A DNA stretch of 64,000 nucleotides from Escherichia coli (lineage in GTDB: Bacteria > Pseudomonadota > Gammaproteobacteria > Enterobacterales > Enterobacteriaceae): the NCBI RefSeq assembly GCF_003334385.1, contig NZ_QOWN01000003.1. One strand, given 5' to 3'. How positions within the stretch are numbered: the first letter of the stretch is position 1; each line of letters begins with the position of its first letter. A program made the translations under genes and the position numbers. The notes under the pieces are model-generated. The model was not told the origin of the DNA, did not search any database, and worked only from the letters and a program-made list of their open reading frames with translations. Shown piece after piece: positions 1 to 64,000 of this stretch.

Positions 1-883
1 GTACATTCAAAAGATCATAGACAAACGGCGTTGCGCCGAGCATACAGGTGCAACGCTGCTGCTCAAGCAGCGCGAGACACGCATCAGGAGTGAAAATATC
101 TAACAACACGCTGCGAGCGCCAATTAAGAATGGTGCCGTTACGCCATGCAGAAAGCCCGTTGCGTGACCAAGTGGCGCAGGCATCATAAAGACATCCTGC
201 CAGGTCAGATTCAGTCGCGCGCAATAAGCCCGCTCACTGGCGAGAATATTGTTATGCGTTAGCATCACGCCCTTTGGCAGACCCTCGGTTCCGGAGGTAA
301 ACAGCACCGCAGCTAATTCATCGCCGTGGGTCGTTATCGCCGTGGTCAGTGAGGTATTGTCGGCGATAATCTGACTTAATGAGAGGGAAGAGGTGGCGGG
401 AGCCAGTTTGTCCACGCCGACAATTTGTTGTAGTTGTGGAAGCTGATTTTGCAGCGGCAGGATTAAATCTACCGGACGCGTTTGTTTAAACAACGTCGGT
501 GCAAAGAACATTTTTGCCTGACACTTATTGAGCACCCACACCAGTTCTGCTTCCCGCCAGGAAGGCAACAGCGGCACGGAAACTGCACCGATTTTCAGGC
601 AGGCAAGATAGATAACGGTAAATTCACACCAGCCAGGCAGTTGAAATGCGATGCGATCGCCTGATTCAATACCCTTCGCTAACATCCAGTTTGCCAGACA
701 GCTCGCGGCGTGATCGAGCGCGCTATAGGTGTACGATGCACCATGATTATCGACCACGGCAATTTTGTCTGGCATCGCACGAGCGGTCTGCTGCCAGTAA
801 TCGGCCAGCGAAGCATCGCCCCATAACCCTTGCTGACGATACGCCGCACGACGTTGTTCGTTAAACGTTAATGTCACTTTCAT
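1..883 (-). CDS. fadK: acyl-CoA synthetase, N-terminal part only (gene runs off the window start)
   Basis: Reverse-strand ATG at 881-883, N-terminus MKVTLTFNEQRRAAYRQQGLWGDASLADYW..., and position next to ydiT match FadK (YdiD). Absent from the ORF track because it is truncated. Confidence 0.8.
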   Translation of the reverse strand, partial: MKVTLTFNEQRRAAYRQQGLWGDASLADYWQQTARAMPDKIAVVDNHGASYTYSALDHAASCLANWMLAKGIESGDRIAFQLPGWCEFTVIYLACLKIGAVSVPLLPSWREAELVWVLNKCQAKMFFAPTLFKQTRPVDLILPLQNQLPQLQQIVGVDKLAPATSSLSLSQIIADNTSLTTAITTHGDELAAVLFTSGTEGLPKGVMLTHNNILASERAYCARLNLTWQDVFMMPAPLGHATGFLHGVTAPFLIGARSVLLDIFTPDACLALLEQQRCTCMLGATPFVYDLLNV

Positions 884-939
884 GTTGGACTCTCGAAACA
901 GAACATCAGGCCCGAGATGCGGGCCTGTGGGATGCATGA

Positions 940-1233
940 TTAGCCGTAGCGAAAATCAATACCGAAGGTGCCTGCGGGATATTGCCACTGTTCGAGAATA
1001 GTGTTACCGCACAGCACCCGACAGGTGCCGCACTCCAGACAACCGGCGGAATCAAAATGAATGTTTCCTGCGTCATCCTGCTTATAAAGTCCGGCAGGGC
1101 AGGCTTTCATTAATTTATGGAATTCATTGATATCGGGATTTTCCGCCAGAATGATATGCGGGTGGCCCTCATCAACATGGAATTTATTGACGCCTAATTT
1201 GATGTCGACGTTAACCGTAGCGTTCTGGCTCAT
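940..1233 (-). CDS. ydiT: ferredoxin-like protein (FixX-like)
   Basis: 97-aa ORF with a cysteine cluster (CLECGTCRVLC); stop overlaps the ydiS start; gene order ydiQRST. Confidence 0.85.
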   Translation of the reverse strand: MSQNATVNVDIKLGVNKFHVDEGHPHIILAENPDINEFHKLMKACPAGLYKQDDAGNIHFDSAGCLECGTCRVLCGNTILEQWQYPAGTFGIDFRYG

Positions 1234-2519
1234 AGCGCGGTTGCTCCCTTAATGCCATCTTTCAGCAAGTTGATCAGCCCAATTTTCTTCGCATGTCCCA
1301 TGATCATTTTTCGTACCGGCTGGTTTGGTTTGCCGTCGATGGTGAACATCTCGTTCATGATGTCGGCTACCATTCGTGGGTATTGGCTAAACAGGCGCGG
1401 GTTTTCCATCAGCGCCGGGATCTTGCGAAAATGCTGCATATCACGCATGACGCAGCTTTGTTCCAGCTCACGTTTGTATTGCGCCAGACTGCTGGCGGAG
1501 AAATCCGCGCGTTCTTTGGCGGCGATCACCGTTGTGGCGGCAGCCTGAGCCGATGCAATGGCTAAATCCATGCCGCGGACCGTAAAACCCAAATTCAGGC
1601 AGAAGCCTGCGGCGTCACCAACGATCATCACGCCCTCGTTAACCAGTTGCGGCACCATTGCCAGACCGCCTTCCGGCACCATATGCGCGGAATATTCAAG
1701 CAGTTTGCCGCCGCTAATCAGCGGGCGAATGGCGGGGTGTTGTTTAAAATCTTCCAGCATTTGCGGCACGCTTTTTTGCGCATGGGCGATATCACCCAAT
1801 CCACAAACCAGCCCCAAGGATATGGAATCCTTGTTGGTATAGAGAAATCCCCCGCCCATCAGGCCGTCAGAAGGGGAACCGGCAAACAGCCAGGCGGCAC
1901 CTTCCTCGCCCGTAATATTAAAGCGATCGTTGATCTGTTCTGGTGTGAGGCCAATAACCTCTTTAACACCAACAGCGTAATGATGCGGATCGGAAGCGGG
2001 AACCATTCCCAGCGAGCGGCCAAGCATCGAGTTAACGCCATCAGCCAGAATCACCACATTCGCTTCGAGAATATCATCCCCAGCCTGCACGCCAGTGACC
2101 TTGTTTCCTTCACGAACCAGCGCGTCGACGCGAACGCCTGGGATAAACTGCGCGCCCGCCTGCTCGGCTTGTTCCATCAACCACGGGTCCAGACGATTAC
2201 GCAATACGGTATAAGATGCGTGTTGCGGAACATCTGGCTGCTCGCGGTGAAAATCGAGGGTAACGGCGCTTTCTTCGGTTAAGAAGGAGATTTTCTCGCG
2301 TGTGACCTTGCGTTCTACCGGCGCTGATACTGCAAAGCCTGGAATGATTGCTTCAAGTGTGTGGGCATAAAGACGCCCGCCGGTCATGTTTTTACATCCG
2401 GCACTGTCGCCGCGTTCTATCACCAGGACATCCAGCCCGGCTCGTGCCATGACCAGTGCGGCAACGCTACCAGCAACGCCCGCACCGACCACAATGGCAT
2501 CAAATTTGTCATCCGACAT
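1230..2519 (-). CDS. ydiS: FAD-dependent oxidoreductase (FixC / ETF-quinone oxidoreductase-like)
   Basis: 429-aa ORF with an N-terminal dinucleotide-binding motif (VVGAGVAGS). Confidence 0.85.
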   Translation of the reverse strand: MSDDKFDAIVVGAGVAGSVAALVMARAGLDVLVIERGDSAGCKNMTGGRLYAHTLEAIIPGFAVSAPVERKVTREKISFLTEESAVTLDFHREQPDVPQHASYTVLRNRLDPWLMEQAEQAGAQFIPGVRVDALVREGNKVTGVQAGDDILEANVVILADGVNSMLGRSLGMVPASDPHHYAVGVKEVIGLTPEQINDRFNITGEEGAAWLFAGSPSDGLMGGGFLYTNKDSISLGLVCGLGDIAHAQKSVPQMLEDFKQHPAIRPLISGGKLLEYSAHMVPEGGLAMVPQLVNEGVMIVGDAAGFCLNLGFTVRGMDLAIASAQAAATTVIAAKERADFSASSLAQYKRELEQSCVMRDMQHFRKIPALMENPRLFSQYPRMVADIMNEMFTIDGKPNQPVRKMIMGHAKKIGLINLLKDGIKGATAL

Positions 2520-2574
2520 GCGTTATGCTCCCTTCCCGCTGCGTTTACAGCGGGAGATGTGGTTGAAAGGGGAA

Positions 2575-3513
2575 TTAGCGGCTCAACTGGCTAATCAGGG
2601 CAGGGACGACTTTGTAGATATCGCCCACCAGACCGTAGTCGGCATAGTTGAAGATTGGCGCATTTTTATCTTTATTGATGGCGACAATCACTTTTGCGCC
2701 GTTGCCGCCAACCATATGCTGGATCTGCCCGGAGATCCCCAGCGTCAGGTAGAGATCGGATTTCAGCAACACGCCGGAGACACCGATATAACGTTCACGC
2801 TCCATCCAGTTCTCGCCTTCGGCAATTGGACGTGAACAGCCGACTTCAGCATTCAGCACCGCCGCCAGTTCGTGGACCATTTTTAGGTCATCCTGCGCCG
2901 CCAGTCCACGACCGACGCCAACCACACGTTTTGCTTTGCTCAGGTCCACGCTGCTTGCGGCTTTCGCACGGCGTTCGCGACAGAGAATTTCATGACGCGG
3001 AGCAACATAAGGTACCGTTTCTGTCGGGCACTGATGAGAGGTATCACTGGTGCACGGTTCCTGAACACCGGGTGCAAGGGTAATGATCGCCAGCGGGCTG
3101 TTGATCTTTTCCTGAGCGAACGCTAACCCGCCATACATCCGGTGTTCGGCGCAAATGTGACCATCGACAATATCCACCGCCGTGGCATCGTTCACCAGCG
3201 CCGCATTCAGTTGCACACTTAACCGTGCTGCCAGCGCTTTACCACGTTTCGTCGCGGCCAACAGCAACATAGCGGGGTGTTTATCTTTCAGCAGGGCAGC
3301 AATGCTTTCGGCGTAATTTTCAGTGCGTTGCAGCGCGTCGTTTTGCGCAAGAACATAAAGACATTTTGGACCATAAGGCATAACTGCCTGCGCCTGGTCG
3401 GTATTTTGTACAATGGCATACACCTGTTGGCCCCATTGCTGAGCGCCGCCAAACAGTTCAGCATAACGTTCAGGATTATCGCTAAAGACCCAGACGCTGT
3501 TTAATTGACTCAT
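2575..3513 (-). CDS. ydiR: electron transfer flavoprotein, alpha-type subunit (FixB-like)
   Basis: 312-aa ORF between ydiQ and ydiS. Confidence 0.85.
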   Translation of the reverse strand: MSQLNSVWVFSDNPERYAELFGGAQQWGQQVYAIVQNTDQAQAVMPYGPKCLYVLAQNDALQRTENYAESIAALLKDKHPAMLLLAATKRGKALAARLSVQLNAALVNDATAVDIVDGHICAEHRMYGGLAFAQEKINSPLAIITLAPGVQEPCTSDTSHQCPTETVPYVAPRHEILCRERRAKAASSVDLSKAKRVVGVGRGLAAQDDLKMVHELAAVLNAEVGCSRPIAEGENWMERERYIGVSGVLLKSDLYLTLGISGQIQHMVGGNGAKVIVAINKDKNAPIFNYADYGLVGDIYKVVPALISQLSR

Positions 3514-3532
3514 CGTTTCTTCTCCGTAGGCT

Positions 3533-4297
3533 TCAGTTCAGGGCTTTCTTCAGATGTTCCGCCAGCTCGGCAATGGCCTCCGGCGAATCGTTATCGATAA
3601 TGATGTGCTTACGTTCTGTTTGCGGCGGTACGCGAATGCCGACCAGTTCAGCAAGTGGCGCGCTCTGGCTCCAGTCAATATCACTTGCCTGCCACTGATT
3701 TACCGGTTTTTTACCCGCGCCGAGAATGGCTTTCATCGAAGGAATGCGTGGCACGTTAATATCGGAGGTGACGCAGAGCACGGCTGGAACAGAGAGTTCA
3801 ATAACTTCAACATCATCTTCAAGCGTGCGTTCAATCACCAGTGTATTGCCCTGACGCTGAATAGCACTCACTGCATTAATCACCGGAAGTTGCAGAATTT
3901 CTCCGACCAGCAAGCCAACCTGCTGGGCATAAAGGTCGCCGGAACCTTCACCAAAGATCAGTAAATCGAAGCCGATCTTTTCAATTGCTGCCGCCAGCGC
4001 TTTTGCGGTATCGAGAGGCAGTGCATGTTCAAGTTGCGCATCCTGCACCAAATACAGGCTGTGCGGCCCGCGGGATAGCACGTCTTTGCGCACTTTCGAG
4101 TTCTGCAACAATGAGCCGCCAACGGTCAGCGCGGCTATCTCATCGTCATCTGTTGCGAGCTGGCTTGCAGCTTCAATGGCATTGAGATCGAACTGGCTGA
4201 TTTTGGCGTCGGCATTGTCGAAATTCAGGGTGTATTCTGGAGTGACAACAATGTCCTGTTCTTCAGGCACCAGCTTAAAGCAGGTTATTATTTTCAT
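3533..4297 (-). CDS. ydiQ: electron transfer flavoprotein, beta-type subunit (FixA-like)
   Basis: ORF track gives 3533..4396; likely start is the internal ATG at 4295-4297 (MKIITCFKLVPEEQD...), preceded by a Shine-Dalgarno-like AGGAGA, giving about 254 aa. Confidence 0.8.
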   Translation of the reverse strand: MKIITCFKLVPEEQDIVVTPEYTLNFDNADAKISQFDLNAIEAASQLATDDDEIAALTVGGSLLQNSKVRKDVLSRGPHSLYLVQDAQLEHALPLDTAKALAAAIEKIGFDLLIFGEGSGDLYAQQVGLLVGEILQLPVINAVSAIQRQGNTLVIERTLEDDVEVIELSVPAVLCVTSDINVPRIPSMKAILGAGKKPVNQWQASDIDWSQSAPLAELVGIRVPPQTERKHIIIDNDSPEAIAELAEHLKKALN

Positions 4298-4612
4298 GAT
4301 TTCTCCTGTGAGTCGCATACGGAACCATCTCCGATGGAAGGTAAAAATGGCCTGAAAATAGTGTGCGATAGCGGTGCGGGGTTTTCGACGGAGCAAGCTG
4401 TTTTCCTTGCCAACAATCTTGCAAAAAAAATGCGATCGCTAAAACAAAAGTGCAATTTGCGGCAATATAGTTATTCCATGACCGTACAATCTTGCATTCA
4501 GTGTAAATAATCTTGTTTAGCTCTCGCTAAACGCGGTTGTATAACCGCAATACACGCCGTATTTTATCCGGCATATATTGTTTTTGCTTGCTCATGGAAT
4601 AGGGAGGTTGTC

Positions 4613-5524
4613 ATGTATCAACGCTGTTTTGATAACGCCAGTGAAACGCTGTTTGTCGCCGGTAAAACGCCACGGCTTTCACGTTTTGCATTTAGCGATG
4701 ATCCAAAATGGGAGTCCGGACATCACGTTCATGACAATGAAACCGAGTTGATTTACGTCAAGAAAGGGGTTGCAAGGTTTACCATCGATTCTTCGTTATA
4801 TGTCGCACATGCGGATGACATTGTGGTGATAGAACGCGGCAGGCTGCATGCGGTGGCCTCTGACGTTAACGATCCGGCAACGACGTGTACCTGTGCGCTG
4901 TACGGCTTTCAGTTTCAGGGGGCTGAGGAAAATCAGCTACTGCAACCGCATTCTTGTCCGGTAATTGCCGCGGGGCAGGGAAAAGAAGTCATAAAAACCT
5001 TATTTAATGAGCTAAGTGTGATTTTGCCGCAAAGTAAAAATAGCCAAACATCTTCGTTATGGGATGCATTTGCCTATACGTTAGCCATTCTTTACTACGA
5101 AAATTTTAAAAATGCTTATCGTTCGGAGCAGGGGTATATTAAAAAAGATGTTCTGATAAAAGATATTCTTTTCTATCTGAATAATAATTATCGCGAAAAA
5201 ATCACTTTAGAACAGTTATCGAAAAAATTTCGTGCCAGCGTCAGTTATATTTGCCATGAATTTACCAAAGAGTATCGTATTTCCCCTATTAACTATGTTA
5301 TTCAACGGCGTATGACGGAAGCAAAATGGTCACTCACTAATACTGAATTATCACAGGCAGAGATCTCCTGGCGTGTGGGTTATGAAAATGTCGATCACTT
5401 TGCCAAACTGTTTTTGCGCCATGTCGGTTGTTCGCCCAGCGATTACCGTAGACAATTTAAAAACTGTTTTGCGGAACAAGAAATCCTATCTGAATTTCCT
5501 CAACCGGTAAGTCTTGTTGGATAA
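4613..5524 (+). CDS. ydiP: AraC-family transcriptional regulator
   Basis: 303-aa ORF with a C-terminal AraC-type HTH; divergent from ydiQ. Confidence 0.85.
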   Translation: MYQRCFDNASETLFVAGKTPRLSRFAFSDDPKWESGHHVHDNETELIYVKKGVARFTIDSSLYVAHADDIVVIERGRLHAVASDVNDPATTCTCALYGFQFQGAEENQLLQPHSCPVIAAGQGKEVIKTLFNELSVILPQSKNSQTSSLWDAFAYTLAILYYENFKNAYRSEQGYIKKDVLIKDILFYLNNNYREKITLEQLSKKFRASVSYICHEFTKEYRISPINYVIQRRMTEAKWSLTNTELSQAEISWRVGYENVDHFAKLFLRHVGCSPSDYRRQFKNCFAEQEILSEFPQPVSLVG

Positions 5525-5528
5525 ATCT

Positions 5529-5560
5529 GGCGGCGCAGTTTGTTAAGAAGCTGCGCCGCC
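5529..5560. terminator. hairpin between convergent ydiP and ydiO (possible bidirectional terminator)
   Basis: Inverted repeat GGCGGCGCAG ... CTGCGCCGCC with a 12-nt loop in the 42-nt convergent gap. Confidence 0.4.
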
Positions 5561-5566
5561 TGCAGA

Positions 5567-6718
5567 TTATTTGTTCTGATAGTCTTTCAGGATCTGCCGA
5601 CCTGCTACGTAAATCATAATTTCGTCTGTACCGCCGCCGATACGTTCACAACGGACATCACGCCAGAAGCGGGAGACGCGCGCCTCATCGGTATAGCCCA
5701 GACCGCCCATGATTTGAATCGCATCATCAATGACTTCCATTGCGGTACGTGCACAGTACAGTTTTGCCAGCGCCGCGCTGGTGCGCAGTGACTGATGCTG
5801 ATCGGCTTGCCATGCCACTTTCAGCACCATGTTGCGCATGTTGTCGATCTTAATCGCCATCAGCGCCAGTTTTTCCTGGATCATCTGGTTATGACCAATG
5901 GGCTTACCAAAAGCGATACGTTGGTTGGCATAGCGGGCGGCATCTTCAAAGGCGCATTCGGCAAAGCCGGTGCTGCGCGCGGCGTTGATCAGGCGCTCCA
6001 TCTCAAAGTTGTACATCACATTGAGGAAACCCATTCCTTCTTCGCCCACCATGTCGCTCTCTTCAACCTCCACGTTGTCGAGATAGACTTCGCAGGTGCT
6101 GAGCATATGCCAGCCGATTTTATGCAGCGGGTTAATCTTAATGCCGGGCTTACTGGAGTCGACCCACCACAGGGTGAAGGCTTTTTTGGGATCTTTCGGT
6201 TGCGGATCGCGCGCCAGCACCAGCATATACGGGTACTCTTTCGCACCGGTAATAAAGGTTTTTTGTCCGTTGATGTAGACCTTGCCGTTTTTACGCGTGT
6301 AAGTGGTAGTGGCACTGTTGTTATCTGAGCCAGCACCTGGTTCCGTCAACGCCAGGGCATAGGCGGGATCACCCGTTTCCAGGGTGCTCTCTGCCGTTTT
6401 ACGTAGCTGCTCTGCAGAACCGAAACGGCGCATACTGTGAATACATTGACCGTTGGTAATTAAAAATGCCGGAGCACCGCATTTTGACACTTCCATCAGC
6501 GCCAGCATTTGGGTGACGTAATCCGCAGGGATACCACCAAATTCTTCCGGCACGCCAAGCATGGAAATACCGTTATCCGCCAGCGCCCGCATAAACTCAC
6601 GCGGATATGTCCCGTTTTGATCGCAGGTGCGGAAATACTCTTCCGGAAAGTTAGTCGTAATCAGTTCGCGAATACTGGCCAGCAGCAGTTCTTGTTCTTC
6701 AGTTAAAGAAAAATCCAT
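5567..6718 (-). CDS. ydiO: acyl-CoA dehydrogenase family protein
   Basis: ORF track 5567..6772; start taken at ATG 6716-6718 (MDFSLTEEQELLL...), about 383 aa. Confidence 0.85.
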   Translation of the reverse strand: MDFSLTEEQELLLASIRELITTNFPEEYFRTCDQNGTYPREFMRALADNGISMLGVPEEFGGIPADYVTQMLALMEVSKCGAPAFLITNGQCIHSMRRFGSAEQLRKTAESTLETGDPAYALALTEPGAGSDNNSATTTYTRKNGKVYINGQKTFITGAKEYPYMLVLARDPQPKDPKKAFTLWWVDSSKPGIKINPLHKIGWHMLSTCEVYLDNVEVEESDMVGEEGMGFLNVMYNFEMERLINAARSTGFAECAFEDAARYANQRIAFGKPIGHNQMIQEKLALMAIKIDNMRNMVLKVAWQADQHQSLRTSAALAKLYCARTAMEVIDDAIQIMGGLGYTDEARVSRFWRDVRCERIGGGTDEIMIYVAGRQILKDYQNK

Positions 6719-6731
6719 CATTATACTCCTG

Positions 6732-8327
6732 TTAATGAGCCGCTTCAGGCAGGACAAAACCCATCGCCGCATCGATAAATAATCTTTCGTCCATCAGTTT
6801 GAGTTCTGGCGAAATCACTGGGGTGAAATCCATTTTGTCGAGAATATCTTTTTGTAAATCGACGCCAGGGGCGATTTCGATTAAATGCAGGCCGTCTTCT
6901 TTCAGCGTGAATACTGCGCGCTCAGTGATATAACGAACATCCAGCCCTCGCTCGAGAGCGATTTTTCCGCTGAAAGTAATTTCCGGTAGTTCCCGAATAA
7001 ATTTCTTCACCCGTCCTTCCTGGACGATATTTAATTTGCCGTCGGTAATTTCTGTTTTTAAACTGCCCGCAGTTAATGTGCCGCAGAAAATGATTTTCTT
7101 CGAAGTGGCACTGATATCAATAAATCCACCGGTGCCCATGATTTTACCATTGAATTTATGCACGCCGACGTTACCGTGCTGGTCGACTTCAGCAAAACTC
7201 AAATAACAAACATCCAGACCGCCACCGTGATAAAAATCAAACTGGGACGTCATATCCAGAATGGCACGGGTATTCACGTTCGCGCCAAAGGCGATCCCCT
7301 GTGAAGTAATTCCGCCAATCGGACCTGTTTCTACCGTCAGAATAAAGTCATCAGCACAACCTTCTTCTCGGGCGACCAGGCCAATGCCGTCAGCAATACC
7401 GACGCCGACATTCCCCACCGCGCCTTTACGCATTTCGAATAATGCGCGCCGCGCAACTAATTTACGTTGGTTTAGGGGCAGGCTAAGTTTGGTACTGTCA
7501 TCAAGGGTGAAGTCACCAGAAATAAAGCGGTTAACCGGTGCACCGCCATACAGTTGGGTTTGATCCGGATCGACCACCACAATATCCACCAGATAACCCG
7601 GAATACGGACAGATTTAGGATGCAGCGTGGCTTTCTTAACCATTTTCTGCACCTGCATCATCACAATACCGCCGTTATTGTGCACCGCCTGGGCAATAAC
7701 CAATGCGTCGAGATACATCACCTCATCTTCAAAAGTGGCGTAGCCTTCACTGTCGCAGGTGGTAGCGCGAATGAAGGCAATATCTGGCGCAATCGCTTTG
7801 TAATAGAGATATTCTTTGTTATCAAACTCGACCAGTTTAATCAGGTCTTCTTTAGTGACTTCATTCAGTTTGCCGCCTTGCTGGCGTGGATCGACAAATG
7901 TCCCGATGCCAATATCACTAATAATACCAGGCTGGTGGGCTGCGGCGGCGCGTAAGGTTTGTGTAAGTACACCTTGTGGGTAGTTATAAGCAATAATTTT
8001 ATTTTGTTCTGCGAGTTCAGAAATACGCGGCGATTGTCCCCAGTGACCACATAATGCCCATTTCACCAGACCTTCTTGCGCCAGAGGACTAATACCACGG
8101 TCGGCGCGATCGCCAAGCCCTGTTGGACTAATAATCGATAAATTACGTGGTGTTTGAGTCTGTTTATATTTATCAGCAAGAGCAGTAATTAACGTGGTGG
8201 CTTCCAGAATACCGCCGCCAGCGCCTAACACACAAAGTGTTGCTTCGTCGGGAATATAATTCACCGCTTCCTGTGCCGACAGGACCGGCACTCGTCCATT
8301 AATACGAGGTGGTTTTACAGGTTTCAT
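6732..8327 (-). CDS. ydiF: acyl-CoA:acetate CoA-transferase (fused alpha/beta subunits)
   Basis: 531-aa ORF; gene order aroD-ydiF-ydiO. Confidence 0.85.
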   Translation of the reverse strand: MKPVKPPRINGRVPVLSAQEAVNYIPDEATLCVLGAGGGILEATTLITALADKYKQTQTPRNLSIISPTGLGDRADRGISPLAQEGLVKWALCGHWGQSPRISELAEQNKIIAYNYPQGVLTQTLRAAAAHQPGIISDIGIGTFVDPRQQGGKLNEVTKEDLIKLVEFDNKEYLYYKAIAPDIAFIRATTCDSEGYATFEDEVMYLDALVIAQAVHNNGGIVMMQVQKMVKKATLHPKSVRIPGYLVDIVVVDPDQTQLYGGAPVNRFISGDFTLDDSTKLSLPLNQRKLVARRALFEMRKGAVGNVGVGIADGIGLVAREEGCADDFILTVETGPIGGITSQGIAFGANVNTRAILDMTSQFDFYHGGGLDVCYLSFAEVDQHGNVGVHKFNGKIMGTGGFIDISATSKKIIFCGTLTAGSLKTEITDGKLNIVQEGRVKKFIRELPEITFSGKIALERGLDVRYITERAVFTLKEDGLHLIEIAPGVDLQKDILDKMDFTPVISPELKLMDERLFIDAAMGFVLPEAAH

Positions 8328-8469
8328 TGTTAATTCCTGATTCAGATGTGATTTTCCCTACGCCAAATGGAGAATTAGCGCACAGAGACTCACGAAATAT
8401 TTTTATTAAATACGATTGAATATATTTTTTAGTTCGGCGGGGAGGGTGTTCCCGCCGAAATATTATTGC

Positions 8470-9228
8470 TTATGCCTGGTGTAAAATAGTTAATACCGTG
8501 CGCAAATCATTTACCGAGATTTGCCCTGGCGCAGACGCTTTTTTTACCGCACCAAAAGTTGCCGCCGAGCCAAATACTTCACCAGCCAGACGAGAAATTA
8601 CGCCAGTTTTTGCCATCGACATCGTGATAATTGGACGATCGGCATACTGCTCCTGCATCTCCAGGGTCGCGGCAAGCAACGTCAGCACATCGCTGGTACT
8701 TTGCGGCATCAGCGCAATCTTAGGAATATCGGCGTCGAAGGATTGCATTTTGCGCAGACGGGCAATGATTTCTTCGGCTTCCGGCGTTTTATGGAAGTCA
8801 TGGTTGGACATGACTACTTTCACATCATGCGCGTGGGCGTAGGCGACGGTTTCTTTAACCTGATCATCACCGGTAAATAACTCCAGATCGATCATATCAA
8901 CCAGGCCGCTGTCGATGGCTGCACGATTGAGTGCAATATAAGCCTCGGTGGAAATCGCCTGCTCGCCGCCTTCTTTGGCACTGCGGAAGGTAAACAGCAG
9001 CGGTTTTTCTGGCATGGTCTCACGGAGAATTTTTGCTGCCGCCATGACAGACTCCACATTGGAGAGGTCGGCATAGTGGTCCACACGCCATTCCAGAATA
9101 TCAAAGTCCGCTTCACGATAGGCGAGAGCTTCGGATTTCACGCTGGCGATATCTTTCGCCATCAGCGAGACGATGATTTTAGGTGCGCCCGTACCAATGA
9201 CGAGATCTTTTACAGTTACGGTTTTCAT
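8470..9228 (-). CDS. aroD: 3-dehydroquinate dehydratase, type I
   Basis: 252-aa ORF starting [26 protein letters not shown], recognised as AroD. Confidence 0.92.
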
Positions 9229-9258
9229 TTTTTACCCTTTCTGCACGCGGTCAGCCTG

Positions 9259-10125
9259 TCAGGCACCGAACCCCATGACCTGTTTAACATATTCCAGAGG
9301 GAAATCTTTGCCAGTCCATAATGTGAACTGTTCAGCCCCTTGCCACAACAACATGCCGTATCCATCAATCGTTTTGCAACCAGCTTGTTGCGCCTGCTGC
9401 AATAACTTCGTCATATGCGGGTTATACACGCATTCAGTGACCAGAAGTCCCGGATGTAACAGACTGATATCATTAACCAATGATTCATTCTCAAGGGGTT
9501 TCATACCCACTTTTGTGCCATTGGTTAAAATGTCGGCGGAAGCCAGGGCTTCAGCAAAGGCTTGCTGATCGGCGAGATCGGTGACCGTGACGACACAATC
9601 GGTGTTTTCATTAACCCGCTGCGCGAAGGCGAGGGCTTTATCGAAGAACTCATCCCGACGGTTAAAGAGTTTAATTTCTTTTAAACCTTCAATTGCCCCC
9701 TGCGCGCCAATTGCCGTTGAGGCACCACCAGCCCCTAACAGCACCATCGTTTTGCCTTTGATATCAAAACCGCTCTCTTTAATGGCGCGAATATGGCCCG
9801 TGCCGTCGGTGTTATAGCCACGCAGATAGCCATCATCATTAACGATGGTGTTGATGGCCCCCACCAGTTTGGCAGCTGGTGTTAATTCATCAACATATTC
9901 ACACGCCAGTTGTTTGTTCGGCATCGATACACCAGTTCCGCGCATTTTGAGGGCTTTTAATCCTTCAATTGCTCCAGGAAAGCTATCGTTATCCACTTCG
10001 AAGGCCATATAGGTAAATGGCAATCCCGCTTTTTCTAAGGCTTTATTCTGCATTTCGGGCGATAAACTGTGGCGGATAGGATAGGCCATCAACCCAATCA
10101 ATTCGTATTTTGCGGTAACATCCAT
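9259..10125 (-). CDS. ydiB: quinate/shikimate 5-dehydrogenase (NAD-dependent)
   Basis: 288-aa ORF; AroE paralogue directly upstream of aroD. Confidence 0.88.
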
Positions 10126-10136
10126 AATTAACTCCT

Positions 10137-11402
10137 TTAACCTCTATGCTTAATTGTGTTTAACCGGGTGCAAAATTTACGCTCGCCAAACCGCACATCA
10201 TTTTCAGGAATAATGAAAACGCGGTAATAGCGGATAAAAACAATAATTGCGGTAATCAGGGCCAGCAGCGCGAAAGTAAAATCGAGAACAATGATATATT
10301 GCAGGCCGATGTTCGACAGATAACCGGTAATCAGTGGAATAACAAAGTTAGCCAGTCCACCCATCATCATATAAATACTGGTGACTTTGGCTTTGCTTTT
10401 GGGAAAAAACTCTGACATGACCGAAACGCCGAGCTGTAAAATGCCGCCAGCTGCTGAGAAACCGATAACAAAGGCTCCGGCATTGCACACCAGTGGAGAA
10501 GGGTACAGGTAGATAATGGCTGCTGTTATTGTTGCCAGTGCAGAGTTAAATACATTAGCCCAGATGGGCCGGACCATTTTTTTCAGTAGTGCGGCAAAAA
10601 TAAAGACACAGACCAACGAGCCCATACTGTAATAAGAGATGGTTTTTAATGCCTCAGCTTCTGACATACCAGCAAAAGCCATCGCATATTTGGGCATCCA
10701 CACCACAATCACATAAAAGGTCGAGAATGCGGCTACACCGAACAGTACCGATGAAACACCTTCCAGCCAGACTAACGGTTTGCTGTTCATTTGCGGTAAT
10801 TCATTAGTTACGCTGGCGTCCACCAACTGGCTGGGGAATTTGCTTTTCAACAGCATCAGCGTGATCAGTACAAATAGAATACCCGGAATAATCAGCCCAT
10901 AGCCGTACCAGATATTATTGAGCAACATATAGCTCACCAGCATTGGGTAGAACATTTGCCCAAATGACACCATCGCTTTAACCAGTATGACCGCCGAACC
11001 AGAGGCTTTCGGAAAGCATTCCATGAGCGCGGGGTAGCCACCCGTATCCAGCGCTGAGTTAGCGATACCTACGCACACTGCCAGACCGTAGGCGAGAGTT
11101 AAATTCGGGCAAGCGGGAATACCAAAGAAGAATAGCAGATACATTATTACTGCCATTAATATCACCGCCCGACGACCAAACTTATCGGAGATCACACCGA
11201 AGAATAAAATACTGATCAATCGCCCCAAACCGATACCGGAAATTAAGTAGGCAATGCCCGCGTTGTCAGTGGAAAACTTTTCCGCCAGAGATGACATATT
11301 TTGGGCAAGCGTAATAACACTAATGCCGTGCAGGAAGTAGCTGAAGTAAATACAAAGAACAGCCAGGATAAATGGCGTGCTGAAAGCCTTATTTTGAGAC
11401 AT
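10137..11402 (-). CDS. ydiN: MFS transporter
   Basis: Polytopic hydrophobic ORF; likely ATG start at 11400-11402 (MSQNKAF...), about 421 aa. Confidence 0.82.
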
Positions 11403-11628
11403 TTTCACAGCTCCTTGCTGAAAGATAATTTCGTTACCGTACGTATTGTTCTCCGACGGTTTACATAATTACTATACTGAAGATGATTTTCCCTGGGTAC
11501 ATGGCATAAAGTTTATGTTTCCAGGAATATTGCATGTCATAGTTTGTTTTTGATCGCGATTTTCCTTAGTTAGCGCAGAAAGAGTTATTTATCCGTAAGA
11601 TCTTGCATGACCTGAAAAGAATATTGCA

Positions 11629-12843
11629 TTACCCACCCGGAGCGACATTTTCCTTTAGCGAGTGATGCCGCGTTTTTTTGCGGCTGCGTAAGCCGATAAA
11701 CAGTGCCAGTAAAAAACCGATGGCAGCGATGGCGGTATCGAACCACATAATATCGGCAATACTTCTTTGGGACAGATGAGCCGTAATCAACGGAATAGTA
11801 AAGGTCGCAATACTGCCCGCACTGTAATAGATCCCTGTAGCTTTACCTTTAGCGTAAGGGAAACGTTCAGCCATTAACGTCAGGCCAATTTGCACAACAC
11901 CTCCAGCAGAGGTAAAACCAATGACAAAAGCAAATATTATCACCACATAAAATGTGGGATGCAGGCAGACGGTAAACAGAGCAATAAATGAGATAAAGGT
12001 GTACAGCATCAGTAATGTTGTTGGGCGAACGGTATTACGAATGAGTGGAGCGGTAATAAATACACAAAGCAGCGAACCCACGGTGTAGATACTGAGTAGT
12101 TTGATCGACATAGTGTATGACATGCCTGCAACAAATTGTCCGTACTGTGCCAGCCACTGGCTAACCAGATAAAACGTTGCCATTGAGATATAGCCATATA
12201 AGGTATAACTGGCTAAATCGATAATTGAACAGCGATGTTCCGTAGAGCTGGTGGTTTTCTTTATGACAGGTAAGCGACGACCCGGATGGGGTGGGAACGT
12301 ACAACGGTATAAAAACAGAGCGTTAATAAACATAATGCCTGCAGCAATCATAAAGGACCAACCGAACCACAGTTCAGCCCACACTAACAGGCTAATGATT
12401 AGCGGTAATAAAAATTGTCCGCTGGAAACAAATGCTTTAATTAAAATATTGGCTGTCCCAGGTGAGCGTGGAAAAGCTTCCATCAAACTGGGATAAGTGC
12501 CTGCATCGAGAAAACTGTTTGCCATTCCCGCCAGAAAGCCAAAAACATAAGCGATAATGATGTTATTGGTCTGCAGGATGCCAAAAAAGAAGGCCATATA
12601 GCAGCACATCCCGAGCATGATAAAAGGGCGGCGACCAAAGCGATCGGATAATAATCCTGCAAAAAGCAAGACACTTAATCGACCAATGCCCAGCGATGAG
12701 ATAACTATCGAGACACCCGCGGCATTAGTCTGCCAAAGTGTCTCCAGCGAGGCCATATTCAGGCTCATCAAAAGGACGCCCATACCATGCACCAGGTAAT
12801 TAAAATACAACCCAAGTGCGGTAGGGAAATAGGGATTTTTCAT
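11629..12843 (-). CDS. ydiM: MFS transporter
   Basis: 404-aa polytopic hydrophobic ORF, paralogous in character to ydiN. Confidence 0.82.
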   Translation of the reverse strand: MKNPYFPTALGLYFNYLVHGMGVLLMSLNMASLETLWQTNAAGVSIVISSLGIGRLSVLLFAGLLSDRFGRRPFIMLGMCCYMAFFFGILQTNNIIIAYVFGFLAGMANSFLDAGTYPSLMEAFPRSPGTANILIKAFVSSGQFLLPLIISLLVWAELWFGWSFMIAAGIMFINALFLYRCTFPPHPGRRLPVIKKTTSSTEHRCSIIDLASYTLYGYISMATFYLVSQWLAQYGQFVAGMSYTMSIKLLSIYTVGSLLCVFITAPLIRNTVRPTTLLMLYTFISFIALFTVCLHPTFYVVIIFAFVIGFTSAGGVVQIGLTLMAERFPYAKGKATGIYYSAGSIATFTIPLITAHLSQRSIADIMWFDTAIAAIGFLLALFIGLRSRKKTRHHSLKENVAPGG

Positions 12844-12942
12844 AGGTTCTACTTAGCAAAGGTGCTTTAAAAAGTGAAGCGATGTTGTGTCAGCATCCGT
12901 TCATTATTGTTGTAACAACGACAATTCCTTTCTGTGGAAAAA

Positions 12943-13299
12943 TTAACAAAGCCGCTCCAGATCGTGTGCATATAATTCAGCAGCTACCGATTGATAGATC
13001 TTCCAGTCAATAAAATTGCCATCAGGGTAGACTCGTTGAAATGCGGTTAAGTCGGGGAAAAAACGCATGGTGTTGTTGCCGATGCGGTTATTTATTTTCT
13101 CTATGATGGCATGAAGATGTTTTTTTCTTTGCTGACGCATAGCCAACAGTTGCTCGACTACACGATCAGGAATGGCACACTTGCCATTTTCCCACTGACG
13201 CCAGCTTTCACTGTCACCGGTCTGGGCAATCCAGGTCGCGCATTCATCAATAGTCATGGCAAAAATATGGCGGAGTGCCTGGAGTTCATAAGCGTTCAT
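12943..13299 (-). CDS. ydiL: small conserved protein of unknown function
   Basis: ORF track 12943..13326; start taken at ATG 13297-13299 (MNAYELQALRH...), about 118 aa. Confidence 0.7.
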   Translation of the reverse strand: MNAYELQALRHIFAMTIDECATWIAQTGDSESWRQWENGKCAIPDRVVEQLLAMRQQRKKHLHAIIEKINNRIGNNTMRFFPDLTAFQRVYPDGNFIDWKIYQSVAAELYAHDLERLC

Positions 13300-13436
13300 C
13301 GTGTAATGGCTGCATGAAATAAACAATAAAATATAAATAACATTATCAGCCTGCTGACGGCTTGAAGAGAGTCACAGTATCTTGTGCAACATTATTGGAA
13401 AGAGTGAGGGGCGAGGTAGCGAAGCGGAAAAATGTT

Positions 13437-13542
13437 AAAAAAAAGCCCATCGTGGGAGATGGGCAAAGACTACACACAGCAATTCGTTGTTTCACTCAGG
13501 GGATTTCCATGCTTATAAATCAATATGTTGATTTATAACCGT
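13437..13542 (-). ncRNA. rprA: RprA small regulatory RNA (RpoS translational activator)
   Basis: Reverse complement reads ACGGTTATAAATCAACATATTGATTTATAAGCATGGAAATCCCC...CCCATCTCCCACGATGGGC followed by a T-run (terminator hairpin); matches RprA as recalled, between ydiL and ydiK. Confidence 0.85.
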
Positions 13543-13727
13543 GAGCTAATAGTAGGCATACGGACTTTTTGCGTCGATCAGATTCGTCTCATTAGTTTAA
13601 AAACTGTAAAGAATTTGCGACAGGTACTACCAGCTGAATGGCGGTAAGCAGGAAAATATGGGGAAGAGCAAGCAAATATCAATTAGCGGTGGTTAACAAT
13701 CAGGCGGCAGAGCCGCCTGATGAGAAA

Positions 13728-14840
13728 TTACTTATTCGGTTTCTCGATTTCGCCAAGTTCTTCGAGAATTTCTTCCGGTTGGTCCGTCGGCGGCGGGACT
13801 TCTTCCACCCACGCGGCAAACAGACGCCAGGAAACGGCTAACAGAACCGGACCAATAAACAGACCGATCATCCCGAAAGCAATCAAACCACCAATAACGC
13901 CAGAGAGAATCAGGATCAGCGGTAAATCGGCACCCATGCGAATTAACATTGGGCGGATGACGTTATCCAGCGTGCCAACCACACCGCTCCACACTAACAA
14001 TACCGTTCCCCAGGTGGTATCGCCAGTCCAGTAGAGCCAGATAATCGCCGGAATCAGTACCGGCAACGGGCCAAGCTGGACAAGGCAGGAGAGGATCATT
14101 AACACCGTTAGCAACGTTGCATAAGGTACGCCGGATACGGCGAGGCCGATACCGCCAAGCACTGCCTGTACTAACGCCGTCACCACCACACCCAGCGCCA
14201 CCGCGCGGATAGCCTGTGCCGCCAGCAGCACGGCGGCATCTCCGCGAACGCCTGCCAGACGGGTTGCAAAATGGCGAATGCCTTGTGCCACCTGTTCACC
14301 GCGCCAGTACAGCAGGGCACTGAAGAGAAGCATCAGCGCACAATGCACCATAAAGCGCCCGATATGCGCCGCCTGCCCAACGAACCAGGTGGTGGTGGTG
14401 CCAATATAAGGGCGGACTTTCGCCATGATCGCCGTCCCCCCCATATCCAGCAAGTTGTGCCAGCCTGCATACAGCTTCGCGCCAATCACCGGAATGGTAT
14501 TAAGCCACGCCAGATCGGGTAACGTCATGTCACCGCTGGAAATGGCTTTAATTAGCGGGCCGCTGCCGTCGACGATACTGTTAACCAGCAAAGCAATAGG
14601 GATGATAAACACCATCACTAATAACAGCGTCATCACCAGAACGGCGAGAGAGCGGCGGCCAAACATGATCTTTTGCAAACGTAACAATACCGGCCAGGTG
14701 GCGATAACCACCGTACCGGCCCATGCAAAGCCGAGAATAAAGGGTTGAACAATCCACAGACATGCCACAATCATGATGGCTAAAAACAGCACCGAAAGCA
14801 GAATTTGTGCGACATCCCTGGGCTGACGAACATTTACCAT
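13728..14840 (-). CDS. ydiK: inner-membrane protein, AI-2E / PerM (UPF0118) family transporter
   Basis: 370-aa polytopic ORF. Confidence 0.82.
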   Translation of the reverse strand: MVNVRQPRDVAQILLSVLFLAIMIVACLWIVQPFILGFAWAGTVVIATWPVLLRLQKIMFGRRSLAVLVMTLLLVMVFIIPIALLVNSIVDGSGPLIKAISSGDMTLPDLAWLNTIPVIGAKLYAGWHNLLDMGGTAIMAKVRPYIGTTTTWFVGQAAHIGRFMVHCALMLLFSALLYWRGEQVAQGIRHFATRLAGVRGDAAVLLAAQAIRAVALGVVVTALVQAVLGGIGLAVSGVPYATLLTVLMILSCLVQLGPLPVLIPAIIWLYWTGDTTWGTVLLVWSGVVGTLDNVIRPMLIRMGADLPLILILSGVIGGLIAFGMIGLFIGPVLLAVSWRLFAAWVEEVPPPTDQPEEILEELGEIEKPNK

Positions 14841-15228
14841 AACTACTTTTCACCTTTTTTGTGCGTCAAATCGTCGACGCGACGTGAACACGCGAAACTC
14901 ACCTGCATAATGATGAGCAATTTCAGCGGTTTTTAACAGGCCGATTCTGCCCTTAATTCTGATGGGCGTGTTAGAAAAAAATGTGGTACAACAACTCAGG
15001 CAACACGCAAACGATTTACTCGTCGTATTTCAAGTTGCATGTGCTGCGGCTACGTTCGTTCACCCCAGTCACTTACTATTGTAAGCTCCTGGAGTTCACT
15101 CGCTTGCCGCCTTCCTGCAACACGAAATCCATAGAGTAAACAAACATCACCTTTCAGTGCGCTATTGCAGCAGCCTGAAAGAATAGTGTATCGACCTACA
15201 TCACAGACCGCAGGAAAGGGTCAATATA

Positions 15229-18200
15229 ATGATTCCACAGATTTCCCAGGCACCCGGCGTCGTTCAACTGGTGCTTAATTTTTTGCAAGAGCTGGAGCAA
15301 CAAGGTTTTACCGGCGATACGGCGACAAGTTATGCCGATCGTCTGACAATGTCGACCGACAACAGTATTTACCAACTTCTCCCCGATGCGGTGGTATTTC
15401 CGCGTTCAACCGCAGATGTGGCGCTGATCGCCCGTCTTGCCGCGCAGGAACGCTATTCATCGCTGATCTTTACCCCCCGCGGCGGCGGCACCGGCACTAA
15501 CGGTCAGGCGCTCAACCAGGGGATTATTGTTGATATGTCCCGCCATATGAACCGCATCATCGAAATTAACCCTGAAGAGGGCTGGGTGCGCGTTGAGGCC
15601 GGGGTGATAAAAGATCAACTCAATCAGTACCTGAAACCGTTCGGCTACTTTTTTGCGCCGGAACTTTCGACCAGCAACCGGGCAACGCTCGGTGGGATGA
15701 TCAATACCGATGCATCCGGTCAGGGATCGCTGGTCTATGGCAAAACGTCAGATCACGTACTTGGCGTACGCGCGGTGTTGTTGGGGGGCGATATTCTCGA
15801 TACGCAACCTTTACCCGTCGAATTGGCGGAAACGCTGGGTAAATCCAATACCACAATCGGGCGAATTTATAACACGGTTTATCAACGTTGCCGTCAGCAA
15901 CGCCAGTTAATTATCGACAACTTCCCCAAACTTAACCGCTTTCTTACCGGTTACGATCTGCGTCATGTCTTTAACGATGAGATGACCGAGTTCGACCTGA
16001 CGCGCATTCTGACGGGTTCAGAAGGGACGCTGGCCTTTATTACCGAAGCGCGGCTGGATATTACACGCTTGCCTAAAGTGCGCCGTCTGGTGAACGTCAA
16101 ATATGACTCTTTTGACTCTGCGCTGCGTAACGCGCCGTTTATGGTTGAGGCGCGGGCGCTTTCGGTAGAGACGGTGGACTCAAAAGTGCTGAATCTGGCG
16201 CGGGAAGATATTGTCTGGCATTCCGTCAGCGAGTTGATTACCGATGTGCCTGACCAAGAGATGCTCGGGCTGAACATTGTGGAATTTGCTGGTGATGATG
16301 AGGCGCTGATTGATGAGCGGGTAAATGCACTCTGTGCGCGGTTGGATGAGCTGATCGCCAGTCATCAAGCAGGTGTCATCGGCTGGCAGGTGTGCCGTGA
16401 GCTGGCGGGGGTTGAACGTATCTATGCAATGCGCAAAAAAGCCGTTGGTCTGCTTGGCAATGCCAAAGGTGCCGCTAAGCCAATTCCGTTTGCTGAGGAT
16501 ACCTGCGTACCGCCGGAACACCTGGCGGATTATATTGCTGAATTTCGCGCGCTGCTCGACAGCCACGGCTTAAGCTACGGTATGTTCGGTCACGTCGACG
16601 CAGGTGTCTTGCACGTCCGTCCAGCGCTGGATATGTGCGATCCTCAACAAGAGATTTTGATGAAGCAAATCTCTGATGACGTGGTGGCGCTGACTGCGAA
16701 ATACGGTGGTTTGTTGTGGGGCGAGCACGGCAAAGGTTTTCGCGCTGAATACAGCCCGGCGTTTTTCGGTGAGGAACTTTTTGCAGAACTGCGCAAAGTG
16801 AAAGCGGCATTTGACCCGCATAACCGACTCAACCCAGGGAAGATTTGCCCGCCAGAAGGTCTCGATGCGCCGATGATGAAAGTGGACGCGGTGAAGCGCG
16901 GTACATTCGATCGGCAGATCCCCATTGCGGTACGCCAGCAGTGGCGCGGTGCGATGGAGTGTAACGGCAACGGTTTATGCTTCAACTTTGATGCCCGTAG
17001 TCCGATGTGTCCGTCGATGAAGATCACCCAGAACCGGATTCATTCACCGAAAGGGCGCGCAACGCTGGTGCGTGAATGGCTGCGTTTGTTGGCGGATCGC
17101 GGCGTTGATCCACTCAAACTGGAACAAGAACTGCCTGAATCCGGCGTCAGTTTGCGGACGTTAATTGCCCGCACGCGCAATAGCTGGCATGCGAATAAAG
17201 GCGAATATGACTTCTCACACGAAGTCAAAGAGGCGATGTCGGGCTGTCTGGCCTGTAAAGCGTGTTCGACCCAGTGCCCCATCAAAATTGATGTGCCGGA
17301 GTTTCGCTCTCGTTTTCTGCAGCTCTATCACACCCGTTATTTACGCCCGCTGCGCGACCACCTCGTCGCTACGGTCGAGAGCTACGCGCCGCTGATGGCA
17401 CGCGCGCCGAAAACCTTTAACTTCTTCATTAACCAGCCGCTGGTGCGCAAACTCTCGGAAAAACATATCGGCATGGTTGATTTGCCGCTGCTGTCGGTCC
17501 CCTCGCTACAACAACAAATGGTGGGGCATCGCTCGGCAAACATGACGCTGGAACAGCTTGAATCTCTCAATGCAGAGCAGAAAGCGCGCACAGTGTTGGT
17601 GGTGCAGGACCCCTTTACCAGCTATTACGATGCGCAAGTGGTGGCGGATTTTGTCCGTCTGGTCGAAAAATTAGGTTTCCAGCCTGTGTTACTGCCATTT
17701 TCGCCAAATGGCAAAGCCCAGCATATTAAAGGTTTTCTTAATCGTTTTGCGAAGACGGCGAAAAAGACGGCGGATTTCCTCAACCGTATGGCGAAGCTGG
17801 GTATGCCAATGGTGGGCGTCGATCCGGCGCTGGTACTTTGTTATCGCGATGAATATAAACTGGCGCTGGGCGAGGAGCGTGGCGAGTTTAACGTCTTACT
17901 GGCGAATGAATGGCTGGCAAGCGCACTTGAGTCACAGCCAGTGGCTACAGTCAGCGGTGAATCATGGTATTTCTTTGGTCACTGTACCGAAGTTACCGCC
18001 TTGCCGGGTGCGCCAGCACAATGGGCCGCGATATTTGCCCGTTTTGGCGCGAAACTGGAAAATGTCAGCGTGGGTTGCTGCGGCATGGCAGGGACTTACG
18101 GACATGAAGCGAAAAACCATGAAAATTCGCTCGGGATCTATGAGTTATCCTGGCATCAGGCTATGCAGCGACTGCCGCGTAACCGCTGTCTGGCGACCGG

Positions 18201-18285
18201 ATATTCCTGCCGTAGCCAGGTAAAACGGGTTGAAGGCACGGGGGTACGCCATCCTGTGCAGGCTTTACTGGAGATTATTAAATGA
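15229..18285 (+). CDS. ydiJ: FAD-linked oxidoreductase fused to Fe-S and CCG domains
   Basis: 1018-aa ORF with an N-terminal FAD-binding motif (RGGGTGTNGQA), 4Fe-4S-type cysteine clusters (CNGNGLCFNFDARSPMCPS; CLACKACSTQCP) and a C-terminal CCGMAG motif. Confidence 0.85.
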   Translation: MIPQISQAPGVVQLVLNFLQELEQQGFTGDTATSYADRLTMSTDNSIYQLLPDAVVFPRSTADVALIARLAAQERYSSLIFTPRGGGTGTNGQALNQGIIVDMSRHMNRIIEINPEEGWVRVEAGVIKDQLNQYLKPFGYFFAPELSTSNRATLGGMINTDASGQGSLVYGKTSDHVLGVRAVLLGGDILDTQPLPVELAETLGKSNTTIGRIYNTVYQRCRQQRQLIIDNFPKLNRFLTGYDLRHVFNDEMTEFDLTRILTGSEGTLAFITEARLDITRLPKVRRLVNVKYDSFDSALRNAPFMVEARALSVETVDSKVLNLAREDIVWHSVSELITDVPDQEMLGLNIVEFAGDDEALIDERVNALCARLDELIASHQAGVIGWQVCRELAGVERIYAMRKKAVGLLGNAKGAAKPIPFAEDTCVPPEHLADYIAEFRALLDSHGLSYGMFGHVDAGVLHVRPALDMCDPQQEILMKQISDDVVALTAKYGGLLWGEHGKGFRAEYSPAFFGEELFAELRKVKAAFDPHNRLNPGKICPPEGLDAPMMKVDAVKRGTFDRQIPIAVRQQWRGAMECNGNGLCFNFDARSPMCPSMKITQNRIHSPKGRATLVREWLRLLADRGVDPLKLEQELPESGVSLRTLIARTRNSWHANKGEYDFSHEVKEAMSGCLACKACSTQCPIKIDVPEFRSRFLQLYHTRYLRPLRDHLVATVESYAPLMARAPKTFNFFINQPLVRKLSEKHIGMVDLPLLSVPSLQQQMVGHRSANMTLEQLESLNAEQKARTVLVVQDPFTSYYDAQVVADFVRLVEKLGFQPVLLPFSPNGKAQHIKGFLNRFAKTAKKTADFLNRMAKLGMPMVGVDPALVLCYRDEYKLALGEERGEFNVLLANEWLASALESQPVATVSGESWYFFGHCTEVTALPGAPAQWAAIFARFGAKLENVSVGCCGMAGTYGHEAKNHENSLGIYELSWHQAMQRLPRNRCLATGYSCRSQVKRVEGTGVRHPVQALLEIIK

Positions 18286-18692
18286 TATGGAAACGGAAAA
18301 TCACCCTGGAAGCACTGAATGCTATGGGTGAAGGAAACATGGTGGGGTTCCTGGATATTCGCTTTGAACATATTGGTGATGACACCCTTGAAGCGACAAT
18401 GCCAGTAGACTCGCGGACAAAGCAGCCTTTCGGGTTGCTGCATGGAGGAGCATCCGTGGTACTGGCCGAAAGTATCGGTTCCGTTGCCGGTTATTTATGT
18501 ACCGAAGGTGAGCAAAAAGTGGTTGGTCTGGAAATCAATGCTAACCACGTCCGCTCGGCACGAGAAGGGCGGGTGCGCGGCGTATGCAAACCGTTGCATC
18601 TCGGTTCGCGTCACCAGGTCTGGCAGATTGAAATCTTCGATGAGAAAGGGCGTTTGTGCTGTTCGTCACGATTGACGACCGCCATTTTGTGA
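18282..18692 (+). CDS. menI: hotdog-fold thioesterase (1,4-dihydroxy-2-naphthoyl-CoA hydrolase; ydiI)
   Basis: 136-aa ORF whose start overlaps the ydiJ stop (ATGA). Confidence 0.82.
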   Translation: MIWKRKITLEALNAMGEGNMVGFLDIRFEHIGDDTLEATMPVDSRTKQPFGLLHGGASVVLAESIGSVAGYLCTEGEQKVVGLEINANHVRSAREGRVRGVCKPLHLGSRHQVWQIEIFDEKGRLCCSSRLTTAIL

Positions 18693-18791
18693 CGTTGTCA
18701 CCAGAAAAGTGTGACGCATATTGCTTTTGGTCATTATCTGCACAGTAAACGGTGGTATACTGTGCAGGTCTTGTCTAAAAGCGAGGATGCT

Positions 18792-18980
18792 ATGTCTACT
18801 CAACTTGATCCCACCCAGCTGGCCATTGAATTTTTACGCCGTGACCAGAGCAATCTTTCACCTGCCCAATATCTCAAACGTCTGAAACAACTAGAACTTG
18901 AATTTGCTGACCTGCTTACTCTCTCTTCTGCTGAATTAAAAGAAGAAATCTACTTTGCCTGGCGTCTGGGCGTGCATTGA
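18792..18980 (+). CDS. ydiH: small protein of unknown function
   Basis: ORF track 18711..18980; start taken at ATG 18792 (MSTQLDPTQLAIEF...), about 62 aa. Confidence 0.6.
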   Translation: MSTQLDPTQLAIEFLRRDQSNLSPAQYLKRLKQLELEFADLLTLSSAELKEEIYFAWRLGVH

Positions 18981-19149
18981 TCCTGACTTAATGCCGCAAG
19001 TTCGCCAAATCGACCTGGATTAACCTCCGTCCAGGTTCGATGACCTTCTTAATACTGCTTATCTACCGCCTGATATTGTTCAAAAATAATACTAATCGCA
19101 GTTTGTGTTAAAACGGCGGGTTAGCTTTATGAGATTATTCTTATCGCCC

Positions 19150-19246
19150 CTTCAAGAGCTAAGCCACTGAGAGTGCCGGAGATAAGCGCCGGATGGGGTA
19201 GAAACCCTTAAGCCTGTGTCGCACAGACTTAAGGGTTTTCTTATTT
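19150..19246 (+). ncRNA. putative small RNA or terminator structure in the ydiH-sufA spacer (position consistent with RydB)
   Basis: Long imperfect hairpin AAACCCTTAAG...CTTAAGGGTTT (19202-19238) followed by a T-rich tract on the plus strand, about 220 nt from the ydiH stop. The boundaries are approximate, and the strand is inferred only from the terminator. Confidence 0.3.
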
Positions 19247-19467
19247 CTGAACGCTGCACTTTTTTACCTATCTCTTAAATAGTCATTTTCAATACAACTT
19301 TTTCTTTTTCATCACAGCCTTAATGCTCCTTAGATAATAACCATTATCTAACAATGAGATACCTAATTCTTAGCGTGCCTGTTAACCCACACATCAGGGT
19401 CTATGCTTATTAAAAGCAGGCAAAAAGCATGTTTTACGGTAAAGCCCCTGCGTTTGCTGGGTTGAAC

Positions 19468-19483
19468 TGATAATCATTATCAC
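19468..19483. promoter_or_regulatory. Fur box in the sufA promoter region
   Basis: TGATAATCATTATCAC matches the Fur consensus core (GATAATGATAATCATTATC), about 45-60 bp upstream of the sufA start codon. Confidence 0.6.
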
Positions 19484-19527
19484 TAACATGCTGTTATACG
19501 CTGAAAGCGATGAAGTGAGGTAAATCG

Positions 19528-19896
19528 ATGGACATGCATTCAGGAACCTTTAACCCACAAGATTTCGCCTGGCAAGGCTTAACGCTGACACCCGCAGCGG
19601 CGATACACATCCGTGAGCTGGTGGCAAAGCAGCCGGGTATGGTCGGCGTGCGCTTAGGCGTGAAGCAAACGGGCTGCGCGGGCTTTGGCTATGTGCTCGA
19701 CAGTGTTAGCGAGCCGGACAAAGACGATCTGCTGTTTGAACACGACGGCGCGAAGCTGTTTGTCCCGCTGCAAGCGATGCCGTTTATTGATGGCACGGAA
19801 GTCGATTTCGTTCGTGAAGGACTTAATCAGATATTCAAATTTCACAACCCTAAAGCCCAGAATGAATGTGGCTGTGGCGAAAGCTTTGGGGTATAG
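19528..19896 (+). CDS. sufA: Fe-S cluster assembly A-type carrier
   Basis: 122-aa ORF with a C-terminal CGCGESF motif; first gene of sufABCDSE. Confidence 0.92.
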
Positions 19897-19904
19897 GCGG
19901 TACT

Positions 19905-34354: not shown

Positions 34355-35167
34355 ATGATCATTACACAAGCAGACCTGCGAGAATGGCGTATCGGAGCGG
34401 TGATGTATCGCTGGTTCCTGCGCCATTTCCCACGCGGCGGTAGTTATGCCGATATTCATCATGCACTGATTGAGGAAGGATATACGGACTGGGCGGAGAG
34501 TCTGGTTGAGTATGCGTGGAAAAAATGGCTGGCGGATGAAAACTTCGCGCATCAGGAAGTTTCCTCTATGCAAAAACTGGCCACAGACCCCGGAGAGAGA
34601 CCATTTTGCAGTCAGTTTGCCCGCAGCGACGATCATGCTCGCATCGGCTGTTGTGAGGATAACGCCAGAATCGCAACCGCTGGGTATGCCGCGCAAATTG
34701 CCAGTATGGGTTATAGCGTGCGGATTGGAAGTGTCGGCTTTAACAGTCACATTGGCAGCTCCGGTGAACGCGCACGGGTTGCTGTAACCGGTAATTCTTC
34801 GCGGATAAGCAGCGCTGGAGATAGCAGTCGGATTGCGAATACCGGAATGCGAGTACGCGTTTGTACATTGGGTGAACGGTGTCATGTCGCCAGTAATGGT
34901 GACCTGGTGCAAATCGCCAGCTTTGGCGCAAACGCCAGAATTGCCAACAGCGGCGACAATGTACACATCATTGCCAGCGGTGAAAATTCAACGGTAGTGA
35001 GCACGGGCGTGGTCGACTCAATTATTCTCGGGCCAGGAGGAAGCGCCGCACTGGCATATCATGACGGCGAAAGAGTTCGCTTCGCCGTCGCCATTGAAGG
35101 TGAAAACAATATTCGAGCCGGAGTCCGCTATCGTCTTAATGAACAGCATCAGTTTGTTGAGTGCTGA
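34355..35167 (+). CDS. ydhT: protein of unknown function with tandem nonapeptide repeats
   Basis: 270-aa ORF, last gene of the cluster; residues about 103-219 form about 13 tandem 9-residue repeats. Confidence 0.8.
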   Translation: MIITQADLREWRIGAVMYRWFLRHFPRGGSYADIHHALIEEGYTDWAESLVEYAWKKWLADENFAHQEVSSMQKLATDPGERPFCSQFARSDDHARIGCCEDNARIATAGYAAQIASMGYSVRIGSVGFNSHIGSSGERARVAVTGNSSRISSAGDSSRIANTGMRVRVCTLGERCHVASNGDLVQIASFGANARIANSGDNVHIIASGENSTVVSTGVVDSIILGPGGSAALAYHDGERVRFAVAIEGENNIRAGVRYRLNEQHQFVEC

Positions 35168-35178
35168 TAGCTTTACCT

Positions 35179-36783
35179 TTAATCAAACGAAAGACGCCGA
35201 CGAGCACGGGATGCAGGCTTTACGACCGCCCGAGCCATCGCCTCACCAATTTCTGCACATGCCGTAAGTCCCTGAACGAAAGGCTGGTCGTGCATCAACC
35301 AGGGCAACGCGCCGAACGCTACGCGCCCACGAATATCTTCGGGTTGCTGTAACGTATAATCTTCGCCAACATCAGGGATTTCATCCCCTGTTTTCTGTAA
35401 TTGCTCGCGTAGCCCAGGGAAAGGGATATCTTTCACTTTAAGCGGACGTTGTCCGCGGGCATCAATAAAAACGTCAAACGAGTAGCTGTTGTCTTCCGTT
35501 TTCAGGACGGTGCGCGACTCATTAATTTCCATTTTGTAGTCTTCACCGAGGGCGAGAATATGAATGATTCCCGCTTCACGTAAGGCAAGTAGGCGACGAA
35601 TAGACTCTGAAGGGATTGCCGCATAATTATCGATGAAAACCCGGGCAAGGCCTTTACTGAACCGTTTATGGTCGTGTTCATTCAGATGTGGAACAATTTC
35701 CTGTACGGCTTCATGCAGGCGCAGAATGACATAACGCCAGGGAACAGTATGTTTTTCTCGTTTATTGCGTTCGACTTCCTGGAGATTTTTTTCTGCCCAG
35801 TCAAATGGGTCGCGTTGTTTGCGCTCGGCAAACCAGGCTTGAGCAAAGGAATCGACATTCAGGCTCTCTAAGGCTATGCGTTGACTCCAGTCTGGATCAG
35901 CAAACTTGATTTCCTCTACTATCAATCTAAATACCCGATCCAAAAGGCCCTCTTCGCCTTTTTGAATCTCAGCATTTAATGCCTGATCGGTGACGATGTG
36001 TAAGGGCTCGTAGGGAATAGGGCAATAGAAATCGGCTTCGGGTAAAATACCCGTGCGCGACAACAACGTGATATTTAGCTTTTCACTTGCGTTATCGCGG
36101 TGAAAAACGACGTGTTGTTTATCATCTTCAATGAACGAACCATGCTGAATAGCCACTGCCATTGCCGCATCCAGTCCGCTCAAGGATGTTCCCATAATAC
36201 CCACGTTACACGCATCGACCTTTGCTTCCATCAGGCCTGACCACGGGCTGGGAAAATACGTTCGGGTTGCTTCTTCTTCATCAGGCCAGACGTGACCCGT
36301 GGCGATCACCGCTAAATCAAACGTCTCGCTGGGTAAATCCTGATTTGTAGCGAGCATGACGCCAGCATTTGTAATTTGCAGATCGGTAACCTGGCATGAT
36401 TCATAAACAGCCACTGCAAATTTTTGCTGTCGTGCCTGGTCTACTAGTCGTAAAAATTGATCGCGGAAATATTCGCCCAGCAGAATTCGCGGTAAAAACT
36501 GACGATCGTGCAAGGTTTCTTTTTTAACGCCATAACGCTGGAGATGGCTGTCTTCTTGCTTTTGTAGCCATTCGAGATACGTACAATAAATCGGCGGTAT
36601 TTCAATACTGGCAATATTTGCCAGCATCATTTTTGAGTTTTCCTCATCACTGTATGGCATCCCGACACCGGCCTCGTCAGCCTGCTCGAAGATAGAAATA
36701 GAAAGTGGAGTTTGTTGCTGTAGAAGCGAGAATAAGGTGTAGATCCCCGTAGGCCCGGCACCCACAATAGCAATTTTTTTCAT
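35179..36783 (-). CDS. ydhS: FAD/NAD(P)-binding protein of unknown function
   Basis: 534-aa ORF with an N-terminal Rossmann motif (IVGAGPTG); convergent with ydhT. Confidence 0.82.
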   Translation of the reverse strand: MKKIAIVGAGPTGIYTLFSLLQQQTPLSISIFEQADEAGVGMPYSDEENSKMMLANIASIEIPPIYCTYLEWLQKQEDSHLQRYGVKKETLHDRQFLPRILLGEYFRDQFLRLVDQARQQKFAVAVYESCQVTDLQITNAGVMLATNQDLPSETFDLAVIATGHVWPDEEEATRTYFPSPWSGLMEAKVDACNVGIMGTSLSGLDAAMAVAIQHGSFIEDDKQHVVFHRDNASEKLNITLLSRTGILPEADFYCPIPYEPLHIVTDQALNAEIQKGEEGLLDRVFRLIVEEIKFADPDWSQRIALESLNVDSFAQAWFAERKQRDPFDWAEKNLQEVERNKREKHTVPWRYVILRLHEAVQEIVPHLNEHDHKRFSKGLARVFIDNYAAIPSESIRRLLALREAGIIHILALGEDYKMEINESRTVLKTEDNSYSFDVFIDARGQRPLKVKDIPFPGLREQLQKTGDEIPDVGEDYTLQQPEDIRGRVAFGALPWLMHDQPFVQGLTACAEIGEAMARAVVKPASRARRRLSFD

Positions 36784-36908
36784 TGTTACTTACCTGTACG
36801 CATTCTTTCGAATTTAGTGTTATCAGATAAGTTTGGTTGAGATTTTTAGAATTTGAGAAATTTCAGACAGGGATGAAAAGGGCGCTAACCGCCCTTGATT
36901 AAATTCTG

Positions 36909-37214
36909 TCAGGCGAGTTTTGCCTGATTGATTTGACTAAGTGGCTCATTGACATCGAAAACTTTGGCGACAACTTCCTCAACGCCGAGATTTTTCAGTC
37001 GGGCAGTATGTTTTTCCAGATAGGCAAGGGCGCTTTTTTCATCAGTGAAAAGGTAGATCCCACCGGCTTCGTGGTTCTTTTCACTTTCTGTCCATACCTT
37101 CCACAGAAAACCAGGTTCCTGATTAATCGACTCAGCAAGTGGTTTAAGCTGCTCAGCCATTGCGTCGCCAAATGGGCCATTAAAAGCAAAATGAAGTTGT
37201 AACAAAGTTGCCAT
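36909..37214 (-). CDS. ydhR: small putative monooxygenase-like protein
   Basis: 101-aa ORF next to the tRNA-Val pair. Confidence 0.75.
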
Positions 37215-37321
37215 AGCGATTCTCCTTCTGATAACGCATACGAAGACAGTGTAAATCTTTTAACGTATTGGATACAGAGAAGAAACAGAGGGAAAAAGGA
37301 GAAGACCAGATTAAGAAAATC

Positions 37322-37398
37322 TGGTGCGTCCGAGTGGACTCGAACCACCGACCCCCACCATGTCAAGGTGGTGCTCTAACCAACTGAGCTACGGACGC
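37322..37398 (-). tRNA. valW: tRNA-Val (GAC)
   Basis: Reverse complement reads GCGTCCGTAGCTCAGTTGGTTAGAGCACCACCTTGACATGGTGGGGGTCGGTGGTTCGAGTCCACTCGGACGCACCA: cloverleaf-compatible, GAC anticodon, 3' CCA. Confidence 0.93.
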
Positions 37399-37402
37399 AG
37401 GA

Positions 37403-37479
37403 TGGTGCGTTCAATTGGACTCGAACCAACGACCCCCACCATGTCAAGGTGGTGCTCTAACCAACTGAGCTATGAACGC
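37403..37479 (-). tRNA. valV: tRNA-Val (GAC)
   Basis: Reverse complement reads GCGTTCATAGCTCAGTTGGTTAGAGCACCACCTTGACATGGTGGGGGTCGTTGGTTCGAGTCCAATTGAACGCACCA; tandem copy 4 nt from valW. Confidence 0.93.
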
Positions 37480-37786
37480 AACGTTGTAGGTGACAACGGG
37501 GACGAATATTAGCGGCAGAGTGGGAAGGTGGCAAGAGGCAAAACGTAATTTTCTGCGCTATTTCGACCGTTTGCAGAGCTTTTAAGCAAATTGGCTATAT
37601 TTTGTTGATTTGCAAGGGTGATTTTTATTCAGGATCGCATTTACATCTGATACAACCCAATAATTCGTGTATCAGAGTTTAAACAGAGTTGTTTGCCACC
37701 ATCTCAAATCTGTCGTGGATAAATCCTCCGTAGCCTTTACACTTAGGTAGCAATAAAGGCACACAGATGCAGCAAAGGAATAAATC

Positions 37787-39043
37787 ATGGGATCTGATGC
37801 GAAAAACTTGATGAGCGACGGGAACGTGCAAATTGTTAAGACCGGCGAGGTCATTGGCGCGACGCAACTTACTGAAGGCGAGTTGATTGTTGAAGCTGGC
37901 GGAAGAGCCGAAAATACCGTGGTCACGGGGGCTGGCTGGTTGAAAGTGGCAACCGGTGGGATCGCCAAATGCACACAGTACGGTAACAATGGCACGCTAT
38001 CGGTCAGCGATGGTGCCATTGCCACAGATATTGTTCAGTCCGAGGGAGGCGCAATTAGTCTCTCTACGCTCGCTACGGTTAATGGCCGCCATCCCGAAGG
38101 TGAATTCAGCGTTGATAAAGGTTATGCCTGCGGTTTGTTGCTGGAAAATGGCGGTAACCTGCGTGTACTGGAAGGACATCGCGCGGAAAAAATCATTCTC
38201 GATCAAGAGGGCGGCCTGTTGGTTAATGGGACAACCTCAGCGGTCGTGGTAGATGAAGGTGGTGAATTGTTGGTGTATCCAGGTGGGGAAGCCAGCAATT
38301 GTGAGATTAATCAGGGCGGCGTTTTTATGCTGGCCGGGAAAGCCAGTGATACGTTGCTTGCTGGTGGCACCATGAATAATCTCGGTGGTGAAGACTCTGA
38401 CACTATTGTTGAGAATGGATCCATTTATCGTCTGGGGACGGATGGCCTTCAGCTCTACAGTTCCGGTAAGACGCAAAACCTGTCCGTGAATGTGGGTGGT
38501 CGGGCTGAAGTGCATGCCGGTACGCTGGAAAACGCGGTAATACAAGGTGGGACAGTGATCCTGTTGTCACCCACCAGCGCGGACGAAAATTTTGTCGTAG
38601 AGGAAGATCGCGCACCGGTTGAACTGACCGGGAGTGTTGCATTACTGGACGGCGCTTCAATGATTATTGGTTATGGCGCAGAGCTGCAACAATCAACGAT
38701 TACTGTACAGCAGGGCGGTGTGTTGATTCTAGACGGCAGTACGGTAAAAGGTGACAGTGTCACTTTCATTGTTGGTAACATCAATCTGAATGGTGGAAAA
38801 CTGTGGCTGATCACTGATGCGGCAACGCATGTGCAACTGAAAGTGAAACGCCTGCGCGGAGAGGGAGCGATTTGCCTGCAAACCAGTGCAAAAGAAATTT
38901 CACCTGACTTCATCAATGTGAAAGGGGAAGTTACCGGGGATATACACGTTGAGATAACAGATGCCAGTCGGCAAACTCTGTGTAACGCTCTGAAATTACA
39001 GCCAGACGAAGACGGGATTGGCGCAACGCTCCAGCCTGCGTAA
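37787..39043 (+). CDS. ydhQ: autotransporter-passenger-like repeat protein lacking signal peptide and beta-barrel
   Basis: 418-aa ORF with recurring GG-centred repeats of about 19-20 residues across most of its length. Confidence 0.8.
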   Translation: MGSDAKNLMSDGNVQIVKTGEVIGATQLTEGELIVEAGGRAENTVVTGAGWLKVATGGIAKCTQYGNNGTLSVSDGAIATDIVQSEGGAISLSTLATVNGRHPEGEFSVDKGYACGLLLENGGNLRVLEGHRAEKIILDQEGGLLVNGTTSAVVVDEGGELLVYPGGEASNCEINQGGVFMLAGKASDTLLAGGTMNNLGGEDSDTIVENGSIYRLGTDGLQLYSSGKTQNLSVNVGGRAEVHAGTLENAVIQGGTVILLSPTSADENFVVEEDRAPVELTGSVALLDGASMIIGYGAELQQSTITVQQGGVLILDGSTVKGDSVTFIVGNINLNGGKLWLITDAATHVQLKVKRLRGEGAICLQTSAKEISPDFINVKGEVTGDIHVEITDASRQTLCNALKLQPDEDGIGATLQPA

Positions 39044-39049
39044 AAATAC

Positions 39050-39075
39050 AGGCGCAACCCGTGAAGGTTGCGCCT
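39050..39075. terminator. bidirectional intrinsic terminator between ydhQ and mdtK
   Basis: Hairpin AGGCGCAACC-CGTGA-GGTTGCGCCT with T-rich tracts on both strands. Confidence 0.65.
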
Positions 39076-39083
39076 TGTCTTTA

Positions 39084-40478
<1,395 letters not shown>

Positions 40479-40671
40479 TTATATGAGAGACTAAAAAGCC
40501 GCCTGAATGGGCAGCAAAAAGAAGAAGCAGGGGAAATTCAGTCTATTGTAGCGAGGATTTATTAATTCTCCAGTGAAAAAATAGCCATTCTTACCCCTTC
40601 ACTGGTAAGGGCGTTTTCCACCTGCTATTGTGCTGAACAGAATGTCTTAACTGATTTCAGGAGTTGTAAGT

Positions 40672-41313
40672 ATGTTTACGGGGATTGTACAGGGCACCGC
40701 AAAACTGGTGTCGATTGACGAGAAACCAAATTTTCGTACGCATGTGGTGGAGTTACCCGACCACATGCTGGACGGCCTGGAAACCGGTGCTTCCGTGGCG
40801 CATAACGGTTGCTGCCTGACCGTGACGGAAATTAACGGCAACCATGTCAGTTTTGACCTGATGAAAGAAACGTTACGCATTACCAATCTTGGCGATTTAA
40901 AAGTGGGGGATTGGGTAAACGTTGAGCGTGCGGCGAAATTCAGTGATGAAATTGGCGGACACTTAATGTCAGGTCATATTATGACCACTGCTGAAGTGGC
41001 GAAAATATTAACCTCAGAAAATAATCGCCAGATCTGGTTTAAAGTCCAGGATAGTCAGTTGATGAAATATATTCTGTACAAAGGATTTATTGGCATCGAC
41101 GGTATTAGCCTGACCGTCGGCGAAGTCACGCCAACGCGTTTTTGCGTCCATTTAATTCCGGAAACACTGGAACGCACGACTCTTGGGAAGAAAAAACTTG
41201 GCGCACGCGTCAACATTGAAATCGATCCACAAACTCAGGCAGTGGTAGATACGGTAGAACGTGTGCTGGCGGCACGAGAAAATGCCATGAATCAACCAGG
41301 CACAGAAGCCTGA
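40672..41313 (+). CDS. ribC: riboflavin synthase (ribE)
   Basis: 213-aa ORF starting [15 protein letters not shown], with an internal duplicated lumazine-binding fold. Confidence 0.92.
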
Positions 41314-41319
41314 TCTGAA

Positions 41320-41342
41320 ATCGCCCCCGGAGAGGGGGCGAT
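41320..41342. terminator. hairpin between convergent ribC and cfa
   Basis: ATCGCCCCC-GGAGA-GGGGGCGAT, a perfect 9-bp GC-rich stem with weak U-tracts. Confidence 0.45.
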
Positions 41343-41352
41343 AGAATAGCCT

Positions 41353-42501
41353 TTAGCGAGCCACTCGAAGGCCGTTTTCAACACCGCGTGAGAACACGAC
41401 CTGCCAGAGCTGAATATCACGGGCGCGGAAAGCACCTGCACAGGCATTCAGATAATAGGTAAACATTCGTTTAAAGCGTTCACTATAGTTATCCGCAATT
41501 TCTGGCCATGCGGCGAGGAATCGTTCATACCACGCCATCAACGTAGTATCGTAATCAGCACCGAAGTTATGCCAGTCTTCCATCACAAAGTGGGGTTCGC
41601 TGGACTGAGCAATCTGGCGTACAGAGGGCAGGCAACCGTTCGGAAAAATATATTTATTAATCCAGGGATCAACATTCAGATCGGTTTTTTTCGAACCGAT
41701 AGTATGGAGCAGGAATATGCCTTCCGGTTTCAAATTACGATCCACCACCGCAAAATAGGTATCGTAATTTTTCGGTCCGACGTGCTCGAACATCCCCACA
41801 GAAACAATACGATCAAACTGGTCGTTCAGGTCACGATAATCTTGCAGCAAAATGGTGACATCCAGGCCTTCACAGCGTTCCTGAGCCATTTTTTGCTGTT
41901 CGGCAGAAATGGTGACGCCCACCACGCTTACGTCATAATTAGATGCCATGTAGTGTGCCAGTCCGCCCCAGCCGCAGCCAATATCCAGTACGCGCATCCC
42001 TGGTTTTAACTGCAATTTTTCACAAATCATTTTGAGCTTCGCCTGCTGGGCAGATTCCAGATTATCGGCATCTTTCCAGTAAGCGCAGGAATATTGCATG
42101 AAGGGATCAAGCATGCGGCTGAACAAGTCATTACCCAAATCGTAATGCTCTTTGCCGACTATCCAGGCACGTTTTTTACTCTGCAGATTGAAGAGACGAG
42201 CGCCGGCAATACGCAGCGTGTCTTTGAAATGATGGGGGAGTTGGTTCTCGAGACCTGCGCGTAAGACTTTGCTAAAAAACATATCCAGTCGGTCACATTC
42301 CCACCAGCCATCCATATAACTTTCGCCTAACCCCAAAGAGCCTTCTTGCAGAACGCGTTTAAAAAAATCGGGGTTTTTCACACGAATATCCGCCGGGGCA
42401 GAACCGTTAATGGCTATACCGGCACGGCTAAGTAATTCGTTGGCGATACGGTACCAGTTGTCATCCGGTACACTGACTTCTTCTATACACGATGAACTCA
42501 T
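41353..42501 (-). CDS. cfa: cyclopropane-fatty-acyl-phospholipid synthase
   Basis: 382-aa ORF with SAM-binding motif VLDIGCGWGGLA. Confidence 0.93.
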   Translation of the reverse strand: MSSSCIEEVSVPDDNWYRIANELLSRAGIAINGSAPADIRVKNPDFFKRVLQEGSLGLGESYMDGWWECDRLDMFFSKVLRAGLENQLPHHFKDTLRIAGARLFNLQSKKRAWIVGKEHYDLGNDLFSRMLDPFMQYSCAYWKDADNLESAQQAKLKMICEKLQLKPGMRVLDIGCGWGGLAHYMASNYDVSVVGVTISAEQQKMAQERCEGLDVTILLQDYRDLNDQFDRIVSVGMFEHVGPKNYDTYFAVVDRNLKPEGIFLLHTIGSKKTDLNVDPWINKYIFPNGCLPSVRQIAQSSEPHFVMEDWHNFGADYDTTLMAWYERFLAAWPEIADNYSERFKRMFTYYLNACAGAFRARDIQLWQVVFSRGVENGLRVAR

Positions 42502-42791
42502 AGTTTCTCCATCACTGGTCGGTGATCAGAACCTTAAAACAGCGTAGACGCTTTTTGGGCTTTGTGAGAAATCTCGCAGAAAAAACCGCGAGTCTATAAT
42601 CCGACGTAGAACAGAGGGAAAGGAGGAACCCTTGCCGAAATGACTATCCATAGTGAGTCGGGAACGATCCTGTCCCCGTAAAAACATAATATTTATCGTA
42701 GCTTTAACAACTCGAAATTAGTATAGGCCGCTAATTTCAATCATACAACAAAATTTTGTTAGCAGCCTAAGTATAAGTATATCGATATAGA

Positions 42792-44003
42792 TCAGTGTGA
42801 TTCGCTATGAGCGACTTCGGCATTGCCATGATTCTGGCAGCCAACTTCTTCACAACGTTGCATCATGTAACCCAGCGCGACCAGCACTACTGTTGATAAC
42901 ATCACGCTGGTGGTGGTGAGCAATGGCGTGCTGATACTGATCAGCCAGGAAACTACCAGACTTGCGAGGAAGCACAGACCCAGTTGAAGAGTGTTCTGCA
43001 ACGCTGCGGCGCGACCAGTTGCGTGTGGGAAGGGACGCAGCGCCTGGGCGACAACAATAGGGTAGATCGCGCCATTGGCAATCGCCATCACACAGAATGG
43101 GATCAGGATTTCGACCAGCGACACATGGCTAATGAAGCCCGCAGCCCAGGTCGCAATGACGCTGACAGCAAACAGCACCAGCAACCACGGTAATAACTGC
43201 TTGCCTTGCCATTTCTGCAGCGCGGCGCGACAGCCATAACCACCAATCAGAAACGCGATAGTTTGCGGGACATAACTTAAACCAATAACTGCCGGGCTGT
43301 AGCCCATTTCACTAAGGATGAACGGTGAACCGGTCAGCCATGCAAAAAAACTGGCTGAACAGGCTGCGTATATCAGCACGTTGCCGCGATAGGTTTTAGA
43401 ACGTAGCAGGTCGGTAAAGGTCAGACCATCCTGACTATTGTTACGGGCCTTCGTCGTGGGTTTGAGCCAGAAAATAGGCAGAATCAGCACCACGGTAATG
43501 GCAAACAGGGTGGCGAAAATCGCCTGCCAGGAAAAATGGACCAGCAGCCAGCTTCCTAACAGAGGAGCCAGTGCCGGAGATAGACCCACCAGCGGCATGA
43601 TGGTCGCAAAAATACGGTTAACTTTCTGTGAAGGATAATAATCTGTCACTAATGCTTGCCAGATAACCGCCGCGGCGCAGACACCCACAGCCTGTACAAA
43701 ACGCAATACCAGCAGCGTAGCGGCGTTTTCTACCCACAGCATCCCCAGACTACCTAACGCAAAAATTGTCAGGCCGATTAATAATACCGGTTTACGACCA
43801 TAACGGTCGGAGAGCGGCCCCCACAGAAGCTGGGCTGCGGCAAAACCGGCAAGGAACAGACTAAGGCTGGCACTGACAGCAGACGCAGGCGTTTGCAGGT
43901 CGGCCTGTATGGCGGCGAAAGCAGGCAGATACATATCGGTTGCCAGAAAACCGAGTACGCTCAAACCCGCCAGCCAGACTAAAAATCTTTTCCCAGGTTG
44001 CAT
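42792..44003 (-). CDS. ydhC: MFS exporter (reported purine nucleoside exporter PunC)
   Basis: 403-aa polytopic ORF, divergent from the LysR regulator ydhB. Confidence 0.82.
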
Positions 44004-44115
44004 GTATATTCTCTAAATCTCTCAATTAAACACCGCCGCAAAGTGTAGGGAGTGAAATTAGTGTTGTGAAACGGTAATATTTGATGACTGGTTTCAAAAA
44101 TTTTGCAGGCAGACT

Positions 44116-45048
44116 ATGTGGTCAGAATATTCACTCGAAGTTGTTGATGCGGTAGCGCGTAATGGTAGTTTTAGCGCTGCGGCACAGGAGCTGCATCGCG
44201 TTCCTTCTGCGGTCAGCTATACCGTGCGTCAGCTGGAAGAGTGGCTGGCGGTGCCGCTCTTTGAACGACGGCACCGTGATGTGGAGCTGACCGCTGCTGG
44301 AGCGTGGTTTCTCAAAGAAGGGCGCTCTGTTGTCAAAAAAATGCAGATCACCCGCCAGCAATGTCAGCAGATAGCGAACGGCTGGCGCGGTCAGTTAGCT
44401 ATCGCAGTGGATAATATTGTCAGGCCAGAACGTACACGGCAGATGATCGTTGATTTTTATCGCCATTTTGATGATGTCGAACTTCTTGTCTTTCAGGAAG
44501 TGTTCAACGGTGTCTGGGATGCGCTTTCCGACGGGCGCGTGGAACTGGCGATTGGCGCAACACGCGCGATTCCGGTAGGCGGTCGTTATGCCTTCCGGGA
44601 TATGGGGATGCTAAGCTGGAGTTGCGTTGTTGCCAGTCACCACCCGCTGGCGTTGATGGATGGCCCGTTCAGCGATGATACGTTGCGCAACTGGCCGTCG
44701 TTGGTGCGCGAAGACACCTCGCGAACGCTACCTAAACGTATTACCTGGTTGCTGGATAACCAAAAAAGAGTTGTCGTGCCTGACTGGGAATCATCGGCAA
44801 CCTGTATCTCGGCAGGATTATGCATAGGGATGGTGCCAACACATTTCGCCAAACCGTGGCTTAATGAGGGGAAGTGGGTAGCATTAGAACAGGAAAACCC
44901 CTTTCCGGATTCGGCATGTTGTCTGACATGGCAGCAAAATGATATGTCGCCTGCGTTAACCTGGTTGCTTGAGTATCTCGGCGATAGTGAGACGCTGAAT
45001 AAGGAGTGGCTGCGGGAGCCGGAAGAGACTCCCGCAACGGGTGATTAA
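44116..45048 (+). CDS. ydhB: LysR-family transcriptional regulator (PunR)
   Basis: 310-aa ORF with an N-terminal LysR HTH; divergent from ydhC. Confidence 0.82.
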
Positions 45049-46070
45049 CGACGATAGTCGCGGAACGGGCCGTCAGCCACGGAGCGGCGTTCAATCAAGC
45101 GCGGATGCACTTCAATAGACTGCGGTTCTTCACGTTTGTTGACGATACGATCCAACAGCATGTTGAACGCTGTTTCACCCAGCGAATCTTTTGGCTGATG
45201 GATCGTGGTCAGCGCCGGCGTAAAATAGCGCGCGTTGCGCACGTTATCATAACCGATCAGCGAAACATCCTGCGGGACGCGCAGGCCCATTTCATCAGCA
45301 GCACAAAGTGCGCCCATTGCCATGATATCGCCACCACAGAAGACGGCAGTAGGGCGATGCGGCTGCGACAGGATTTGCTGCATGGCGCGATAACCGGATT
45401 CAGGTTCAAAGTCACCCTGCACAATCCAGCTTTCCGGCACCTTGATCATCGCTTCTTCCATCGCCTTCATAAAACCGGCAAGGCGGCCTGCGCCGGTGTT
45501 ACGTTCCAGCGGGCCGGGGATGACGCCGATTTCGCGGTGACCGCGTTCAATCAGATAACGCCCGGCCATGTAGCCGCCTTCGAACGCGTTATCAATGACC
45601 GCATCGGTGAAGTCAGCTTTTGCTTCACCCCAGTCCATGACCACCATTGGGATATGGCGATACTCTTCCAGCATCGCCAGCAACGGCTCTGGGTACTCAG
45701 AACACATCACCAGCAGACCATCGACGCGTTTTTGCGCCATCATCGACAGATAAGCCCGCTGTTTCTCAAGATTGTTCCACGCATTGCCCAGAATCAGGGT
45801 GTAACCTTTCTGGAAGCAATTTTTTTCAACTGCTTCAATGATCTCGGCAAAATAGGCCGCTTCGCTGCTGGTCGCCAGCAAACCGATAGACTTGGTGTGG
45901 TTAACCTTCAGGCTACGCGCCACCGCGCTAGGGGAGTAGTGTAATTCTTTAATCGCTGCCCACACGGCGTTGCGCGTTTCTTCAGCGACGAAACGTGTTT
46001 TGTTGATCACGTGTGACACAGTTGTAGTGGAAACGTTTGCTCGTTTCGCTACATCTTTTATTGTTGCCAT
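45045..46070 (-). CDS. purR: purine repressor (LacI family)
   Basis: 341-aa ORF starting [36 protein letters not shown], recognised as PurR. Confidence 0.95.
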
Positions 46071-46114
46071 TCCATTTCACTCCAGACCCTAACTTCAGCT
46101 CCTGCAAAATCGCA

Positions 46115-46130
46115 AGGTAAACGTTTGCCT
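46115..46130. promoter_or_regulatory. PUR-box-like operator in the purR leader
   Basis: AGGTAAACGTTTGCCT matches the PurR operator consensus ACGCAAACGTTTGCGT at 13 of 16 positions, about 45-60 bp upstream of the purR start codon. Confidence 0.5.
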
Positions 46131-46368
46131 TTACACACCTTACGCACAACAAAAGTGTTGCGGTACGCCGGAAAAACGACACGGAGCGTCAGGAAGGGGT
46201 CAATGGCCAGTACGCAAATAGTGTAAGCGTGGAATTTTGGCCGATCTTGACGAAAAGGGGAAGTGGTAAAAACACTTATCATTATAAATGACGGGAGATT
46301 TTTTCATCACAGTGTGTAAAAATGCGTAATATCACTTTTTGTGTGGTAATAAAAAAGGAGAAAACTTG

Positions 46369-46458
46369 ATGAGCACCGACCTTAAATTTTCACTGGTAAC
46401 AACGATTATCGTCCTCGGTTTGATCGTAGCCGTGGGTTTGACTGCCGCGCTGCACTGA
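46369..46458 (+). CDS. ynhF: 29-aa single-TM small membrane protein
   Basis: Not in the ORF track. ATG at 46369 preceded by Shine-Dalgarno AAGGAG (46355-46360); encodes MSTDLKFSLVTTIIVLGLIVAVGLTAALH; a stem-loop follows the stop. Matches the small protein YnhF as recalled. Confidence 0.6.
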   Translation: MSTDLKFSLVTTIIVLGLIVAVGLTAALH

Positions 46459-46623
46459 TTTCCTCTCGAGGGAGCGCGTTCTCCCTCGCATCTCCTTCCT
46501 GTTTGTTAGCAAAATGGCAAAAGTGTTTTCTCTTTTTGTTATTTTCATTTTTTTGTGATTGCTGTCATGCTTTCGCCACTTTAATGAATATCGCGTAATG
46601 ACGCGAAGAGGTGGAGATAAGGC

Positions 46624-47793
46624 ATGAAAATTAACTATCCGTTGCTGGCGCTGGCGATTGGCGCGTTTGGTATCGGGACAACGGAGTTCTCGCCAATGGG
46701 CTTGTTGCCCGTCATTGCGCGCGGTGTGGATGTCTCGATTCCCGCTGCCGGAATGTTAATCAGTGCCTATGCAGTTGGCGTAATGGTTGGCGCGCCGCTG
46801 ATGACGCTTCTACTTTCTCATCGTGCCCGCCGCAGTGCGTTGATTTTCCTGATGGCAATTTTCACGCTCGGCAACGTACTTTCCGCCATCGCGCCGGATT
46901 ATATGACCCTGATGCTTTCACGCATTTTGACCAGCCTGAATCACGGAGCATTTTTTGGTTTGGGTTCAGTCGTGGCCGCAAGCGTGGTGCCAAAACATAA
47001 ACAGGCCAGCGCAGTTGCCACTATGTTTATGGGGTTAACCCTGGCAAATATCGGTGGCGTGCCGGCGGCGACCTGGTTGGGTGAAACCATCGGCTGGCGG
47101 ATGTCATTTCTGGCAACGGCGGGGCTGGGAGTGATTTCAATGGTAAGTCTGTTCTTCTCATTACCTAAAGGTGGTGCAGGGGCACGACCTGAAGTGAAAA
47201 AAGAGCTGGCGGTATTAATGCGTCCGCAGGTGCTGTCTGCATTGCTGACGACGGTACTGGGAGCTGGTGCAATGTTTACTCTCTACACCTATATCTCTCC
47301 GGTACTGCAAAGTATTACCCACGCAACACCGGTGTTCGTCACGGCAATGCTGGTGCTGATTGGTGTCGGATTCTCTATCGGTAACTATCTCGGCGGCAAA
47401 CTGGCAGATCGTTCAGTTAACGGCACGTTGAAAGGCTTTTTGTTGTTGTTGATGGTGATTATGCTGGCAATCCCGTTCCTGGCCCGCAATGAGTTCGGCG
47501 CAGCTATTAGCATGGTGGTGTGGGGCGCAGCAACCTTTGCGGTCGTACCGCCGTTACAGATGCGCGTGATGCGTGTCGCCAGTGAAGCGCCAGGTCTGTC
47601 TTCATCAGTCAATATTGGTGCCTTTAATCTTGGAAATGCGCTGGGAGCAGCTGCTGGTGGTGCGGTAATTTCCGCTGGGCTGGGATACAGCTTTGTGCCG
47701 GTGATGGGAGCGATTGTCGCGGGACTGGCATTATTGCTGGTGTTTATGTCAGCCAGAAAACAACCTGAAACAGTTTGCGTTGCTAACAGCTAA
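46624..47793 (+). CDS. ydhP: MFS transporter
   Basis: 389-aa polytopic ORF. Confidence 0.82.
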   Translation: MKINYPLLALAIGAFGIGTTEFSPMGLLPVIARGVDVSIPAAGMLISAYAVGVMVGAPLMTLLLSHRARRSALIFLMAIFTLGNVLSAIAPDYMTLMLSRILTSLNHGAFFGLGSVVAASVVPKHKQASAVATMFMGLTLANIGGVPAATWLGETIGWRMSFLATAGLGVISMVSLFFSLPKGGAGARPEVKKELAVLMRPQVLSALLTTVLGAGAMFTLYTYISPVLQSITHATPVFVTAMLVLIGVGFSIGNYLGGKLADRSVNGTLKGFLLLLMVIMLAIPFLARNEFGAAISMVVWGAATFAVVPPLQMRVMRVASEAPGLSSSVNIGAFNLGNALGAAAGGAVISAGLGYSFVPVMGAIVAGLALLLVFMSARKQPETVCVANS

Positions 47794-47856
47794 TTAAACA
47801 AAAACGCAGAAGGATAACCTTCTGCGTTACAGTTGCTGACAACGTGCGATTTATCT

Positions 47857-48005
47857 TGCCGGATGCGGTGTTAACGACTCATCCGCGTTGACATGAAAAG
47901 ACGCGTTAGGCGTCGTATCATGCAGCGCTTGTCGGATGCGGCGAGTGCCTTATCCGACCTACATCGATGATCCGCGTAGGCCTGATAAGCGTAGCGCTTC
48001 AGGCA
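47857..48005. repeat. cluster of REP (repetitive extragenic palindrome) elements
   Basis: Several copies of REP-like motifs (GCCGGATGCGG..., GTCGGATGCGGCG...CTTATCCGACCTAC, GTAGGCCTGATAAGCGTAGCGC) between ydhP and sodB. Confidence 0.75.
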
Positions 48006-48027
48006 ATGCTGCATTTGCCATCAGTTA

Positions 48028-48609
48028 TTATGCAGCGAGATTTTTCGCTACGAATTCCCAGTTCACCAGCGCCCAGAAGTGCTCCAGATAGCCAGGACGT
48101 GCATTGCGATAGTCGATGTAATAAGCGTGTTCCCAGACATCAACGGTCAGCAGCGGAGTCGCATCGGTGGTCAGCGGAGTACCCGCGTTAGAGGTTGAAA
48201 CGATAGCCAGTTTGCCATCGCTGTTTTTCACCAGCCAGGTCCAGCCAGAACCAAAGTTTTTGATCGCTGCATCAGTAAACTGCGCTTTGAAATCGGCAAA
48301 GCTGCCAAAAGATGCGGCGATAGCTTCAGCGACTTTTCCAGTCGGTTCGCCACCGGCGTTCGGTGCCAGGCAGTTCCAGTAGAAAGTATGGTTCCAGACC
48401 TGAGCTGCGTTGTTGAATACGCCACCTTCAGAGCTGCGAATAATCTCTTCCAGTGATTTACCTTCAAACGCGGTACCTTTAATCAGGTTGTTCAGGTTAG
48501 TGACATAAGTCTGATGGTGCTTGCCGTAGTGATACTCGATGGTTTCCGCAGAAATGTGCGGTGCCAGAGCATCTTTAGCATATGGTAGTGCAGGTAATTC
48601 GAATGACAT
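48028..48609 (-). CDS. sodB: iron superoxide dismutase
   Basis: 193-aa ORF starting [42 protein letters not shown], recognised as SodB. Confidence 0.96.
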
Positions 48610-48736
48610 TGCTACTCTCCTTTATTATTAATTTGCATACGTACAATAGCCTTATTGTGCGTATGGATAGGGTAGCAAATTAAAAGGTGAGACAAAAGAT
48701 GAACTTACCCTGTTGCCGTAACAACAGGGTAAAGTT

Positions 48737-49552
48737 TTAGCGAAGTGTTTTTGGGGTCATTACCCGACGAGCGCCAACATAGTGGCGCTGCCAGTAGTCT
48801 TCACTGAGAGAAGTGATTTGAATTTCCTGACCTGTGCGCGGTGACTGAATAAATTTGCCGTTGCCGACATACACGCCGACATGATCGGCTGTGCCGCGTC
48901 CCTGAGTACGGAAAAAGACCAGGTCGCCGTTTTTCAGTTCACTACGTTCGATTGGCGCTGCATCACGCAGGTGATACATTTCATTCGCCGTACGCGGAAT
49001 ACGAATTTTCACCAAATCTTTATAAGCGTAATAAACCAGGCCGCTGCAATCAAAACCGGTACGCGGTGAGCTGCCACCCCAACGATATGGCTTACCAATT
49101 TGCTGCATCAGTTTATTCATTGCCACCTTCGTAGCTTTTTGCACCTTCGCTTTGTGCGCGTCGGCAAGAGTTCCTGACGCGGCATTTTTGACTTTCACAC
49201 AATGCGATTTATAGCCCTTACGTTTGGTACACTTTTCGGTAAAGCTGGCTGAGGCCGTTTTATTGACGGCGTGTTTGCTGCGAGTTTTGGCGTTTTTAGA
49301 AGCGGTAATGGAAGATTTTTTAACGGAAGAAGCGGTTTTGCTTTTGGTCGTACTTTTACTGGCGGCTTTTTTCGCTGTTTTCTGGGTCTTTTTGGTGGTT
49401 GCCGTGCTTTTCTTTTTATCTGCTTTTTTGGTGATATGAGTGGTAGCAGAACTCTCCCTGGCTTGCTTTGAAGCATGGGCCATAGGCGTTAAAGGCAGGG
49501 TGGTAAAAAGTAAAGCACAGAGCGTGATCGAAATACGGTTTATCCGCGCCAC
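48737..49552 (-). CDS. mepH: NlpC/P60-family peptidoglycan endopeptidase (ydhO)
   Basis: 271-aa ORF with signal peptide, Lys/Thr/Ser-rich low-complexity linker and C-terminal NlpC/P60 domain (catalytic Cys in DCSGLV). Confidence 0.82.
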   Translation of the reverse strand: MARINRISITLCALLFTTLPLTPMAHASKQARESSATTHITKKADKKKSTATTKKTQKTAKKAASKSTTKSKTASSVKKSSITASKNAKTRSKHAVNKTASASFTEKCTKRKGYKSHCVKVKNAASGTLADAHKAKVQKATKVAMNKLMQQIGKPYRWGGSSPRTGFDCSGLVYYAYKDLVKIRIPRTANEMYHLRDAAPIERSELKNGDLVFFRTQGRGTADHVGVYVGNGKFIQSPRTGQEIQITSLSEDYWQRHYVGARRVMTPKTLR

Positions 49553-49885
49553 TGAGCGTCCCTCTGTTAAGGCAGGTCTATCATGCCTGCGTCTGATTTA
49601 CAAAACTTGATGATTCTAATGTATAGAAGAAGAGAAAGTTAATAGCTTTTATTGTTAAAAAATACGTTTCGTTGGCGAGCGCAAAAAAATGCAGCAGTGA
49701 AAGCTAAAAATGGTTATAAATACGCCAGTTTGCCGGCATCAGAGAAGAAACGAATATTTGAAATGCAACAAATAGAGCAAAGGGATAAAATAGCAAAAGC
49801 GTGATGAAAATGTTATTTTCCGATGCCGCACTGACCCGCTACAATGTCAGATTACTGCCGTAAAGAAGTTTGAGGAAGCAAGACA

Positions 49886-50233
49886 ATGAGCACCACTATC
49901 GAAAAAATCCAACGCCAGATTGCTGAAAACCCGATCCTGCTGTACATGAAAGGTTCACCGAAACTGCCGAGCTGCGGTTTCTCTGCCCAGGCAGTCCAGG
50001 CGCTTGCCGCATGTGGCGAACGTTTTGCCTATGTTGATATTCTGCAGAATCCGGACATTCGTGCGGAACTGCCGAAATATGCTAACTGGCCGACCTTCCC
50101 GCAACTGTGGGTTGACGGCGAGCTGGTCGGCGGTTGTGATATCGTGATCGAAATGTATCAGCGTGGCGAACTGCAGCAGCTGATCAAAGAAACTGCCGCT
50201 AAATACAAGTCTGAAGAGCCGGACGCGGAATAA
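49886..50233 (+). CDS. grxD: monothiol glutaredoxin (Grx4)
   Basis: 115-aa ORF with the CGFS active-site motif (PSCGFS). Confidence 0.93.
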   Translation: MSTTIEKIQRQIAENPILLYMKGSPKLPSCGFSAQAVQALAACGERFAYVDILQNPDIRAELPKYANWPTFPQLWVDGELVGGCDIVIEMYQRGELQQLIKETAAKYKSEEPDAE

Positions 50234-50249
50234 TCCGTCCTGCAATACT

Positions 50250-50273
50250 GACGGATGCGAACGGGCATCCGTC
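50250..50273 (+). terminator. hairpin downstream of grxD
   Basis: GACGGATGC-GAACGG-GCATCCGTC followed by a moderately T-rich tract. Confidence 0.45.
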
Positions 50274-50283
50274 AGTCCTTTCT

Positions 50284-53200
50284 CTATCCCCAATCCAGCC
50301 CTTGTGGCGAACTTGAAAATCCCGCCTCACGCAGCAGCGTAAACATCGGCGTTTGCCGGACCGGTAGATCATTCACTTCTGTTAGCGTAAAGCGCAGCCG
50401 TGGTTCGCGACGCAGTGCGGTAGTCAGCGCGTGGAAAACCTCTGGGGCGAGTAATTCCTCTTTTTCCTGCCAGACCAGCATTTTTTTGCCACCTTGCGCC
50501 AGATAGAGTAACAATTTGCCGCCAGAAACGACCACCAGCGCACCCGCCCGACGCGTTGGAACCAGCGTTGCCGGATGTGCAGGCCAGGGCAGAAGATTTC
50601 CCCACACATTAGCCGGATCGTTGGCAGAGAGCGCCACTGGTGTATAGTGGCGCGTTTGCGTGGCTTGTGTCGCCAGATCGCGCAATCGGTCAATAGTCAG
50701 ACGTTCAGCGAATTGCGCGCCACCCAGACCTTCTACAAAACGACCTCGCATAATTCGCCCGGAGTCTTCCATACTTCGACAAAGCGTTTGCATCGATGGA
50801 AACCCGCCAGGGATATTTTCGGCTATCACCGCCTGACGACTGATGATGCCGTAGCGGTCGAGCATATTTTCCGCCAGCGCCAGCATCCTTTCGGTATCGT
50901 TTAGTGGCTCCACCTGCAATAACGACCAGCGTCCAGCCAGATTTGGTGTGTTGTAAGATACCCGCGGCGAGACGGGTTGCGCATAGACAGGACGTCCACG
51001 ACGAGCCCGGTGACTGCGGCGAGTTGAGGTGCGTGCGTTGGAACTGCTGCGGGTGAGGGCGCGTAACGGTGCCCAAATGTCGCTGGTGATGACGCCTTGC
51101 CAGACCAGCGCCCATAACGCCTCTTGCAGGGCAGAGAGATCAACCGATTCGCCGATTTTGTCGCGTATCCGTTGGCTGATTTGTTGTGCAAACCAGGCTC
51201 CTCCGTCAGCCAGAACAGCGACTATCGCTTGTTGCAGCGCCGAACGATTCGCCTGATCCGCTTCGGCGGGAGTGAACGATTCTGCAGCATATTCCTGTAG
51301 ATGCAGTGCCACCAGGCCGTCATCTTCACCCAGTTTTTTTGCCCCGACCAGATAACCGCACCGGTTGCCAGTAATTCATCGAGCATTTCTGACGAATAGT
51401 CGCGTACGCGGGCAGGCAGGATCTGGCTTTCCCAGAGTGAGGCGGGTAAACCGACTCCGGCAAGCTGTTCGATCACCCGCATCACGCCATCTACGCCCTC
51501 ATAAACGCCTGGCGATGTTGAGGCAAAGAGCGCCGGGCTACCATCGGTGGCGGGTAATACGCCCTGACGTTCCAGCAGCAATCGCGCATAGGTCGTGGCT
51601 GCAACGGGACGCGTCGCTTCTCTGGCGGCTTGCAGCGAGCGCAAACGCAGACGACGAAATACTTCATCGCTCACCCAGATGTCTTGTTGCAGATTCATCA
51701 CCAGACCCTGTTCACGCAGTTGCTGAAGCTGCTCTTCGACAATGGCAATACCGAGACTAAACTCATGAGCCAGTTGTTCAGCCGTGACCAGAGCATGAGC
51801 CCGGAGATAGCGCAGAAAGAGGTCGCGAAGCGGGTAACTGACTCTATGTAAATAAATCTCTGGCAATGACTCTGGTAGTCGTACGCCGAGGGCATCACGC
51901 AGCCTGGCGGCATCATCCATACAGGCAAGACGCTCCTGTCCGCTAATCATCGCTGGGAAGATTCGTTTTACTGCAAGAAGATTTTCCAGATACGACGCAA
52001 CCTCTTCACTGCTGCCTGTATGCCGTTGCGCCAGGTCTTCAACGGTCATTGGCCCCAGTTCGCGCAGCAGGTCGAACAATCCTTCTTCACCTTTCGCTCT
52101 TCTGCCAGGAGCCAGTCGTTGCAACTCTTCTTCCACCTGGCGAATGACCTGCGGGTCGAGTAATTCCCCCGGATCGACCTGTCCGAGTAGATTGCGCAGT
52201 AACTCGCTGTCCAGCGACAGTACGGATGCCCGGCGCTCTGCCAGCGGGGCGTCGCTCTGGTACATAAATTCCGCGACATAGCCGAACAATAAACTTGTGG
52301 CGAAAGGCGAGGGCGTAGTGGTCGTTACATCGGATATTTGAATTTCGCCACCGTTCAGGCGACGCATCAAACGTTCCAGTGCGGGAAGATCATAAACATC
52401 TTGCAGACATTCGCGTAGGGTTTCGAGAATGACCGGAAAATCCGGATATCCCTGAGCGATTTCCAGCAACTGACTGGCGCGCAGCCGTTGTTGCCAAAGC
52501 GGGGTGCGATGGCCCGGAGTGCGCCCCGGCATTAATAATGCCCGCGCGGCGCATTCGCGAAAACGGGCGGCGAAAAGTGCCGAGCTGCCTACCGCCTCGC
52601 GGACAATTTGCAGCAACTTTTCTGGTTCAAACAAAAAAATCGCGGCATCGGGCAATTTACCATCGGTGTCAGGAATACGTGCAACAATGCCGTCATCACT
52701 GGCGACCACCGACGCGTCAGCGCCCCATAGCGCATGTATTCGCCCGGCAATCGCCACCGCCCAGGGTTCATGCACCCGTCTTCCATAGGGAGAGTGCAAA
52801 ATAATACGCCAGTCACCAATTTCATCACGGCACCGTTCGAGGACCAGATGGCGACTCCCCGGAACGATGCCCGTCGCGTTGCGCTGCTCCTCAATCAACC
52901 CCTGAATATTGGCGATCGTATTTTCTTCTGCCAGCCACGGGGGAATAGTCCCGGAAAAGAACGCGCCATCCGCCAGCAAATGAAGAAAATCGCCGATCAT
53001 CTCGCCTAATTCAGCCGGACGTCCGTTACCTTCACCACGCCAGAAGGGGAGCCGGGCAGAACGACCCGGAGCAGGAGTCACAATCACCTGATCGCGGGTG
53101 ATTTGCTGGATCCGCCATGAGGTAGCGCCGAGAGTGATAATGTCGTTCACCCGCGACTCATATACCATCTCCTCATCCAGTTCACCCACCCGCCGCGAAC

Positions 53201-54899
53201 CGGCCTTTTCTTCACCTTCGGGTAATAACACGCTATACATGCCACGATCCGGAATGGTGCCGCCGCTGGTAACCGCCAACAATTGAGCGCCAGGTCGGGC
53301 GGTCAATATCCCGGTCTCCCTGTTCCAGACCAGTTTGGGGCGAAAAGCAGAAAAATCGCCAGAGGGATAGCGCCCGGAAAGCATATCCAGCGTGGCGTCA
53401 AAAACACGTCTTGGCAGATCTTTCCACGGTGCGGCACGGCGTACGCGGGAGTACCATTCGTCTACCTGTAATGCATCCATCGCCGCGGCGGCAACGGTTT
53501 GCTGCGCAAGGACGTCGAGAGGATTATGCGGTGGTGTCAGGTTTTCCAGCCTGCCTGCGAACATACACTCTACAATGACTGCGGAATCGACTAAATCACG
53601 CCGGGTACGGGGGAAAAACAGCCCTTTAGATACACCGCCAACCTGATGTCCGGCGCGACCAATGCGTTGTAACCCACTGGCAACAGAAAGCGGCGTTGCC
53701 ACCTGAATCACCAGATCCACCGCGCCCATATCAATCCCCAGTTCAAGACTGGAGGTTGCGACCACGCAGCGTAATTCACCCGATTTCAGCGCCTGTTCGG
53801 TGATTGCTCGTTGTTCTTTAGAGACGGAGCCGTGGTGTGAGCGGGCAATAAAAACGTCGCTACTTTGTACACGGTTAGAGGTTGCGCCGGAGGTCGACTC
53901 GAAATGGGCCGCATCAACGGCGATAGACGGGGAACGCTGTAAGCGTGCGGCGTAAAGCTCATTTAATCGTGCCGTCAGTTTTTCCGCCAGCCCCCGCGAA
54001 TTAGTAAAGACAATGGTCGAGCGATGGCGCAACACTTCATCAAGGATACCCGTTTCAATATATGGCCAGATGGAGCCTTCCCGGCCGGCATGGCTGTCTT
54101 CGCCGGTGCCGCTGGCGACCGATGAGACATCATCCATATTGGCGACCGGTACGACAATTCGTATCTGCGGATGGCGCATTGCGGGCGGGTTGACTACCGT
54201 AACCGGGCGATCGCCACCAAGAAATGCTGCCACATCGCTGGCTGAGCGCACAGTGGCAGAAAGGCCAATTCGCTGTGCTGAGGTGTGGAGCAGCGCATCG
54301 AGCCGCTCCAGACTTAACGCCAGATGCGCACCACGTTTACTGCCCGCTACCGCGTGGACTTCATCAATAATTACCGTTTCGACGCCGCGTAGCGTTTCGC
54401 GCGCGCGGGAGGTCAGCATCAGATAGAGTGATTCGGGTGTGGTGATCAGAATATCCGGCGGATTACGGGTGAGTTTGCTGCGTTCCTGTGCAGGCGTATC
54501 GCCAGTACGGATCCCTACGCGAAGATTGACTTCCGTTTCGCCGCGCCGCCGCCGTTCATCGGCAATACCCTTCAACGGGATCTGCAAGTTGCGCTGAACG
54601 TCGGTGCCCAGGGCTTTTATCGGTGAAATATAGAGGATGCGTGAGGTTTTACGCTTATGCGCCTCGCGGGTATTTTCGCCGCCTTCGCGGAAGAGCCGAT
54701 CGAGGGCGTAGAGAAATGCTGCCAGCGTTTTCCCGGAGCCGGTCGGTGCAATCACCAGCGCATGTTCGCTTCGCGCCGCCACATGCCAGGTTTGCGGCTG
54801 GACAGCGGTCGGCTGTTTAAAGGCGCGAAGAAACCAGTCGCGGGTCGCCGGTGAAAACACGTCCGGCAGGAGCGATGAAGGGTCTGGATTATCTGCCAT
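50284..54899 (-). pseudogene. lhr: Lhr-type large SF2 helicase, reading frame interrupted by an apparent -1 frameshift
   Basis: Two overlapping minus-strand ORFs (51222..54899, 1225 aa with Walker A APTGSGKT and DEVH box; 50284..51312, 342 aa) together cover one helicase; span is 4616 nt (not a multiple of 3); candidate site is the T7 run at 51334-51340. Confidence 0.65.
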
Positions 54900-54991
54900 T
54901 AACGCTATTCCCCGTGAATATCATGCAGGATGCGTGGAATAGCCTCACTATAGATGCCTGAATCATTGCATGTCATCAGGCATCGACTCGA

Positions 54992-55639
54992 TTACACCTC
55001 TTCGGCGGCAGATAGCGGCCAGCCTCCCAGACGTTTCCAGCGGTTGACGATTTCACAAAACAGCACAGCAGTGCGTTCGGTGTCGTACAGCGCGGAGTGC
55101 GCCTGGGTGCTGTCGAAGTCCATGCCAGCGGTCTGGCAAGCCTTTGACAATACGGTTTGTCCGAGTGCCAGCCCGGCCAGTGCAGCAGTGTCAAAAGTGG
55201 CGAAAGGGTGGAACGGGTTACGTTTCAGTGAGGCGCGTTCTGCGGCGGCCATCATAAAGCTGTGATCAAAATTGGCATTGTGCGCCACCATAATGGCGCG
55301 GTTACAGCCGCTCGCTTTAATACCTTTACGTACAACTTTAAAAATTTCGTGCAGCGCCTCGTATTCGCTGACCGCGCCGCGATCGGGATCGTTCGGGTCA
55401 ATGCCGTTGAAGGCGAGGGCTTCTGGTTGCAAATTTGCGCCGACAAATGGTTCGACGTGGAAATGTAATGTGGTGTCCGGCATCAGCCAGCCTTGTTCAT
55501 CCATTTTCAGGGTGATGGCGGCAATCTCAAGCAGCGCATCGGTTTTGGCGTTAAATCCGGCTGTTTCAACATCGATCACAACAGGATAAAAACCACGAAA
55601 ACGGTCGCACAGACCGGTAAGTTGAGCGTTATCGGACAT
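54992..55639 (-). CDS. rnt: ribonuclease T (DEDDh 3'-5' exoribonuclease)
   Basis: 215-aa ORF; N-terminal exonuclease motif in [10 protein letters not shown]. Confidence 0.92.
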
Positions 55640-55741
55640 CTGATTCTCTTAATACGGATAAATTGCAGCGCGCATTATGACAAATATTACTTGTCGATGC
55701 AGTAAAGATGCGGGCGCGATGAGTTCACGCCCGGCAGGAGA

Positions 55742-56149
55742 TTAGTTGCCCAGACCGCGACCGGCGTCTTTCTCTTCGATTAACTCAATTTTGTAACCGT
55801 CCGGATCTTCCACAAACGCGATAACCGTAGTACCGCCTTTTACCGGACCCGCTTCACGGGTCACGTTACCCCCGTTTTGACGGATTTTTTCGCACGCTTC
55901 AGCGGCGTTATCTACGCTAAGCGCGATGTGACCATAAGCAGTGCCGAGTTCGTATTTATCCACGCCCCAGTTGTAGGTCAGTTCAATCACCGCTTCTTCG
56001 GTTTCCGGGCCGTAGCCAACAAACGCCAGTGAGTATTTGTATTCCGGGTTTTCGCTGGTACGCAGCAGTTTCATGCCCAGCACTTTGGTATAAAAATCGA
56101 TGGAGCGTTGCAAATCGCCAACGCGCAGCATGGTATGAAGAAGACGCAT
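55742..56149 (-). CDS. gloA: glyoxalase I (lactoylglutathione lyase)
   Basis: 135-aa ORF starting [30 protein letters not shown]. Confidence 0.93.
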
Positions 56150-56229
56150 CTTTTTATCCTCAAAATGGCTAACAGATTCAAAATGTTGTTTTAGTATAGC
56201 GGCGGCTTTACGCCGCTCGCAATGTTGGA

Positions 56230-57327
56230 TTACAACGTCGGGTAATCGGTATAGCCTTCCGCGCCGCCACCGTAGAAACTTTCGGCACGCTGTGGGTTAA
56301 GCTCAGCTTTGCGCTGCAAGCGGGCGACCAGATCCGGGTTCGCAATCCAGTCACGACCAAATGCCACCGCATCAATTAACCCTTTGCCGATCAGCGTTTC
56401 AGCTTTTTCTACTGTGTATGCACCTGCGCCGATAATCGGACCGTGGAAACGGGCGCGTACTTTTTCGCGGAACGCATCAGTATACGGTTCACCCCCCGCC
56501 CAATCTGGTTCTGACATATGCAGATAAGCAATGCCGCGTTTACCCAGTTGTTCAATCAGATACAGTGCATCGGCTTCTTCATTCGGGCCGTTATCTGTGT
56601 TCTGGAAAGTACCGATTGGTGAAACGCGAATGCCAATGCGATCGGCACCCCATTCTTCAATCCCGGCATCGACCACTTCCAGTACCAAACGTGCGCGATT
56701 TTCCACGCTGCCGCCGTACTGATCGGTACGATGGTTTGAAGAAGGAGAAAGGAACTGATGCAGCAAATAACCGTGAGCAGAGTGGAGCTCTACCAGATCA
56801 AAACCGGCTTCACGCGCGTTAGCAATGGCCTGACGGAAATCATTGACGATACCTGGAATCTCTTCCAGTTCAAGCGCACGCGGCATGGATGTTTCAACAC
56901 GGATCGCCTGACCATTTTCATCGCGCAGAGAAGTACGTGTTCCCGCGCTAAGTGCTGAAGGCGCTACCGGTGCCTGACCGCCAGGTTGCAGGCTGGCGTG
57001 AGAAATGCGTCCGGTGTGCCACAGCTGCACGGCCATATGACCATTTTCAGCATGAACGCCAGCGGTGATTTTTTTCCATGCGGCAATTTGCTCTGGACTA
57101 TGGATGCCAGGCGCACCTGCATATCCTTTTGCCTGGGCAGAAATTTGCGTGGCTTCACTAATAATCAAACCGGCACTGGCACGTTGGCGATAGTATTCCG
57201 CCATCAACGGGGTAGGAATGTCACCCGGTTCAATACTGCGCAGACGCGTCAGCGGTGCCATAAAAATACGGTTTGCCGCCGTGATCGCGCCCACTTTCAG
57301 TGGGGAATACAGTTTTTCAGATGACAT
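56230..57327 (-). CDS. nemA: N-ethylmaleimide reductase (Old Yellow Enzyme family)
   Basis: 365-aa ORF; nemR-nemA-gloA operon order. Confidence 0.92.
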
Positions 57328-57363
57328 AAAGGCTCCCGGTCGTCTGGTGATAAAAAATGCCTG

Positions 57364-57963
57364 CTAAACGGCAGGCGTCGCAATAATGTTTTTTACATGG
57401 GCCAGCGCGTTTTCCAGTGGCTCGAAACTGCGCGAAATTTTGGCCTGCAGATTCGCGCCAAGCCACAGTGCGTAAAGCACTTGTGCCTGTTGCAGCGGTT
57501 CGCCACAAAAGGTTAAACAATGGTTCTCACGGCCATTTTCCAGCGCCTGAGAGAGCAGGGCGATCACGCCGCGAGCACCTTTATCCATCGCGCTGCGCAT
57601 ATCTTCTGACAGATCGCACACTTCGGCAGAGAGTTTTACTGTCAGGCAACCACTGATGGTTCCATGTTGGCAAAACTGGTTCAGTGTTTGCTGGTAATAA
57701 GCCAGTATGCGGTCGCGGTAGTTACCTTCGCCGGATTGCAGCAACTCAGTCAGTCGCTGGTGATATGCGGCGTAATGACGCTCAAGCATGGCAACGCCAA
57801 ACGCTTCTTTAGAGCGAAAGTAGTGATAGAAGGACCCTTTCGGCACTTCAGCGGTTTTTAGTAATTCGCTTAGCCCCATCCCGGTGAATCCACGTTGCAG
57901 GCAAAGTTGCTCGCCCGTCGCCAGGAGATGTTCGCGAGTATCATGTTCGGTGTGTTTGTTCAT
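57364..57963 (-). CDS. nemR: TetR-family electrophile-sensing repressor
   Basis: 199-aa ORF with an N-terminal TetR HTH, immediately upstream of nemA. Confidence 0.9.
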   Translation of the reverse strand: MNKHTEHDTREHLLATGEQLCLQRGFTGMGLSELLKTAEVPKGSFYHYFRSKEAFGVAMLERHYAAYHQRLTELLQSGEGNYRDRILAYYQQTLNQFCQHGTISGCLTVKLSAEVCDLSEDMRSAMDKGARGVIALLSQALENGRENHCLTFCGEPLQQAQVLYALWLGANLQAKISRSFEPLENALAHVKNIIATPAV

Positions 57964-58065
57964 GCGTTGGAGTGTAGTAGACCAGTCGGTCTAGTGCAAG
58001 CAAAGTTGCTACTTTGGACATTAACAGCTTCAATAATGGTAATAATCTTATCTGAGGAGGGCGAA

Positions 58066-58305
58066 GTGGCGGAGCAATTAGAGTTCTTTCCCGTCCAGAG
58101 CCCGTGCCGGGGAATTTGCCAGTCTGACGAACGCGGGTTTTGTCGCGGCTGTTTTCGTAGTCGTGATGAGCGTTTTAACTGGAATAAAATGAGCGATGGC
58201 GAAAAACAAGAGGTGCTGCGCCTTTGTCGGCAGCGATTAATGCGCAAATTACGCGCAAATAAGCCAGCGTCATCAGACGAACCGGAGCAACCATCACTCT
58301 TTTGA
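58066..58305 (+). CDS. ydhL: small Cys-rich protein (DUF1289)
   Basis: ORF track 57895..58305; likely GTG start at 58066 (VAEQLEFFPVQSPCRGICQSDERGFCRGCF...), preceded by GAGGAGG Shine-Dalgarno; about 79 aa. Confidence 0.65.
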   Translation: MAEQLEFFPVQSPCRGICQSDERGFCRGCFRSRDERFNWNKMSDGEKQEVLRLCRQRLMRKLRANKPASSDEPEQPSLF

Positions 58306-58353
58306 ACCTAATCTTGCGTATACTCCTCTCATATCTGATAAGAGGAAGCGATT

Positions 58354-59250
58354 ATGGTTCAGCGTATTACTATTGCGCCGCAAGGCCCGGAGTTTTCCCG
58401 TTTTGTGATGGGCTACTGGCGATTGATGGACTGGAATATGTCCGCCCGCCAGCTGGTCAGTTTTATTGAAGAGCATCTGGATCTCGGCGTGACCACCGTG
58501 GACCATGCTGATATTTATGGTGGCTATCAGTGCGAAGCGGCGTTTGGCGAGGCACTGAAACTGGCACCTCACCTGCGTGAACGGATGGAAATCGTCAGTA
58601 AATGCGGTATCGCGACGACCGCGCGTGAAGAAAACGTCATTGGTCATTACATCACTGACCGCGATCACATCATTAAGAGCGCCGAACAGTCGCTAATTAA
58701 TCTCGCGACCGATCATCTGGATTTGCTGTTAATCCACCGACCAGACCCGTTAATGGATGCCGATGAAGTGGCGGACGCGTTCAAACATCTGCATCAGAGC
58801 GGCAAAGTGCGTCATTTTGGCGTATCGAACTTTACGCCTGCGCAATTTGCCCTGTTGCAATCACGTCTGCCGTTTACCCTTGCCACTAATCAGGTGGAAA
58901 TATCCCCGGTGCATCAGCCGTTACTGCTGGATGGCACGCTCGACCAACTACAACAACTGCGTGTTCGTCCGATGGCGTGGTCCTGCCTTGGTGGTGGTCG
59001 TCTGTTTAATGATGATTATTTCCAGCCGCTGCGTGATGAACTGGCTGTGGTGGCAGAGGAGTTAAACGCGGGCTCGATTGAACAGGTGGTTTACGCCTGG
59101 GTATTACGTTTACCATCGCAGCCGCTGCCAATTATCGGTTCAGGTAAAATTGAGCGCGTACGGGCAGCTGTCGAAGCAGAAACACTGAAAATGACCCGTC
59201 AACAATGGTTTCGTATCCGTAAAGCGGCACTGGGGTACGACGTACCGTAA
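58354..59250 (+). CDS. ydhF: aldo-keto reductase family oxidoreductase
   Basis: 298-aa ORF. Confidence 0.85.
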   Translation: MVQRITIAPQGPEFSRFVMGYWRLMDWNMSARQLVSFIEEHLDLGVTTVDHADIYGGYQCEAAFGEALKLAPHLRERMEIVSKCGIATTAREENVIGHYITDRDHIIKSAEQSLINLATDHLDLLLIHRPDPLMDADEVADAFKHLHQSGKVRHFGVSNFTPAQFALLQSRLPFTLATNQVEISPVHQPLLLDGTLDQLQQLRVRPMAWSCLGGGRLFNDDYFQPLRDELAVVAEELNAGSIEQVVYAWVLRLPSQPLPIIGSGKIERVRAAVEAETLKMTRQQWFRIRKAALGYDVP

Positions 59251-59330
59251 GCACTTTTAGGAATAGCCGCCGTTCAAAAATGTGTCACTGGTTTACACTT
59301 ATTCAGGAATGCACAATGAACGGAGGTCCT

Positions 59331-59852
59331 ATGAAACGTTTTAGTCTGGCTATTCTGGCGCTGGTTGTTGCAACCGGCGCACAAGCTGCCAGTGAAAAAG
59401 TCGAGATGAACCTCGTCACGTCGCAAGGGGTAGGGCAGTCAATTGGTAGCGTCACCATTACTGAAACCGATAAAGGTCTGGAGTTTTCGCCCGATCTGAA
59501 AGCATTACCCCCCGGTGAACATGGCTTCCATATTCATGCCAAAGGAAGCTGCCAGCCAGCCACCAAAGATGGCAAAGCCAGCGCCGCGGAATCCGCAGGC
59601 GGGCATCTTGATCCACAAAATACCGGTAAACATGAAGGGCCAGAAGGTGCCGGGCATTTAGGCGATCTGCCTGCACTGGTCGTCAATAATGACGGCAAAG
59701 CTACCGATGCCGTCATCGCGCCTCGTCTGAAATCACTGGATGAAATCAAAGACAAAGCGCTGATGGTCCACGTTGGCGGCGATAATATGTCCGATCAACC
59801 TAAACCGCTGGGCGGTGGCGGTGAACGCTATGCCTGTGGTGTAATTAAGTAA
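59331..59852 (+). CDS. sodC: periplasmic Cu/Zn superoxide dismutase
   Basis: ORF track 59280..59852; start taken at ATG 59331 (MKRFSLAILALVVATGAQA signal peptide), about 173 aa; His-rich metal-binding motifs. Confidence 0.9.
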   Translation: MKRFSLAILALVVATGAQAASEKVEMNLVTSQGVGQSIGSVTITETDKGLEFSPDLKALPPGEHGFHIHAKGSCQPATKDGKASAAESAGGHLDPQNTGKHEGPEGAGHLGDLPALVVNNDGKATDAVIAPRLKSLDEIKDKALMVHVGGDNMSDQPKPLGGGGERYACGVIK

Positions 59853-61865
59853 TTAAGAGGCCAGCGTACCTTGCGGTGGTGCTTGCTCAAGTTGCGAAAG
59901 CGAGCAGTACAGCCGCCAGACAATTGCCGCCAGCTCACGGGCGGCAGGTTGATGATGACGGGCAAGGCTGTCGCAAATCCGCTGTAATTCTTCAAGTGTG
60001 GCCGCCAGTGATTTTTGCTGAACGCCACGCTCACTCATCACTCCCCGCAACAGTGAAATACAGTTATCCCGTACTCGCGATAACGGATCGGAACGCGATT
60101 CCCAGTCGCGCAATTGCCAGACAACATGAGAACAGTTCAGCAGCACTACACCCCAGCGTAATAACCAACGGCGAGCCAGCGCATCCTGGCTGTTACTCAA
60201 CTGACTGACGTGATGATAAGTGAGCGATTCAAATTCGCTTTCACTCAGTGTTGGATGGCGGCTTAGCTGATCGACAAAATCCCGGCGCAGCGCGCGAATA
60301 TGGCGGCGGCTTTTACGAGCATCCGATCCTGGACGCAGAATGGCGAACTCTAACCACGCCAACGCGACGCCAACGATTTTTGCCAGATTCTCGTTAAGAA
60401 AATCAGCAAAATCATACACCGGGGGATTAGTGACAGCGATAAAAGAACCCATAAAAACAATCAGTTGCCCCCACAATGCGGCAAATTTTGGCATCTGCAA
60501 TTTAAGAAGCTGCATTGTCGCCAGCAGTGGAAAGAGAAACAGTAAAAATTGCCACAGATCGCTAATCTGGACCATCAGACCAAATTTGACCACAAAGCTG
60601 AATAGCGAAAGTAACACCAGCGTGCGCATCAGAAGTGACAACGACTTAAACGGTGCTGCGACGGCGGAGTAGAGTACGCAGCTAATTGCTGCCAGCGTTA
60701 ATGCATTGGCACCGGCATCCCATTGCGAAGCAATACTCCATGCGCCAATCATCATCAACGTACAAAATGTACGCAGCCCGCTCCACATAGCTTCGGCGTT
60801 ATCGGTATGACGAGCCAGGCCGGATGTCCGTGGGAGTCTGGTATGATCATCTACACCGCTTTGCAGACGATGTAATTCCTGACTACTTTGCAGATAAAGG
60901 CGGCAAAAATAACGTAGTCGCTGCCAGAAGGCGACGTGCCGATAGTCGGCGACGTTGGTCGGGCGTAGCGGGGCGATAATACGTGCGACGGTGTAAACAT
61001 CTGTTTGCGAACTGGCGAGCGCCGTCAGCAACTGTTCGAGAATTTCTCGTGTGGCACCTGGCGGTGAGGGCCAGTTGAGCAACATACGTCGCAGGCTGGA
61101 GATGACACTGGTCATACGTAATTGCTGGTGGAGCAGCGCATTAAGGCGCGCGTTTTGCTGGCGAAAACGATAGTGGCTCCAGAAAGCCTGGATACGCAGC
61201 AAATTCATGGTCAGTATCTGCCCAATCACCCCTTCATGTGCTGCACGAATGGCATCGGTTGTTTCAGGCTGCCAGAGTAAACTGGCATGTTCCAGTAATC
61301 GGGCGTGCATGTTTTTCAATGCGGTTAAAAGGGCAGTAGCATCGGAACTGCTCGGCAGGATCATCATCATCATGCCGCCGCACAAAATACCGACTATTAC
61401 CTCGCAAACGCGCGCCTGAGCGATATCCCACAGCTGGCTGGCCTCAGTAATATTAACCATCGGAAAGGCGATGATGGCAGCCGTGTAGCCCGCCAGTTGA
61501 AATGCATACGCGACGTTATTCGTGAAGTGCGCACAGGCCCAGGTACAAAAGCCAAGCCACGCCGACATGCTCAATAGAAAAAACCACGGCTCATTGAGCG
61601 TATGCCCGGCAAGAAGCAGTGCCGCAATGGCTCCGAGCAAACTGCCAGCGATGCGTCCGAGGCTTTTGCTGATAACACCGCCAACGGTGGGAAAGCTAAC
61701 CACTGCAGCCGAGGTCATCGCCCAATAGGGTTCATCCAGATTTAAATAATAGGCAACCGTCAGCGCCAGACACATGGCAATGGTATTGCGTAACGCATAA
61801 CGCCATTGCGCCAGCGTGGCCCTGAACCAGGGCAAATTGCGCAAGGACCATGACGATGCGTTCAT
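59853..61865 (-). CDS. ydhK: FUSC-family inner-membrane exporter-like protein
   Basis: 670-aa polytopic ORF; stop codon directly abuts the sodC stop. Confidence 0.82.
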
Positions 61866-62722
61866 TATTGACCTACGGCAATGCTACAGGTGGTGCCCGA
61901 CACCAACGTGACATCGCCTGGGACTTTATCCAGCGCAAAGCGGACGGGAACGCGTTGGGCGAGTCGAACCCAGGGGACGTTAGGTTTAACATCCGGAATA
62001 AGGCTTGAGTCACTTTCAACGCTCTGATCATAAATCGCCCGACCGATACTGGAAACGTGACCCTGTAACGTTTTGTTATCACTATAGAGGGTAATTTGTG
62101 CTGGTGCACCTTCGCGGATATGGCGCAACTTGGTTTCTTCAAAATAACCAATGACGTAAAACGAGTGGCTGTCGACAAGGGCAAACAGCGGTTTCCCGGT
62201 ATCAGCGTAATCGCCGATGCGGGTAGTAAGGTTAGTCACCCATCCACTCACCGGGGCGCGAATTTCCGTTTGCGCCAGTTGCCATTGTGCCTGTTTCAGC
62301 GTCGCCTGTGCGGCATCAACACTGGCCTGCATCGCTTTAACATTGAGGTTAGCGGTATCGAGTTCTTCGGCAGAAATAAAATTTTGTGAGAGATGACGAC
62401 GACGATTCGCTTCGTTATTGGCTTTTGCGAGGTCAGATTGCGCTTTCGCCAGCTGAGCCTGTGCGTTCAGCTCGGCGATCTGAAAGGGCGTTTTATCGAT
62501 CGTGAGCAGAAGATCCCCCGCGTTAACCAGCTGGTTGTCTTTTATATTCAGCTCAACAATACGTCCCGACACCTGTGGGGTGATAGAAACCTGTTCTGCG
62601 CGTATTTTCCCGTCGCGTGTCCACGGAGATTGCATGTAATAATTCCACAGCCACCATCCGGCAAGAACCGCAACTACCGCTACAATGATTGTTGAGAAAT
62701 ACTTAATTGTTTTAATTGACAT
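61865..62722 (-). CDS. ydhJ: HlyD-family membrane-fusion (periplasmic adaptor) protein
   Basis: ORF track 61865..62764; start taken at ATG 62720-62722 ([14 protein letters not shown]...), about 285 aa; N-terminal TM segment. Confidence 0.8.
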
Positions 62723-62724
62723 AG

Positions 62725-62961
62725 TTACCACGCAATCAGTATTGCCAGAGCAAGGCAAACGCAAATCGCAAACAGCGATAAATCCATTAACAAGGGATGC
62801 CAGATGTCACCGGCGTAGATCCAGCCACGAAGCAGGCGGTGTACGACAAGCCAGATGACGAATCCAAACGCGAATGCTTTGAAAAACGGAGGAAAGTAGA
62901 CGGACGCACCGAACACCAGATCTTGTAAGGGCAATCCTGTTGCATTGAGCATAAACTTCAC
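62725..62961 (-). CDS. ydhI: small membrane protein (DUF1656)
   Basis: 78-aa hydrophobic ORF immediately upstream of ydhJ. Confidence 0.75.
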
Positions 62962-63161
62962 AAAGTAGATTCCTTTACGACCGAATATATTGCGTTAGAT
63001 TAATAAATATTCTTTAAGTGCGAAAAATTTACGCGCAATTTCTGAAAAATATGTCTGACGGTAACCAAATGCAGCAATACATTTGTTTTAGCAATACAAT
63101 TGCTGCACACTATTCTAAAAGCCGCATAATATCTTAGCAAGCTAATTATAAGGAGATGAAA

Positions 63162-63596
63162 TTGGAATCGCCACTAGGTTCTGATCTGGCACGGTTGGTG
63201 CGCATATGGCGTGCTCTGATAGACCATCGCCTGAAACCGCTGGAGTTAACACAAACCCATTGGGTTACGTTACACAATATCCATCAGTTACCTCCAGACC
63301 AGTCGCAAATTCAACTGGCAAAAGCGATTGGCATCGAGCAGCCATCACTGGTCCGTACTCTGGACCAACTGGAAGAAAAAGGGTTAATTTCGCGTCAAAC
63401 TTGTGCCAGCGATCGTCGGGCTAAACGTATTAAACTGACGGAAAAGGCAGAGCCGCTGATCAGCGAAATGGAAGCTGTTATTAACAAAACCCGCGCGGAA
63501 ATATTACATGGCATCTCCGCAGAGGAACTGGAGCAACTGATTACGCTCATCGCAAAACTTGAGCATAATATCATTGAGTTACAGGCCAAAGGGTGA
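63162..63596 (+). CDS. slyA: MarR-family transcriptional regulator SlyA
   Basis: ORF track starts at ATG 63156, which directly abuts the Shine-Dalgarno AAGGAG; the TTG at 63162 ([16 protein letters not shown]...) has normal spacing and gives 144 aa. Confidence 0.88.
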
Positions 63597-63606
63597 AATG
63601 AAGGGG

Positions 63607-63634
63607 GCGTGTGGTCAGTAACCTGACCACACGC
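63607..63634. terminator. hairpin between convergent slyA and slyB
   Basis: GCGTGTGGTCAG-TAAC-CTGACCACACGC, a perfect 12-bp stem. Confidence 0.55.
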
Positions 63635-63642
63635 AAACTTAT

Positions 63643-64000
63643 TTAGCGCGGAGAAACGGTCACCTGACTGCCATTGCTGGCCAGTACGACACGTTGGCCC
63701 GGAGAGAAACGAGTGTTGCCTTGTTTCTGTACCACCATGATGGTATTACCATCGTCTTTACGAATTTCCAGCTCGACACCCTGCGTTTTGTTCATTGCAC
63801 TCTGTACGCCCTGACCAGCTACGCCACCTGCAACAGCGCCTGCTGCAGTAGCCAGAGAACGCCCGGTTCCGCCACCAACAGTATTCCCCAGGAAACCACC
63901 AAGAACAGCACCGCCAATTGCACCGATAACGTTGGAATCATCACCGCCCTGAATCTGTACCGGACGTACGTTAACGATGGTGCCATAGCTGACATTCTGT
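63643..64000 (-). CDS. slyB: outer-membrane lipoprotein SlyB, C-terminal part only (gene runs off the window end)
   Basis: Minus-strand frame ending ...GQRVVLASNGSQVTVSPR with stop at 63643-63645; Gly-rich segment upstream; convergent with slyA. Confidence 0.75.
   Translation of the reverse strand, partial: QNVSYGTIVNVRPVQIQGGDDSNVIGAIGGAVLGGFLGNTVGGGTGRSLATAAGAVAGGVAGQGVQSAMNKTQGVELEIRKDDGNTIMVVQKQGNTRFSPGQRVVLASNGSQVTVSPR

What the first reader, a model, noticed from the sequence alone, without database searches (positions are those of the whole stretch)
42502..42791. Long untranslated interval upstream of cfa, likely a regulatory 5' leader
About 290 bp separate the cfa start (42501, minus strand) from the upstream ydhC stop. 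cfa is known to be transcribed from sigma70 and sigmaS promoters with a long 5' UTR targeted by small RNAs, and this interval would house those elements. Exact promoter and sRNA pairing sites were not assignable by eye.
Basis: established knowledge. Interest (0 to 1): 0.25.

Follow-up and report, generated by a model that had tools for sequence, protein, structure and literature searches.

The report
Known cfa promoter and leader region
This 290-base gap is the already well-studied control region of the E. coli cyclopropane fatty acid synthase gene (two promoters and a 212-base mRNA leader acted on by small RNAs, Rho and RNase E), so it is real but ordinary; the one unreported item is a conserved SlyA-type palindrome just upstream of the distal promoter.

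Summary
The DNA is 100% identical to E. coli K-12.

The published landmarks all fall on matching sequence:
- sigma-70 TSS1 at -212 (42713), behind an invariant TATACT
- sigmaS TSS2 at -34 (42535), behind TCTACGCT
- RNase E site GG|AUUAU at 42601/42600
- CU-rich Rho-utilisation tract at 42628..42613
- stem-loop at 42636..42617

An accessibility-aware pairing scan recovered the published RydC, ArrS and CpxQ sites without prior information.

In 80 Enterobacteriaceae these elements are conserved. Two further hairpins, 42678..42659 and 42592..42573, show compensatory changes. There is no Rfam family, no conserved upstream ORF and no punC terminator.

Refinements: only 212 of the 290 nt are leader, the sigmaS promoter sits inside that leader, and current work puts sRNA-modulated Rho termination ahead of RNase E protection.

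One thing I found in no searched paper: an invariant palindrome, TTAG-N3-GCTAA (42770..42759), 46-57 bp upstream of TSS1. It matches the SlyA consensus, and slyA with its own operator lies in the same window. Binding is untested.

Verdict: already known, low interest.

The parts
42792..42794 (-). punC (ydhC) stop codon TGA; upstream boundary of the interval
42759..42770 (.). Conserved palindrome TTAGGCTGCTAA (TTAGCAGCCTAA on the + strand), at -57..-46 from TSS1. SlyA/MarR-type operator candidate; binding untested.
   Evidence: TTAG-N4-CTAA is exact in 77 of 80 species and has one mismatch in the other 3, at a fixed 43-45 nt from the -10. It occurs 3 times in the 64-kb window against 0.43 expected. 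It matches the SlyA consensus TTAGCAAGCTAA (PMC5797941) at 10 of 12 positions. As RNA it folds at only -1.1 kcal/mol.
42743..42748 (-). P1 (sigma-70) -35 hexamer TTGTAT, 17-nt spacer
   Evidence: Read. Other species have TTGAAT (46), TTGTAT (11), TTGAAA (10) or TTGAAC (8) at the same place. With 3 of 6 matches to consensus it is missed by the scan.
42720..42725 (-). P1 -10 hexamer TATACT
   Evidence: TATACT in 74 and TATAGT in 3 of the 77 loci scored; 99% identity across 76 non-Escherichia species. It sits at -12..-7 from the published TSS1.
42713..42713 (-). TSS1 (G), start of the long mRNA isoform, -212 from the ATG
   Evidence: Position taken from PMC6755755 (primer extension and citation of earlier mapping) and mapped onto. 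Not measured here.
42502..42713 (-). 212-nt long 5' leader of cfa mRNA
42662..42696 (-). Published Hfq-binding region (-195..-161), A-rich ACGAUAAAUAUUAUG motif
   Evidence: PMC6755755; nearly invariant A residues in alignment A1
42659..42678 (-). Hairpin A: CGGGGAC-AGGAUC-GUUCCCG (+36..+55)
   Evidence: -11.2 kcal/mol, z = -3.0. All 5 consensus pairs show changes on both sides. A published 3' end at +59 lies 4 nt downstream.
42630..42636 (-). CpxQ pairing core (GGCAAGG, +78..+84); 5' arm of the rut-sequestering stem
   Evidence: De novo scan: CpxQ nt 5-11 pair here, with 14 of 300 shuffled leaders scoring as well. The published G-135C compensatory mutation is at 42636.
42617..42636 (-). Stem-loop C (+78..+97) that sequesters the CU-rich tract
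   Evidence: PMC12691595. Recovered by RNAalifold but conserved in sequence only. Weak: -6.3 kcal/mol, z = -1.06.
42613..42628 (-). 16-nt CU-rich tract UUCCUCCUUUCCCUCU (+86..+101), core of the Rho-utilisation (rut) site
   Evidence: PMC12691595; sequence read; conserved
42600..42610 (-). RydC seed-pairing site UCUACGUCGGA (-109..-99); RNase E cleavage GG|AUUAU between 42601 and 42600
   Evidence: Scan: RydC nt 3-13, hybrid energy -17.7 kcal/mol, with 5 of 300 shuffled leaders as good. Most columns are invariant across 81 sequences. Cleavage site from PMC6755755.
42596..42605 (-). ArrS pairing site, overlapping the RydC site
   Evidence: Scan: ArrS nt 1-10, -12.8 kcal/mol, with 6 of 300 shuffled leaders as good. 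Published as overlapping the RydC site.
42573..42592 (-). Hairpin D: CUCGCGG-UUUUUU-CUGCGAG (+122..+141)
   Evidence: -11.1 kcal/mol, z = -4.3. 4 of 7 pairs show compensatory changes. It lies in the +118..+138 stretch needed for Rho dependence.
42565..42570 (-). P2 -35-like hexamer TTCTCA (inferred), 18-nt spacer
   Evidence: Read from the sequence. The surrounding 42572..42549 is 88% identical to E. coli in 76 species.
42541..42548 (-). P2 (sigmaS) extended -10 TCTACGCT
   Evidence: 97% identity across 76 species. Lies 6 nt upstream of the published TSS2. The resemblance to the sigmaS -10 consensus is from my own knowledge.
42535..42535 (-). TSS2 (A), start of the short 34-nt-leader isoform
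   Evidence: PMC6755755, mapped onto. Not measured here.
42502..42534 (-). Short-leader hairpin E: AUCAC/GUGAU core plus UCU:AGA pairing that partly covers the Shine-Dalgarno GGAG (42510..42507)
   Evidence: RNAalifold helix 6 is 99% paired but has no compensatory change. -7.9 kcal/mol, z = -1.2. Arms are 91-94% identical to E. coli and the loop 38%.
42499..42501 (-). cfa start codon ATG

Best explanation

Shown elsewhere, with positions verified here:
- A constitutive sigma-70 promoter, P1, starts at 42713 and makes an mRNA with a 212-nt leader.
- A stationary-phase sigmaS promoter, P2, lies inside that leader. It starts at 42535 and makes a 34-nt leader that escapes all leader-based control.
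- On the long isoform, a CU-rich tract (42628..42613) plus downstream sequence forms a Rho-utilisation site. This causes premature termination.
- A weak stem-loop (42636..42617) hides part of that tract.
- CpxQ pairs with the 5' arm of the stem, exposes the tract and increases termination. This is repression.
- RydC and ArrS pair just downstream (42610..42596), over an RNase E site (42601|42600). They block Rho, and to a lesser degree RNase E. This is activation.
- Hfq binds the A-rich 5' part of the leader.

Inferred here:
- Two further conserved hairpins, A and D, are structural parts of the leader. Hairpin A probably protects the 5' fragment whose 3' end is reported at +59. Hairpin D lies in the stretch needed for Rho dependence.
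- The invariant palindrome at -57..-46 of P1 is a protein-binding site, most likely for SlyA.
For: - Identity: 100% match to MG1655, flanked by punC and cfa.
- Published coordinates land on matching bases: G at -212, A at -34, GG|AUUAU at -100/-99, G at -135, G78-G79-C80, and the 16-nt CU tract at +86..+101.
- Independent recovery of the sRNA sites by a windowed, accessibility-corrected duplex scan: RydC 42610..42600, ArrS 42605..42596, CpxQ 42636..42630. Only 5, 6 and 14 of 300 shuffled leaders scored as well.
- Conservation in 76 non-Escherichia species: P1 -10 99%, P2 -10 97%, RydC/ArrS site 84%, short-leader arms 91-94%. The punC-proximal spacer is 33%.
- Structure: over the consensus structure, 0 of 500 shuffles reach the observed covariation. 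Hairpin A has 5 of 5 and hairpin D 4 of 7 pairs with changes on both sides. Their local stabilities are z = -3.0 and z = -4.3.
Against: - No transcription start, Rho event or sRNA effect was measured here. Those steps rest on the cited papers.
- The consensus scan finds no sigma-70 promoter and no terminator in 42300..43000. P1 has only 3 of 6 matches in its -35, and P2 is sigmaS-type.
- The whole leader folds no better than shuffles (z = -0.36).
- Stem-loop C, the long-range helix and the anti-SD hairpin have no compensatory changes, so comparison neither proves nor disproves them.
- The paper's RydC C4 / cfa G-101 pair is offset by 1 nt from the pairing I derive using the RefSeq RydC 5' end.
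Confidence: 0.95

Rival explanations
1. RNase E-protection-only model: the leader works purely through mRNA stability. RydC and ArrS mask the GG|AUUAU cleavage site, CpxQ exposes it, and transcription elongation is not involved.
For: The cleavage site is present and overlaps the RydC and ArrS pairing sites. This was the published model in 2013-2019 (PMC6755755).
Against: PMC12691595 reports three things. ArrS activation and CpxQ repression are abolished, and RydC activation strongly diminished, in rho-R66S. Regulation persists in rne131. The CU tract is required. That tract is strongly conserved.
Confidence: 0.15
2. The leader is a metabolite- or temperature-sensing cis-regulatory RNA, such as a riboswitch or an RNA thermometer acting through the SD-covering hairpin E.
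For: The arms of a hairpin that partly covers the Shine-Dalgarno sequence are highly conserved while its loop is variable. Hairpins A and D covary.
Against: No Rfam family matches, even at E <= 1. Hairpin E is weak (-7.9 kcal/mol, z = -1.2) and has no compensatory change. The whole-leader z-score is -0.36. The conserved 5' arm also overlaps the start region of P2.
Confidence: 0.05
3. The interval encodes a small protein or leader peptide, the 53-aa ORF 42526..42687 on the minus strand, that controls cfa by attenuation.
For: The ORF exists in E. coli.
Against: The longest ATG-ORF in the leader ranges from 4 to 58 aa across 80 species (median 27.5). Indels break the frame, and the internal ATG is ACG in many species.
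Confidence: 0.02
4. The distal part of the interval is simply the punC 3' UTR and terminator, and the conserved palindrome is an RNA hairpin that ends punC transcription.
For: The palindrome lies 21 nt after the punC stop codon, and punC-cfa synteny holds in 80 of 80 species.
Against: No terminator-like site was found. As RNA the palindrome folds at -1.1 kcal/mol, z = 0.17. Its arms are invariant rather than covarying, and its distance to the P1 -10 is fixed at 43-45 nt.
Confidence: 0.05

Closest known systems
E. coli / Salmonella cfa P1-P2 promoters and 212-nt sRNA/Rho/RNase E-regulated leader (PMC6755755, PMC11340327, PMC12691595, and the earlier work they cite)
   Same: Identical sequence and identical positions for every published landmark.
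   Different: Nothing differs; this is that locus. Hairpins A and D and the upstream palindrome are not discussed in the passages I read.
rpoS long 5' leader (activating sRNAs that also counteract Rho); comparison from my own knowledge
   Same: A long leader on a stress gene, Hfq-dependent activating sRNAs, and sRNA interference with premature Rho termination.
   Different: The rpoS sRNAs mainly open a hairpin that blocks the ribosome-binding site. At cfa the sRNAs act more than 90 nt upstream of the ribosome-binding site on a rut site, and one sRNA (CpxQ) increases termination.
SlyA operator of the slyA promoter, TTAGCAAGCTAA (window 63134..63145)
   Same: A 12-bp palindrome with the same TTAG...GCTAA arms. 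All 9 invariant positions of the cfa box agree with the consensus.
   Different: The central bases differ, giving 10 of 12 matches in E. coli. It lies upstream of the -35 rather than over the start site. No binding or regulation data exist, and cfa is absent from the SlyA regulon text of PMC5797941.

Membership tests
cfa long 5' leader with P1/P2 promoters | Lies directly upstream of a cfa orthologue, downstream of punC/ydhC | tested here: met
cfa long 5' leader with P1/P2 promoters | Sigma-70 -10 placed for a start at -212, and a sigmaS-type -10 placed for a start at -34 | tested here: met
   TATACT at 42725..42720 and TCTACGCT at 42548..42541, 99% and 97% conserved
cfa long 5' leader with P1/P2 promoters | Transcription actually starts at those two positions | not testable with these tools
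   Taken from primer extension in PMC6755755
cfa long 5' leader with P1/P2 promoters | Complementarity to the RydC, ArrS and CpxQ seeds at the published sites, with the GG|AUUAU RNase E site | tested here: met
cfa long 5' leader with P1/P2 promoters | CU-rich rut tract at +86..+101 and sequestering stem at +78..+97 | tested here: met
   Sequence present and stem recovered by RNAalifold. Covariation is uninformative because the pairs do not vary on both sides.
cfa long 5' leader with P1/P2 promoters | Rho- and sRNA-dependent regulation in vivo | not testable with these tools
   PMC12691595
Curated cis-regulatory RNA family (riboswitch, leader or thermometer in Rfam) | Match to an Rfam covariance model | tested here: not met
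   No hit in the interval at E <= 1 or at gathering thresholds
Leader-peptide attenuator | Conserved short ORF in the leader | tested here: not met
Intrinsic terminator of punC | GC-rich hairpin followed by a U tract | tested here: not met
SlyA (MarR-family) operator | 12-bp palindrome resembling TTAGCAAGCTAA / TTA-N6-TAA | tested here: met
   10 of 12 matches in E. coli and 12 of 12 (TTAGCTTGCTAA) in 10 species. The 9 invariant positions all agree with the consensus.
SlyA (MarR-family) operator | SlyA protein binds the site | not testable with these tools
   No EMSA, footprint or ChIP data found
SlyA (MarR-family) operator | cfa P1 activity changes with slyA | not testable with these tools
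   cfa is not mentioned in the main text of the E. coli SlyA regulon paper PMC5797941. This is weak evidence against strong control.
PunR (LysR) operator | 23-bp motif TsttwTCAAwAwwwTTGaaGGCA | tested here: not met
   The motif is unrelated to the box, and its site lies between punR and punC

The most novel reading that the evidence does not exclude
The invariant palindrome TTAG-N3-GCTAA at -57..-46 of cfa P1 (42770..42759) may be a functional SlyA operator conserved across Enterobacteriaceae. That would make cfa an ancestral, so far unreported SlyA target, and it would add a transcriptional input, through SlyA's small-molecule sensing, to a promoter regarded as constitutive.

A lesser possibility concerns the covarying hairpins A and D. 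They may be functional parts of the Rho/sRNA switch, acting as a 3'-end protector and as a pause or termination element.
Probability: 0.35. Interest if true: 0.4.

Novelty: already known. Interest (0 to 1): 0.15.

Why it matters
The cfa leader is a model for how several small RNAs tune membrane lipid cyclopropanation, and with it acid and envelope-stress resistance. They act on Rho termination and RNase E decay within a long 5' UTR. Finding it here adds nothing new; it only confirms the annotation.

The conserved SlyA-type box would matter modestly if real. It would link a MarR-family regulator encoded 20 kb away to the supposedly constitutive cfa promoter.

Tried and rejected
- Unrestricted RNAduplex of whole sRNAs against the leader gave long, non-specific duplexes no better than shuffles. 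I replaced it with a 16x16-nt windowed scan with accessibility penalties.
- The consensus promoter/terminator scan found nothing. This is uninformative, because P1 has a weak -35 and P2 is sigmaS-type.
- Rfam gave no family.
- Whole-leader and short-leader minimum free energies are not below shuffles, so single-sequence thermodynamics carries no signal.
- The search for homologous proteins with Cfa listed only relatives at 86% identity or above, all Enterobacteriaceae. I could not extend the comparison to Yersiniaceae, Erwiniaceae or Pectobacteriaceae.
- Supplement look-ups in two SlyA papers found no mention of cfa.
- The hexamers proposed for the ydhC>cfa spacer in PMC3946193, CTAACA-17-TGAAAT, are rejected. 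That -10 is not conserved and does not fit the mapped start, whereas TATACT is invariant.
- PdhR is rejected for the box. Its reported site lies inside the punC ORF (43415..43431), not in the interval.
- PunR is rejected for the box because its motif is unrelated.
- FNR/CRP, FabR, FadR and marbox motifs were considered from memory and do not fit the invariant positions.

Full report
**Observation.** On the minus strand, the cfa ORF runs 42501..41353. Its ATG is at 42501..42499 and is preceded by GGAG at 42510..42507. The upstream ORF runs 44003..42792 and ends with TGA at 42794..42792. The interval 42502..42791 is therefore exactly 290 nt.

A 501-nt query across the interval is 100% identical to E. 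coli K-12 MG1655. It is found in 5425 of 5426 complete E. coli genomes, always between punC (formerly ydhC) and cfa. In NC_000913.3 the gap is 1741123..1741412, and RefSeq annotates nothing in it.

**Mapping of published features.** I used the conversions -n from the ATG = 42501+n, and +n from TSS1 = 42714-n. Every landmark reported for the cfa control region then falls on the expected base.
- The sigma-70 start at -212 is G 42713.
- The sigmaS start at -34 is A 42535.
- The RNase E cut, GG|AUUAU between G-100 and A-99, is 42601|42600.
- G-135, used for the CpxQ compensatory mutation, is G 42636.
- G78, G79 and C80 of the regulatory stem are 42636..42634.
- The 16-nt CU-rich tract at +86..+101 is UUCCUCCUUUCCCUCU at 42628..42613.
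- The Hfq region at -195..-161 is 42696..42662.

The sources are PMC6755755 and PMC12691595.

P1 reads TTGTAT-17 nt-TATACT (42748..42743 and 42725..42720), with the -10 at -12..-7. P2 has TCTACGCT at 42548..42541, and a -35-like TTCTCA lies 18 nt upstream.

The simple consensus scan reports no promoter or terminator. This is expected, because P1 has only 3 of 6 matches in its -35 and P2 is sigmaS-type.

**Independent test of sRNA pairing.** I took RydC, CpxQ, ArrS and GadF from the annotated K-12 genome. An unrestricted duplex search was useless. A 16x16-nt windowed scan with accessibility penalties on both partners put the best site of each sRNA where the papers place it.
- RydC nt 3-13 pair with 42610..42600. 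Hybrid energy is -17.7 kcal/mol and the total after penalties is -12.3 kcal/mol.
- ArrS nt 1-10 pair with 42605..42596 (hybrid -12.8 kcal/mol).
- CpxQ nt 5-11 pair with 42636..42630.
- GadF had no convincing site.

Against 300 dinucleotide-shuffled leaders, the 5' seeds scored as well in 5 (RydC), 6 (ArrS) and 14 (CpxQ) cases.

One discrepancy remains. The paper pairs RydC C4 with cfa G-101. With the RefSeq RydC 5' end, I get C5:G-101. This is a 1-nt numbering difference.

**Comparative evidence.** A scan of one genome per species returned 80 Enterobacteriaceae loci, from Escherichia to Cedecea, Klebsiella and Kosakonia. All 80 have punC upstream of cfa.

Identity to E. coli in the 76 non-Escherichia species is very uneven:

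| Segment | Identity |
|---|---|
| punC stop to palindrome | 33% |
| P1 -10 | 99% |
| P1 -35 | 81% |
| RydC/ArrS site | 84% (most columns invariant) |
| Region upstream of P2 | 88% |
| P2 -10 | 97% |
| Short-leader hairpin arms | 91-94% |
| Short-leader hairpin loop | 38% |

RNAalifold and explicit pair counts give 98.2% paired cells. None of 500 column shuffles reaches the observed covariation.
- Hairpin A (42678..42659) has changes on both sides in 5 of 5 consensus pairs. Locally it is stable, at -11.2 kcal/mol and z = -3.0.
- Hairpin D (42592..42573) has such changes in 4 of 7 pairs. It folds at -11.1 kcal/mol with z = -4.3.
- The published rut-sequestering stem is conserved in sequence but shows no compensatory change.
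- The same holds for a possible long-range helix, CCAYG (42653..42649) with CGUCGG (42606..42601).
- It also holds for the hairpin that partly covers the Shine-Dalgarno sequence.

These last three are therefore compatible with the data but not proven by comparison.

The whole leader folds no better than shuffles (z = -0.36).

**Alternatives excluded.**
- No Rfam family matches.
- The 53-aa ORF in the E. coli leader is not conserved.
- No punC terminator is present.

**Mechanism.** P1 gives a long isoform that Rho terminates prematurely. This needs the CU tract and sequence out to about +138. CpxQ opens the sequestering stem and increases termination. RydC and ArrS bind just 3' of the tract and reduce termination, and they also cover the RNase E site. 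P2 gives a short isoform that none of these factors touch (PMC6755755, PMC12691595). Upstream inputs to RydC, namely YieP, FnrS and OmrB, are described in PMC11340327. All of these steps were shown by others. What I verified is that the sequence determinants are present, correctly placed and conserved.

**An element I did not find described.** Between the punC stop and P1 lies TTAGGCTGCTAA (42770..42759), at -57..-46 from TSS1.
- TTAG-N4-CTAA is exact in 77 of 80 species. The other three have a single mismatch.
- Position 8 is G in 76 of 77, the three central bases vary freely, and the distance to the -10 is fixed at 43-45 nt.
- The pattern occurs three times in the 64-kb window against 0.43 expected. 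One of the other two is TTAGCAAGCTAA at 63134..63145, immediately upstream of slyA (63156..63596). That is the canonical SlyA operator and consensus (PMC5797941).
- The cfa box matches that consensus at 10 of 12 positions in E. coli and at 12 of 12 in 10 species (TTAGCTTGCTAA). This is better than every other site listed in Table 3 of that paper, which score 6-8 of 12 by my count.
- As RNA it is unstable (-1.1 kcal/mol). Its arms are invariant rather than covarying, which points to protein recognition.

Searches for SlyA together with cfa or cyclopropane fatty acid, and for a cfa promoter regulator, found nothing relevant. cfa is absent from the main text of the E. coli SlyA regulon study, which weighs against strong control under those conditions. 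PunR and PdhR are excluded as binders. This remains a hypothesis.

**Verdict.** The feature is already known in detail. Interest is low apart from the untested SlyA-type box and the two covarying hairpins.

Noticed in passing
window 42759..42770: Invariant palindrome TTAG-N3-GCTAA at -57..-46 of cfa P1. It is exact in 77 of 80 Enterobacteriaceae and has one mismatch in the other 3, and it matches the SlyA consensus TTAGCAAGCTAA. No paper linking SlyA and cfa was found.
   Followed up: partly
window 63134..63145 and 63156..63596: The slyA gene and its canonical autoregulatory operator TTAGCAAGCTAA lie in the same window, about 20 kb from cfa.
   Followed up: partly
window 39608..39619: The third TTAG-N4-CTAA match in the window, TTAGTGAACTAA, lies inside the mdtK (ydhE) coding region. 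It is probably a chance match.
   Followed up: no
window 42659..42678: Hairpin A in the long leader has compensatory changes in all 5 consensus pairs. A published cfa 3' end at +59 (42655) lies 4 nt downstream, which suggests a hairpin-protected 5' UTR fragment.
   Followed up: partly
window 42573..42592: Hairpin D (7-bp stem, U6 loop) has compensatory changes in 4 of 7 pairs and is followed by AUUUCUCA. That tail has 4 T in 8 nt, one short of the terminator rule. The hairpin lies in the +118..+138 stretch reported as necessary for Rho dependence.
   Followed up: partly
window 42649..42653 with 42601..42606: RNAalifold pairs the conserved CCAYG box with CGUCGG inside the RydC site. The U/C variation on one side keeps G.U or G-C pairing. 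If real, this helix would enclose the rut stem-loop and mask the RydC and RNase E sites.
   Followed up: partly
window 42778..42789: A perfect AT-rich 12-nt palindrome, TATATCGATATA, lies 3 nt after the punC stop codon. Among the 20 sequences displayed it appears only in E. coli and E. albertii.
   Followed up: no
window 42747..42760: A perfect 14-nt palindrome, AACAAAATTTTGTT, bridges the SlyA-like box and the P1 -35. In other species only AACA...GTT is kept. It may be A/T-rich UP-element-like DNA.
   Followed up: no
window 43415..43431: TAAAGGTCAGACCATCC inside the punC ORF is the reverse complement of the PdhR gSELEX/EMSA site reported for ydhC in PMC7660256.
   Followed up: no
window 42526..42687 (minus strand): A 53-aa ORF lies within the cfa leader. 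It is not conserved: frame-breaking indels occur and the longest leader ORF ranges from 4 to 58 aa across species.
   Followed up: yes
window 46071..46461, 13435..13542, 19146..19206, 37322..37479: Rfam and ARAGORN hits elsewhere in the window: STnc550 upstream of purR, RprA, RydB, and two tRNA-Val(GAC) genes overlapped by an HPnc0260 antisense-model hit.
   Followed up: no

Follow-up and report, generated by a model that had tools for sequence, protein, structure and literature searches.

Overlapping stop codons of the convergent genes purR and punR in Escherichia coli and a conserved purR hairpin within the punR reading frame

The convergent genes punR (ydhB) and purR of Escherichia coli end on the same four nucleotides, and this arrangement raises the question of where their two transcripts can end and whether the shared nucleotides are of any consequence in themselves. 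The window analysed here is a stretch of 64,000 nucleotides of E. coli DNA (contig NZ_QOWN01000003.1 of assembly GCF_003334385.1); it is the reverse complement of MG1655, and an MG1655 coordinate equals 1783914 minus the window position. The features of the junction are listed in Table 1.

Stop codons of punR and purR in a shared TTAA

In the window, positions 45040-45049 read GGTGATTAAC, and the plus strand near 45045 reads ...ACG GGT GAT TAA CGA CGA TAG..., of which GGT GAT TAA is the end of punR. The bases 45046 and 45047 are common to both stop codons inside the TTAA, and the 'A' at 45048 pairs with the third position of the last arginine codon of purR (CGU, Arg341). The RefSeq annotation of MG1655 places purR at 1737844..1738869 (+) and punR at 1738866..1739798 (-), an identical 4-nt overlap. 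An earlier note on this DNA had claimed that the two stops overlap in TTAA, and the window sequence, the open reading frames and the MG1655 annotation all bear this out; the stop codons are correctly assigned since the reading frames fix them. PurR was 341 aa long in all 77 loci measured among the best 80 of 257 loci from other species.

The surrounding 2.4-kb region (window 43900-46300), annotated with purR, punR and punC, had a match of at least 95% identity in all but 2 of the 5,426 complete E. coli genomes (5,424), and the 50 nt of the junction were identical in 4,979 E. coli genomes and 95-99% identical in another 414. An IS30 element lies inside the 2.4-kb region in HB101. Strain B27 matches only positions 1366-2401 of the query (the purR part, from about 45265), with punR and the junction missing or rearranged. 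A second in-frame stop for punR, TAG at 45055-45057, stands three codons past the TAA and was present in 26 of 26 overlapping loci (best 80 of 257), and read-through of the punR stop carried by the TTAA would add only 3 residues.

Overlaps of this kind have been described before. Lillo and Krakauer (2007; PMC2174442) counted 58 convergent overlaps in E. coli and reported that the tetramers TTAA, CTAA, CTAG and TTAG produce an excess of 4-nt convergent overlaps, with 672 convergent overlaps shorter than 5 nt (1,890 - 1,218) in 58 genomes. The same study pointed out that the terminators of such genes must sit in the coding sequence of the partner, and Rho-independent terminators were predicted for one gene in 19 of the 58 E. 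coli convergent pairs. In E. coli Term-seq data, Adams et al. (2021, eLife; PMC7815308) recorded 99 3' ends that were 'primary' for one gene and at the same time 'antisense' to a second. The stops of purR and punR share such a tetramer, and both genes are real, as shown by their RefSeq names, orthologues of 85-99% identity in 78 species (among the best 80 of 257 loci), Pfam domains and the published function of PunR. The pair is one of the 58 E. coli overlaps and differs from the described class in nothing of kind, and like the 19 pairs with predicted terminators it has a terminator-like structure within the partner gene. Overall, the purR-punR overlap is real, ordinary, already annotated and a member of a described class, and its pattern goes beyond chance in no interesting sense.

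PunR matches the Pfam domains HTH_1 (residues 7-62) and LysR_substrate (residues 88-290). It is a LysR-type activator of punC, and PunC is a transporter for the uptake of purines and purine nucleosides (Rodionova et al., 2021; PMC8376909); the description of punR in the earlier note as a regulator of purine-nucleoside export has to be corrected in this respect, because its target takes these compounds up and does not export them. The same study noted that the gene context of punR and purR is conserved among enterobacteria.

On the other side of purR, a full-length match to the Rfam 'sRNA' family STnc550 (396 bits) covers 46071-46461 on the plus strand, starting at the base that adjoins the purR start codon (46070, minus strand) and containing the 29-aa cydH/ynhF open reading frame at 46369-46458; the family seems to represent the cydH mRNA, including a leader of some 300 nt, and not a non-coding RNA. 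The PurR-box core GCAAACGTTTNC occurs twice without mismatch, at 46117-46128 in the purR 5' UTR and at 46029-46040 in purR codons 11-14; these are the known purR autoregulatory operators. A match to naRNA4, a REP-like family of nucleoid-associated RNA, was seen on both strands at 47890-47959 with 47.7 bits, below the gathering threshold of 59.5. The Term-seq data of PMC7815308 contain a very strong 3' end just past STnc550 (MG1655 1737422, window 46492) and, downstream of the PurR boxes, two further 3' ends, one at window 46081, 11 nt ahead of the ATG, and one within purR at 45962.

Table 1. Features of the purR-punR junction in window coordinates
Feature	Position	Strand	Description and basis
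punR (ydhB) CDS	44116..45048	+	310 aa; TAA at 45046-45048; ORF list, MG1655 b1659
purR CDS	45045..46070	-	341 aa; UAA is the complement of 45045-45047; ORF list, MG1655 b1658
TTAA common to both stop codons	45045..45048	.	Window sequence and ORF list
purR mRNA hairpin	45009..45038	-	GUUGCGGGAGUC-UCUUCC-GGCUCCCGCAGC; 12 bp, about -22 kcal/mol; folding
purR mRNA steady-state 3' end	45006..45007	-	MG1655 1738908/1738907; Term-seq of Adams et al. 2021
purR 3' UTR	45006..45044	-	38-39 nt, entirely within the punR ORF; ORF list and Term-seq
PunR C-terminal extension ETPATGD (codons 304-310)	45025..45045	+	ORF and locus comparison

The purR 3' end and its hairpin inside punR

The 3' end of the purR mRNA has been mapped. 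Adams et al. (2021; PMC7815308, supplementary file 1) detected it in two of three growth conditions, at 1738907 (+) and 1738908 (+), respectively, with a score of about 1,500, purR being weakly expressed; the end is classed as 'primary' for purR and 'antisense' to ydhB. The 61-nt strings given for each end in that file span -50 to +10 around the end, which we verified on the neighbouring sodB terminator. The mapped end is 38-39 nt beyond the purR stop, and the purR mRNA is antisense to punR codons 298-310 and the punR stop over at least 42-43 nt. The proposal that the 3' ends of the two mRNAs are complementary thus holds, on the strength of the published end.

Folding of the purR-sense strand placed a hairpin 6 nt past the purR stop, and the mapped 3' end is 2-3 nt beyond its stem. 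The hairpin lies wholly inside punR codons 298-308, with its 3' arm formed by codons 298-302 and its 5' arm by codons 304-308. It had been argued in the earlier note that the overlap leaves no room for separate terminators; this part did not stand, since a conserved hairpin at the purR 3' end sits within the punR ORF.

The conservation of the hairpin was evaluated in relatives found with PunR as the query, taking the best 80 of 257 loci from other Enterobacteriaceae species, 78 of which hold both gene ends. The hairpin set comprised 78 sequences (the window and 77 of these loci), with one locus that carries an insertion, L035, set aside. Among these best-matching loci, the hairpin was found at the same place in 78 of 78 sequences, with energies of -15.7 to -25.2 kcal/mol, and mononucleotide shuffles of the hairpin region gave a mean of -9.1 kcal/mol. 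The stem sequences themselves vary by species (for example GGGUGCCGG/CCGGCACCC, GGACACCC/GGGUGUCC and GCGAACGC/GCGUUCGC). When the 5' half from one species was combined with the 3' half from another, the mean energy was -15.5 kcal/mol compared to -20.6 kcal/mol for the native combinations, and the native mean was reached in 0 of 2,000 permutations. In a covariance-model alignment (A3, model R1), double-sided changes were seen at 9 of 11 pairs (53 cells), 88.8% of the cells were paired compared to 35-51% when the partner was slid by 1-3 columns, and the observed level of covariation was reached in 0 of 500 shuffles; this alignment is fitted to its model, contains 7 opposite-strand rows and has cells that are phylogenetically non-independent, and the 3' arm is also under coding constraint from PunR (...EWLREP). 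A plain MAFFT alignment (A1) gave no RNAalifold consensus structure, because differences in loop length displace the 5' arm, and it was superseded by the covariance-model alignment and the alignment-free chimera experiment.

The strand on which the structure is selected could be read from the wobble pairs. The purR-sense rows contained 34 G·U cells and 6 A·C cells, an A·C cell being the wobble pair expected if the punR-sense RNA were the selected strand. In addition, the hairpin was more stable on the purR-sense strand in 55 of the 78 sequences (from the best 80 of 257 loci), with means of -19.7 and -18.1 kcal/mol for the purR-sense and punR-sense strands, respectively, and values of -22.1 versus -15.9 kcal/mol in E. 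coli. The 34:6 bias towards G·U and the lower energy of the purR-sense strand point to the purR RNA as the selected strand. These comparisons of sequences show that the hairpin has been kept as an RNA structure on the purR-sense strand across the Enterobacteriaceae.

A palindrome that binds a protein at the DNA level was considered and rejected, since complementarity rather than sequence is conserved and the G·U pairs are biased to one strand. Within the 64-kb window the model R1 matched this site alone, giving no indication of a repeated element, and Rfam held no family at the purR-punR junction. In Enterobacter sp. kpr-6 (L035, positions 3913-3957), the spacer between punR and purR is 45 nt long, and its insertion is a second hairpin, GGCCUGCGG-UUUUACG-CUGCAGGCC, beside the conserved one.

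Formation of the purR and punR transcript ends

Like an intrinsic terminator, purR has a stable, G+C-rich hairpin close behind its stop codon, with a sharp 3' end nearby. One explanation is that this hairpin is an ordinary intrinsic (Rho-independent) terminator which releases the purR transcript on the spot, and two further observations agree with it: the list of Rho-dependent regions in PMC7815308 holds none at this site, and Rho-independent terminators were predicted within the partner for 19 of 58 E. coli convergent overlaps (PMC2174442). However, a U tract of 7-8 nt that holds the 3' end, as an intrinsic terminator has, is missing in purR. The E. coli tail after the stem is CACUCCUUAU, the 10 nt after the stem contained 1-5 U (mean 2.6) in 78 loci, and a U tract was found in 0 of 78 species (both among the best 80 of 257 loci). 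Moreover, the purR transcript ends close to the base of the stem, 2-3 nt past it, whereas the sodB end in the same table lies about 6 nt into a U run, and a scan for consensus terminators did not call the hairpin site at 45009-45038. Release by an intrinsic terminator is thus an unlikely account of the purR end.

The end of purR bears a closer resemblance to the transcripts described by Dar and Sorek (2018; PMC6061677), in which Rho-dependent transcripts end precisely after stable stem-loops without a U tract. Such ends often lie in the next gene, with an excess of C over G downstream, and they arise by trimming with PNPase and RNase II. The steady-state end of purR likewise lies directly past a stable stem without a U tract and in the coding sequence of the neighbour. 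The C/G ratio is 1.5-2.3 over the 200 nt downstream of 45006 on the purR-sense strand, but the composition of the punR coding strand may suffice to account for this. The transcripts of Dar and Sorek were found to depend on Rho and on PNPase/RNase II, whereas purR is known here from its end position and sequence features. Within MG1655 1738500-1739099, PMC7815308 lists no bicyclomycin-sensitive (Rho) region, and its authors call that list an underestimate.

From this resemblance, a route to the purR end can be outlined in which the polymerase would run on into antisense punR, where Rho, acting on untranslated RNA rich in C, would probably stop it, and exonucleases would then trim the purR RNA back to the protective hairpin. 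Judging from the analysis above, read-through, downstream termination (probably by Rho) and trimming to the hairpin is the most likely route, with odds slightly better than even. Non-canonical termination that depends on the hairpin, at a stem without a U tract, is possible but rates as tentative, and collision-assisted bidirectional termination, as proposed by Ju et al. (2019) and Wang et al. (2022), seems improbable. Three points put the collision route last: a single mapped end, the strand bias of the structure and the weak expression of both genes.

For punR, the three Term-seq conditions of PMC7815308 showed no minus-strand 3' end within MG1655 1737952-1741259, perhaps because punR is too weakly expressed to be seen, and SMRT-Cappable-seq data made no mention of purR or punR. 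The single terminator-like site near the stop on the punR-sense strand, a stem at 45168-45184 with a T-rich tail, was discarded as a punR terminator, since just 3 of 79 sequences (from the best 80 of 257 loci) retain all 5 of its pairs. Under the proposed mechanism, punR transcripts would have to run antisense into purR. The wild-type total RNA-seq counts of Huang et al. (2020; PMC7373196, Table S1c) were 10.5 RPM antisense versus 31.4 RPM sense for purR and 2.0 RPM antisense versus 28.3 RPM sense for ydhB; these are counts per gene without statistics, and other antisense promoters may contribute. They fit a picture in which punR transcripts enter purR while purR transcripts stop soon inside punR.

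The same data bear on the possibility that the hairpin is a bidirectional terminator serving both purR and punR, perhaps helped by head-on collisions of polymerases, a mechanism suggested for convergent gene pairs in E. coli. The palindrome folds on both strands in E. coli (-22.1 and -15.9 kcal/mol), and a hairpin without U tracts stands between, or at the ends of, a convergent pair. As summarised by Wang et al. (2022; bioRxiv 10.1101/2022.10.23.513370), Ju et al. (2019) described elements of this sort that are neither like intrinsic terminators nor Rho-dependent, and purR-punR resembles them in being a convergent pair with a non-intrinsic stem-loop at its boundary. It differs from the terminators described there in having one mapped end, a strand-biased structure and low expression, and collision is reported to terminate highly expressed pairs more efficiently, whereas purR and punR are weakly expressed. 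In addition, the three Term-seq conditions yielded no punR 3' end, the wobble pairs favour the purR strand by 34 to 6, and the antisense reads over purR suggest that punR transcription reads through. Finally, in E. coli the hairpin in the punR mRNA is fully translated, so ribosomes would unfold it. Termination of both genes at this one hairpin is hence quite improbable.

Origin and meaning of the shared TTAA

The origin of the overlap was approached by comparing the end of PunR across species. Among the 78 loci with both gene ends (best 80 of 257), 26 have the 4-nt overlap and a PunR of 310 aa, 47 combine a 303-aa PunR with 14-22 nt of spacer (45 nt in one), and in 5 PunR has 307-309 aa and the spacer 1-5 nt; an overlap longer than 4 nt was found in none of them. 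The 3' arm of the hairpin encodes the conserved PunR end ...EWLREP, and in the 303-aa loci the spacer before the purR stop contains the 5' arm. Of the 47 loci with a 303-aa PunR, 46 carry the punR stop codon in the loop of the hairpin, 34 of them with all three bases and the other 12 with one or two (again from the best 80 of 257 loci); an example on the punR strand reads CAGGAGCCGG-AAUAA-CCGGCUCCUG. In E. coli, codon 304 (GAG, 45025-45027) occupies the position of this loop stop.

On a neighbour-joining tree of 1,920 nt of punR and purR, the overlap state changed at least 7 times among the best 80 of 257 loci, and the midpoint root was reconstructed as non-overlapping. Residue 304 varies by lineage (E, Q, T, S, G, I or A), and in the Citrobacter gillenii group a stop is found at position 304 again, which implies at least one reversal. 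When the spacer is 17, 14 or 5 nt long and so brings the TTAA into frame, a PunR that loses its stop gains no more than 7 codons; at most other lengths of the spacer it would continue antisense into purR for 18-330 codons.

These patterns are consistent with an origin in which the Escherichia/Citrobacter/Salmonella type and, in separate events, several other genera would have lost the loop stop. Translation would then have continued across the 5' arm for a further 7 codons until it met the next stop in frame, formed by the complement of the purR UAA and the base that pairs with the final position of the Arg341 codon (TTA+A). The outcome would be a PunR of 310 aa with a 4-nt overlap, given an in-frame spacer of 17 nt, and this requirement for an in-frame spacer accounts for the finding that no locus has an overlap longer than 4 nt. 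We infer loss of the stop, rather than its gain, as the direction of change from the midpoint-rooted gene tree of the Enterobacteriaceae. From this we conclude that the shared TTAA is a tolerated by-product of a punR end nested in the purR 3' structure and does nothing by itself. The combined explanation, comprising the nested hairpin, the loss of a stop in its loop and the overlap as a by-product, is in our judgement the best one, with a probability of roughly 0.78.

The 7-residue extension of PunR could alternatively have been selected for protein function, with the overlap merely reflecting this. The 310-aa form occurs in the window and in 26 of the 78 loci (best 80 of 257), is nearly fixed in E. 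coli, and its tails are often acidic or rich in Pro and Ala. The tails, however, diverge by genus (ETPATGD, EAPAQQA, TPAPGRD, ASVRKEA and ASAPQRH) and stand beyond the LysR_substrate match, which ends at residue 290. The extension is also absent in most genera (best 80 of 257 loci) and was lost again within Citrobacter, and its nucleotides are accounted for by the arm of the hairpin. A selected function of the extension is highly improbable, and loss of the loop stop, with the overlap as a by-product, is preferred.

Another explanation is that the overlap forces complementary 3' ends, which are used for mutual down-regulation of the genes for the purine repressor and the uptake activator. The transcripts are complementary over at least 42-43 nt, the antisense signal over purR is about one third of the sense signal in one wild-type RNA-seq set (PMC7373196), p19-captured dsRNA reads exist for both genes (PMC7373196, Table S1b/c), and purR and punR act in one physiological circuit and have conserved adjacency. 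Against this, the same hairpin is found in species whose stop codons do not overlap, where its loop contains the punR stop, so that the overlap of the transcripts is independent of the TTAA, which adds nothing to it. The dsRNA and antisense values are given per gene and are unremarkable next to those of neighbouring genes, purR sense counts changed from 31 to 57 RPM in rnc mutants (values without statistics), and the weak expression of both genes would make encounters between polymerases rare. A search of the literature found no report of a purR-punR cross-effect or of the overlap. We give little credence to regulation that uses the overlap in this way.

A broader form of this argument would have the punR 3' end nested in the purR hairpin as a selected device, not a result of compaction, for reciprocal tuning of the two genes across the Enterobacteriaceae. 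The purR 3' UTR would then pair with the end of the punR mRNA, or the polymerases would meet at the hairpin, and the position of the punR stop (in the loop or in the TTAA) would set the extent to which ribosomes unfold the hairpin on punR. We give such a device even less credence, and continue to regard the shared TTAA as a by-product.

The findings have little import for biology at large, since the overlap was annotated, its class was described and the purR 3' end had been published. The conserved purR hairpin within punR and the recurrent origin of the overlap by stop loss are the added findings, which are tidy and unsurprising; what they add to the known class is a probable route of origin, by which a stop within a hairpin loop disappears, and the recurrence of gains and losses of the overlap between genera. 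They indicate that overlapping stops need not exclude a terminator, because the structure at the 3' end can sit in the reading frame of the neighbour. The locus also serves as a worked example of how the complement of the stop codon next door can serve as a fail-safe after the original stop, within a hairpin loop, has been lost, an event that appears to have been repeated among genera. In practical terms, deleting or tagging the 3' end of punR takes away the structure at which the purR mRNA ends, and vice versa, so that polar effects on this global regulator of purine metabolism are possible.

Follow-up and report, generated by a model that had tools for sequence, protein, structure and literature searches.

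Does the spacer between purR and ydhP of Escherichia coli encode a protein, a regulatory RNA, or a reading frame that is open by chance alone? The question is raised by a run of 29 codons within a 64,000-nucleotide stretch of E. coli DNA (hereafter the window), for which a preliminary description made from the letters alone had proposed a micro-protein gene with a strong ribosome-binding site, a hydrophobic product resembling YnhF and a stem-loop just past the stop. The analysis presented below identifies this ORF as cydH (formerly ynhF, alias cydY) of E. coli, a gene already known.

The reading frame and its start site

Read directly from the sequence, the cydH coding region lies at 46369..46458 on the plus strand, opening with an ATG (46369-71) and closing, after 29 sense codons, with a TGA (46456-58), a delineation backed by the sequence itself, the family match, the RefSeq annotation and the conservation of the frame. 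The 29-residue product, MSTDLKFSLVTTIIVLGLIVAVGLTAALH, consists of one hydrophobic helix preceded by the short polar stretch MSTDLK at the N-terminus. The Shine-Dalgarno sequence AAGGAG is situated at 46355..46360 on the same strand, exactly 8 nt 5' of the ATG. Thus, the start, stop and frame of the 29-codon ORF between purR and ydhP, and the strength and spacing of its Shine-Dalgarno sequence, are as the preliminary description gave them. Its further claim of a single-helix hydrophobic membrane micro-protein also holds, the protein having been directly seen by cryo-EM and top-down mass spectrometry. The absence of the ORF from the first ORF track, which had made it appear unlisted, is solely an effect of the length cutoff; the standard annotation has cydH.

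A mechanical ORF list gives a 39-codon form of the same ORF, opening at a TTG at 46339. This start is rejected because the extension spans the Shine-Dalgarno sequence and because its in-frame open length is unstable among relatives, in which it ranges from 1 to 72 codons. Hence, the ATG at 46369 is the start of the gene and the extension is non-coding.

Identity and coding constraint of cydH

No observation speaks against the identity of the product. The peptide is identical at 29/29 positions (E 4.5e-13) to chain H of PDB entry 6RKO, which is titled 'Uncharacterized protein YnhF / cytochrome bd-I ubiquinol oxidase CydH', and its sequence occurs unchanged in 8 PDB entries. Further, it matches the NCBIfam equivalog NF033411 ('cytochrome bd-I oxidase subunit CydH') over profile positions 1-29 of 29 with 50.2 bits (E 1.7e-13; curated cutoff 30 bits), and RefSeq places a CDS at the ORF, cydH, with the product WP_000102278.1. 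These three lines of evidence confirm the match to YnhF that the preliminary description had proposed. A Pfam-A scan of 46363-46455 (the peptide padded to 31 residues) returned no family, the library used probably being older than PF28012 (YnhF), which precomputed tables assign to CydH homologs. Sequence, length, position between purR and ydhP, and annotation all agree with those of CydH/CydY (YnhF) of E. coli, with no difference that would set the two apart; they are the same gene. As cydH is annotated in RefSeq, has families in both NCBIfam and Pfam, and has solved structures of its product, it is not a new gene. Rather, it serves as a positive control, a genuine gene of 29 codons having been picked out by a sequence-only reading on the strength of its Shine-Dalgarno sequence, hydrophobic product and hairpin.

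Within the species, the 551-bp purR-ydhP spacer finds a match in 5,426/5,426 complete E. coli genomes, and in 5,422 of these 5,426 a single place covers at least 80% of it. For conservation beyond the species, one genome per species was scanned with the neighbouring PurR protein as the anchor, such that the sample is independent of the ORF. The 80 species loci recovered, from about 25 genera of Enterobacteriaceae, all carry a full-length cydH homolog (80/80), which is on the strand opposite to purR and about 298 bp upstream of it. The start is an ATG in 80/80 and the stop falls at codon 30 in 80/80 (TGA in 63, TAA in 17), and a GGAG-type Shine-Dalgarno sequence with the same spacing precedes nearly all of them. 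The check that the preliminary description had proposed, conservation of frame and ribosome-binding site across the family, hence comes out in favor of the gene, and the loss of frame that would have spoken against it is not seen.

Inspection of the alignment reveals the signature of a translated sequence. Translation of the 78 distinct coding sequences among the 80 loci gives 53 different proteins; codon positions 1, 2 and 3 have column entropies of 0.49, 0.29 and 1.30 bits, respectively, most of the variation thus falling on the third; and pN/pS amounts to 0.13 relative to E. coli and to 0.22 across all pairs, with pS at 0.6-0.7. Residues M1, L5, T11, T12, L16, I19, V20 and A26 are invariant across the 80 loci. 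A test for helical periodicity, as would accompany conservation of one face of the helix, was not significant (p = 0.21). The substitution pattern and the invariant residues show strong purifying selection on the CydH protein.

The hairpin and the 3' end of the transcript

Downstream of the coding region, a hairpin at 46467..46488 on the plus strand comprises the arms CGAGGGAG (46467-74) and CTCCCTCG (46481-88) and a 6-nt loop (CGCGTT). Its 8-bp stem begins 9 nt past the stop, with a folding energy of -13.1 kcal/mol. Folding within the 45 nt past the stop yields -12.6 kcal/mol or better in 80/80 loci, as compared with controls among which just 2/80 upstream windows and 26/80 mononucleotide shuffles reach -10 kcal/mol. 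In the alignment of the hairpin 92.4% of the cells are paired, versus 60-78% in slid controls, with the compensatory changes mostly in the outer pairs and an almost invariant inner GGGAG/CTCCC core. A scan scored no canonical intrinsic terminator at this hairpin: it has no U-tract, the tail reading CAUCUCCUUCC, and the 10 nt past the stem contain a mean of 3.55 T across the 80 loci.

The position of this hairpin may be compared to Term-seq data. In the table excerpts of Adams et al. 2021 (PMC7815308), a 'primary' 3' end of ynhF RNA is given at MG1655 coordinate 1737422 on the minus strand, with average read counts of 655,382 and 662,064 in its two rows, which are among the highest in those excerpts. 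The 61-nt context string given there is identical to window positions 46442-46502, and this places the 3' end at 46492 on the plus strand of the window, 4 nt beyond the stem. An abundant short cydH mRNA thus has its end set by this structure, and the stem-loop noted just past the stop in the preliminary description is not only present but also marks a mapped mRNA 3' end. On this reading, cydH is transcribed as a short, abundant, monocistronic mRNA ending 4 nt past the hairpin, and this mRNA is translated from the strong Shine-Dalgarno sequence.

With no U-tract behind the hairpin, this end might be generated by trimming back to a protective structure as opposed to intrinsic termination; either a non-canonical form of termination or exonucleolytic trimming of this kind could account for it. 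For the 5' part of the ynhF mRNA, trimming by RNase G has been reported. It was also considered whether AAGGAGA in the 5' untranslated region pairs with TCTCCTT (46491-97) in the 3' one; this idea was set aside, the complementarity being lost already in another E. coli strain (locus L002) and in E. whittamii.

The STnc550 family as the cydH mRNA

The same DNA is claimed by an RNA family. Rfam RF02081 ('STnc550') matches the window at 46071..46461 on the plus strand with 396.5 bits, exceeding its gathering threshold of 48 bits, over model positions 1-388 of 388. This match covers the entire purR-cydH spacer plus the cydH ORF, and its 3' boundary falls 3 nt past the stop, short of both the hairpin and the mapped 3' end. 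Sittka et al. 2008 put STnc550 forward as a candidate from Hfq co-IP, equating it with the intergenic region between purR and sodB in Salmonella; it was represented by 6 reads in the control versus 10 in the Hfq co-IP (1.7-fold), with the Northern recorded as 'nd' (not detected). The probe used for that Northern lies within the cydH ORF of Salmonella, antisense to the codons for LGVIV. The name STnc550 does not occur in the main texts of the literature searched.

The location of the probe inside the ORF, the span of the RF02081 match and the weak support for an sRNA together lead to the conclusion that the STnc550 'sRNA' family is the cydH mRNA. Specifically, RF02081 comprises the 5' spacer and coding region of this mRNA and is not a non-coding sRNA: its substitutions follow a protein-coding pattern, the protein exists, the Hfq enrichment is weak and the Northern gave 'nd'. 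Thus, the Rfam entry and cydH share the same DNA (46071-46461) and differ by the label 'enterobacterial sRNA', and matches to RF02081 (STnc550) are to be read as cydH mRNA.

Two RNA-level proposals need to be weighed against this backdrop. The first holds that the cydH transcript has a second function as an RNA, or that the hairpin without a U-tract is a specific element for stabilization or recognition of the 3' end. It draws on the untranslated blocks and the hairpin arms (GGGAG/CUCCC), which are conserved in sequence over about 25 genera, and we consider it highly improbable. The second would have the locus yield a regulatory small RNA (STnc550), with the ORF either incidental or part of a dual-function transcript. 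The full-length RF02081 match at 396.5 bits and the sequence-level conservation of the untranslated blocks and hairpin arms are compatible with such an RNA, as is the abundance of the transcript 3' end, which in the Term-seq excerpts equals that of well-known sRNAs. However, STnc550 has the standing of a candidate only, with its few reads, marginal enrichment and 'nd' Northern; its coordinates are those of a plain intergenic region; and its probe lies antisense to cydH codons. Moreover, the substitutions in the ORF are those of a coding sequence, the CydH protein is real and seated in an enzyme, and the proposed RNA has no known target. A regulatory small RNA is on these grounds highly improbable, and cydH as a protein-coding mRNA remains the preferred reading of the transcript.

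Conserved blocks in the flanking spacers

Within the purR-cydH spacer, the alignment reveals blocks that are invariant across genera at 46232-63, 46296-303, 46313-24 and 46332-39. The two nearest the gene, TGTGTAAAAATG (46313-24) and TCACTTTT (46332-39), consist of invariant alignment columns in the region 46313..46339 on the plus strand, 30-56 nt before the ATG, and to judge from the alignment might represent part of a promoter or of the 5' UTR. The more distal block at 46232..46263, GGAATTTTG.C.GATCTTGA.GAAAAGGGGAAG, lies in the spacer of the divergent purR/cydH pair without an assigned strand and could belong to the promoter of either gene. The blocks at 46232-63, 46296-303 and 46313-39 do not fit sigma-70, FNR or the other consensuses tried, and may serve either one of the divergent pair.

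Further, a scan for sigma-70-like promoters on the plus strand found none in 46000-46700, and a search for the FNR box (TTGAT-N4-ATCAA, at most 2 mismatches) gave as its sole nearby match one that overlaps the start codon, with the window-wide count being at chance. Given the lack of both a sigma-70 consensus and an FNR box, the reported low-oxygen induction of the gene is left without a sequence explanation at this locus. Candidates picked by eye fared no better. The -10-like sequences TAATAT (46327-32) and TAAAAAT (46317-23) were discarded, neither having a credible -35, and the former is also not conserved beyond the Escherichia, Citrobacter and Salmonella sequences. A CRP/FNR-like AAATG(A/C)-N6-TCAC at 46320-35 was likewise discarded, as its centre is 40.5 nt before the ATG, a position incompatible with an activator acting upstream of a transcript that carries the Shine-Dalgarno sequence.

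On the opposite strand of this spacer, the purR leader reaches at least to about 46188 (minus strand) in the excerpts of Adams et al. 2021 (PMC7815308). The same excerpts list two 'orphan' Term-seq 3' ends at MG1655 1737833 and 1737776 (plus strand), corresponding to about 46081 and about 46138 on the minus strand of the window, i.e., within the purR leader. Both lie near the PurR operator AGGCAAACGTTTACC (46117-31) and may represent premature termination or processing of the leader.

The spacer on the other side, between cydH and ydhP, contains several blocks at 46500-46575 that are conserved in about 25 genera, namely ATTGTTA, GCAAnAA-TCTTTTG and TTTTTTGTGATTG(A/C)TGTCATGCTTT. The last of these includes a CRP-like TGTGA-N6-TCATG at 46555-70, and the ATTGTTA block is retained in Salmonella, which is without ydhP. 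A promoter-like site on the minus strand, from 46568 to 46541 and directed antisense toward cydH, was also flagged by the scan.

Distribution, gene neighbourhoods and the relationship to ydhP

A search of 1.84 billion representative proteins with a CydH profile built from 53 proteins recovered just 93 clusters at E <= 0.001, which indicates that the family is narrow. Many of the matches are gene-calling artefacts, either extended or fused. For example, the database 'proteins' P0016, P0025, P0037, P0055 and P0082, which hold CydH, are N-terminally extended or are read-through C-terminal fusions (41-117 aa). Such entries illustrate how gene callers mishandle a 29-codon gene. Three divergent members of the family could be located in genomes (L083, L084 and L086), and 0/3 are found beside cydAB. 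In CP001655.1 the YnhF-family gene adjoins a LacI-family gene in the position of purR, the same arrangement as for cydH of Enterobacteriaceae, and in the assemblies GCA_921293875.1 and GCA_039544205.1 the genes occur in unrelated neighbourhoods. Likewise, the genes annotated over the span of the window run from fadK to slyB, and cyd genes are absent among them; cydH is thus an orphan relative to its partner operon, in agreement with the literature.

Downstream, in almost all loci of sufficient length, ydhP comes next on the same strand, about 161-184 nt away from cydH. The loci of Salmonella (L014) and of one Pluralibacter genome (L052) are without ydhP and retain cydH along with its hairpin. 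Additionally, in E. coli PCN061 (NZ_CP006636.1; positions 1019-1716 of locus L082) an inserted IS1A element separates ydhP from the cydH hairpin and leaves cydH intact. The ydhP-less loci and this insertion fit with cydH being an independent transcription unit.

The same association could be seen as pointing to a leader peptide, i.e., a cydH ORF upstream of the transporter gene ydhP whose translation controls the latter. Indeed, ydhP lies downstream on the same strand at a fairly constant distance, and the intervening spacer carries conserved blocks. However, the dominant RNA 3' end of the Term-seq excerpts falls between the two genes; cydH and its hairpin persist in Salmonella and in one Pluralibacter genome where there is no ydhP for them to control; an IS1 element separates the pair in PCN061; distant homologs of cydH occur in other neighbourhoods; and CydH is a stable enzyme subunit as opposed to a transient leader. 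Taken together, these observations make a leader peptide scarcely tenable. A chance intergenic ORF without a product, for which merely the small size and the absence from the first ORF track could be cited, has a negligible probability in the face of the identity to 6RKO, the NF033411 match, the frame kept in 80/80 loci, the pN/pS of 0.13-0.22 and the detection by top-down mass spectrometry.

CydH as a subunit of cytochrome bd-I oxidase

Where the preliminary description is outdated is in its assertion that the function of such a protein is largely unknown: since 2019 YnhF, under the names CydH and CydY, has been recognized as a fourth subunit in cytochrome bd-I. In their cryo-EM map of the E. 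coli enzyme, Thesseling et al. 2019 came upon a fourth subunit, made up of a single helix, that had not been expected; mass spectrometry showed this additional helix to be YnhF, for which they introduced the name CydY. According to their proposal, it obstructs the oxygen channel known from the Geobacillus enzyme. They also reported that YnhF is produced at low oxygen and that its formyl-methionine is retained. The name CydH is credited to Safarian et al. 2019 by reviews and later structures. In these, CydH sits in a cleft of CydA formed by TM1 and TM9 (helices 1 and 8 in one later paper) and shields heme b595 from the membrane, with O2 reaching heme d via a narrow channel from CydB; one review also has it blocking the putative O2 site. 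Further, CydH co-purifies with bd-I even though it is not carried on the expression plasmid, and top-down mass spectrometry has detected the intact formylated 29-residue protein with 100% coverage.

These observations, along with those on the gene and its transcript, can be brought together in a single account that we hold to be very probably correct as a whole, namely that the ORF is cydH, expressed from a short monocistronic mRNA, and that its product is a bd-I subunit docked on CydA and covering heme b595. In mechanistic terms, the peptide keeps its N-formyl-methionine and inserts into the inner membrane, where it docks in the cleft of CydA by TM helix 1, the other side being TM9 or TM8 depending on the paper. 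Its partner CydA is supplied by the distant cydABX operon, which encodes the long-Q-loop bd-I. Once docked, CydH covers the lipid-facing side of heme b595 and would plug the cavity through which oxygen enters the Geobacillus enzyme, oxygen then reaching heme d by a separate narrow hydrophobic channel starting in CydB. The identity of CydH and the coding constraint on it are established, as are its incorporation into the complex, its occurrence as an intact protein in cells and the 3' end of its RNA; from the structures we infer, in addition, that the covering of heme b595 alters ligand access or selectivity. Neither a cydH deletion phenotype nor a kinetic comparison was found in the accessible literature. 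Given that E. coli bd-II and mycobacterial bd oxidases function without a CydH-like subunit, the role of CydH may be modulatory rather than essential.

This subunit is also instructive when compared to the other small subunits of bd oxidases, CydX, CydS and AppX. Like CydH, they are shorter than 40 residues, possess one TM helix, bind CydA or AppC, and were overlooked by early annotation; however, they display no sequence similarity to it. CydX, in particular, is encoded within the cydABX operon, in contrast to the distant orphan locus of cydH. Its binding site, close to heme b558, is on the other side of CydA, and it is required for assembly or activity, whereas CydH is found beside heme b595. 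CydH, moreover, has been observed in bd-I only and not in bd-II.

Other features of the window

Beyond the cydH locus, the Rfam family HPnc0260 ('antisense RNA') matches 37198-37360 on the plus strand, opposite two tRNA matches at 37325-37479 on the minus strand that correspond to an annotated tRNA-Val pair. Hence, HPnc0260 looks like a family built on tRNA-antisense sequence and not an independent gene. The known sRNAs RprA and RydB were recovered as matches at the Rfam gathering threshold, at 13435-13542 on the minus strand and 19146-19206 on the plus strand, respectively.

Follow-up and report, generated by a model that had tools for sequence, protein, structure and literature searches.

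The window analyzed here, a 64,000-nucleotide stretch of the E. coli chromosome, carries the local gene order sodB–mepH–grxD–lhr. The gene under study and its annotated neighbors are placed as follows:

48737–49552, minus strand: mepH (ydhO) coding sequence, 816 nt with a GTG start, 271 aa, as given in the ORF list
48028–48609, minus strand: sodB
49886–50233, plus strand: grxD

The 816-nt ORF is 100% identical to the RefSeq-annotated mepH ("peptidoglycan DD-endopeptidase MepH"). A match to the gene occurs in every one of the 5426 complete E. coli genomes searched, sodB and grxD again being its neighbors, and near-identity at the sodB–mepH–grxD locus, our criterion for a MepH orthologue, was found. 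A terminator-like hairpin lies 3′ of the mepH stop codon and a promoter-like site upstream of the gene. Pfam identified NlpC/P60 (PF00877) as the sole significant domain, spanning residues 153–263 and the full model from 1 to 105 (E 2.3e-36), whereas no NCBIfam family-level match exceeded its cut-off, the best being the MepS model with 86 bits against a required 186. Judged by sequence identity and this domain match, ORF 48737–49552 encodes MepH (YdhO), an NlpC/P60 endopeptidase (MEROPS C40), as the first-pass annotation had proposed. Its DD-endopeptidase activity on 4-3 cross-links is credited to Singh et al. 2012 in the passages of PMC11211486 and PMC7516022 that cite that work.

A low-complexity segment at the N-terminus of MepH

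The first-pass annotation had singled out positions 49133–49471, which correspond exactly to MepH residues 28–140, as a positively charged stretch dominated by K, T, S, and A, quoting a string that we located at residues 41–79. The composition agrees: K (25.7%), A (16.8%), S (15.0%), and T (15.0%) together make up 72.6% of these residues, and 32 K+R face only 4 D+E. In the core (residues 38–100), the K/T/S/A share rises to 82.5% with a net charge of +19, and the Shannon entropy is 2.1–2.5 bits, with a minimum of ~2.1 bits in 20-aa windows over residues 41–80. Residues 28–103 have a pI of 11.17, a net charge of +19.6, a GRAVY of −1.26, and ~30% lysine, bearing out the positive charge (pI 11.2, ~+20), and mature MepH as a whole has a pI of 10.4 and a net charge of +38. 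The window contains 54 ORFs of 150 aa or more, and among them the MepH stretch is the most extreme in both low complexity and positive charge, with a minimum 40-aa entropy of 2.26 bits (median 3.35), a maximum K+T+S+A content of 87% (median 37%), and a maximum net charge per 60 aa of +19 (median +5). Tandem Repeats Finder detected no array between 48700 and 49600; the low complexity is therefore compositional and does not derive from a repeat unit.

Combining composition, alignments, structure prediction, and domain searches, we divided the protein into the following parts:

49472–49552, minus strand: signal peptide, residues 1–27 (MARINRISITLCALLFTTLPLTPMAHA), predicted cleavage at AHA↓S, without a lipobox; read by eye
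49244–49471, minus strand: polycationic, predicted-disordered N-terminal tail, residues 28–103, delimited by AlphaFold2 (AF2), charge, and pI
49412–49471, minus strand: semi-conserved patch at the mature N-terminus, residues 28–47, from an alignment of 38 orthologues
49253–49432, minus strand: core low-complexity K/T/S/A stretch, residues 41–100, delimited by entropy and gappy, unconserved alignment columns
49187–49243, minus strand: conserved beta-hairpin, residues 104–122, TEKC-x9-C-VK with invariant C108 and C118; AF2
49097–49168, minus strand: conserved alpha-helix running into the catalytic domain, residues 129–152, from AF2, Foldseek, and the alignment
48764–49096, minus strand: NlpC/P60 catalytic domain, residues 153–263, from Pfam, PDB sequence and fold matches, and conservation of C169 and H224

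The signal peptide displays R3/R6, ISITLCALLFTTLPL, and A25-H26-A27↓S28, seen by eye and conserved, in the places of the basic n-region, hydrophobic h-region, and A-x-A motif. Two AF2 runs, one with 38 close orthologues (mean pLDDT 50, a poor model overall) and one with a 105-sequence alignment (mean pLDDT 79, catalytic domain above 94), yielded an identical layout. Residues 28–103 adopt no secondary structure in either run, with a pLDDT of 27–35 in the shallow and 49–60 in the deep one. In the deep run, residues 131–271 reach 94–98 and helix 129–149 exceeds 90, and the hairpin strands 104–109 and 117–122, predicted in both runs, score 75–85.

Searches of the PDB by sequence and by fold returned no solved structure covering residues 28–121, the matches starting at ~122–145. 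Superposed on solved NlpC/P60 domains, the MepH model gives TM-scores to the target of 0.8–0.9 with rmsd values of 1.7–2.8 Å, and Foldseek aligns it over ~145 columns, helix included, with MepS in the NlpI complexes 8xud and 8xup; in this model, helix 129–152 corresponds to MepS helix alpha-1. The catalytic Cys and His of the papain-like fold, C169 and H224, each reach a conservation of at least 90% among the 105 aligned sequences. Two weak matches, NF010495 over residues 22–264 and LytE (8i2e) over residues 51–263, reach into the tail because of a shared low-complexity linker character. Residues 28–103 are thus predicted to be intrinsically disordered and of low complexity, a prediction that rests on AF2 confidence and composition. 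Of the disordered linker originally drawn over residues 28–140, this part stands, as no folded domain appears in it, but residues 104–140 are conserved and predicted to be folded, and C108 and C118 probably form a disulfide that staples the hairpin in the periplasm.

Shadow open reading frames

Three long ORFs overlapping mepH on both strands had been ascribed to repetitive AAA/GCN-rich DNA. All three are present, with lengths of 93, 71, and 66 aa:

49195–49476, minus strand: shadow ORF of 93 aa, +1 relative to mepH, with a P/K/L/R-rich product; no gene
49224–49439, plus strand: antisense shadow ORF of 71 aa whose product mirrors the linker and is L/V/A/F-rich; no gene
49271–49471, plus strand: antisense shadow ORF of 66 aa whose product mirrors the linker and is F/G/R-rich; no gene

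Such crowding is infrequent, with 10 of the 637 339-nt tiles in the window containing at least four ORFs of at least 60 aa; the stretch at 49133–49471 has four. Its codons (residues 28–140) are mostly AAA (23/113), ACC, GCC, and AAG, and T occupies codon position 2 in 8% of linker codons compared with 24% in the catalytic domain. The +1 sense frame is stop-free over residues 21–119 and two antisense frames over residues 29–102 and 39–114; the scarcity of T at codon position 2 is what leaves these three frames open, nearly all codons used being AAA/AAG, ACN, GCN, and TCN/AGY. The remaining two alternative frames are stop-rich, and the total of 21 stops in alternative frames is not unusual against ~26 in shuffled sequences. 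When codon order was shuffled inside residues 28–140 as a null model, 84% of the shuffles still had 60 or more consecutive open codons in four alternative frames, showing that the shadow ORFs follow from composition, so that codon-position bias and shuffles agree with the cause originally proposed, to which ACN codons can be added.

The RefSeq records examined annotate only mepH, and no shadow-ORF gene, at the position of 49133–49471, and the DNA beneath the shadow ORFs is not conserved between genera in the 38-orthologue alignment. Protein databases contain the 93-aa +1 product solely as a fusion with mepH, from assemblies that are frameshifted or contain errors. All three shadow ORFs are artefacts of composition rather than overlapping genes. 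Like ordinary shadow ORFs in compositionally biased coding DNA, they are opened by codon composition, unconserved, and unannotated, with nothing distinctive about them; the only consequence seen is a set of mis-annotated chimeras (P0030, P0013, and P0022), described below.

Conservation and variation of the tail

To compare the region across relatives, 38 Enterobacteriaceae orthologues from Escherichia, Citrobacter, Salmonella, Kosakonia, Enterobacter, Leclercia, Scandinavium, and other genera were aligned. The signal peptide ending in AHA↓S is conserved throughout. At the mature N-terminus, S28 is invariant and Q30, A31, H39, K42, and K47 are at least 90% conserved, followed by a K/T/S/A stretch (residues 48–100) that is essentially unalignable between genera. 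Conservation is strong again in TEKC-x9-C-VK, where both cysteines are invariant, and in the helix motif ADAHKxxVQKAxKTAMNKLMxQIGKPY.

Tail length, counted between the mature N-terminus and the first cysteine of the hairpin in 106 parseable relatives, has a median of 82 aa and lies mostly between 70 and 99 aa for species-level forms; five tails fall below 60 aa, each belonging to a single in-frame deletion allele (four of E. coli, one Salmonella-like). The linker is accordingly present in the orthologues compared. Across the 106, K+R accounts for 23–32% and S+T for 19–44% of the tail, the hydrophobic share has a median of 7%, and the net charge ranges from +9 to +23, at about +20. The distance from the first hairpin cysteine to GKPY is nearly constant, with 43–46 residues in 101 of 106 orthologues. 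More distant proteins of the MepH type, found in Dickeya zeae (334 aa), Affinibrenneria salicis (286 aa), and Rouxiella (285–290 aa), carry N-terminal regions that are longer, basic, and S/T/K/A/P-rich and that are devoid of the Cys hairpin, with 170–218 aa in total preceding the catalytic-domain motif. From these alignments, selection appears to keep length, charge, and hydrophilicity of the tail, but not its sequence.

Within E. coli, the tail region is an indel hot spot. Three sites of variation were mapped:

49385–49386, minus strand: junction of a 12-nt (QKAS) deletion distinguishing the 271-aa from the 275-aa allele, by alignment
49298–49336, no strand assigned: 9-nt direct repeats (AGAAGCGGT) at 49298 and 49328, 30 nt apart, bracketing a 30-nt deletion
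49316–49321, minus strand: A6 homopolymer at codons 78–79, site of an A7 frameshift allele, by alignment

The window carries the 271-aa allele, which lacks QKAS after T56 relative to the 275-aa form. The latter is probably ancestral, since it is common to E. albertii and similar to the forms of other genera. In an evenly spaced sample of complete genomes, with allele frequencies estimated from match lengths, the 816-nt form was found 25 times, the 828-nt form 13 times, and an 827-nt form, annotated as a frameshifted pseudogene, once. Rarer in-frame deletion alleles encode 210–262 aa, the large ones each confined to one or very few sequences, and the repeat-bracketed deletion is found as a natural 10-aa in-frame deletion allele of 261 aa (P0008).

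The A6 to A7 change recurs in several Illumina-derived assemblies (loci L004–L007). In this allele (P0030), gene callers start at the ATG of the shadow ORF, yielding a 246-aa chimera without a signal peptide; the allele appears genuine but merely truncates MepH. Two further proteins, P0013 and P0022, contain a pair of compensating shifts, between which the linker is read in the +1 frame, and were considered as natural frameshift-tolerant alleles, a reading that we rejected. The neighboring lhr, grxD, and ydhP genes are fragmented in the same assemblies, and in P0013 each difference that we checked affects one base in an A-run, on which grounds both are likely sequencing errors. The open +1 frame, together with the A-runs of the tail, makes mepH prone to chimeric mis-annotation in frameshifted or error-rich assemblies.

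Such lability raises the question of whether the tail has any specific function, or whether it is a tolerated, drifting expansion by replication slippage whose hydrophilicity is kept only as hydrophobic or stop-containing variants harm export or the downstream domain. The QKAS and 30-nt deletions, the larger in-frame deletions, and the A6 frameshifts would all fit drift, as would the lack of tandem-repeat structure and of sequence conservation. However, a length of 70–99 aa and a charge of about +20 are tightly held across genera whose tails are unalignable, more distant Enterobacterales retain long basic regions, and the large deletions stay rare. We consider drift alone rather improbable.

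Possible roles of a free polycationic tail

The segment had been interpreted as a tether between the signal peptide, or a lipid anchor, and the catalytic domain. Its location between signal peptide and catalytic domain is compatible with a spacer of this kind, and MepS and LpoA/LpoB-type lipoproteins do employ disordered linkers in this manner. However, a lipobox ([LVI][ASTVI][GAS]C) sought at the end of the signal peptide is absent, the only early cysteine, C12, following I-T-L in the hydrophobic core, and a canonical A-x-A cleavage site, AHA↓S, is seen by eye. MepH has been grouped with the soluble periplasmic endopeptidases by signal-sequence prediction, and MepH chimeras anchored to the inner or outer membrane, through the transmembrane segment of MepM or the lipoprotein signal of MepS, do not complement a mepS mutant, whereas native MepH does so when overexpressed (PMC7516022). 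A tether to an uncleaved signal peptide or lipid is hence barely tenable. Predicted cleavage at AHA↓S would leave the segment as a free N-terminal end with nothing to tether it to; with cleavage judged by eye, residues 28–103 are predicted to be a free polycationic tail on a soluble periplasmic enzyme.

Our literature search found no study of the MepH tail. Reasoning from composition, we favor, with moderate confidence, a polycationic and flexible element that provides soluble MepH with affinity and reach and does not act as a membrane tether. Once the signal peptide is removed at AHA↓S, mature MepH would start with the free tail (28–103), followed by the two-cysteine beta-hairpin (104–122), the helix (129–152), and the NlpC/P60 domain. 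The tail may contact polyanionic surfaces of the sacculus or envelope electrostatically and independently of sequence, and these contacts could keep an otherwise freely diffusing hydrolase concentrated on its substrate. A physical role of this kind, independent of sequence, is in keeping with the retention of charge, length, and hydrophilicity in tails whose sequence is not conserved. The existence of in-frame deletion alleles argues against a strict requirement for the full-length tail, but says little because mepH is individually dispensable (PMC11789061). The semi-conserved patch at residues 28–47 hints at a specific partner rather than purely non-specific electrostatics.

The patch, which lies within the tail, also speaks for the main rival, in which the tail serves as a docking or degradation handle for NlpI–Prc, as the disordered N-terminus of MepS does for NlpI. 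According to genetic and proteolysis data, MepH is degraded by Prc in a partly NlpI-dependent manner (PMC8996183, PMC11789061), and the N-terminal disordered region of MepS binds NlpI with a disorder-to-order transition (PMC11211486). Binding of MepS, however, needs L24 and F31, hydrophobic residues directly before helix alpha-1 (PMC11211486), and much MepH proteolysis is NlpI-independent (PMC11789061). The K/T/S stretch, with its very few hydrophobic residues, presents no alignable motif and no anchor of the L24/F31 type. In our own register, which aligns MepH with MepS on GKPYRWGG, the equivalents of L24 and F31 fall at about MepH residues 124–131, in the hairpin/helix region and outside the K/T/S stretch. 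A specific docking motif, moreover, would not predict conservation of charge and length independently of sequence. We therefore regard a handle within the tail as unlikely.

The N-terminal region might also be an autoinhibitory pro-segment, blocking the active site up to its removal, as is described for mycobacterial RipA. From approximately residue 122 onward, MepH aligns with RipA structures, and the conserved hairpin adjoins the catalytic module, but such a role would belong to the hairpin and not to the K/T/S tail, leaving this explanation very improbable for the latter.

Comparison with better-known proteins sets the preferred reading, an electrostatic affinity and reach element, in context. 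MepH and its E. coli paralogue MepS (Spr) are both NlpC/P60 DD-endopeptidases with a disordered segment before helix alpha-1 (PMC11211486); both are NlpI–Prc substrates, and their folds superpose over ~145 columns. MepS, however, is an outer-membrane lipoprotein, in which a non-basic disordered segment of 36 residues constitutes a true tether and NlpI-binding element, whereas the tail of MepH comprises ~76 polycationic residues after a signal peptide predicted to be cleaved and is followed by the Cys-x9-Cys hairpin that MepS lacks. Listeria p60/Iap and B. subtilis LytE likewise carry S/T/K/N-rich low-complexity sequence N-terminal to the NlpC/P60 domain, but there the linkers connect the catalytic domain with folded modules that bind the wall (LysM, SH3). 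No module of this type occurs in MepH, which makes the tail its only candidate targeting element.

For B. subtilis RsgI and PBP1, extracytoplasmic disordered regions have been proposed to act on the peptidoglycan meshwork via physical and compositional properties (Brunet et al. 2022, PMC9732909). These regions share with the MepH tail that they are disordered, located outside the cytoplasm, and part of proteins of cell-wall homeostasis. They differ from it in organism, envelope type, protein family, and composition, and the MepH data give no sign that its tail senses pores. A stronger version of our reading would make the tail a dedicated targeting device that clings to or threads into the anionic peptidoglycan mesh, or senses the state of its pores, in line with the proposal for the B. 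subtilis regions, with the Cys108–Cys118 hairpin as a second accessory module, hitherto undescribed, in the MepH subfamily. We hold this version to be doubtful; if true, it would set where MepH cuts and explain the loss of function on artificial anchoring.

Collectively, the first-pass observation was correct and its interpretation partly so. MepH is already known and its low-complexity N-terminal region is evident from public sequence, so that the finding is correct but ordinary, with nothing surprising to a specialist. Three cross-link-cleaving enzymes, MepH among them, are redundantly essential for E. coli wall growth. The finding is of modest importance and bears on one detail, the way in which a hydrolase that is freely soluble stays at the sacculus and is held in check there. 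The corrected domain map, with the tail at residues 28–103, the hairpin at 104–122, the helix, and the catalytic domain, guides construct boundaries and indicates which part of MepH is the better candidate for recognition by NlpI/Prc.

Length and frame variation in mepH

Length polymorphism in mepH, which encodes the NlpC/P60 endopeptidase MepH, is common in E. coli and involves a 12-nt indel encoding QKAS. When complete genomes were sampled at even spacing, 25 carried the 816-nt allele present in the window and 13 the 828-nt allele; the latter also occurs in E. albertii. The gene is further subject to frameshifting at a run of six adenines. The positions of both sites are as follows:

49385/49386, minus strand: 12-nt (QKAS) indel of mepH, after codon 56
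49316-49321: A6 run in mepH, site of the A6->A7 frameshift allele

The A6->A7 allele recurs in several short-read assemblies; databases list its product as a “putative exported hydrolase” of 246 aa, beginning at the ATG of the 93-aa shadow ORF (49476). In the complete genome of TUM10828, mepH is 827 nt long and its annotation is that of a pseudogene with a frameshift.

Loss of mepH and disruption of lhr

Most of mepH is missing in just two complete genomes, one of them that of E. coli TUM2805 (4.09-Mb chromosome), where a remnant of 116 nt from the 3' end directly adjoins grxD. The neighboring lhr (50284-54899, minus strand) is split in the window into two overlapping ORFs of 1225 aa and 342 aa in different frames, with the break near 51222-51312, and the segment at the break measures 351 nt compared with 352 nt in most E. 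coli. Strain 730V1 carries the same allele, which RefSeq treats as an lhr pseudogene caused by a frameshift. This segment was unmatched in ~1044 of the 5426 complete E. coli genomes. In the soil isolate E. coli SC434, lhr is nearly all deleted, leaving just small helicase and endonuclease remnants in the grxD-rnt interval.

Other features of the window

A 15-nt inverted repeat (93% complementary, spacing 85 nt) places one arm at the start of the linker-coding sequence (49404-49418) and the other in the signal-peptide coding region (49504-49518); given the A/T-rich sequence, the pairing probably arose by chance. Rfam gave matches at other places in the window:

13435-13542, minus strand: RprA
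19146-19206, plus strand: rydB
37198-37360, plus strand: HPnc0260
37325-37398, minus strand: tRNA gene
37406-37479, minus strand: tRNA gene
46071-46461, plus strand: STnc550

A conserved cysteine motif, predicted to form a hairpin

Residues 104-122 of MepH form a conserved motif with two invariant cysteines:

49187-49243, minus strand: TEKC-x9-C-VK motif

The motif lies outside Pfam coverage and no solved structure spans it; AF2 predicts it as a beta-hairpin (pLDDT 75-85). Judged from sequence and models, residues 104-122 probably constitute a disulfide-stapled accessory element particular to Enterobacteriaceae MepH.

Follow-up and report, generated by a model that had tools for sequence, protein, structure and literature searches.

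A probable A8 to A7 frameshift mutation in the lhr helicase gene of an Escherichia coli strain

The split lhr locus

The window, i.e. the whole stretch of 64,000 nucleotides of E. coli DNA that was analysed, holds on its minus strand an interrupted lhr gene (50284..54899) in the gene order rnt-lhr-grxD, which is the same in the window, in K-12, in PEC399 and in ten other genomes. The initial annotation had described two minus-strand ORFs in different frames with a 91-nt overlap, and the ORF list of the window reproduces both. The upstream ORF (51222..54899, minus strand) starts with ATG, encodes 1225 aa and ends at a TAG stop codon at 51222-51224. The downstream ORF (50284..51312, minus strand) starts with a GTG at 51312 and encodes 342 aa corresponding to Lhr residues 1197-1538; its frame is open from 51375 and encodes WH4_Lhr and Asp1536. 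The Walker A motif APTGSGKT and the DEVH box, both assigned to the upstream ORF at the outset, were located there at residues 51-58 (54726..54749, minus strand) and 179-182 (54354..54365, minus strand), respectively. The attribution of both ORFs to one Lhr helicase was also borne out, with NF007284, an NCBIfam equivalog model of 1538 positions, covering positions 1-1189 in the upstream ORF (2667 bits, cut-off 1496) and positions 1198-1538 in the downstream ORF (706 bits).

In K-12 MG1655, a single 4617-nt lhr encoding 1538 aa lies between rnt and grxD and reads ...WSGQKKLGEDDGLVALHLQEY across a run of eight A (A8), while the whole span in the window is 4616 nt, one nucleotide short of the intact gene as the initial annotation had stated. 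At the break, the coding strand of the window reads TGG TCG GGG CAA AAA AAC TGG, and the loss maps to a run of seven A (A7; T7 on the plus strand) at 51334..51340, minus strand. The run itself was correctly reported, yet its placement within the 91-nt ORF overlap was not: it lies 22 nt 5′, in the coding sense, of the GTG at 51312 and falls only within the stop-to-stop overlap of both frames, 51222-51375. Counting the homopolymer in reference lhr sequences, a check proposed with the initial annotation, gave A8 in K-12 and in PEC399, the closest intact RefSeq relative, against A7 in the window, which contradicts the alternative that intact lhr also has seven T at this site. The proposal that one extra A would rejoin the frames as ...WSGQKK-LGEDDG... 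proved right, and once the window sequence is repaired in this way, its 1538-aa ORF differs from K-12 Lhr by D76N alone, as codon 76 (54672..54674, minus strand) is AAT (Asn) and not GAT (Asp). This substitution is private to lhr of the window strain and is also present in a contig of the Logan read-set assemblies, L016, which is considered below. The match of both pieces to a single model, the A8 run of K-12 and the repair by one A thus point to one lhr gene broken by a one-nucleotide deletion. An uninterrupted ORF of about 1538 codons, from the helicase core to the Asp1536 region, is absent in the window, the frame being broken after codon 1188. Judged by its sequence, the locus is a pseudogene or a truncated allele rather than a functional full-length member, and the same allele is labelled as a "frameshifted" pseudogene by NCBI PGAP in other genomes.

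Expected product and dispensability of lhr

The C-terminal part of Lhr is what the frameshift would be expected to affect. In E. coli Lhr, residues 1-897 constitute the helicase core and residues 898-1538 the C-terminal region (Buckley et al. 2023, PMC10953399). The helicase activity is independent of the glycosylase, Asp1536 is required for uracil-DNA glycosylase activity and the isolated C-terminal region binds DNA poorly (PMC10953399). Pfam places WH2_Lhr at ~912-1016, WH3_Lhr at ~1130-1206 and WH4_Lhr at ~1334-1416, so the break after residue 1188 falls inside WH3_Lhr. The mutation presumably arose by replication slippage, which would have taken one A:T pair from an A8 tract encoding Gln1187-Lys1188-Lys1189 (CAA AAA AAA) and left A7. 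Translation from the normal start would then run through 1188 native codons, continue for 37 codons out of frame and end at the TAG at 51222-51224, the predicted product of the upstream ORF being 1188 native Lhr residues followed by a 37-aa out-of-frame tail NWVKMTAWWHCIYRNMLQNRSLPPKRIRRIVRRCNKR. Such a product of 1225 aa would retain the SF2 helicase core (Walker A, DEVH, the RecA domains and DEAD_assoc) together with the beginning of the C-terminal region; WH3 would be broken, and WH4 and the end of the protein with Asp1536 would be missing. The truncated Lhr should therefore be devoid of glycosylase activity, and it may or may not stay a stable helicase. At best, the strain would possess a helicase-only Lhr, and this protein may be unstable.

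As for the 3′ part of the gene, the 342-codon frame probably yields no useful protein. The sequence that precedes the GTG at 51312, gaagatgacggcctgGTG, shows no evident Shine-Dalgarno motif, and gene callers differ on where this ORF starts, giving either 342 or 211 aa.

The loss would be tolerated because lhr is non-essential: a deletion of lhr is viable in the laboratory, but sensitises the cells to oxidative stress (PMC10953399). When a 6.4-kb rnt-lhr-grxD query was compared with complete E. coli genomes, at least 80% of it was covered in 4382 of the 5426, and the other 1044 (~19%) keep 32% of it, with only a remnant of ~230 nt left of lhr; in APEC O1, for instance, the gene survives as two pieces of 111 and 126 nt. 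Given these 1044 remnant-only genomes, loss of lhr is common in natural E. coli and is tolerated.

Mutation or miscall

The initial annotation had offered three readings of the break, namely a real inactivating mutation, a sequencing or assembly indel and a slippage-prone site. The first is favoured, as the A7 allele is reproduced exactly by an independent assembly of a public read set. In the collection of Logan read-set assemblies, contig L016 (ERR1948963) equals window positions 41222-64000 with 100.000% identity over 22,779 nt, 0 mismatches and 0 gaps. This stretch of identity takes in the A7 run together with six SNPs by which the window differs from PEC399; at four of these six, those which the K-12 sequence covers, it also differs from K-12. 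Furthermore, all occurrences of the exact 1225-aa product with N76 (P0078) in the protein collection are from Logan read-set assemblies, where a contig common to four samples encodes it. The assembly of the window may itself derive from these reads, and the Logan contig would then be an independent assembly without being independent data; an error-free k-mer contig of 37.5 kb would nevertheless imply that the reads were accurate.

The remainder of the window speaks for the same reading. Compared with PEC399 over 64 kb (64,001 aligned columns), it differs by 19 SNPs and one indel, the A7 site, and three further 8-nt runs and ~25 further 7-nt runs have the same length in both. No other homopolymer indel was found in the window assembly in these 64 kb. 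With a single gap and the other runs unchanged, widespread homopolymer errors are not a feature of this assembly. The best 24-kb matches among 5,426 complete RefSeq E. coli genomes differ from the window by ~6 SNPs and the gap, and no Dam/Dcm motif context, a signature of long-read errors, was seen at the SNPs of the window. We therefore hold it very probable that the one-nucleotide deletion in lhr of the window is real, and we regard a genuine loss-of-function allele of lhr, A8 to A7, as the best explanation with high, though not full, confidence.

The main competing explanation is that the strain truly has A8 and an intact lhr, and that one A was dropped from the consensus where the region has its longest coding homopolymer. 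A8 runs are typical miscall sites, and the distribution of A7 in public genomes lends this explanation some weight. With a 71-nt query centred on the run, 19 of 4351 complete E. coli genomes (0.44%) gave an exact A7 match; among the matches listed beyond those 19, every one spans 72 nt, i.e. A8, and A8 with one 4617-nt ORF is the state in K-12 and ~99.5% of the E. coli genomes carrying lhr. Ten of the 19 carriers were compared per 11.9 kb and fall on at least six unrelated haplotypes that are 2 to 228 SNPs apart; none of these ten shares the private SNPs of the window. Inheritance of A7 within a single clade was ruled out by these distances and by the unshared private SNPs, and the scatter across unrelated haplotypes means that A7 arose, or was miscalled, many times.

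Miscalling has clearly produced some of the A7 copies in the databases. Five of the 19 A7 genomes stem from one Belgian ETEC project; they represent four different haplotypes with neighbouring homopolymer frameshifts, and the same project accounts for 3 of the 19 one-nucleotide-short calls at a control A8 run in the rprA terminator. In ETEC1734 from this project, the adjoining ribE is frameshifted at a homopolymer, and ETEC1706 has a second homopolymer deletion inside lhr, C6 to C5. A series of 3.95-Mb genomes that are identical to K-12 at the locus carries A7 as well, one of them, the K-12-derived assembly L019, with two more homopolymer deletions, G6 to G5 and T5 to T4, within 9 kb. Since several database copies are evidently such assembly artefacts, the lhr A8 site is one that error-prone sequencing platforms miscall. 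Conversely, the truncated protein with Asp76 (P0077) is indexed in 374 blocks of the protein collection, and most of its copies lie on contigs of 5-50 kb, typical of short-read assemblies, for which reason real A7 alleles probably also occur repeatedly. For the window itself, an artefact is improbable: all its other 7- and 8-nt runs are intact, there is no further indel in 64 kb, the separate Logan pipeline gives an identical sequence including A7 (ERR1948963, the contig common to four samples), and accurate reads are what its long error-free contig would imply. The option of a sequencing or assembly indel thus explains some database copies, yet it is unlikely to explain this one.

The third option, a slippage-prone site, found no support when the tract was set against two control A8 runs. 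At the A8 run of the rprA terminator, 19 of 5424 genomes (0.35%) carry the -1 allele, as do 62 of 5220 (1.2%) at that of the lpp terminator, where many carriers look clonal; both control runs lie in the window and are intergenic, neither being within an essential gene, and these frequencies thus do not isolate a pure error rate. The lhr tract shows no excess instability over these controls (0.44% vs 0.35% and 1.2%). With its -1 frequency in the range of the controls, it behaves like any A8 run and is not special. A phase-variable contingency locus is not supported either, as variation in tract length at lhr (0.44%) is not above that of comparable tracts.

Recoding, significance and comparison with known systems

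Could the broken gene still give a useful full-length Lhr? This would be achieved if ribosomes slipped by -1 on A_AAA_AAC, or if RNA polymerase added an A, the tract then acting as a regulated or reversible switch. The heptamer A_AAA_AAC (51333..51339, minus strand) fits X_XXY_YYZ and lies in register with the upstream frame, CA|A AAA AAC, where a -1 slip would give ...QK(N/K)LGEDDG... followed by the native sequence. Spontaneous -1 frameshifting was reported to suppress single-base deletions at an aggregate of 1-10% in two E. coli test cases (PMC10861913), and on this basis a small -1 leak on the heptamer is possible. However, a downstream RNA structure that could stimulate frameshifting is absent: the 74 nt downstream of the heptamer have an MFE of -17.5 kcal/mol, weaker than the mean of -19.9 for shuffled sequences (z = +0.76), and a fold of equal or greater stability was obtained with 156 of 200 shuffles. 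The two-ORF form is rare (19 of 4351 genomes), the closest relatives have one ORF, and A7 at lhr is no commoner than the -1 allele at the rprA A8 control (19 of 5424). Nor is the Lys-Lys pair conserved in distant Lhr homologues, in which QRK, HGA, HKA or SKT replace QKK and make an A run impossible, although few of them were usable, the 228-aa query having matched mostly E. coli and Shigella Lhr fragments. As for slippage of RNA polymerase, it is undetectable on fewer than 8 A in E. coli (PMC6260861), and the run here has 7 A; the threshold for transcriptional slippage is at least 8 A, typically 9 (PMC6260861, PMC1088944), and selection against slippage begins at ~9 nt in many bacteria (PMC1088944). 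Neither structure nor conservation nor run length gave evidence for programmed recoding at lhr, and we consider functional recoding very unlikely.

A related idea is that A7 represents a natural separation-of-function or leaky variant, with a stable helicase-only Lhr and ~1% of full-length protein made by -1 slippage, A8 and A7 forming a reversible and recurrent dimmer. If this were true, the A8/A7 tract would tune uracil removal by Lhr in E. coli populations, but we give such a variant only a slight chance. The weakest explanation would have the 1225-aa helicase and the 342-aa C-terminal protein each function as a cistron of its own in this lineage, and it can be dismissed almost entirely. 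Although some gene callers and submitters annotate the pieces separately (P0063 and P0077, both under GenBank accessions), a single equivalog model spans the two of them end to end, and the 8 residues left unmatched between them fall exactly on the A run. Only one lhr ORF is present in the closest relatives, the upstream product ends in 37 out-of-frame residues, and the downstream ORF has neither a Shine-Dalgarno sequence nor an agreed start. In other genomes with the same allele, PGAP annotates lhr as a frameshifted pseudogene.

We therefore return to the loss-of-function reading: the feature is most likely a real and ordinary inactivating mutation, A8 to A7, in a dispensable gene. Its importance beyond annotation is little. 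In the annotation of the window strain, lhr should be labelled as a frameshifted pseudogene and not as two genes, and studies of the phenotype of the strain should reckon with a loss of the glycosylase function of Lhr. More generally, recurrent real -1 mutations and long-read consensus errors probably both occur at the lhr A8 tract, and a split lhr can accordingly serve as a flag for assembly quality. The absence of lhr from about one fifth of complete E. coli genomes, in turn, bounds the importance of its repair role in the wild.

The A7 frameshift allele of lhr is already in public databases. In 730V1, EC96, NCTC9040 and AP027685, the identical deletion and the same 37-aa tail are found as in the window, with the PGAP label "frameshifted", and the protein entries BEB81696.1, SRY61690.1 and VED46510.1 represent the 1225-aa product. 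These other copies differ from the window in having Asp76 and in lying on other haplotypes, whereas the N76 version of the window was found only in the four Logan samples; with Asp76 and different haplotypes, the other copies are independent in origin or artefacts. The allele also differs from the kind of loss seen in APEC O1, where nearly the whole gene is gone, while the allele of the window lacks one base and leaves the helicase core translatable.

Compared with programmed -1 sites of the dnaX type, in which A_AAA_AAG is preceded by an SD-like element and followed by a hairpin, the window shares an X_XXY_YYZ heptamer in register at the break. It is unlike them in that there is no hairpin, the split form is not conserved and Lys-Lys is not conserved outside Escherichia. 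The closest known system remains Lhr of K-12 (b1653, WP_001310858.1), an SF2 3′-5′ DNA repair helicase with a C-terminal uracil-DNA glycosylase region (PMC10953399). The Lhr of the window resembles it in locus, Walker A, DEVH, DEAD_assoc and WH2-WH4, and is identical to it but for D76N once the A is restored; it is unlike K-12 Lhr in that the last 350 residues, including Asp1536, are uncoupled from the helicase.

Homopolymer deletions in assemblies sharing the lhr A7 allele

In the window, the A8 run of lhr is shortened to A7 (51334-51340). Among public "complete" assemblies with this A7 form, several show further 1-nt homopolymer deletions nearby. In ETEC1734, ribE is annotated as frameshifted (L009 20060-20071), and ribE is, as far as known, an essential gene. 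A C6 to C5 change lies within lhr itself in ETEC1706 (locus L013), while GCA_047157925.1 (L019) carries both a G6 to G5 change in nemA and a T5 to T4 change in mepH. These additional deletions point to consensus errors in the assemblies concerned. The A7 allele is also common to a series of 3.95-Mb genomes, represented by GCA_047155725.1 (L017) and GCA_047157925.1, with 21 similar places besides; in these genomes the lhr locus is identical to that of K-12 MG1655. These genomes look like genome-reduced K-12 derivatives, and their A7 allele is either fixed in that laboratory lineage or a systematic error of the project.

Other A8 runs of the window

Two further A8 runs served as control tracts. 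The first is intergenic, in the lpp terminator region (26209-26216), 16 nt past the stop codon of ldtE; of 5220 genomes, 62 carry its A7 allele. Since many of the carriers fall into apparently clonal groups (strains named ST361 and the Res13 pig series), this allele looks like an inherited polymorphism. At the second run, in the rprA terminator (13437-13444), A7 is found in 19 of 5424 genomes and is spread across unrelated strains. Three of these carriers belong to the Belgian ETEC project that also supplies five of the lhr A7 calls. JL05, another carrier of the rprA A7 allele, is absent from the 19 exact lhr A7 matches, and the span it shows at lhr is one base shorter than in A8 genomes (401 versus 402 nt).

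Substitutions and an intergenic indel

About 12 substitutions in the 64 kb are found in neither K-12 nor PEC399, the closest RefSeq relative; they lie at 9730, 22377, 23683, 26155, 26159, 28574, 44891, 49127, 49622 and 54674, and also at 60349 and 60390. Most of those located in genes are nonsynonymous, among them two changes only 4 nt apart at the 3′ end of ldtE and one that replaces D76 of Lhr by N. The pattern is unusual for natural divergence and suggests recent accumulation of mutations through a mutator, mutagenesis or relaxed selection.

Between ydhP and sodB (about 47869-47927), a segment of about 60–70 nt is shared by the window and PEC399 and is missing from K-12 MG1655. The alignment with MG1655 is interrupted here with a short overlap at the break, suggesting a small indel bounded by repeats.

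Loss of lhr elsewhere in E. coli

With the window gene (50284-54899) as comparison, lhr is almost wholly deleted in 1044 of 5426 complete E. coli genomes. In APEC O1 (L015 3402-3630), the interval between rnt and grxD retains only 5′ and 3′ remnants of lhr, of 111 and 126 nt.

Follow-up and report, generated by a model that had tools for sequence, protein, structure and literature searches.

The sodC-ydhK junction

The 64,000-nt stretch of Escherichia coli DNA analysed here (the window) carries two convergent genes, sodC and ydhK, which meet tail to tail, with ydhF lying upstream of sodC (Table 1). Positions 59840 to 59859, read directly, are tgtaattaag taattaagag. The sodC frame ends in ...GGT GTA ATT AAG TAA, with the TAA at 59850-59852, and it is directly followed by TTA (59853-59855), which on the minus strand reads as the TAA stop of the 670-aa open reading frame (ORF). 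At its other end, the true start of sodC is the ATG at 59331, further downstream than the start at 59280 given in the mechanical ORF list. The same abutment is annotated in the RefSeq record of K-12 (ydhK, 1722121..1724133, plus strand; sodC, 1724134..1724655, minus strand) and in strain 120899 (locus L001; sodC, 4082..4603; ydhK, 4604..6616). The zero distance between the two stop codons, from which the preliminary description set out, is thus borne out both by the sequence and by the RefSeq annotation of K-12 and other E. coli strains.

If one of the genes really ended earlier than annotated, a spacer would exist and the abutment would be an artefact of annotation. We consider this next to impossible, as each stop is fixed by its reading frame and no support for an earlier end was found when the point was checked in both genes. 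The PDB 1ESO chain (154 residues) matches residues 20 to 173 of the SodC encoded in the window end to end with 0 mismatches, including the C-terminal Lys, so that the annotated C terminus is present in the crystallised protein. The homology of YdhK, traced in 80 species, reaches residues 663 to 670 of 670. Both gene ends are secure. Across the family, SodC keeps a constant tail whereas that of YdhK varies: the conserved core of YdhK stops at ...QAPPQGTL, and the final 2 to 11 residues differ among genera.

Table 1. Genes and sequence features around the sodC-ydhK junction (window coordinates)
Feature	Position	Strand	Basis or remarks
ydhF, aldo/keto reductase, upstream of sodC, same strand	58354..59250	+	
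sodC CDS, periplasmic Cu,Zn superoxide dismutase, 173 aa	59331..59852	+	ORF, PDB 1ESO match, RefSeq annotation of identical DNA
Two adjacent hairpins, 93-165 nt downstream of the ydhK stop, antisense to sodC	59688..59760 (59688-59717, 59718-59760)	-	Fold z = -3.75
8-nt unit TAATTAAG, two tandem copies covering both stop codons	59842..59857	.	Perfect period-8 run 59841-59857
Junction, 0 nt between the two coding sequences	59850..59855	.	Sequence; identical annotation in K-12
ydhK CDS, FUSC-family transporter, ydhIJK efflux operon, 670 aa	59853..61865	-	ORF, RefSeq annotation, orthologues
7-bp GC-rich hairpin TGCCGCC-N8-GGCGGCA, 73-94 nt downstream of the sodC stop	59925..59946	+	Followed by GGTTGATG, no U-tract
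C-rich, G-poor stretch inside antisense ydhK, candidate Rho loading/termination zone	59970..60216	+	C/G 1.5-1.8; contains the published Rho coordinate
Rho termination region within ydhK (literature), K-12 1723528(+), 605 nt ahead of the stop	60458	-	Own coordinate mapping

Junction length in Enterobacteriaceae and in E. coli

Among 66 species of Enterobacteriaceae that carry sodC, the gap between the two genes ranges from -25 to +14 nt, with overlapping ends in 37 species, a gap of exactly zero in 21, and a spacer of 2 to 14 nt in the other 8. By group, Escherichia and Citrobacter have a gap of 0 and Buttiauxella one of +2 nt; the coding sequences overlap by 25 nt in Salmonella, by 22 nt in the Enterobacter group, and by 8 nt in the Klebsiella group. 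On sequence comparison, the tight packing is family-wide and could reflect selection; its persistence may be due to descent or to constraint, and these data cannot separate the two.

The sodC gene has been lost from E. albertii and is absent from a further 13 species. In the sodC-less genera, ydhF is the convergent partner of ydhK, and the spacer between them measures 28 to 150 nt; in 10 of the 14 sodC-less loci, this spacer contains a perfect GC-rich hairpin of 9 to 13 bp. The hairpins of Kluyvera, Trabulsiella, and other sodC-less genera (e.g., AAAAGCGCCCCTG...CAGGGGCGCTTTT in locus L076) are of the type known from bidirectional intrinsic terminators, whereas the window and all 66 sodC-bearing species have neither room for a terminator nor a comparable hairpin downstream of ydhK, and only 2 of these 66 loci have one downstream of sodC. 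This comparison relied on a hairpin-only scan; a stricter scan of our own, requiring at least 5 T in 8, misses obvious Kluyvera-type hairpins with short T-tracts.

Tight tail-to-tail junctions are not rare in E. coli, and a zero gap lies within the common range. The 14 convergent pairs located between 1.70 and 1.80 Mb of the K-12 chromosome have gaps of 33, 43, 46, 0, 50, 161, -4, 39, 40, 11, 63, 42, 56, and 3 nt. The gap is at most 11 nt in 4 of the 14 pairs in these 100 kb, and all four are on the published list of E. coli excludons (PMC12288877). Like sodC-ydhK, the K-12 pairs purR-punR (-4 nt), ydiE-selO (+3 nt), and ydhS-ydhT (+11 nt) are arranged tail to tail, leave no room for a terminator, and are listed as excludons, and the spacers of excludon pairs in general are shorter than those of other neighbouring pairs (PMC12288877).

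A variable 8-nt repeat carrying both stop codons

The two stop codons are embedded in a tandem repeat of the unit TAATTAAG, which is the sole perfect period-8 repeat of at least 17 nt in the window (the mean in Markov-1 simulations is 0.31 per window). Two copies, and with them the zero gap, fit 5348 of 5426 complete E. coli genomes (about 98.6%), and 78 genomes fit at least three copies, with many of the three-copy strains possibly belonging to a single clone; a one-copy allele was not found in any of the 5426. Three copies were read directly in locus L086, 5 in L087, and 6 in L085, resulting in gaps of 8, 24, and 32 nt, respectively; for H23 and H24, 4 copies (a gap of 16 nt) are deduced from a 125-nt match span only. 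The zero gap is therefore the majority allele in E. coli, not a fixed one. In other Escherichia species, the repeat is imperfect (7/8) and the gap is still zero.

Each TAATTAAG unit holds one stop codon per strand, so that, given at least two copies, the gain of further copies is silent for both SodC and YdhK, and a reduction to a single copy would remove the sodC stop. The genomes with 3, 5, and 6 copies are annotated with the same protein accessions, WP_001298528.1 and WP_001538794.1. With at least two head-to-tail copies and a copy number that depends on the strain, the repeat has both properties of a VNTR. It resembles other short VNTRs of E. coli in its perfect head-to-tail units and its strain-variable copy number, as expected from replication slippage, which clearly adds copies once the repeat is perfect; it differs from them in having a stop codon in each orientation and in sitting exactly between two coding sequences. 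Our literature search found no paper describing a repeat at this locus.

Two simple evolutionary schemes for the junction were considered and rejected. A recent, simple duplication of 8 nt, by which an ancestral overlap of the Klebsiella type (8 nt) would have been resolved, is not supported as the origin of the two-copy repeat: removal of one unit leaves sodC without a stop, in the phase that the model requires the second copy matches at only 5 of 8 positions, and other Escherichia species combine an imperfect repeat with a zero gap. A covariation of the sodC Ile codon with the ydhK stop, drawn from E. coli versus Citrobacter, broke down across Citrobacter species.

Hairpins and terminators near the junction

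The preliminary description had also stated that no hairpin separates the convergent genes. This is correct, as a spacer of zero length cannot hold one; nor is there a hairpin with terminator features embedded nearby. The combination of a GC-rich stem-loop and a U-tract that marks intrinsic and bidirectional terminators was not found at or near the junction. A consensus terminator scan of the window returned 6 sites, none of them at the junction, versus 5.8 expected from shuffled sequences, and the stricter scan found none within 250 nt downstream of either stop. The folding of the 181 nt that surround and follow the sodC stop is no stronger than that of shuffled sequence (z = -0.37). An Rfam search of positions 58000 to 63000 at E <= 1 gave just two chance-level matches, both located elsewhere than the junction.

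Terminators embedded in the partner coding sequences, with the hairpins at 59688-59717 for ydhK and at 59925-59946 for sodC as candidates, would produce a fixed, Rho-independent overlap of 100 to 170 nt. Compared with shuffled sequence, the region downstream of ydhK has much stronger folding (Table 1), it includes a 10-bp stem followed by AUUAUUGA, with an inner part flagged by the consensus scan, and our own arithmetic on the published RPM values (given below) fits extensions of roughly 165 to 170 nt at full coverage on either side. However, neither this hairpin nor the one downstream of sodC has a real U-tract, such sites are no commoner in the window than in shuffles, with zero left in the stricter scan, and the hairpins are not conserved. 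The two adjacent hairpins downstream of ydhK both have no U-tract, only 67% of the cells pair, and the inner pairs are disrupted in most species; RNAalifold found no consensus structure in this region among 67 species, and a conserved ydhK terminator hairpin inside antisense sodC was rejected on these grounds. These hairpins are probably not a terminator and could act as an E. coli-specific pause or stabiliser. The hairpin downstream of sodC is not terminator-like, and a conserved hairpin was likewise rejected there, as a perfect GC-rich stem of at least 8 bp within 150 nt is seen in only 2 of the 66 orthologous loci. We regard embedded terminators as unlikely, and the transcription data described below add to this judgement: the region has no curated Term-seq 3' end, and the 3' region of the sodC strand is sensitive to bicyclomycin (BCM).

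Transcription across the junction

In published data, ydhK-sodC is one of 165 convergent excludons, each detected in half or more of 58 MG1655 RNA-seq samples (ExcludonFinder, PMC12288877, NAR 2025, Table 1). The pair accordingly combines the two properties of a convergent excludon, genes that face each other on opposite strands (seen in the ORFs and in RefSeq) and overlapping transcription (seen in RNA data from the literature), and it shares the 3'-overlapping transcripts of this class. It differs in that the overlap falls wholly inside coding sequence, with zero intergenic DNA, and in that it is known as an excludon from transcript overlap alone, whereas the concept implies mutual repression. 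The statement of the preliminary description that the transcripts must overlap holds for the transcribed DNA, in agreement with the published excludome, Rho, and RNA-seq data; the word "must" is slightly too strong, as coexistence of the two RNAs requires both promoters to be active in one and the same cell.

On the sodC strand, DirectRNA-seq with and without BCM revealed a BCM-sensitive Rho termination region at K-12 1723937(-), antisense to ydhK, with a Rho score of 5.1 and p = 2.8e-5 (Adams et al. 2021, PMC7815308 and its supplementary file 2). Its distance of 197 nt from the sodC stop is approximate, being based on 800-nt comparison windows with 74 upstream and 14 downstream reads in LB at OD 0.5, where sodC is poorly expressed. 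By our own mapping, which assumes that ydhK in the window has no indel relative to K-12 (it is 2013 nt long in both), this coordinate corresponds to about position 60049 of the window. It falls within a stretch, +118 to +364 nt past the sodC stop, where the C/G ratio in 78-nt windows is at the 90th to 95th percentile of the window (Table 1). The sodC strand thus joins a published BCM-sensitive readthrough to an untranslated, C-rich, G-poor RNA, the two marks of a Rho-dependent terminator, and is in this respect like the untranslated readthrough and antisense RNAs whose termination depends on Rho (PMC7815308). In comparison with those systems, only one strand is documented here, at low positional resolution, and Rho dependence beyond the end of ydhK is inferred only.

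The ydhK strand has a C/G ratio of 1.56 over the first 78 nt past its stop, and the published tables consulted list no BCM-sensitive 3' end downstream of that stop. Inside ydhK, the read counts on the two sides of K-12 1723528(+) are 54 upstream and 20 downstream without BCM versus 382 and 449 with BCM (PMC7815308 supplementary file 2), so that in exponential LB culture without the drug transcription falls to about 40% across this position (PMC7815308). In total RNA-seq, ydhK shows 17.7 RPM in the sense and 21.0 RPM in the antisense orientation (PMC7373196 Table S1c), and sodC antisense RNA amounts to 1.5 RPM (PMC7373196). Readthrough from ydhK into sodC is weak.

Discrete transcript ends are absent from the sources surveyed: there is no curated Term-seq 3' end in K-12 1,723,800-1,724,399, the SMRT-Cappable-seq supplements mention neither sodC nor ydhK, and no mapped 3' end of ydhK transcripts was found in the literature. 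These data bear on a collision model proposed for convergent E. coli pairs (bioRxiv 10.1101/2022.10.23.513370), in which converging polymerases are released within the overlap and leave uniform 3' ends on both strands (the SEnd-seq class). The convergent geometry and the overlapping transcription agree with this model. It requires, however, a pause-inducing stem-loop in the overlap, which the junction does not have, it works best for highly expressed pairs, while sodC and ydhK are both low in published data, and it predicts Rho-independent ends, while the end on the sodC strand is Rho-dependent. The curated 3' ends, the folding analysis, and the Rho data together reveal no paired, sharp, Rho-independent 3' ends with a stem-loop at the junction, and collision-driven termination is very improbable here.

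The transcript overlap also raises the question of a functional excludon, in which selection keeps the spacer missing and the transcription of each gene represses the other, by polymerase collision or by RNase III cleavage of the duplex, making the expression of sodC in stationary phase and of the stress-induced ydhIJK mutually exclusive. Besides the presence of the pair in the E. coli excludome (PMC12288877) and the retention of the tight junction in 66 species, the different regulators of the two genes speak for this possibility: sodC is under RpoS and is expressed in aerobic stationary phase (PMC2569942), whereas ydhIJK is repressed by SlyA in Salmonella (PMC6401476) and has been tied to sigma-E (PMC2685091, PMC7075262). 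Published p19-captured double-stranded RNA is also higher for ydhK (43-103 RPM) and sodC (8-57 RPM) than for ydhF (3-8 RPM). However, the sole listed p19 hotspot in ydhK lies some 830 nt from the beginning of the gene and thus away from its 3' end, and in published RNA-seq of two rnc mutants sodC and ydhK RNA never goes up; both drop along with their neighbours. Further, E. coli strains tolerate 8 to 32 nt of additional spacer, E. albertii and 13 other species do without sodC, closely packed ends are frequent in E. coli pairs of low expression, and no experiment ties the expression levels of sodC and ydhK together. On balance, a functional excludon appears doubtful.

Interpretation

At the sodC-ydhK junction, two unrelated genes are probably packed tail to tail in an ordinary and long-standing way, with no special device. 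The C terminus of SodC, ...YACGVI(K), with a Cys residue that forms the conserved disulfide, would be fixed by function, and the last residues of YdhK would be under no such restriction, so that small indels and point mutations would shift the ydhK stop into or out of the end of sodC. In E. coli, replication slippage would add TAATTAAG copies with neither protein altered. With neither space for a terminator nor one embedded close by, each RNA polymerase transcribes into the partner gene. As published K-12 data show, the RNA of the sodC strand extends roughly 200 nt into antisense ydhK before Rho stops it on the C-rich untranslated stretch. Transcripts of the ydhK strand appear to be rare, in part from Rho acting within ydhK, and the few that reach its end are probably stopped by Rho inside antisense sodC.

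Cross-talk between the sigma-S-driven sodC and the ydhIJK operon controlled by SlyA and sigma-E is possible but unproven. In its strongest form, selection throughout Enterobacteriaceae would maintain the spacer-less junction as a cross-regulator: during aerobic stationary phase, sodC readthrough would make ydhIJK mRNA less often complete or less stable, induction of ydhIJK would have the converse effect on sodC, and the number of TAATTAAG copies would be neutral or weakly tune the spacer. We consider this rather improbable.

The abutment and the transcript overlap are already known, the former from every E. coli annotation and the latter from the published catalogue. The small new points added here are the family-wide range of -25 to +14 nt and the silent, copy-variable 8-nt repeat that carries both stops. 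As a discovery, the junction has little weight; it illustrates clearly how bacteria manage when no terminator separates two genes. Untranslated readthrough is removed by Rho within the neighbouring gene, the less constrained gene has a stop that drifts against its constrained partner, and loss of the inner gene leaves a spacer that holds a hairpin terminator. The TAATTAAG alleles, with gaps of 0, 8, 16, 24, and 32 nt, may offer a natural series for relating spacer length to the interference between convergent genes.

Gene ends at the sodC/ydhK junction

From 59835 to 59863 the sequence reads ...TGT GGT GTA ATT AAG TAA/TTA AGA GGC..., with the stop codons of the two convergent genes back to back (see the table). 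The zero-gap abutment in the preliminary description is borne out by the sequence, the ORFs, and the RefSeq annotation of both the orthologous locus in strain 120899 (sodC 4082..4603, ydhK 4604..6616) and K-12 [ydhK 1722121..1724133 (+), sodC 1724134..1724655 (-)]. Neither gene has an earlier end than annotated: over its whole length, the chain of PDB entry 1ESO (154 residues) matches residues 20 to 173 of SodC with 0 mismatches, terminal Lys included, and YdhK homology reaches residues 663 to 670 in 80 species. Translation of sodC actually begins with the ATG at 59331 (173 aa), although the ORF lister uses an in-frame ATG further upstream, at 59280. The DNA is that of E. coli, and a junction-spanning 901-nt query has a match with at least 95% identity in all 5,426 complete genomes.

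Features of the sodC/ydhK junction
Feature	Position	Strand	Remarks
sodC stop codon	59850-59852	+	TAA, from the reading frame
ydhK stop codon	59853-59855	-	Read as TTA, the complement of TAA; closes the 670-aa ORF 59853..61865
7-bp GC hairpin after sodC	59925-59946		Followed by GGTTGATG, without a U-tract
Two hairpins past the ydhK stop	59718-59760 and 59688-59717	ydhK-sense	Neither with a U-tract
Two perfect copies of TAATTAAG	59842-59857		Periodic run 59841-59857; both stop codons inside

Normal termination by the ribosome requires mRNA past the stop codon. Each functional mRNA must therefore reach at least ~10 nt into the partner gene, and the transcribed DNA segments necessarily overlap.

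Search for terminators

The locus yielded no hairpin with the properties of a terminator, in agreement with the original claim that none separates the genes. A consensus scan of 58200-63200 returned 6 terminator-like sites versus 5.8 expected from shuffles and 0 at the junction, and folding of the 181 nt that surround and follow the sodC stop did not surpass that of shuffles (z = -0.37). Past the ydhK stop, 206 nt of the ydhK-sense strand fold well (z = -3.75). RNAalifold predicts no structure downstream of ydhK in 67 aligned orthologous segments; the E. coli structure pairs in 67% of alignment cells, and most species disrupt the inner pairs of its second helix. Scanning 250 nt past each stop revealed no terminators in the window and weak sites in 3 of 66 relatives per side. 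The junction was also considered as an intrinsic or bidirectional terminator, and this was rejected for lack of a terminator hairpin.

Overlapping transcripts in published RNA data

Published data bear out the overlap of the two transcripts at their 3' ends. The ydhK-sodC pair is among the 165 convergent excludons detected in 50% or more of 58 MG1655 RNA-seq samples (ExcludonFinder, NAR 2025, PMC12288877) and is thus an already listed member of convergent pairs with overlapping transcription. In K-12, sodC-strand RNA runs on into antisense ydhK, where it terminates in a Rho-dependent zone: Adams et al. 2021 (eLife, PMC7815308, supplementary file 2) class a Rho termination region at 1723937 (-) as antisense to ydhK, with upstream/downstream reads of 74/14 without bicyclomycin (BCM), a Rho inhibitor, and 29/28 with it (Rho score, 5.1; p = 2.8e-5). 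This position lies 197 nt past the sodC stop and, by our coordinate mapping, at about 60049 on the plus strand, in a stretch with a C/G ratio of 1.5 to 1.8 (90th to 95th percentile of the window). The sodC side thus resembles Rho-dependent termination of untranslated readthrough; the locus does not qualify as a sharp, collision-type termination site. The curated Term-seq table of the same study lists no discrete 3' end in K-12 1,723,800-1,724,399, which fits diffuse Rho-type ends.

A second Rho region lies within ydhK, at K-12 1723528 (+), with reads of 54/20 without BCM and 382/449 with it (PMC7815308). It maps to about 60458 (-), and BCM lifts the upstream ydhK-strand reads ~7-fold (54 to 382). 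Much of ydhK transcription thus stops short of the stop codon during exponential growth in LB, and the response to BCM suggests strong attenuation of the ydhIJK operon by Rho under these conditions. The ydhK-strand RNA that does pass the stop codon probably finishes by Rho within antisense sodC, where C/G is 1.56 over the first 78 nt.

Wild-type RNA-seq data (Huang et al. 2020, mBio, PMC7373196, Table S1c) give sense and antisense values, respectively, of 17.7 and 21.0 RPM for ydhK, 17.2 and 1.4 RPM for ydhJ, and 66.4 and 1.5 RPM for sodC. By our arithmetic, the ydhK antisense signal of 21 RPM corresponds to ~165 nt covered as deeply, per nucleotide, as sodC, consistent with a ~200-nt sodC-strand extension; in absolute terms, little readthrough passes from ydhK into sodC. 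RNase III-mediated mutual decay is unsupported by these data, since neither sodC nor ydhK RNA increases in two rnc mutants (PMC7373196).

Comparison across Enterobacteriaceae

Scanning a single genome per species gave 80 ydhK orthologues, 66 of which adjoin sodC, always with a stop-to-stop gap of 14 nt or less. The gap (negative when the genes overlap) is 0 nt in 21 genomes (Escherichia, Citrobacter, and others), -22 nt in 19 (Enterobacter, Lelliottia, Leclercia, and others), -8 nt in 14 (Klebsiella, Raoultella, Kosakonia, and others), +2 nt in 7 (Buttiauxella), -25 nt in 2 (Salmonella), and -4, -11, and +14 nt in one each (Enterobacteriaceae bacterium UBA7338, Phytobacter diazotrophicus, and Pseudescherichia vulneris, respectively). 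SodC ends in ...YACGVI(K/R/H/Q/N) without exception. The conserved core of YdhK finishes in ...QAPxxGT(L/I), followed by a tail of 2 to 11 residues that merely translates the antisense strand of the sodC end, e.g., ...ITPQA in Salmonella and Enterobacter. The constant end of one protein and the variable tail of the other therefore suggest that the junction evolves as the ydhK stop drifts relative to the constrained end of sodC.

In the 14 species that lack sodC, ydhK faces the aldo/keto reductase gene ydhF across 28 to 150 nt, and in 10 of these a perfect 9- to 13-bp GC-rich hairpin lies in or at the spacer, such as AAAAGCGCCCCTG-N10-CAGGGGCGCTTTT in locus L076. The hairpin-bearing spacers, of 28 to 96 nt, belong to Kluyvera, Trabulsiella, Pluralibacter, and others (loci L038, L040, L045, L069, L070, L073-L076, and L080); in Trabulsiella, the ydhK stop codon is itself part of the stem (TGCGGAGTGA...TCACTCCGCA). 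Among the 66 sodC-bearing loci, perfect GC-rich hairpins of at least 8 bp are found within 150 nt after ydhK in none and after sodC in 2. Loci with room in the spacer usually have a hairpin terminator, and those in which sodC abuts lack one.

Three loci deserve separate mention. Escherichia albertii NBRC 107761 (L005:4511-4670) has lost almost all of sodC. The remnants amount to ~150 nt between ydhK and ydhF and comprise the final 16 nt (100% identity), a 3' piece of 44 nt, and a promoter-proximal one of 42 nt; ydhK still has its original stop, and the junction sequence TAATTACTTAAT is retained. In Enterobacter cloacae DSM 26481 (L025:4516-5032), tblastn matches SodC in two overlapping segments, residues 1 to 95 (79% identity) and 48 to 172 (63%), which may reflect a frameshift or local sequence divergence. 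The ydhK-sodC locus on a contig labelled Chryseobacterium sp. 18061 (L078, CACSKA010000003.1) is typically enterobacterial, with 75% identity in YdhK and the Klebsiella-group -8 overlap, and the assembly is probably mislabelled or contaminated.

An 8-nt repeat at the junction

The window has no other period-8 repeat as long as the one at the junction (mean in Markov-1 simulations, 0.31 per window), and we found no description of it in the searchable literature. Its unit holds one stop codon per strand, so expansions only lengthen the spacer, by 8 to 32 nt. Direct reading shows three copies in MCJCHV-1 (gap, 8 nt), five in FDAARGOS_1252 (24 nt), and six in isolate AHB7 (locus L085, about 3533-3580), whose sodC and ydhK annotations lie 32 nt from each other; the match spans of H23 and H24, judged by length only, are compatible with four. 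Both proteins are left unaltered, as the same protein accessions are annotated in 3-, 5-, and 6-copy genomes. With a 3-copy query, 78 of the 5,426 complete genomes match at 95% or more and have three or more copies; the remaining 5,348, at 90 to 95%, as expected for an 8-nt length difference, fit two copies, and the band that would indicate one copy is empty. A 2-copy query gives the mirror picture. A single copy would, from the sequence, abolish the sodC stop.

Tight convergent pairs and regulatory context

A zero gap between convergent stops is not unusual in E. coli. In a sample of 100 kb of the K-12 genome (1,700,001-1,800,000), the 14 convergent pairs have gaps of 33, 43, 46, 0, 50, 161, -4, 39, 40, 11, 63, 42, 56, and 3 nt, and the four tight ones (0, -4, 11, and 3 nt) are all in the published excludome (PMC12288877). 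Besides sodC/ydhK, these are purR/punR (1738866-1738869, -4 nt), ydhS/ydhT (1748735-1748747, +11 nt), and ydiE/selO (1789804-1789808, +3 nt), the latter two inside the chromosome stretch covered by the window. Tight tail-to-tail packing thus recurs in this chromosomal region.

Expression of sodC is RpoS dependent and occurs in aerobic stationary phase (PMC2569942). The ydhIJK genes form a fusaric acid efflux operon repressed by SlyA in Salmonella (PMC6401476) and are reportedly induced by sigma-E in E. coli (PMC2685091; PMC7075262). Regulatory cross-talk between sodC and ydhIJK is conceivable. The arrangement appears to be neutral compaction, not a regulatory device. The zero gap is confirmed and its interpretation supported. 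It is an already known and ordinary feature, to which the span of overlaps across the family and the silent 8-nt repeat add new but minor details.

Follow-up and report, generated by a model that had tools for sequence, protein, structure and literature searches.

The described systems closest to ydhIJK of Escherichia coli include AaeXAB (YhcRQP), which mediates the efflux of p-hydroxybenzoic acid (pHBA) in the same organism. Its genes follow the same X-A-B order as those of ydhIJK, and neither operon has a linked gene for an outer-membrane factor. The systems differ in their regulators: aaeXAB is divergent from the gene for the LysR-type activator AaeR, whereas ydhIJK is associated with the MarR-type regulator SlyA. 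As far as the substrates are known, they are fusaric acid for ydhIJK and pHBA together with two other aromatic carboxylates for AaeAB, and it has been reported that both AaeAB and YdhIJK handle aromatic carboxylates (PMC12506092). The tetrapartite pumps of the Burkholderia fusA/Bucl8-fusCDE type also combine a FUSC protein, a DUF1656 protein and an adaptor with a fusaric acid phenotype. Moreover, a homologous operon of the tetrapartite type (L008) contains a MarR gene, as ydhIJK has slyA. However, YdhK is only about 27% identical to the tetrapartite-type homologue, and the tetrapartite fusaric-acid operons encode their own outer-membrane factor, which ydhIJK does not. With respect to regulation, ydhIJK-slyA follows the same logic as marRAB and emrRAB/MprA, in which a MarR-fold regulator acts at a palindromic operator of the pump operon, is autoregulated and is released by aromatic carboxylates such as salicylate. 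Unlike the regulators of these two systems, SlyA has a pleiotropic role and chiefly counter-silences genes that are repressed by H-NS. The analysis described here makes it likely that ydhIJK of E. coli is a SlyA-regulated paralogue of aaeXAB that exports aromatic carboxylates, and that YdhK consists of two modules resembling the plant ALMT organic-anion channels.

The stretch of DNA that was analysed (64 kb, the window) carries the following features, of which the genes are taken from the list of open reading frames and the RefSeq annotation:

59853-61865, minus strand: ydhK, 670 aa
61865-62722, minus strand: ydhJ, 285 aa
62725-62961, minus strand: ydhI, 78 aa, GTG start codon
62962-63161, no strand assigned: AT-rich control region of 200 bp between the divergent genes ydhI and slyA
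62995-63006, minus strand: secondary SlyA-like site, 9/12 match to the consensus
63088-63099, plus strand: secondary SlyA-like site TTAGCAATACAA, 9/12 match to the consensus
63112-63140, minus strand: candidate sigma-70 promoter for ydhI, pattern match only
63134-63145, plus strand: exact SlyA consensus operator TTAGCAAGCTAA, 12/12 match
63162-63596, plus strand: slyA, 144 aa, TTG start codon
63607-63634, plus strand: hairpin with a 12-bp stem, located where slyA and slyB converge, a likely terminator

The gene trio lies on the minus strand and, as the initial annotation of this DNA had stated, is divergent from slyA, which lies on the plus strand. RefSeq places sodC and ydhF beside the trio on one side, with slyA and slyB on the other. 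The junction between ydhJ and ydhK reads CAA TAATG AAC and base 61865 is therefore common to the TAA stop codon of ydhJ and the ATG of ydhK, which confirms the single shared nucleotide described earlier. The 2-nt gap that had been noted between ydhI and ydhJ is also evident from the junction letters (TGG TAA CT ATG). The three genes are probably translationally coupled. A genome search matched the locus in 5,426 of 5,426 complete E. coli genomes, 5,410 of which contain a single near-full-length place for it; it is therefore a real operon of the core genome rather than a chance pattern of open reading frames. All four genes match annotated E. coli genes at 100%, and ydhIJK together with slyA is a well-annotated and already known E. 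coli operon with a local regulator. The window is not identical to strain K-12 MG1655 (3 differences in 7.3 kb), and none of the complete genomes matches it perfectly over 24 kb. It carries a rare allele, E492/E506, in place of the common D492/A506. An Rfam scan identified no RNA family between 59853 and 63596, and at the sodC/ydhK junction, terminator scans revealed nothing convincing.

The products of the operon form a tight unit of a DUF1656 protein, an AaeA-type adaptor and a FUSC protein, which is the architecture of AaeXAB. The smallest of them, YdhI, is indeed a small membrane protein, as had been proposed: its 78 residues match the Pfam family DUF1656 (E 1.8e-14) and contain two membrane helices by hydropathy. 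The sole NCBIfam match of YdhI is AaeX (21.4 bits, with a cut-off of 82), to which it is 33% identical (E 1e-5), and its F-P and W-x-P-x-L residues are invariant in six homologues. YdhI would be a two-helix accessory subunit, the gene of which accompanies adaptor and FUSC genes also in distant bacteria. YdhJ, formerly annotated as a membrane-fusion protein, contains the Pfam domains HlyD_D23, Biotin_lipoyl_2 and HlyD_3, which together with AaeA as the best match uphold this assignment. The two adaptors are 41% identical (E 5e-68). The NCBIfam score of YdhJ against AaeA (243.4 bits) remains under the cut-off of 400 bits, and the protein passes the generic RND_mfp model TIGR01730 (135 bits vs 94.9). 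YdhJ has a single hydrophobic segment at the N-terminus (approximately residues 8-30). The protein would be an AaeA-type adaptor that is anchored by this one helix and reaches into the periplasm. For YdhK, the sole NCBIfam match is AaeB (119.3 bits, with a cut-off of 870 bits; 24% identity, E 3e-27). Since YdhI, YdhJ and YdhK all miss the equivalog cut-offs for AaeX, AaeA and AaeB and the true aaeXAB operon was found elsewhere in the same genome, YdhIJK is a paralogue and not an orthologue of AaeXAB. The likeness to aaeXAB that had been suggested earlier thus holds for the pump, of which the components have AaeX, AaeA and AaeB as best matches in the same order, but not for the type of regulator, because AaeR belongs to the LysR and not to the MarR family.

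The genes for the DUF1656 protein, the AaeA-type adaptor and the FUSC protein also occur together in relatives in which the YdhK homologue is 62%, 50%, 28% and 27% identical, and all contexts examined had a DUF1656 gene next to those for the adaptor and the FUSC protein. Transposon screens have shown that DUF1656 genes have fitness phenotypes in common with their adaptor and FUSC neighbours (10.1101/072470). In two contexts (L003 and L005), the trio has no MarR neighbour. The linkage between slyA and ydhJK has been surveyed over the Enterobacterales (PMC6401476, Fig. 6), and the linkage of slyA to ydhIJK was lost repeatedly in this order (PMC6401476). The five gene contexts examined here agree with that picture of linkage.

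The description of YdhK as a FUSC-family, exporter-like protein is supported by a full-length match to the Pfam family FUSC PF04632 (residues 20-661 of 670, model positions 1-658 of 660, E 3.1e-139). An alignment of the N-terminal with the C-terminal half by hhalign yielded a probability of 96% (E 4.4e-9) over 190 columns, and a BLASTP comparison of the two halves gave nothing significant. In the AlphaFold model, which has a pLDDT of 93.5, two blocks of long helices are each followed by a helical bundle. YdhK is internally duplicated and comprises two units, each with a hydrophobic domain and a helical soluble domain. The YdhK family profile matches ALMT9, ALMT1 and ALMT12 in the PDB (E 8.5e-11 to 7e-7). 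The family profile is required for a significant match, as the single YdhK sequence retrieved only ALMT12 at an E value of 0.39 from the PDB sequences. The same relationship emerged from the fold because the nine best PDB matches of the model are all ALMT1 or ALMT9, with a probability of 1.00 and a target-normalised TM-score of 0.42-0.53. By profile and by fold, no solved structures other than those of plant ALMT organic-anion channels are related to YdhK.

YdhK was also considered as an inner-membrane component of the MFS or RND type. This assignment was rejected because YdhK has no MFS or RND match in Pfam, and MFS and RND-superfamily (MmpL) chains were matched to its fold with a probability of at most 0.20 and a target-normalised TM-score below 0.2. 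In a review table, AaeAB is placed under the MFS heading (PMC8277102). The internal duplication of YdhK and its relationship to ALMT, rather than to MFS or RND pumps, as the only solved relatives are new here.

Like ALMT1, ALMT9 and ALMT12, of which the permeants are carboxylate anions, YdhK has a membrane module of six helices that is followed by a cytosolic helical domain. The ALMTs are single-module proteins that have been deposited as two-chain assemblies, whereas YdhK contains two diverged modules fused in one chain and, unlike an ALMT, works together with an adaptor and a small subunit. In the inner membrane, YdhK would thus consist of two tandem modules, each like one plant ALMT subunit, and with two such modules per chain, a single chain probably forms an anion pathway of the two-subunit type. 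The ALMTs are channels, and by homology to them YdhK may have a channel-like mechanism, although it may also act as a uniporter or as an antiporter. For the FUSC family, a sequence search yielded no solved structure, nor any assay of transport or measurement of energy coupling. The driving force would probably be the membrane potential or the proton-motive force.

The initial annotation had left the substrate of the pump unnamed, and this can be amended in part. A Salmonella mutant lacking ydhIJK grew with a delay when 30 ug/ml fusaric acid was present, and Salmonella slyA mutants grow better in fusaric acid (PMC6401476). For ydhIJK of E. coli itself, no efflux phenotype was found in the literature searched. 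The module would export aromatic carboxylate anions, as the phenotype of the Salmonella orthologue indicates for fusaric acid, and its physiological substrate is probably an endogenous aromatic acid. The opposite direction of transport, i.e. the import of an aromatic acid, or a role other than transport, appears highly improbable. It is suggested by a homologous DUF1656/adaptor/FUSC system on which Cupriavidus depends to grow on 4-hydroxybenzoate and that could act in uptake according to the authors, who alternatively propose the relief of toxicity (10.1101/072470). The Salmonella mutants are more and not less sensitive to fusaric acid, and growth is improved in the derepressed slyA mutant, which argues against import (PMC6401476). 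The adaptor itself also speaks for a function in export. To our knowledge, membrane-fusion adaptors of the YdhJ type have been described only for exporters.

There is no gene for an outer-membrane factor (OEP/TolC-like) in or beside ydhIJK, where the neighbours are sodC, ydhF, slyA and slyB; therefore, a full envelope-spanning duct, with docking to TolC or another outer-membrane channel, is putative. For the same reason, the operon was rejected as a tetrapartite fusaric-acid pump that encodes its own outer-membrane factor. One may thus consider that YdhIJK does not span the envelope and that YdhK is an inner-membrane channel or uniporter for organic anions, which releases carboxylates to the periplasm only, while YdhJ and YdhI modulate or gate YdhK without docking to an outer-membrane channel. 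The absence of an outer-membrane factor gene from the operon and its surroundings would fit such an arrangement, as would the ALMT anion channels being the sole solved relatives of YdhK, the shortness of the adaptor (285 aa) and the notation 'AaeAB-?' of a review, in which the question mark stands for the outer-membrane partner of the paralogue (PMC8277102). However, YdhJ has retained the hairpin, lipoyl and barrel domains used by the adaptors of tripartite pumps, the distant operon L008 has an OEP gene beside the MarR, FUSC, DUF1656 and adaptor genes, and fusCDE of Burkholderia has been linked to a TolC-like protein (PMC8277102). Taken together, release into the periplasm only is a minority possibility.

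The GC content of the divergent control region is 31.5%, whereas the window has 50.2% and the four genes have 48-53%. It had previously been described as an AT-rich spacer of 195 bp, which is correct for the composition but not for the length, since the distance is 200 bp to the TTG codon of slyA and 194 bp to an in-frame ATG located upstream at 63156. TTG is the better-supported start codon because the Shine-Dalgarno sequence AAGGAG (63150-63155) lies 6 nt before TTG and abuts the ATG with zero spacing, and because ATA replaces this ATG in one relative. The GTG codon of ydhI is preceded at a distance of 9 nt by the sequence AAAGGA (62976-62971). The candidate ydhI promoter consists of the -35 element TTGCTA (63140-63135), a 17-nt spacer and the -10 element TAGAAT (63117-63112); it is the sole consensus-grade minus-strand promoter match in the control region, and the -35 element and the key -10 positions are conserved in the relative L006. 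It is treated as a candidate promoter only. The transcription start of the E. coli slyA gene has reportedly been mapped by Corbett et al. in 2007.

SlyA passes the cut-off of the NCBIfam SlyA equivalog NF002926 (278.7 bits vs 120 bits), in line with its earlier designation as a MarR-type regulator, and a palindromic operator for such a regulator is present in the control region shared by ydhI and slyA. This operator, TTAGCAAGCTAA, matches the SlyA consensus of Stapleton et al. 2002, as cited in PMC2156107, at 12/12 positions, which no other site in the 64-kb window does. A relative with a 79%-identical SlyA carries an exact SlyA box at the corresponding position. In E. coli, the box covers the -35 element of the candidate ydhI promoter. 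The window contains 43 SlyA-like sites that match the consensus in 9 or more of 12 positions, and three of them lie in the 200-bp spacer. Gel-shift assays revealed that SlyA binds the exact 200-bp spacer fragment of E. coli, and the apparent Kd over the promoters tested was about 50-100 nM (PMC5797941). In Salmonella, footprinting uncovered a salicylate-sensitive SlyA contact near the -35 element of the ydhI promoter, which corresponds to a 9/12 site (PMC6401476). The 9/12 site TTAGCAATACAA at 63088-63099 may be its counterpart in E. coli. Moreover, repression by SlyA in Salmonella was about 19-fold for ydhI and about 5-fold for slyA in vitro, and it was lifted by 2 mM salicylate (PMC6401476). 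Repression of ydhIJK by SlyA has also been observed by RNA-seq (PMC12506092), and YdhJ was increased 45- to >100-fold in Klebsiella lacking the slyA orthologue kvrA (10.1101/845925). SlyA dimers that occupy the AT-rich spacer, including the exact operator, would repress both divergent promoters in E. coli as they do in Salmonella, and salicylate, benzoate, 4-hydroxybenzoate and 2,3-dihydroxybenzoate, which bind and release Salmonella SlyA, would do so in E. coli as well.

In E. coli K-12, the overproduction of SlyA increased the ydhIJK transcripts 2.2-fold, and the deletion of slyA caused no detectable change in ydhIJK (PMC5797941). The sign of the SlyA effect on ydhIJK in this strain is opposite to that in Salmonella and Klebsiella. 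According to another explanation, ydhIJK is mainly silenced by H-NS at the spacer in E. coli K-12, and SlyA acts as a counter-silencer, i.e. as a net activator and not as a repressor; the regulatory logic would then differ between E. coli and Salmonella or Klebsiella. The authors of the overproduction experiment conclude that SlyA is an activator of the divergent promoters, and ydhIJK is listed as H-NS binding-associated in one dataset (PMC5797941). The low GC content of the spacer and its strong divergence between genera beyond the approximately 60 bp adjoining slyA point in the same direction (partly PMC6401476). However, the exact operator covers the -35 element of the only consensus-grade promoter in the direction of ydhI, a geometry that predicts repression, and repression is strong in close relatives. 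Furthermore, the increase was small (2.2-fold), came from a multicopy plasmid and may have been indirect, and the two modes are not mutually exclusive. Counter-silencing in place of repression is thus unlikely, and repression by SlyA with release by aromatic carboxylates is preferred.

Most of the tests that had been proposed for the operon are already published, chiefly for relatives of E. coli (PMC6401476, PMC5797941, PMC12506092, 10.1101/845925). As the work on Salmonella, Klebsiella and E. coli covers most of these tests, the finding of the initial annotation is correct but ordinary: the operon, its regulator, the binding of SlyA, repression, the ligand response and the fusaric acid phenotype have all been published. 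The conflict between the E. coli and the Salmonella data on the sign of SlyA control deserves attention. A more speculative proposal, to which we attach low confidence, is that YdhK is a fused pseudo-dimer of the ALMT type, that YdhIJK is a relief valve driven by the membrane potential and not a proton antiporter, and that its substrates are the endogenous ligands of SlyA (4-hydroxybenzoate and 2,3-dihydroxybenzoate). If this were true, a homeostatic loop of pump and SlyA would set the level of the ligand inside the cell and thereby tune the counter-silencing of virulence genes by SlyA. For the entire FUSC family, the ALMT-like duplicated fold provides a concrete and testable hypothesis of the mechanism.

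Mapping of the RefSeq annotation onto the window, which was cross-checked with the list of open reading frames, gave the following coordinates for the ydhIJK operon and the divergent regulator gene slyA:

59853-61865, minus strand: ydhK, 670 aa, ATG start
61865-62722, minus strand: ydhJ, 285 aa, ATG start
62725-62961, minus strand: ydhI, 78 aa, GTG start
63162-63596, plus strand: slyA, 144 aa, TTG start

The layout described in the initial annotation was confirmed with a single correction. The stop codon of ydhJ overlaps the start codon of ydhK by one base (CAA-TAATG-AAC), and a gap of 2 nt lies between ydhI and ydhJ (TGG-TAA-CT-ATG). The ydhI-slyA spacer (62962-63161) is indeed AT-rich (31.5% GC vs 50.2% for the window); however, it does not comprise 195 bp but 200 bp to the TTG, or 194 bp to an in-frame ATG at 63156, two codons upstream of the annotated slyA start (63156-63164). 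The TTG is the better-supported start because the Shine-Dalgarno sequence AAGGAG (63150-63155) precedes it by 6 nt and leaves no gap to the ATG, and because L006, the locus of a relative whose SlyA is 79% identical, has ATA at the position of this ATG. Between 59700 and 63700, 3,999 of 4,001 positions are identical to K-12 MG1655, and the window belongs to the E. coli chromosome. The ydhIJK-slyA region was matched in all 5,426 complete E. coli genomes, in 5,410 of them as one near-full-length place. The ydhIJK operon is flanked by sodC, ydhF, slyA and slyB, among which no gene for an outer-membrane factor was found.

At the gene ends, a GC-rich hairpin with a 12-bp stem (63607-63634) lies between the convergent slyA (end 63596) and slyB (end 63643) and is probably a shared bidirectional terminator. 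The TAA stops of the convergent genes sodC (plus strand) and ydhK (minus strand) adjoin at 59850-59855 with no intergenic base. Since no terminator-like hairpin was found near this junction on either strand, each transcript must stop within, or run into, the other gene.

The proposal of an aaeXAB-type efflux layout with a local regulator was supported by the family matches, the gene order and the assignment of SlyA, which scores above the NCBIfam SlyA equivalog cut-off. YdhI has two hydrophobic segments and matches Pfam DUF1656 (E 1.8e-14); its sole NCBIfam match is AaeX (33% identity, E 1e-5). YdhJ has a single N-terminal hydrophobic segment and, as is typical of a membrane-fusion protein, lipoyl, hairpin and barrel domains, its best match is AaeA (41% identity, E 5e-68), and its relatives in the PDB are EmrA, AcrA, MacA and similar adaptors. 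YdhK matches Pfam FUSC from end to end (E 3.1e-139), and AaeB is its sole NCBIfam match (24% identity across 521 residues, E 3e-27). Because none of the three matches comes near the equivalog cut-off for AaeX, AaeA or AaeB, and the genome has its true aaeXAB genes at another place, beside aaeR, YdhIJK is a paralogue of AaeXAB. The two systems share the gene order, whereas AaeR is a LysR-type regulator and SlyA is of a different kind. The homology to AaeAB has also been noted previously (PMC12506092). A review gives no outer-membrane partner for AaeAB and links the Burkholderia fusCDE genes to a TolC-like protein (PMC8277102). Fitness phenotypes of DUF1656 genes are common to their adaptor and FUSC neighbours (bioRxiv 10.1101/072470), and YdhI would work as a subunit of the module.

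The loci of YdhK relatives differ in their surroundings. In L006 (62% YdhK identity), a MarR gene is divergent from a DUF1656-adaptor-FUSC trio, while L003 and L005 (both 50%) contain the trio without a MarR neighbour, L005 having a LysR gene downstream. L007 (28%) has adaptor and FUSC genes, and L008 (27%) the order OEP-MarR-FUSC-DUF1656-adaptor with its own outer-membrane factor. Upstream of the L007 adaptor and FUSC genes, an open reading frame without a gene call in the source assembly (3906-4106, plus strand) encodes a DUF1656-like protein of 66 aa with the motifs YFPPF and WHPxL; small DUF1656 genes are probably under-annotated. From these layouts, it follows that the trio is the conserved unit, the variable parts being the regulator and the outer-membrane factor.

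The spacer contains an exact SlyA operator. The 64-kb window has a single copy of the consensus TTAGCAAGCTAA (Stapleton et al. 2002, quoted in PMC2156107), which is located at 63134-63145 and precedes the slyA TTG by 16 nt. The spacer also contains two 9/12 sites (63088 and 62995); matches of at least 9/12 occur at 43 positions in the whole window. The sole consensus-grade promoter match towards ydhI, a pattern match only, places the -35 (TTGCTA, 63140-63135) within the exact box; the -10 (TAGAAT) is located at 63117-63112. If this candidate promoter is used, as the sequence suggests, the overlap predicts repression by occlusion. Both elements are kept in L006, where an exact box precedes slyA by 20 nt; about 60 bp adjoining slyA are kept there and the remainder of the spacer has diverged.

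Most of the experiments proposed in the initial annotation have already been published, mainly for relatives of E. coli. The ydhIJK-slyA system is already known and the earlier interpretation is supported. In vitro, repression by Salmonella SlyA is about 19-fold for ydhI and about 5-fold for slyA and is relieved by 2 mM salicylate; footprinting revealed a salicylate-sensitive contact close to the ydhI -35, at a 9/12 site (PMC6401476). In fusaric acid, Salmonella slyA mutants grow better, and ydhIJK and slyA ydhIJK mutants are delayed (PMC6401476). RNA-seq confirmed the repression of ydhIJK by Salmonella SlyA, which 4-hydroxybenzoate and 2,3-dihydroxybenzoate inhibit (PMC12506092). In Klebsiella, YdhJ increased 45- to over 100-fold without the slyA orthologue kvrA (bioRxiv 10.1101/845925). 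Repression, relief by ligands and protection against fusaric acid have been shown only in these close relatives. SlyA of E. coli K-12 binds the 200-bp spacer in gel shifts; ydhIJK was upregulated 2.2-fold when SlyA was overproduced, deletion of slyA had no detectable effect on transcripts, and H-NS binding was associated with ydhIJK in one dataset (PMC5797941). The sign of regulation in the single E. coli dataset is opposite to that in the close relatives. It is plausible that putative H-NS silencing of the AT-rich spacer, which SlyA overproduction would counter, reconciles this difference.

Linkage of slyA and ydhJK is confined to one Enterobacterales cluster, with repeated loss elsewhere (PMC6401476). 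In the clinical isolates NZ_CP091756.1 and NZ_CM128543.1 (genome search hits H2 and H3), ydhJ is split by an IS3-family element and annotated as two fragments. Therefore, strains can lose the operon at no evident cost, which agrees with its repeated losses in other Enterobacterales. The ydhK gene of the window (minus strand) differs from that of K-12 MG1655 by two nonsynonymous changes, D492E (60390) and A506E (60349), which are 41 bp apart. Residue 506, which is Ala, Val or Met in the family, is located close to where the last predicted membrane helix ends on the cytoplasmic side. A 60-mer with both changes matched exactly in one of the 5,426 complete genomes (strain SCU-104); nearly all of the 2,469 genomes detected have the reference allele with its two mismatches, and an intermediate with one change alone was not found among the matches listed. 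Elsewhere in the window, Rfam gave the following matches over its gathering threshold:

13435-13542, minus strand: RprA
19146-19206, plus strand: rydB
37198-37479: two tRNAs and an adjoining antisense 'HPnc0260' match, probably a tRNA-antisense artefact
46071-46461, plus strand: STnc550

The fold of YdhK was assigned through its family. A single-sequence search detected no related solved structure. Representatives of the family form 3,083 clusters at E ≤ 0.001; very few full-length relatives are above 35% identity, and the others are about 25-30% identical. A profile of 73 full-length members matched solely plant aluminium-activated malate transporters (ALMT9, E 8.5e-11; ALMT1, 1.5e-8; ALMT12, 7e-7), across the first membrane module and the beginning of the cytosolic helices. 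The N half of the family is homologous to its C half (residues 17-218 vs 356-557, hhalign 96%, E 4.4e-9). From the family alignment, a confident AlphaFold model was obtained (pLDDT 93.5, pTM 0.91). The nine solved structures most similar to it, with probability 1.00 and a target-normalised TM-score of 0.42-0.53, were all ALMT1 or ALMT9. Transporters of the MFS and the RND superfamily gave noise-level scores, which rules out that YdhK is an MFS or RND pump. The profile and fold matches and the homology of the halves reveal that YdhK is a FUSC protein with two ALMT-like modules in one chain. A single YdhK chain may build an anion pathway of the kind that two ALMT subunits make jointly, and the inside-negative membrane potential may drive the export of carboxylate anions by a channel-like mechanism. 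We hypothesise that YdhK could be an ALMT-type anion conduit exporting those endogenous aromatic carboxylates by which SlyA itself is controlled; this idea does not derive from the original finding but is worth testing.
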